Shown piece by piece: positions 1 to 13,126 of a DNA stretch of 13,126 nucleotides. Every line of letters begins with the position of its first letter. Within the stretch, counting starts at the first letter, position 1. Location of the stretch: positions 1-13,126 of the forward strand of contig JBKPAK010000011.1 in NCBI GenBank assembly GCA_046726415.1, given 5' to 3'. Under the pieces are notes generated by a model. It was given only the letters and a program-made list of their open reading frames with translations. It had not been told where the DNA came from and ran no database searches. A program made the translations under genes and the position numbers. This stretch comes from Candidatus Methylomirabilota bacterium (GTDB lineage: Bacteria; Methylomirabilota; Methylomirabilia; Rokubacteriales; CSP1-6).

Positions 1-11
1 GAGGCTCCGGC

Positions 12-1802
12 ATGACGTGTCCCCGGTGCCAAGCGGAGAATCCCGCTGGCATGAGGTTCTGCGGCCAGTGCGCTGCGTCGCTTGCCTGTGTCTGCCCGTC
101 GTGCGGGGCAGCCAATCCTCCCGAGAACAAGTTCTGCGGCCAATGCGCAGCACCGCTCGACAAGCCGGCTCAGCCGCGCTTCGCCGCGCCCGAGTCCTAC
201 ACCCCCAAGCACCTGGCCGAGAAGATCCTCACCTCTAAGGCCGCCCTGGAGGGCGAGCGGAAGCAGGTGACGGTGCTCTTCGCCGACCTGAAGGGCTCCA
301 TGGAGCTGCTCGCTGACCGAGACCCCGAAGAGGCGCGCAAGATCCTCGACCCGGTGCTCGAGCGGACGATGGAAGCGGTCCACCGCTTCGAGGGCACGGT
401 CAACCAAGTGATGGGCGATGGCATCATGGCCCTCTTTGGGGCGCCGCTGGCTCACGAGGACCACGCCGTGCGGGCCTGTTATGCGGCGCTCCGGATGCAG
501 GAGAGCGTGAAGACATACGCGGACGAGGTGCGACGCTCTCACGCCGCCGTGGTCAAGATTCGCGTCGGGCTGAACTCGGGAGAGGTCGTCGTCCGTGCCA
601 TCGGCTCGGACCTCCGTATGGACTACACCGCCGTCGGCCAGACGACGCACCTGGCCGCCCGCATGGAGCAGCTCGCCGATCCCGGTGCGATCGTGATCAC
701 GCCCGAGACGCTAGCCCTGGCGGAGGGCTATGTCGCGGTGAAGTCGCTGGGCCCCGTGTCGGTCAAGGGGCTCGCCGAGCCCGTAGAGGTCTATGAGGTG
801 ACGGGCCCCGGCACGGCGCGCACCCGCCTGCAGGCCGGCGCCCCTCGGGGGCTGACGCGGTTCGTCGGACGTGACACCGAGCTAGAGCAGCTCCGCCGCG
901 CCCAACAGCTCGCCAGTGATGGTCGCGGTCAGGTGGCGACGGTCGTTGGAGAGGCCGGGGTCGGCAAGTCGCGCCTCCTTCACGAGCTCTCCTCCTCGCA
1001 CCGCCTGCAGGGCTGGCTCGTGCTCGAAAGCGCTGCGGTCTCGTATGGCACGGCGACGAGTTACCTGCCGGTGATCGATCTCCTCAAGAGCTACTTCAAG
1101 ATCCAGGACCGGGATGACCTTCGCCAGGTCCGCGAGAAGGTCACGGGCAAGCTGCTCATCCTGGACGAAGCCCTGAAGGCGACGCTGCCGGCATTGCTGG
1201 CTCTGCTCGACGTGCCCGTGGACGATGCTGGGTGGCAGAGGCTCGACCCGGCCCAGCGTCGCCAGCAGACGCTCGACGCCGTGCGGCGGTTGCTGCTGCG
1301 GGAAGCGCGCGAGCAACCCCTTCTCCTTATCTTCGAAGATCTGCACTGGATCGACGGCGAGACTCAGTCGCTGCTCGACGGCCTGGTCGACAGCCTGGGC
1401 TCGGCGCGCCTGCTGCTGCTCATGAACTACCGTCCCGTGTACCAGCACCCCTGGGGCAGTAAGACGGCCTACAGTCAGATGCGGCTGGACGCGCTCCCAG
1501 CCGAGAGCGCCGCGGAGCTACTGGAGGCGCTGCTGGGCGACGATCCCGGGCTGGCGCCGCTCAAGCAGCTGCTCGTCAAGCGCTGGAACCCGTTCTTCCT
1601 GGAGGAGACCGTCCGGACGCTGGTGGAGACCAAGGCGCTGGCTGGGGAGCGCGGCCGATATCGGCTTACCCAACCGGTGCAGGCGATCCAGGTCCCGCCC
1701 ACGGTCGAGGTGATGCTGGCGGCGCGCATCGACCGGCTCGCTTCGGAGGACAAGCGCCTCCTCCAGGTGCCTCCGTCGTCGGCAAGGACGTGCCTCAAAT
1801 GA
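12..1802 (+). pseudogene. Double zinc ribbon + class III adenylate/guanylate cyclase + STAND/AAA ATPase protein, C-terminally truncated
   Basis: Four CxxC pairs at the N-terminus; cyclase motifs VLFADLKGS, MGDGIMALFG, VRVGLNSGEV-like KIRVGLNSGEV and GQTTHLAARME; Walker A GEAGVGKS; Walker B LLLIFEDLHW. At about 1770 a missing G (gtg-cc-tcc instead of gtg-gcc-tcc) shifts the family motif LQVASVVGKDVP out of frame, and homology stops at about 1795. The usual winged-helix/TPR half is absent. Confidence 0.9.
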
Positions 1803-1814
1803 AAAGGAGTGAAC

Positions 1815-2738
1815 ATGGCACCCGAACTGGTAGGTACAAGTGGGGATGGCATTGCAGTGTCTGGCGAAAGCCAGAGAGGTGAAGGTGTGCGTGGCGTAAG
1901 CCTTGAGGCCGCCGGCGTCGTGGGTAAGGGGAGCCCGGCAGGGCAATTCGACGGTAACGTGGATGTGGATGGCACCGTGAATACCACCCATCTGAGCGCA
2001 CAGGGCAACATTAGTGCTCTCGGCAATGTGAACGCCGGGGATACCGTCAGTACCACGCGTGTGGAGCTCTCGGGAACGAGACATATATCGGAGCCGGGCG
2101 GCGGCACCGGTGCGCAGTTGGTCCGGGCAGTGCTCAAGTGCCAAGCCGACGCCACCGTCAATGTTACGCATCTGAGAGCAGAAGGGAACGTTAGTGCTCT
2201 CGGCAATGTGAACGCCGGGGACACCGTGAATACCACCCATGTGAGCGCACAGGGCAACGTTAGCGCTCTCGGGAATGTGAACGCGTTCAACATGAACGTC
2301 ACTGGGGACATCAGACTAGAGAATTCGGACTGCGCTGAGGAGTTCGATGTGGATACGATCTGCGCTCAGGACGTTGCCCCTGGAACGGTCGTGGTCTTCG
2401 GCGACGAAGGTTGTCTCCGCCACAGCAGGTCCGCCTATGACAAGCGCGTTGCCGGTGTCGTGTCCGGTGGCGGGAACTACAAGCCTGGCATTATTCTTGA
2501 TCAGAGAATCTCCAAATCGGCTCGAATGCCTGTCGCCTTGCTAGGCAAGGTGTTTTGTAATGTGGACGCCACTTATGGGTCAGTTGAGGTTGGGGATCTA
2601 CTCACAACGTCCGACACCCCGGGCCACGCGATGAAGGCGAGCGATTCCACACGAGCGTTCGGTGCGGTCATCGGCAAAGCATTGCGACCGCTTCGTGATG
2701 GAAAAGCTCTGATTCCGATTCTGGTCGCACTGCAATGA
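1815..2738 (+). CDS. Fibre/beta-helix-like repeat protein with C-terminal intramolecular chaperone (peptidase G2-like) domain
   Basis: RBS AGGAG at 1805-1809 before ATG 1815. GVxGxS-type N-terminal repeats and GNVSALGNVNA repeats, then S-DCAEEF followed by PGTVVV, VAGVVS, PVALLGKV, GDLLTTS, PGHAMKA and IGKAL motifs typical of tail-appendage autochaperone C-termini. No signal peptide apparent. Confidence 0.72.
   Translation: MAPELVGTSGDGIAVSGESQRGEGVRGVSLEAAGVVGKGSPAGQFDGNVDVDGTVNTTHLSAQGNISALGNVNAGDTVSTTRVELSGTRHISEPGGGTGAQLVRAVLKCQADATVNVTHLRAEGNVSALGNVNAGDTVNTTHVSAQGNVSALGNVNAFNMNVTGDIRLENSDCAEEFDVDTICAQDVAPGTVVVFGDEGCLRHSRSAYDKRVAGVVSGGGNYKPGIILDQRISKSARMPVALLGKVFCNVDATYGSVEVGDLLTTSDTPGHAMKASDSTRAFGAVIGKALRPLRDGKALIPILVALQ
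1973..2284 (+). repeat. Three near-identical 69-nt (23-aa) intragenic repeats
   Basis: Units start at 1973, 2153 and 2222 (caccgt.aat...ac.cat.tgag.gca.a.gg.aac.ttag.gctctcgg.aatgtgaacgc), encoding TVNxTHxxAxGNxSALGNVNA. Confidence 0.9.
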
Positions 2739-2750
2739 CGAAAGAACCGC

Positions 2751-2861
2751 CTTCTTGTGCACGTCGATGCCAACATAGTCCATGGCAGGCCCCTCCTCGT
2801 GCGCCCGTGAGCATGTGGTCTCAGTTCGCAGTATGCCACCAAGTCGAGGTGAGGCAGCCGA
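2751..2861 (-). mobile_element. IS110-family remnant: non-coding end plus first 11 codons of the recombinase
   Basis: Minus-strand RBS GAGGAGG (2792-2798) and ATG at 2783 encoding MDYVGIDVHKK, the typical DEDD/RuvC-like N-terminus of IS110 recombinases. Similarity ends at about 2751. Left boundary inferred from where paralogue homology resumes (2862). Confidence 0.65.
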
Positions 2862-2944
2862 CTGAGAGCCTTCGGGACCTTGATCGGGAAGGTTCAGTGA
2901 CCGCTGGCCAGAGCGTGCTTCCCGTCCTGGTTGCGCTCCAACGA
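2862..2944 (+). pseudogene. 3' remnant of a second fibre/autochaperone paralogue
   Basis: Reads LRAFGTLIGK (from 2862) then, in another frame, VTAGQSVLPVLVALQ followed by CGA where the paralogue has TGA. Compare the end of 1815-2738: TRAFGAVIGKALRPLRDGKALIPILVALQ*. Confidence 0.75.
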
Positions 2945-2984
2945 ACGGCTTCAGACTCATGAAGAGAGGAAGGAGGCAGTCACC

Positions 2985-4076
2985 GTGGCGCTCGGAGACG
3001 GAATCCGCCGCAACATCGCTCACGTCAGCCCGGAAGAGCGCGCGATGCTTCGCGACGCGTTCACAGGACTGACTCAACACACCTTTGGCGGCAACCGCGA
3101 GGACAACCCTCCAGGCGGGGTGAACTGGTGGTTCAAACAGGATGAGATCCACAAAGTCACGCACGTCCACCACGGACCGGAGTTCCTCCCCTGGCATCGC
3201 GAGATCGTGAACCGGCTGGAGGAGATGCTTCGCACCATCCAACCGTTGGTCTCCCTCCACTACTGGAACTGGACGCAGGATCCGCGCGCGATCCCCAATG
3301 CGAACTTAGGCGGAGGGTGGACCGGGACGCTGAACCTCTTCAAATCCGACTTCATGGGCTATGGCGGAAAGGATCCCGACTAGATCGGCGAGCCGTGGAA
3401 GGGCGCCGGCTACTACAAGCCGGACGCCCCACACGGCGGCCGCGAGTCGACCGGCAATCCCGCCGACCCACCACTTACGGTGACCCGCTTCATCAACGAT
3501 CTGATTGGTCCGGCCTCCGCGAGAGACGATGCGAACATCGTCGGCGCTGCTGACTACGCGACGATGAGGAGGCTGATGGAAGGCATCCACGACAGGATGC
3601 ACGGCTTCGTGGTCATGGGCGGCACTCACATCTCTTTCCGCGATCCGTTCGTGTTCCTTCTGCATTCCAACGTCGACCGCCTCTTCGCGCTCTGGCAGAC
3701 CGATCCCGAGCATCCGGAACGGCTCGAGCCTGCTACCGTTTACGGCACCGAGGGAAGCAACGCGGCGCTCAACAGCAATGTCGAGCCGTGGTCGACCGGG
3801 CACTCGATCGACACGTTCGGCGAGGAGCACTTCATCAGACCATGGTACGCGCCGGAGAAGGAAGGCGTCCCGCATAAGTATAAGGACCCGTCGATCGCCC
3901 TCCCACCAAGATACGACACGTCGCCGGGACTGCCGTTGAGTGTACGGATAATAGCCGAGCAGTGTGGGATATCCCTGCCTCTGTCGCTGCGACAACACTT
4001 CTTTGGGTTCGCCGACAATCAGACGAACTCGTTGAGGATACAATTGTTGTGGATGCAACAACACTGTGGGCCGTGA
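2985..4076 (+). pseudogene. Tyrosinase-family (type-3 di-copper) protein with one in-frame TAG at 3381-3383
   Basis: RBS AGGAGG at 2971-2976 and GTG at 2985. CuA motif IHKVTHVHHGPEFLPWHRE and CuB motif HDRMHGFV...RDPFVFLLHSNVDRLFALWQ. ORFs 2931-3383 and 3480-4076 are in the same frame and the intervening codons are open (IGEPWKGAGYYKPD...). Confidence 0.88.
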
Positions 4077-4404
4077 AGTTCGTCGCCGCCACGGCGACCC
4101 TTGTCCGACCGGAAGATCACCGCCAACGTGAAGGGCCAGAGTGACGGGCTCCGGGACGCCTATGGTCGGGCCGCCGCTCTTCCTGTTCGACTCGCGAACC
4201 GTGGTGGAGCGTGCCCATGCGGAGTGGTTTCACGGACAGCAGCGCGTGCTGGTCGAGGTGCGCGCTGTCGTGGGAACGATGCCTCCTGTCCAGCCGAACC
4301 GTCACCATCGGGCTCATGGACCTAAGTTAGTCTTTCTTTGCCCCCTCGTTAGACTCCCTGAAGTACCTGTCTCACTCACTGGCGGAGATGGCGCCCGCGC
4401 AGGC

Positions 4405-4612
4405 CCGCGGATCGAACCGATAAGCCACTCGGCAGAAGGATTCTGCCAGGGGCTGTGCGGCGCCGTTAGGATTTCGTCGATCCACATGCCCTTCACTCGG
4501 TGCCCGAAATTGCTGGCCGTAGACACGATCACGGTCGCGCACGAGATAGGACGGCGCGGAGTCGTCCGGGAAGGTATCCACGATCTGCTGAGCAGTCCAG
4601 TCGGCGGCCGGC
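4405..4612 (-). mobile_element. Integrase-core (rve) transposase internal fragment, frameshifted
   Basis: PAADWTAQQIVDTFPDDSAPSYLVRDRDRVYGQQF then, after a frameshift near 4505, HRVKGMWIDEILTAPHSPWQNPSAEWLIGSIR, matching the DRD...PxSPWQNxxAER core of rve DDE transposases. Confidence 0.85.
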
Positions 4613-4810
4613 TCGGGCACGACGGGACTCGTCATGCCTTCAAGCTGTTCCAAGTCGCGGAAGGCCACTGGCGGTCTCTCGACGCCGCCGAGCTCGTTCC
4701 GCTCGTCCGCGCCGGCGTGGGTTTCGAGGATGGAGTGCAGCGAGCCGCAGAAGAAGCGGAAGAAGACTGTGGCTTGATCTCACTCAATCCACAACTCTCG
4801 ACAAGACCTC
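4610..4810 (+). mobile_element. IS256-family transposase C-terminal fragment with probable right terminal repeat
   Basis: GSGTTGLVM(A)FKLFQVAEGHWRSLDAAELVPLVRAGVGFEDG (one G missing near 4637) resembles IS256 C-termini. It is followed by atccacaactctcgacaagacctc (to 4810), which resembles IS256-type ends. Confidence 0.7.
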
Positions 4811-4937
4811 TCAGCGACTTGGCGCCTGGCAGTGCAACGCTGGGCGGCGCTGACGGCGAGAGCGTGAGCGTCCAGCTGTCCCCAGACTCGCTGGCTTGCC
4901 CATCGAAAGAGGAATCGTGGAAGAGTCCTCGCCAACA

Positions 4938-7217
4938 ATGACACCTAGCACGACGACACCAGCGGCTGATCCCAAAGCGCTACTCGTGGCGGCCAACACC
5001 GCCTCGGAGAAGGTCGCCGCCCTGCATATCGTGTTTCTCGCGATCTGCGCTTATGTCCTGGTCATCGTTTTCGGCACCACCGACGTGGATCTTCTGATCG
5101 GCAAGGGCGTTAAGCTGCCGGTCGTGGATGTGGAAGTTCCCATCGTCGGCTTTTACGCGATGGCGCCGTATCTCCTGGTGCTCGTCCATTTCAATCTGCT
5201 CCTGTCGCTGCAGCTGCTCTCACGCAAGCTCTATGCGTTCGATGACGCCGCCCAGAGAAACGAGGGTAGCGGCGGATTGCACCACCAACTCGCCATTTTC
5301 CCCTACAACCAATATCTGATCGGCCAGCCAAGCCGGCTGGTCCGCCGTTTCCTCGCACTCGTCGTAACCATCACCATGCTGTTATTGCCGCTGGCTGCCC
5401 TGCTTATGTTGCAAGCTCGGTTCCTCGCTTACCAAAGTGAAGCCGTCACCTGGGCGCAACGGCTGGCCGTATGGCTCGATGTCGGTCTGGTTGCCATCTT
5501 GTGGCCGGTGATTATGGACCGACGCGATAGCTGGAGCGCGTATATGGGAGCCGGCTGGCGACACGCGCGGCTTCACTGGTTACGCTGGCTGTGGGGATCT
5601 GCAGGGTTGCTGATCGCGGTGTTCTTGCTTGAGAGGGAGGTCAGCCAGCCCGGGTCTTCATCGCATCCACCGCTCGTGCCCGAGACCCAGGCCTATCTGA
5701 CGTGGTTGACCGAGCCGTGGTCGTTCAAGCTGCTCATTGCCTGGTTGCTGTTGATTCTCTTCGCCCGCCCGTCCCGGCGTTGTGCGCGCTGGTTGAGCCG
5801 ACGGCGTTATTTTTCATCACCGGGAGGCGGAGCCCCCTTTATTTTGGGCGCACCCGGACTGCTAGCGATTCTTCTATTGGGTTTGCCGCTGCCCCTGATG
5901 CTTGTTACCGACGGCGAGAAGCTCGACCGGCCGGCCGGCGGCGCTTAGCACACGAATCTTGGCTTCACTGCGTCACCTGAACCTCCGTGAACGAGTGTTA
6001 CATGGCCAGGGCTCCCCAACCCGAGACCCTCGCCGACCTGCGCGGCAGCGATCCGGCCAGGATGGAAGCCGCGCTCCGATCGGTCCAGCGCGTCGAATTG
6101 CGGAACCGCAGCCTTCGCCGAGCGGATCTTTCGAACGCACTGTTGCCCAAAGCAGACTTGCGTGGCGCGCAGTTGCAGGATGCATATGTCATAGACGCGC
6201 AGTTGCACGGCGTGGATCTGAAAGGTGCGCAGTTACAGGGCACGGTTTTTGCCGGAACAACGTTGCACGGGGCAAACCTGTCGGAATTGCAACTGCAGCG
6301 CACGGTATTCGGGGAAGTCTCGTTGGAGAGGGCAAATCTAGAACGCGCGCAGATGCAGGGCACGGTTTTGAATGAAGTGCGGTTGCAGGGCGCGAACTTG
6401 TCAGGAGCGCACTTGCAGGGCACGGATCTGTCCGCGTCAGATTTGCGGGGAGCGGATTTGACAGAGGCACAGTTGCAGGGCGCGACTTTCTCACCGTGGT
6501 TGGACGGCGCGAATTTGTCGGGAGCTCAGTTGCAGGCGGCGGATCTATCACGGGCGCGGCTGCAGGGAGCGAATTTGAGCGCTGCGCGGCTGCAGGGCGC
6601 GGATCTGTCAGGGGCGCACTTGCAGGGCACGGAATTGTCGACGACAAATGTGCGAGGCGCAAACCTGCGGGGCGCGGTGCTCTACACGGATGCGGTGTTT
6701 CATGAACCGTTTGATGCGCGCGGCTTGAAATGGCGACCGCTCAGCGTAGAGGAAATCCAGTCGCTGCGCGAGAGTCAGGCGCGACTGACGTGGTCACGCA
6801 AAGAAGATCAGATTCGGTACGACGCGGCACTTGAAAAAAGCGGCTGCGCCTGGCGTGAAGCTGCCGCAAATTCAGTCGTGCCTGCAGGATAGCGAAACGC
6901 AGGTGACGTGCTATAACCAGCTGCCGCTCGAGCAATTCCGAGCATTGCTGCTGCAGGAACTGGAAAGACTGGCATGTGACTCACCCGACACCGCACGCGG
7001 GTTTGTCAAACGCCTCAAACGCCTCAAACCGATGGAAGGACTTGCGTTACGTTTGCAGAACAGGGTCAAAACGGCTGACGACAATTCGTGCCGGGGTCTG
7101 GCCAAGCTGTCTGCGGAAGACAAAGCAGATCTATCGGCATCCGCATCGAAAGACGTAGCACCGCCCGACGGACCTGCGAAGGGGAGTCCCCCAACCGCCG
7201 ATGCTCCAGGGCGCTAA
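4938..7217 (+). pseudogene. Multi-pass membrane protein with pentapeptide-repeat domain, split by three frameshifts
   Basis: Hydrophobic N-terminal region (GTTDVDLL...KLPVVDVEVPIVGFYAMAP...HFNLLL) continues through ALSTRILASLRHLNLRERVL (frame of ORF 5902), MARAPQPE and A(D/N)LxGAxLQG repeats (ORF 5987), then AAAPGVKLP...GR* (ORF 6831). Shifts at about 5935-5945, 6001 and 6834-6839 (A6 run). Start chosen at ATG 4938. Confidence 0.8.
6120..6680 (+). repeat. Pentapeptide repeat array (30-nt decapeptide period)
   Basis: Recurrent gcgcagttgcaggg / gcggatctg units encoding ADLRGAQLQ, ANLSGAHLQG, ADLSRARLQG etc. Confidence 0.9.
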
Positions 7218-7394
7218 CGTAGCGTAACTTGTGACCGACGCAGTGGCCCGCCACATCCATAAGGGCTATAACAATGCGGCGGAAGCAATTTAGCGAATTG
7301 AGGCACTTTGCCGCGCGGAGCCGCGGCAGAGAGCGTGTTGAACTCGATCCGTCTTCGGCGTGGAGTGCTGCCCGTTTCGACTGCTCACTGTGGG

Positions 7395-7918
7395 CCTCGG
7401 TGGACACCCAAAACCGGCCATAGATGGACACCTGAAAACCGGCCATAGGGAGTAGGCGCTCGAGACGTTGACGCGGCGACAGGGATCGTGATCCCTGCGC
7501 CAGCATGGCCAACATCTTGAGCGACGCAAAGAAACATCAGGTCATAGCGCTGGACGCTGCGCCGCATTGAAGCAGCGACGGGCGTGCGGCGTGAGACGGC
7601 CGGAGCGTACCTGAAAGCCGCGGGGCTGGTGGTGCGCTCGCCCGGACGCTGGGGCCACCCGCTGGCAAAACCGGCCGGGGCGGTGTCCACCGACCTCGGC
7701 GCGCCGCCGTCGGGCTTGGCTGACCTCCCCGGTCCGCCGCCAGGCAGTCGGGCGCCGACCGCCAGCGCCTGCGAGCCGTACCGGGAGCTGATTGAGCTGG
7801 CCCTCGGCCGCGGCCGCAACGCCATGGCCATCTGGCAGGACCTGATCGATCAGCACCACTTCCCGGGCCGCTACGCCAGCGTGCGGCGCTTTGTGGCCAA
7901 GCTCCGCGGCCAGCGCGT
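7395..7918 (+). mobile_element. istA: IS21-family left end and 5' fragment of istA transposase
   Basis: Tandem transposase-binding repeats tggacacccaaaaccggccatag (7401-7423) and tggacacctgaaaaccggccatag (7425-7448). ATG 7505 gives MANILSDAKKHQVIAL, then after a frameshift TLRRIEAATGVRRETAGAYLKAAG...SACEPYRELIELALGRGRNAMAIWQDL...YASVRRFVAKLRG. No DDE core, istB or right end. Exact terminal base uncertain. Confidence 0.85.
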
Positions 7919-7999
7919 CATACTGCCGGCGGTCGCCGGGCCTCACCAGTCCGGGCGCATCACGGAGCCACGCCGGCACCGGGCGCGTGCGCGGAGTCT

Positions 8000-8500
8000 T
8001 CACCCCGCACACCCATCAGTTCGCCGTTTCGCGTATCGGAGTCGGAAAGCCTCCACTGGGTCTATCGAGGGCGCCGGATCGGGGACCACCTCGACCTTGC
8101 CGCGCGAACTTGGCGTTAGTCCGAACTCGCGCAGCATGCTCGCGGCCCGGCGCCAGGCATCCGCCAGGAGCACGACCTCCGGCCGCTGCCTGACCAGCGT
8201 CGAGCCTTGCGGCGTCGTCGTCTCGTACGTCGCGCCCTGCCCCCGTAGCACGCCGTCGAGCCGCCAGCATTCGGCCAGCGCGAGCGCACCCAGCTCGAGG
8301 GCGAGTCCGTCGGCGGCCGAGAGAACACGCATCGGCGCGAGGCGCCGAGCAAGACGGTCGTACTCCCGGCGAACGTCGGGCGGCAACGTACGGGACGGCC
8401 GCGGCGTCCCTGCCTTCGGCTGAGGTTCACGGAGATTGAGGCGATCAGCGCGAAGCGTCCCGCGAAGGGCCTTAACGTGTGACGGGACCCTAGCCGGCAT
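8000..8500 (-). CDS. terS: Phage terminase small subunit, P27 family
   Basis: N-terminal KALRGTLRADR, central VLSAADGLAL, RQRPEV and hallmark REFGLTPSSRGKV; RBS GGAGG about 9 nt upstream of the ATG. Confidence 0.88.
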   Translation of the reverse strand: MPARVPSHVKALRGTLRADRLNLREPQPKAGTPRPSRTLPPDVRREYDRLARRLAPMRVLSAADGLALELGALALAECWRLDGVLRGQGATYETTTPQGSTLVRQRPEVVLLADAWRRAASMLREFGLTPSSRGKVEVVPDPAPSIDPVEAFRLRYAKRRTDGCAG

Positions 8501-8700
8501 CAGTCATGACCTCCCACAAAAGGGGGATCGAGGTTGACAGGGGCGCATCAACCGGGTCAAGCCAGTACTACCAGTGGGGGTGTCAGGTTTCTTACCCCCG
8601 CCTCCCCTGGGCGGCGAGAAACAGCGGCACGTGCGTCGATGTCGCTCCACGCGTTCACGCGTTGGGGGGTCAGTAATCGCGCGCGTCACAGGCAGAGGCG

Positions 8701-9606
8701 TCAGGGCTGTCCGCCGTTGGCGAGTTGCTCGAGCACCATCGTCGCGTAGTAGCTCGGGGACTTCCCCCGCACACGAAACGACGCCTGGTCGAACAGGAAG
8801 AGCGCCTCGGCGTCGAAGTGCTCCGCCGGGGCGCCATTGCCCGCGCGCACGGCCAGGGCACTCGCGATCCGGCTAAGGGCTTTGAGAGTCTCGGCCAGGA
8901 CGTGCGGGGGCAGTCGCCTCCCCTCAAGGGAGAGGTGTCCTGGGGTTCGTCCCGGGGGTCCGTCCGAATCGAGAGAGAGAGAAAATGTCTTGTGGTCGAC
9001 TTGGCTGGCCCCGGCGGAGCGATTTTCCGCCACGGTGCGTCTCCGATCTCCGGATTTCTCTCTCTCTCCGATCTCCGATCTCCGTTCTCCGGTCTCCGTC
9101 TCCGATCTCCGTTCTCCGGTTGGTCCCCGTAGGCCTACCTGGGGGCCAGGGGTGGGGGCCTCTATCGGGGCCTCAGCAAGTAAGTCTGCATAGTGTCTAC
9201 GGAACCGACGTACGACTCTCGATGACTTCGGGAGTTTCGATAGCTCGTACTTGATGCCTTTCAGGCTGTCTCCCGAGAGCTTCGCGGGGTCATCACGCAG
9301 GCGATGGCGGATCCAGATCACGTTTTCATCGAAGTCGATGAACGCATCGGCGGCTTTGGGCTTCCTGCTGAGCGCTTCCAAGTGGCCCAAGACATCCTCC
9401 CGGGTAATCGGCTGCCGGCCGGTCTGGAAGTCCTGGAGGATGCAGTCAATGCTCCGCAGGAAGATGCCGGCCTGGTTCGAGAGACGGCCGGTGGAGAGGC
9501 AGAGGAGCAAGCGCGACTCCTCAGGCTCGAGCGTCTTGACGCCAGAGTCTAACCACCAGAGCGAGCGGACATAGCCGTAGCGCCCCTCGGAACGGTTTCG
9601 GCTCAT
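8701..9606 (-). CDS. Phage-type replication initiator / replisome-organiser-like protein
   Basis: ATG 9606 overlaps the upstream stop (ATGA). N-terminus RYGYVRSLWWLD...LEPEESRLLLCLSTGRLSNQAGIF...FIDFDENVIWIRH resembles winged-helix phage Rep N-domains, followed by a low-complexity linker with DNA repeats. Confidence 0.65.
   Translation of the reverse strand: MSRNRSEGRYGYVRSLWWLDSGVKTLEPEESRLLLCLSTGRLSNQAGIFLRSIDCILQDFQTGRQPITREDVLGHLEALSRKPKAADAFIDFDENVIWIRHRLRDDPAKLSGDSLKGIKYELSKLPKSSRVVRRFRRHYADLLAEAPIEAPTPGPQVGLRGPTGERRSETETGERRSEIGEREKSGDRRRTVAENRSAGASQVDHKTFSLSLDSDGPPGRTPGHLSLEGRRLPPHVLAETLKALSRIASALAVRAGNGAPAEHFDAEALFLFDQASFRVRGKSPSYYATMVLEQLANGGQP
9040..9174. repeat. Iteron-like repeat cluster inside the rep gene (putative origin)
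   Basis: Ten TCTCCG units in 9040-9118, including an exact 22-bp repeat at 9072-9093 and 9099-9120; GGGGCCTC at 9155-9162 and 9167-9174. Confidence 0.75.
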
Positions 9607-9742
9607 GCTGGGCCTTCCCTGAAGCCGCACCGCGGACAGCGCGGGCGCAGCTCGGGGGTCACGATCCGCGCGCGCCGCACCGCAGACACTCCCACCGGGT
9701 CGGCGGTGACCACTCAAAAGTGCGATCGATCGTCTCGCTCAC
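9603..9742 (-). pseudogene. Small zinc-ribbon protein (about 45 aa), frameshifted
   Basis: GTG 9742 gives MSETIDRTFEWSPPTRWECLRCGA; removing one CG from the (CG)n run near 9667-9675 continues RIVTPELRPRCPRCGFREGPA*, whose TGA overlaps the rep ATG. Confidence 0.6.
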
Positions 9743-9926
9743 CGGCGCGCCTCGCGTCCGGACTCTGCTCGTGGGCTCCCCCTTTCGCACCGTTGAAGAC
9801 GGCGTTGGTCGCGCGGGCGCGTGCGGACTGATCCTCGGAGGTACTCCGGCGCTTTCGTTCCTCAATCCACGCGAGCAAATCAGGGTGCGAGGGCTTCGTC
9901 CATCTCGCGCGCGTACTCGTCGCGAT

Positions 9927-10205
9927 TCACGACGCGTCGCCATTCCGCGCGCGGCCGTTCTCGAGGGCCTGCGCGAGCGTCACGCCAGGGAGTCGCCGGA
10001 AGTATTCGAGCAGCTCGGATCGCAGCAGGACGACCCGCCCGCCGAGGCGGCGATAGGGCAACAGGCCACGAGCGATCTGCGAGCGCGTGGCCTTCTCGGT
10101 CTCACCGATCAGTTCGGCTCCGGCGGCGACATCGAGCACCTCGCCGTCGAGCCGGCGCCTTCCGCTCTTCATGCCTTTGCGCTTCCGCGGCGGCGTGGGG
10201 TGCAT
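9927..10205 (-). CDS. Excisionase/AlpA-like helix-turn-helix DNA-binding protein
   Basis: VLDVAAGAELIGETEKATRSQIARGLLPYRRLGGRVVLLRSEL fits the HTH_17/Xis pattern. Start overlaps the upstream stop (TGATG); alternative start at 10172. Confidence 0.78.
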   Translation of the reverse strand: MHPTPPRKRKGMKSGRRRLDGEVLDVAAGAELIGETEKATRSQIARGLLPYRRLGGRVVLLRSELLEYFRRLPGVTLAQALENGRARNGDAS

Positions 10206-10414
10206 CAGCGGGGCGGCCTCTCACGCGGCGGCATGGCGCGCAGCGCTTCCGCTACGCGCGTCGCCACCGCCGGCCGCATTGGGAGGCGCTCGGACAACAT
10301 CGCGCCCAACCGGCCAGGGTGGATCTGGACGACGGGCGCCAGCTCGTAGACGCGGATTTGTCGCCGCGCTAACTCCGCTCGCAACTCCCCGGCGGTGATC
10401 GGCTCGCCTTCCAT
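10205..10414 (-). CDS. Small Cro/XRE-like HTH protein
   Basis: ELRAELARRQIRVYELAPVVQIHPGRLGAMLSERLP resembles an XRE HTH; translationally coupled to the Xis-like gene. Alternative start at 10432. Confidence 0.68.
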   Translation of the reverse strand: MEGEPITAGELRAELARRQIRVYELAPVVQIHPGRLGAMLSERLPMRPAVATRVAEALRAMPPRERPPR

Positions 10415-10481
10415 ACGCGCACTGTCACGCATGAGCGCGCGAGACGGAACGGTGGCAAATGCAGAAACCCCGGGGGAGTTT

Positions 10482-11051
10482 TTACCGCTGCGATCTCAGG
10501 GCCTTGAACCAGGGGCGTAGCTCAATCGGGGCCTCGCGCCCGAGCACGGCGGGCCAGAGAATCCGCAGGGTCTGGGCGAGGGTGCCGTCTTCGTAGCGCG
10601 TGATCGGCGCGCCGGCGCCGGACAGGACACGCGCGGTCTCCTCGATCAGCCATCGGGCTTGACTGTCGGCCCCGCGCCCGCGCCGACGTCTGGCGAACCG
10701 CTCGGCGATCGTCGTCAAGGCCGCGTCAATCTCGGTGAGCCCCTCGCGGACGGTCGCCTGAGTCTTCGTGGCGGACCACCCGCGGCGGGTCAACTCGACG
10801 TCGAGGAGGATTTCGGCGAGGTCGTCACGACGGGCGAACGCGCGGAGGCAGGCGCGGACAGAGCGTCGCCGGGCGTCAAGGGTTGCCCGAGTGGCTCCCA
10901 CGTCCGGCGCGGCCAGCGCAGGCACGAGCGCTGCGATCTCTTCGAGCTGGCTGATGACCGCCGAGGCGTCGTACTTTGCGAGCAGCGCGCCGAGCCGGTC
11001 GCGCACGTCCTCGCTGAATCTGACGTCGGGGAGGAACTCGCCCTTGGCCAT
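10482..11051 (-). CDS. Hypothetical protein (189 aa), first gene of the phage-like module
   Basis: ATG preceded by GGGAG, helical protein-like composition, co-oriented with downstream phage-like genes. No family recognised. Confidence 0.6.
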   Translation of the reverse strand: MAKGEFLPDVRFSEDVRDRLGALLAKYDASAVISQLEEIAALVPALAAPDVGATRATLDARRRSVRACLRAFARRDDLAEILLDVELTRRGWSATKTQATVREGLTEIDAALTTIAERFARRRRGRGADSQARWLIEETARVLSGAGAPITRYEDGTLAQTLRILWPAVLGREAPIELRPWFKALRSQR

Positions 11052-11322
11052 GCCCGCTCCCGTGGGGAGCGCCCGAGAGAAGTCGCGGGCCTGGCTGTCG
11101 GGTGCGGCTGTTCGGCGTCGGGGATCAGCCGGCGCCTAGGCCCGCGACACTCAGTCCTACGCCGTCACCCACCCGAGAAAAAGTGTTGTGAATAGCGTTG
11201 GGGAATGAACGGCGAAACCGGGGGAAGCCCGGGGAAAGCCGAGGCGTCAGTGATGCGGCGCTCGGCTCGTCTTCGCGCGGACTTAGTCACTTTTTCGCGC
11301 ACTTGTCGATGATCCTACGCCC

Positions 11323-11604
11323 ATGATCGCCTATCATCGCGACCGGGCGCACATCGAGCGGACTTCGCCGTGGACGGATTTCTATGCCCGGCAGACTGGC
11401 TGGCTTCCGCAGCAAAGCGACTTTCGCGAGCTGGCGCCGGATGGCTTCCAAAAGATCATCTGGCCCGGGCAGGCACAGCGCATCGACGCCGGTGCGCCCG
11501 CACTCGCCAAGGAATACGCCGGGAAATACCAGATCGTGGTCACCGGCCCGGAGTTTCGGGAGTTCCTGGCGCCGGGAGCCACCAAGGTTGCCTTGAGCGC
11601 CTGA
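11323..11604 (+). CDS. Hypothetical protein, probably the 3' part of an interrupted host gene
   Basis: Strong GC3-biased codons and protein-like sequence; no RBS; the frame stays open upstream (VDDPTP) only to a TAG at 11284-11286. Confidence 0.5.
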   Translation: MIAYHRDRAHIERTSPWTDFYARQTGWLPQQSDFRELAPDGFQKIIWPGQAQRIDAGAPALAKEYAGKYQIVVTGPEFREFLAPGATKVALSA

Positions 11605-11610
11605 GCGCGC

Positions 11611-11860
11611 CTACATCGGCGGACGTGCCACGGGCGCCGCGGGAAGCCTGTCCTTCCATTCGAGCTGCGTGCCTTCGGGCAGCAACTGCGCGGCCCGCAC
11701 GATGTCCCAGTTCGTGAGGCGCAGCCCGCCGAGGCTTTCCTGGGTGGCCATGTACCCGGGGATTGCTGGTGCCGTGGTCAGCATGGATGGATAGGGAATA
11801 TCTAGGCGCCCGTTCGTGGCGCCTGTCTTCTTTCTTGCTGCCGGACGGTTGCCCTGACAC
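11611..11860 (-). pseudogene. Probable C-terminal fragment of an unidentified gene
   Basis: DIPYPSMLTTAPAIPGYMATQESLGGLRLTNWDIVRAAQLLPEGTQLEWKDRLP...* is protein-like and ends convergent to 11604; the upstream part of the ORF is an off-frame shadow of vapC and has no clear start. Confidence 0.35.
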
Positions 11861-11960
11861 TGCGTCCGGTCACCGCGACGTAATCTCCCACACTCGGACA
11901 CCGGCCACCCGGGAGCGCGACGCCAGAGCCTCGCGAAGCGGGCGAGCTTCACTGGAGCGA

Positions 11961-12392
11961 TCAGGCCTGGTGGGGAGGCCGCCACCGCAGTCCGGGGAAC
12001 CGGGCGAAGTCCGCGTCGTTCGTGACCCACTCGCACCCGTGCTCGATCGCCACCGCCGCATGATAGGCGTCCGAGACCAGACCGGCGGTCGCCCGCGCGC
12101 GCCGGCACAGGTTGACGAAAATGTCCCAGTGTCGCGGCCCCGGCCGGACCAGGTGGCACACGGGTCGACGCCGCAACTCGGCGACGAACGCGAGCGCCTC
12201 GTCCAGGGTCGATGGACGAACGAGGATCCTCGGATTCGTGACGACGCGCATGAATCCCTGCAGCACCAGCTCCGAGAGCGCGAACGGCTCATCGCCGGCG
12301 GCCAGCGCGGTCAACCACTCCGCATGCTCGACGTGCTCCGCGGTGTCCTCGCGATGCGCGTAGACCAGGACATTCACGTCGGGCATCAACAT
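11961..12392 (-). CDS. vapC: VapC-family PIN-domain toxin (type II TA)
   Basis: PDVNVLVYA, ELVLQGFMRVVTNPRI, LVSDAYHAAVAIEHG and VTNDADFARFPGLRW motifs of Mycobacterium-like PIN toxins. Confidence 0.93.
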   Translation of the reverse strand: MLMPDVNVLVYAHREDTAEHVEHAEWLTALAAGDEPFALSELVLQGFMRVVTNPRILVRPSTLDEALAFVAELRRRPVCHLVRPGPRHWDIFVNLCRRARATAGLVSDAYHAAVAIEHGCEWVTNDADFARFPGLRWRPPHQA

Positions 12393-12404
12393 GGGCAGGG
12401 CGGG

Positions 12405-12665
12405 TCAGCGCCGGCGGCGCTTCCAGCGCGCGAGGTCTTCGGTCTCCTCGAGGGTCCTCAGCCTCGTCACGTCGACACCCGGTCGTAGCCCTCCACCTTT
12501 CACGGTGATGAGCCGGAAGGGGACCGCCTTGGACGGCGCCTCGCGCCTCGTGAGCTGAGCGCGTAGCGCCTCGACAATGACGGCGCTGAACGACTTACCT
12601 TCGGCCCTCGCGCGCCGCTTGAGATCGGCAGCCAGGCCGTCGTCGAGCGTGATCGTCGTCCGCAC
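12405..12665 (-). CDS. vapB: VapB-type ribbon-helix-helix antitoxin
   Basis: MRTTITLDDGLAADLKRRARAEGKSFSAVIVEALR RHH signature, PFRLITV...GLRPGVD C-terminus, 12 nt upstream of vapC. Confidence 0.88.
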   Translation of the reverse strand: MRTTITLDDGLAADLKRRARAEGKSFSAVIVEALRAQLTRREAPSKAVPFRLITVKGGGLRPGVDVTRLRTLEETEDLARWKRRRR

Positions 12666-12701
12666 GCATCACATCATACTCCTGGAGCATCAGTGATGCA
12701 A
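12666..12701 (-). promoter_or_regulatory. sigma70-type promoter and palindromic operator of vapBC
   Basis: Minus strand -35 TTGCAT (12701-12696), 17-bp spacer, -10 TATGAT (12678-12673), 7 nt to the GTG. Palindrome GCATCA-G-TGATGC at 12687-12699 plus a half-site GCATCA at 12666-12671. Confidence 0.8.
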
Positions 12702-12984
12702 GCGGGCTCTCACGCCGGTGCGCACAGGAGTTGTATCGGCGACGGAAGAGCGGTTCCCTGCGGAGTCGAGCGGCTGCACGACCGCGGCCCCGTGCTGAAC
12801 CGGCGCGTGGCCGCCGGGTGAAGGCTGCTGGCTACCGGGCGAGGAGCGCGGCCATCCTCGATCGGCTGGCCGCCATCTCGCGTCCCGCCGCGCTGATGAC
12901 GAGAGCGAAGGCAACGTGAACGACTTCAGACGTTCCCTATGGCTTCAGGTGCGCGTACCCGTCTCGTTGCTGCAGCTGGGTGAT

Positions 12985-13126
12985 ACTACTGGCGCTGGAA
13001 GTCCAGGCCCACCCCGGTCGGCCGCCCGAGACTCGAAGCCCAGCTGCGCGACCTGATCCGACGCATGCCGCGGGAGAATCCGACGTGGGGCGCCGGCGCA
13101 TTCGGGCGGAGCGGGCCCTGCTCGGC
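12985..13126 (+). mobile_element. Degenerate rve-type transposase fragment (HTH region), runs off the window
   Basis: YYWRWKSRPHPGRP / RLEAQLRDLIRRMPRENPTWGA / RRIRAERALLG across frameshifts, matching the WRWKSR..GRP...LIRRMARENPTWG..RI.GEL..LG pattern. Confidence 0.8.

Follow-up and report, generated by a model that had tools for sequence, protein, structure and literature searches.

The window, a stretch of 13,126 nucleotides from the genome of a soil bacterium (Candidatus Methylomirabilota), harbors an intact gene for a small fibre protein (fibre A), an insertion-sequence (IS) remnant, the 3' end of a second fibre gene (fibre B) and a co-oriented tyrosinase gene, with damaged genes on either side (Table 1). 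Fibre A is the only fibre copy in the genome. Its N-terminal part is rich in glycine, resembles a beta-solenoid and contains three 23-residue repeats (nt 1968-2312); a conserved domain follows at the extreme C-terminus. A Pfam match to the FapA solenoid is weak (6.6e-4, below cut-off) and searches of PHROGs and NCBIfam with fibre A returned no match. Export signals are not evident in fibre A or in the tyrosinase, and the neighborhood contains no secretion genes.

Table 1. Features of the fibre-tyrosinase locus (positions in the window).
Feature	Position (nt)	Strand	Description
Left flank: zinc-ribbon / guanylate-cyclase / AAA_16 gene, truncated	12..1802	+	PF00211 6e-24, PF13191 3e-25
Fibre A ribosome-binding site	1803-1809	+	AAAGGAG
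Fibre A	1815..2738	+	Intact ORF, 307 aa; ATG 1815, TGA 2736-2738
Fibre A C-terminal domain	2283..2735	+	Residues 157-307; phi29 gp12 D4-type autochaperone, tandem beta-tulip (modelled)
IS remnant (5' end of a multi-copy IS)	2748..2860	-	75-90% identity to six other contigs of the same genome
Fibre B remnant	2850..2944	+	3'-terminal ~31 codons of a divergent second fibre gene; family profile, BLASTP, DNA alignment
Tyrosinase ribosome-binding site	2970-2976	+	AAGGAGG
Tyrosinase	2985..4076	+	363 codons; GTG start 2985, TGA 4074-4076; PF00264 in both halves
In-frame TAG in tyrosinase	3381..3383	+	Variable position; polymorphic in nature
Tyrosinase C-terminal tag	3927..4058	+	Residues 315-358; best-matching core nt 3933-3995
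Right flank: piece of a further multi-copy transposase gene	4314..4668	-	Protein-level and DNA matches to other contigs

The surroundings of the fibre and tyrosinase genes carry several scars. Similarity of the left-flank gene, which has more than 30 paralogous stretches within the same genome, to its full-length paralogues stops at nt 1794 (compared with a paralogue on contig C231), placing the truncation junction (1794/1795) 8 nt before the ribosome-binding site of fibre A; in addition, the gene contains a 1-nt frameshift near nt 1766. The 113-nt IS remnant, which separates fibre A from the fibre B remnant, comprises approximately the first 12 codons of a transposase gene (nt 2783-2751) together with upstream sequence, and the same sequence begins ORFs of about 355 aa in contigs C27 and C326. 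Going by the N-terminal motif of its transposase, the element may belong to the IS110 family. No intact neighbor is present on the tyrosinase side, where the right flank is a transposase fragment that is 67-82% identical to 11 other contigs between nt 4405 and 4610 and is without a Pfam match. The arrangement is not an assembly artefact, since it is bridged by contigs of other sequencing runs: contigs of run X1 span nt 2561-2806 and 2795-2945 with zero differences, and one 364-nt contig of run X4, which belongs to a different study, spans nt 2720-3083 with 8 differences. Runs X2 to X4 cover small shares of the stretch and were used for contig bridging alone, not for habitat. Scans of the stretch returned 0 Rfam families, 0 tRNA genes, 0 tandem-repeat arrays and 0 promoter sites, terminator-like sites were found only inside genes, and PADLOC yielded no match among 13 proteins.

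By BLASTP alone, only the last 12 residues of fibre B can be recognized (7/12 identical, E 0.002). Six-frame searches with the fibre family profile identified two segments. Profile positions 122-142 match in the frame of nt 2739 (nt ~2850-2912, one stop inside; E 5e-4), and nt 2894-2941, read in the frame of nt 2741, match positions 139-154 (E 4.5e-3). As these matches extend the BLASTP match, the remnant amounts to about 31 codons interrupted by one stop and one frameshift, and the former stop codon now reads CGA (2942-2944). What remains of fibre B is a pseudogene, the stub of a gene truncated by an IS-associated deletion. The ribosome-binding site of the tyrosinase gene is located 25 nt after the former fibre B stop, and its start codon 40 nt after the stub. 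The distance to fibre A is 246 nt with the IS scar in between, and because of this scar fibre A does not count as the native partner of the tyrosinase.

The tyrosinase begins with (M)ALGDGIRRNIA and matches PF00264 with E-values of 2e-10 (residues 53-102) and 3.5e-8 (second half). Its relatives occur in several phyla, at 59-70% identity among the best matches listed, and this tyrosinase was not found in any other genome of its own phylum (1 of 251, the window genome itself) nor any relative in an alignment search of viral contigs. All invariant columns of an alignment with 11 homologues are kept, including the conserved histidines of the two copper sites (H56, H60, H62, H71, H92, H202, H206, H215 and H227; 12 sequences), six of which would be the copper ligands. 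In this assembly, the reading frame is interrupted by an in-frame TAG at a site where P, S, E or L is found in homologues (2 of 11 have E). A run X1 contig has GAG at this position (depth 3.5 of 3.5), indicating that an open allele exists; run X2 covers the site at a depth of 4.91 with no difference. Recoding of the TAG codon was considered and set aside, given that the site is variable among homologues and that the GAG allele is one base change away.

A preliminary description of this DNA had listed an intact fibre gene, a second one reduced to its last ~27 codons and a co-oriented tyrosinase gene with a ribosome-binding site about 27 nt past the former fibre B stop. All of these are present, with the slightly different values given above. 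An intact version of the three-gene operon proposed there is not present in this genome, because fibre B is a stub and the tyrosinase carries a stop codon in the assembly. The IS scar, the TAG codon and the truncated flanking gene had gone unrecorded.

The C-terminal domain of the fibre family

In an AlphaFold2 model (pLDDT 82.7), the C-terminal domain of fibre A has the tandem beta-tulip fold of domain D4 of phi29 gp12, which bears out the designation as an autochaperone fibre in the preliminary description. Structural comparison with VIA-align superposed the model on gp12 D4 chain 3suc (Z 13.3, rmsd 2.5 Å, 115 residues) and on 3gqh_A (Z 13.1, rmsd 2.5 Å, 111 residues, model residues 19-152 onto chain residues 692-854), with capsid decoration proteins ranking below the gp12 chains (Z 11.9 and lower). 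A model of the full-length fibre monomer was poor (pLDDT 58.5) and was set aside. The tandem beta-tulip fold of gp12 D4 has been described, and beta-tulips are presented in that description as trimer-forming protein-protein interaction modules (10.1101/216911).

At the sequence level, PF11962 (Peptidase_G2) was the sole lead of an Atlas look-alike search and is matched by 28 of 61 aligned family members (best 2.9e-7); the window domain itself shows no match at E<=1. A search of solved chains with the family profile recovered 3gqh_A at E 0.046, and a profile of the full-length fibre alignment gave no solved chain at E<=1. Four residues (D172, A174, E175 and F177) are invariant in 57 family sequences. 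S171-D172 (nt 2325-2330) align with the start of the released fragment of gp12, D172 corresponding to chain residue 692, the first residue in 3gqh. By homology to gp12, the fibre is predicted to trimerize and may cleave itself.

The fibre family is very large: of 8000 scored candidates, 6825 proteins have E<=1e-3. Listed relatives covering only the C-terminal half mostly exhibit ~57-69% identity, and the domain is unusually conserved among cellular relatives. Cellular fibres are short (~200-450 aa), with no phage-type N-terminal anchor seen. In 79 of 80 viral loci, the domain is located at the end of ORFs between 154 and more than 1800 aa in length, and several of these ORFs match tail-fibre PHROGs.

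Partner genes and the shared tag

The genomic context of close fibre relatives revealed a rule of gene order. Among 83 such loci, 61 extend at least 600 nt past the fibre stop, and in 56 of these a co-oriented ORF of at least 150 aa starts between -10 and +239 nt from that stop, with a median gap of 22.5 nt and 46 of the gaps within 75 nt. These partners are highly diverse (55 proteins falling into 18 BLAST clusters) and include metalloproteases (metzincins), phospholipase-C-type phosphoesterases, a GH76 enzyme, alpha/beta hydrolases and others. The partners found in genomes G050 and G056, for example, show no similarity to each other by BLASTP (E 2.3), and tblastn searches of the window with the fibre-adjacent proteins of relatives gave chance-level matches only. 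The genes upstream of the close cellular relatives (55 scanned) vary from locus to locus, and neither phage structural genes nor secretion genes occur among them. The window tyrosinase occupies the partner position with respect to the fibre B stub, being co-oriented and within the ~75 nt applied as a limit. The association is broader than a link to tyrosinases, as in these 56 loci the fibre precedes a highly variable gene, often one coding for a shared tag.

Tyrosinase is a rare partner of the fibre family. It was found beside the fibre in none of 159 fibre loci (79 from metagenomes, 80 viral). The enrichment of fibre genes next to homologous tyrosinases that the preliminary description predicted was not found either (0 of 80 tyrosinase loci in genomes); this count is silent on tagged tyrosinases, because none of the 80 carries the tag. 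Neither set of loci contains an intact fibre-tyrosinase pair.

The tag is a segment of about 40 residues that is common to many fibre-adjacent proteins and absent from most tyrosinases. To avoid circularity, the first profile drew solely on C-terminal tails from 8 other tyrosinases. It matched 13 of 72 fibre-downstream proteins (E<0.01), and among 5000 ORFs of 79 fibre loci it yielded 6 matches, all of them downstream of a fibre gene. After iteration, the profile recovered 10 tyrosinases, 6 proteins encoded downstream of a fibre gene and, in G050, the protease next to the fibre from 29,476 ORFs and proteins, with no match in the 80 untagged tyrosinase loci. Within fibre loci, 12 of 414 proteins carry the tag, 11 of which adjoin the fibre while the remaining one is encoded by the second gene after it. 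A six-frame search of the whole genomes of 60 relatives produced a single match, again in G050 and 1.3 kb from its only fibre gene; the chance of one random site falling so near is ~3.5e-4. Among 1.84 billion representatives, 52 tagged proteins were identified at E<=1e-3, and ~43 of them carry the tag at residues 1-42. Most of 35 tag-bearing proteins scanned are without a Pfam family and the rest are mainly phosphoesterases and metzincins. The tag is C-terminal in the 10 tyrosinases and in protein P0314, and N-terminal elsewhere.

The tail of the window tyrosinase scores 18.8 bits against the iterated profile, compared with a maximum of 8.6 bits for 2000 shuffles, and aligns with the other tags (alignment A5). 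It is weak against the tyrosinase-only first profile (E 0.36 genome-wide) and reaches only 9.5 bits, against 7.3, with a hand-picked C-terminal tag profile; a single-sequence phmmer search of the loci and the genome returned no match but itself at E<=10. Most tyrosinase homologues end at a PPRYDT motif. The tagged ones are scattered in the tyrosinase tree without forming a clade, and the window enzyme is not placed beside them. On these scores, the window tyrosinase carries the tag typical of fibre partners, as a weak member of the tag family. Its position after the fibre B remnant, together with the tag, makes it likely that the fibre family and the tyrosinase are functionally coupled.

Alternatively, transposition and deletion in a junk-rich region might have united tyrosinase, fibre and stub by chance, the likeness of the tail being fortuitous. 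IS remnants on both sides, the truncated flanking gene, the stop codon in the tyrosinase, the empty reciprocal neighborhood tests (0/80 and 0/159) and the weak scores with two of three tag profiles would all fit such a scenario. Nevertheless, the gap between stub and start codon is of the size usual for partners, none of the shuffles attains the score of the tail, the tag is otherwise found only beside fibre genes and the arrangement recurs in a contig from another study, so that we regard a chance juxtaposition as quite improbable.

Still smaller is the probability assigned to a degraded prophage, in which an ordinary phage tail fibre would be accompanied by a tail-fibre helper or an enzyme that cuts the host envelope. 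Relatives are indeed common in viral contigs (461 among at least 599 matched stretches), where the domain ends tail-fibre proteins, four close relatives are located within predicted viral regions (L091-L094), and the window contains a small-terminase gene 4 kb past the cassette, with transposase remains and two unrelated genes lying in between. This origin is at odds with the lack of phage structural genes among the 55 genes scanned upstream of close cellular relatives, with the short, anchorless build of cellular fibres and with the missing PHROG match of fibre A; moreover, the tag profile found no match in viral loci L095-L170.

A proposed fibre-borne enzyme cassette

Taken together, we consider it somewhat more probable than the alternatives combined that the locus derives by decay from a widespread module of two parts, in which a self-trimerizing fibre is combined with a tagged, swappable enzyme docked on it. 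The gene-order rule, the shared tag, the fold and the scars are established here, and the module built on them would work as follows. Its first part would be a small fibre with a variable glycine-rich beta-solenoid, trimerized by the conserved gp12 D4-type C-terminal autochaperone. The second part would consist of one or more interchangeable enzymes encoded directly downstream and bearing the tag at their N- or C-terminal end; in the window version, this would be a tyrosinase with a C-terminal tag. Most likely, the tag serves to anchor the enzyme to the fibre, probably at the beta-tulip domain, as this domain is the only fibre part common to all versions. The fibre would then serve as a carrier or display scaffold for the swappable enzyme, perhaps outside the cell. 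The gene pair of a phage-like fibre and an interchangeable tagged enzyme is widespread and, it seems, undescribed.

In this genome, two such cassettes would once have been arranged in tandem. The sequence from the stop codon of fibre A up to the final ~31 codons of fibre B would have been lost in an IS-associated deletion, so that fibre A, the IS scar, the fibre B stub and the partner tyrosinase of fibre B remained. The TAG codon in this assembly would represent a recent nonsense allele. The cassette copy in this genome is decayed and probably non-functional. Of the two roles put forward in the preliminary description, a surface or matrix structure and an effector cassette, the latter fits better, and nothing was found in support of an oxidatively cross-linked or pigmented fibre.

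A different role of the tag has to be weighed. The module might be real and the tag a pro-peptide or a signal for sorting, export or processing that other machinery reads, with fibre and enzymes merely co-expressed. The placement of the tag at the very N-terminus in most of the representative matches resembles that of export signals, and several tagged genes can follow one fibre. We consider this reading unlikely, as occurrence at either protein end is unusual for export signals, no conserved exporter was found among the 55 upstream genes scanned, and the fibre is the only conserved neighbor, with a conserved fold known for protein-protein contacts.

The docking model can be extended, more speculatively, to the idea that many phyla domesticated a phage fibre as a universal carrier. 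A tag of ~40 residues at either end would suffice to load any enzyme onto the trimer, and the assembled unit would be displayed or delivered. Recombination within the conserved 3' end of fibre genes would exchange cargo genes between fibres. This generalization is tentative, and we would sooner expect it to fail than to hold. If true, it would define a new class of modular device, a weapon or a foraging tool, in which enzymes are carried on a fibre; the tyrosinase version would place a quinone-generating oxidase there. Should the docking model itself hold, a role and a rule for partners would follow for a family of at least 6825 proteins, almost all of which carry only hypothetical annotations, and a short tag would assign hundreds of unannotated enzymes to one system and predict the cargo of a given fibre. 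For tyrosinases, whose core joins many C-terminal modules, the tag would be a further targeting route. Tag and self-assembling trimeric fibre would also constitute a natural, compact enzyme-display scaffold and thus a useful tool.

Comparison with known systems

The closest structural counterpart is the pre-neck appendage (tailspike) protein gp12 of phage phi29 with its D4 autochaperone (PF11962; 3suc, 3gqh). The modelled fold of the C-terminal domain is alike, the domain is likewise terminal on a beta-helical fibre, and the same acidic motif is found where the released fragment begins. However, identity is only ~23-24%, fibre A misses the Pfam model, and its carrier is a short cellular fibre without a phage anchor.

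In the Streptomyces tyrosinase operon, the helper or "caddie" protein is MelC1. As in the window, a type-3 copper tyrosinase without signal peptide (MelC2) is encoded right after a partner gene. The MelC2 NCBIfam matches of the window tyrosinase are weak (9.8e-12 and 6.8e-5, far below cut-off), and no MelC1-like gene was detected among the neighboring ORFs with Pfam and NCBIfam. Instead, the upstream partner in the window is a fibre and the proposed link is the C-terminal tag on the enzyme.

Orphan cassettes of the polymorphic toxin loci Rhs and CDI consist of a displaced cargo gene after a stub of the conserved upstream gene. The window resembles them in that a stub precedes the displaced cargo with an intact carrier gene alongside. 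In contrast to these loci, cargo and carrier are separate genes rather than fused, no immunity gene is evident and the stub lies beside an IS remnant.

Short portable modules that join enzymes to a structural protein are known from cohesin-dockerin cellulosomes, encapsulin cargo-loading peptides and the type VI cargo marker MIX. RIX and WHIX have been described as domains that mark polymorphic cargo effectors of type VI secretion (PMC10435454, PMC12135965). In all of these systems, as in the proposed module, a short portable segment is found on unrelated enzymes encoded beside a structural protein. No sequence relationship to them was found; the window differs in that the putative docking partner is a phage-type fibre and the tag may be at either end. 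Finally, phage tail fibre genes have been described as being followed by a gene for an assembly chaperone or tip adhesin whose product binds or acts on the fibre (PMC10579305). The gene directly after the fibre gene is a common trait, but the window fibre has its own chaperone domain, and the genes downstream of such fibres encode enzymes of many unrelated families.

Architecture of the locus

The preliminary description had proposed an operon of an intact fibre gene (fibre A), a second fibre paralogue surviving as a remnant (fibre B) and a co-oriented tyrosinase gene, and all three elements are indeed present in the window, which constitutes one complete 13,126-bp contig of a 7.6-Mb assembly in 352 contigs. 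The fibre B stub, as delimited by the family profile, carries one frameshift and one stop; it ends at 2941 and its former stop codon is now CGA (2942-2944). Fibre A and the stub are separated by a piece of a multi-copy insertion sequence that retains just about the first dozen transposase codons (the full transposase of ~355 aa is found elsewhere in the genome), and debris of another transposase gene is located 3' of the tyrosinase gene. The cyclase/AAA_16 gene upstream of fibre A belongs to a set of more than 30 paralogous stretches found in this genome, with 68-85% DNA identity over long stretches. Homology to these paralogues stops at nt 1794, 8 nt 5' of the fibre A ribosome-binding site, and the rest of the gene is absent from the contig. 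The mosaic structure is real, since its joints are bridged by contigs of public sequencing runs, one of which, from a different study, spans 2720-3083.

Features of the window
Feature	Position (nt)	Strand	Remarks
Zinc-ribbon + guanylate-cyclase + AAA_16 gene	12-1802	+	
Fibre A	1815-2738	+	307 aa
Insertion-sequence piece	2748-2860	-	113 nt
Fibre B stub	~2850-2941	+	~31 codons
Tyrosinase	GTG 2985, TGA 4074-4076	+	ribosome-binding site 2970-2976
350-aa protein without family match, then 301-aa pentapeptide-repeat protein	4896-6892		first looks membrane-embedded by eye; second PF00805, 7.8e-59
Phage small-terminase gene and HTH_17 excisionase-like gene	8003-10432	-	terminase PF05119 8.3e-16, phrog_83
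VapBC-type toxin-antitoxin pair	11964-12665	-	PIN domain 8.9e-18; ribbon-helix-helix/VapB antitoxin

The region carrying the terminase gene looks like a prophage or satellite remnant, distinct from the fibre cassette, i.e., a fibre gene followed by an interchangeable gene for a tagged enzyme. No tRNA was found in the window.

Partner genes and a shared tag

Gene order was counted at 83 loci of close fibre relatives; at 61 of them the sequence extends at least 600 nt past the fibre stop. At 56 of these 61 loci, a co-oriented ORF encoding 150 aa or more begins -10 to +239 nt past the fibre stop (median gap 22.5 nt). The 55 downstream proteins that reach 180 aa or more fall into 18 BLAST clusters, and the genes 5' of the fibres are mutually unrelated. 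Of 41 downstream proteins compared with Pfam, 7 had matches: metzincins, a GH76 enzyme, a phosphoesterase and, weakly, an actinoporin-like protein. Later array genes include an Exo_endo_phos enzyme, an alpha/beta hydrolase and a BNR protein. At two fibre loci of related genomes, L171 (G050:C11) and L172 (G056:C75), a HEAT-repeat protein adjoins the fibre and a tagged or tag-like partner.

Many downstream proteins share an N- or C-terminal tag of ~40 residues in which two or three short serine-plus-basic-residue motifs occur; the second and third genes past the fibre are sometimes tagged too. A first profile, built from the tails of eight other tyrosinases alone with the window tail left out, matches 13 of 72 fibre-downstream proteins, and all six of its matches among 5000 ORFs of fibre loci lie downstream of a fibre. 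The iterated profile, searched against 29,476 sequences, recovers 10 tyrosinases and a fibre-adjacent metalloprotease of genome G050, together with six fibre-downstream proteins, one of which bears two tags in tandem; it has no match in 80 untagged tyrosinase loci. Twelve of the 414 proteins picked in fibre loci match the tag, 11 encoded by the gene adjoining the fibre and one by the second gene past it. Among 1.84 billion representatives, searched exhaustively, 52 proteins matched the tag at E<=1e-3, four of which look like false, repetitive matches; the tag occupies residues 1-42 in most and the C-terminal end in one. The source-given names of 26 tag-bearing database proteins are only "hypothetical protein" and, in one case, "phospholipase C," and full-text literature searches listed no paper on a fibre-plus-tagged-enzyme module.

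The tyrosinase and a reading of the locus

In the window tyrosinase the core is followed by a tag-like tail, at the start of which most homologues stop or bear other modules (Ricin, FG-GAP, hemopexin). With the first profile (genome-wide E 0.36) and with one of hand-picked C-terminal tags (9.5 versus 7.3 bits), the tail is a marginal member; against the iterated profile it scores 18.8 bits, the best of 2000 shuffles reaching 8.6, and it aligns with other tags. When 60 related genomes were searched in six frames with this alignment, a single match emerged, 1.3 kb from the only fibre gene of G050. Tagged tyrosinases are scattered in the tyrosinase tree, where their 7 tips (of 95) stand in 6 places, which fits repeated shuffling of C-terminal modules. 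The window tyrosinase does not stand beside them, and the tree offers no tagged clade as support. The core shares 59-70% identity with the best-matching listed relatives, which come from several phyla, and no signal peptide was seen by eye. Modules joined C-terminally to it comprise Ricin, FG-GAP/VCBS, hemopexin, VWA, ChW and PF26607. The tyrosinase looks like a catalytic unit re-targeted through module swapping.

The tyrosinase gene contains an in-frame TAG (3381-3383). This is a young, polymorphic nonsense allele, because the residue at this site varies among homologues (P, S, L or E, the last in 2 of 11), all invariant columns including the histidines are retained in the homologue alignment, one contig of public run X1 reads GAG, and run X2 covers the site with no difference.

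The proposed enrichment of fibre genes beside tyrosinases did not emerge. A profile that recovers its positive controls found the fibre domain in none of 80 genomic loci of homologous tyrosinases (791,685 bases), and a tyrosinase is encoded in 0 of 79 metagenome and 0 of 80 viral fibre loci. Across the phylum, one of 251 genomes has the window tyrosinase, and 5 of 61 relatives have the fibre. On their own, these counts would refute a tyrosinase-fibre pairing.

We read the locus as a degraded fibre-plus-tagged-enzyme cassette: the tyrosinase would be cargo that belonged to the lost fibre B, and fibre A would remain from a neighbouring cassette. We infer that the tag docks on the fibre and that the role lies outside the cell; the range of cargo hints that foreign cell envelopes may be attacked or digested. 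Of the pigmented or cross-linked fibre suggested earlier, no sign was found.

The fibre family and phage appendages

The window fibre matches no family in Pfam, NCBIfam, PHROGs or PADLOC. At least 6825 of 8000 scored candidates are relatives of fibre A at E<=1e-3. They have the last ~150 residues in common, with ~57-69% identity in most listed matches covering that half only, and diverge in the glycine-rich repeat region. PF11962 (Peptidase_G2) is matched by 28 of 61 aligned family members. On phage contigs, the conserved C-terminal domain ends distant relatives that range from 154 to more than 1800 aa in length, some with tail-fibre PHROGs. Two genes with this ending are often present on one phage contig, as at the viral loci L095, L098, L110, L115, L122, L161, L162, L163, L167 and L169. 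Fibre paralogues in tandem are thus frequent in phages, though none was found among 79 cellular metagenome loci.

The preliminary label of "autochaperone fibre" proved correct. The model of the C-terminal domain (pLDDT 82.7) superposes best on gp12, the appendage protein of phage phi29 (3suc: Z 13.3, rmsd 2.5 A over 115 residues; 3gqh: Z 13.1), and capsid decoration proteins rank after the gp12 structures. This ranking fits the tandem beta-tulips with an autochaperone role described for the gp12 D4 domain (10.1101/216911). By homology, the fibre would trimerise and cleave itself. D172, A174, E175 and F177 are invariant in 57 sequences, and D172 of fibre A is aligned to the residue at which the fragment released from gp12 begins.
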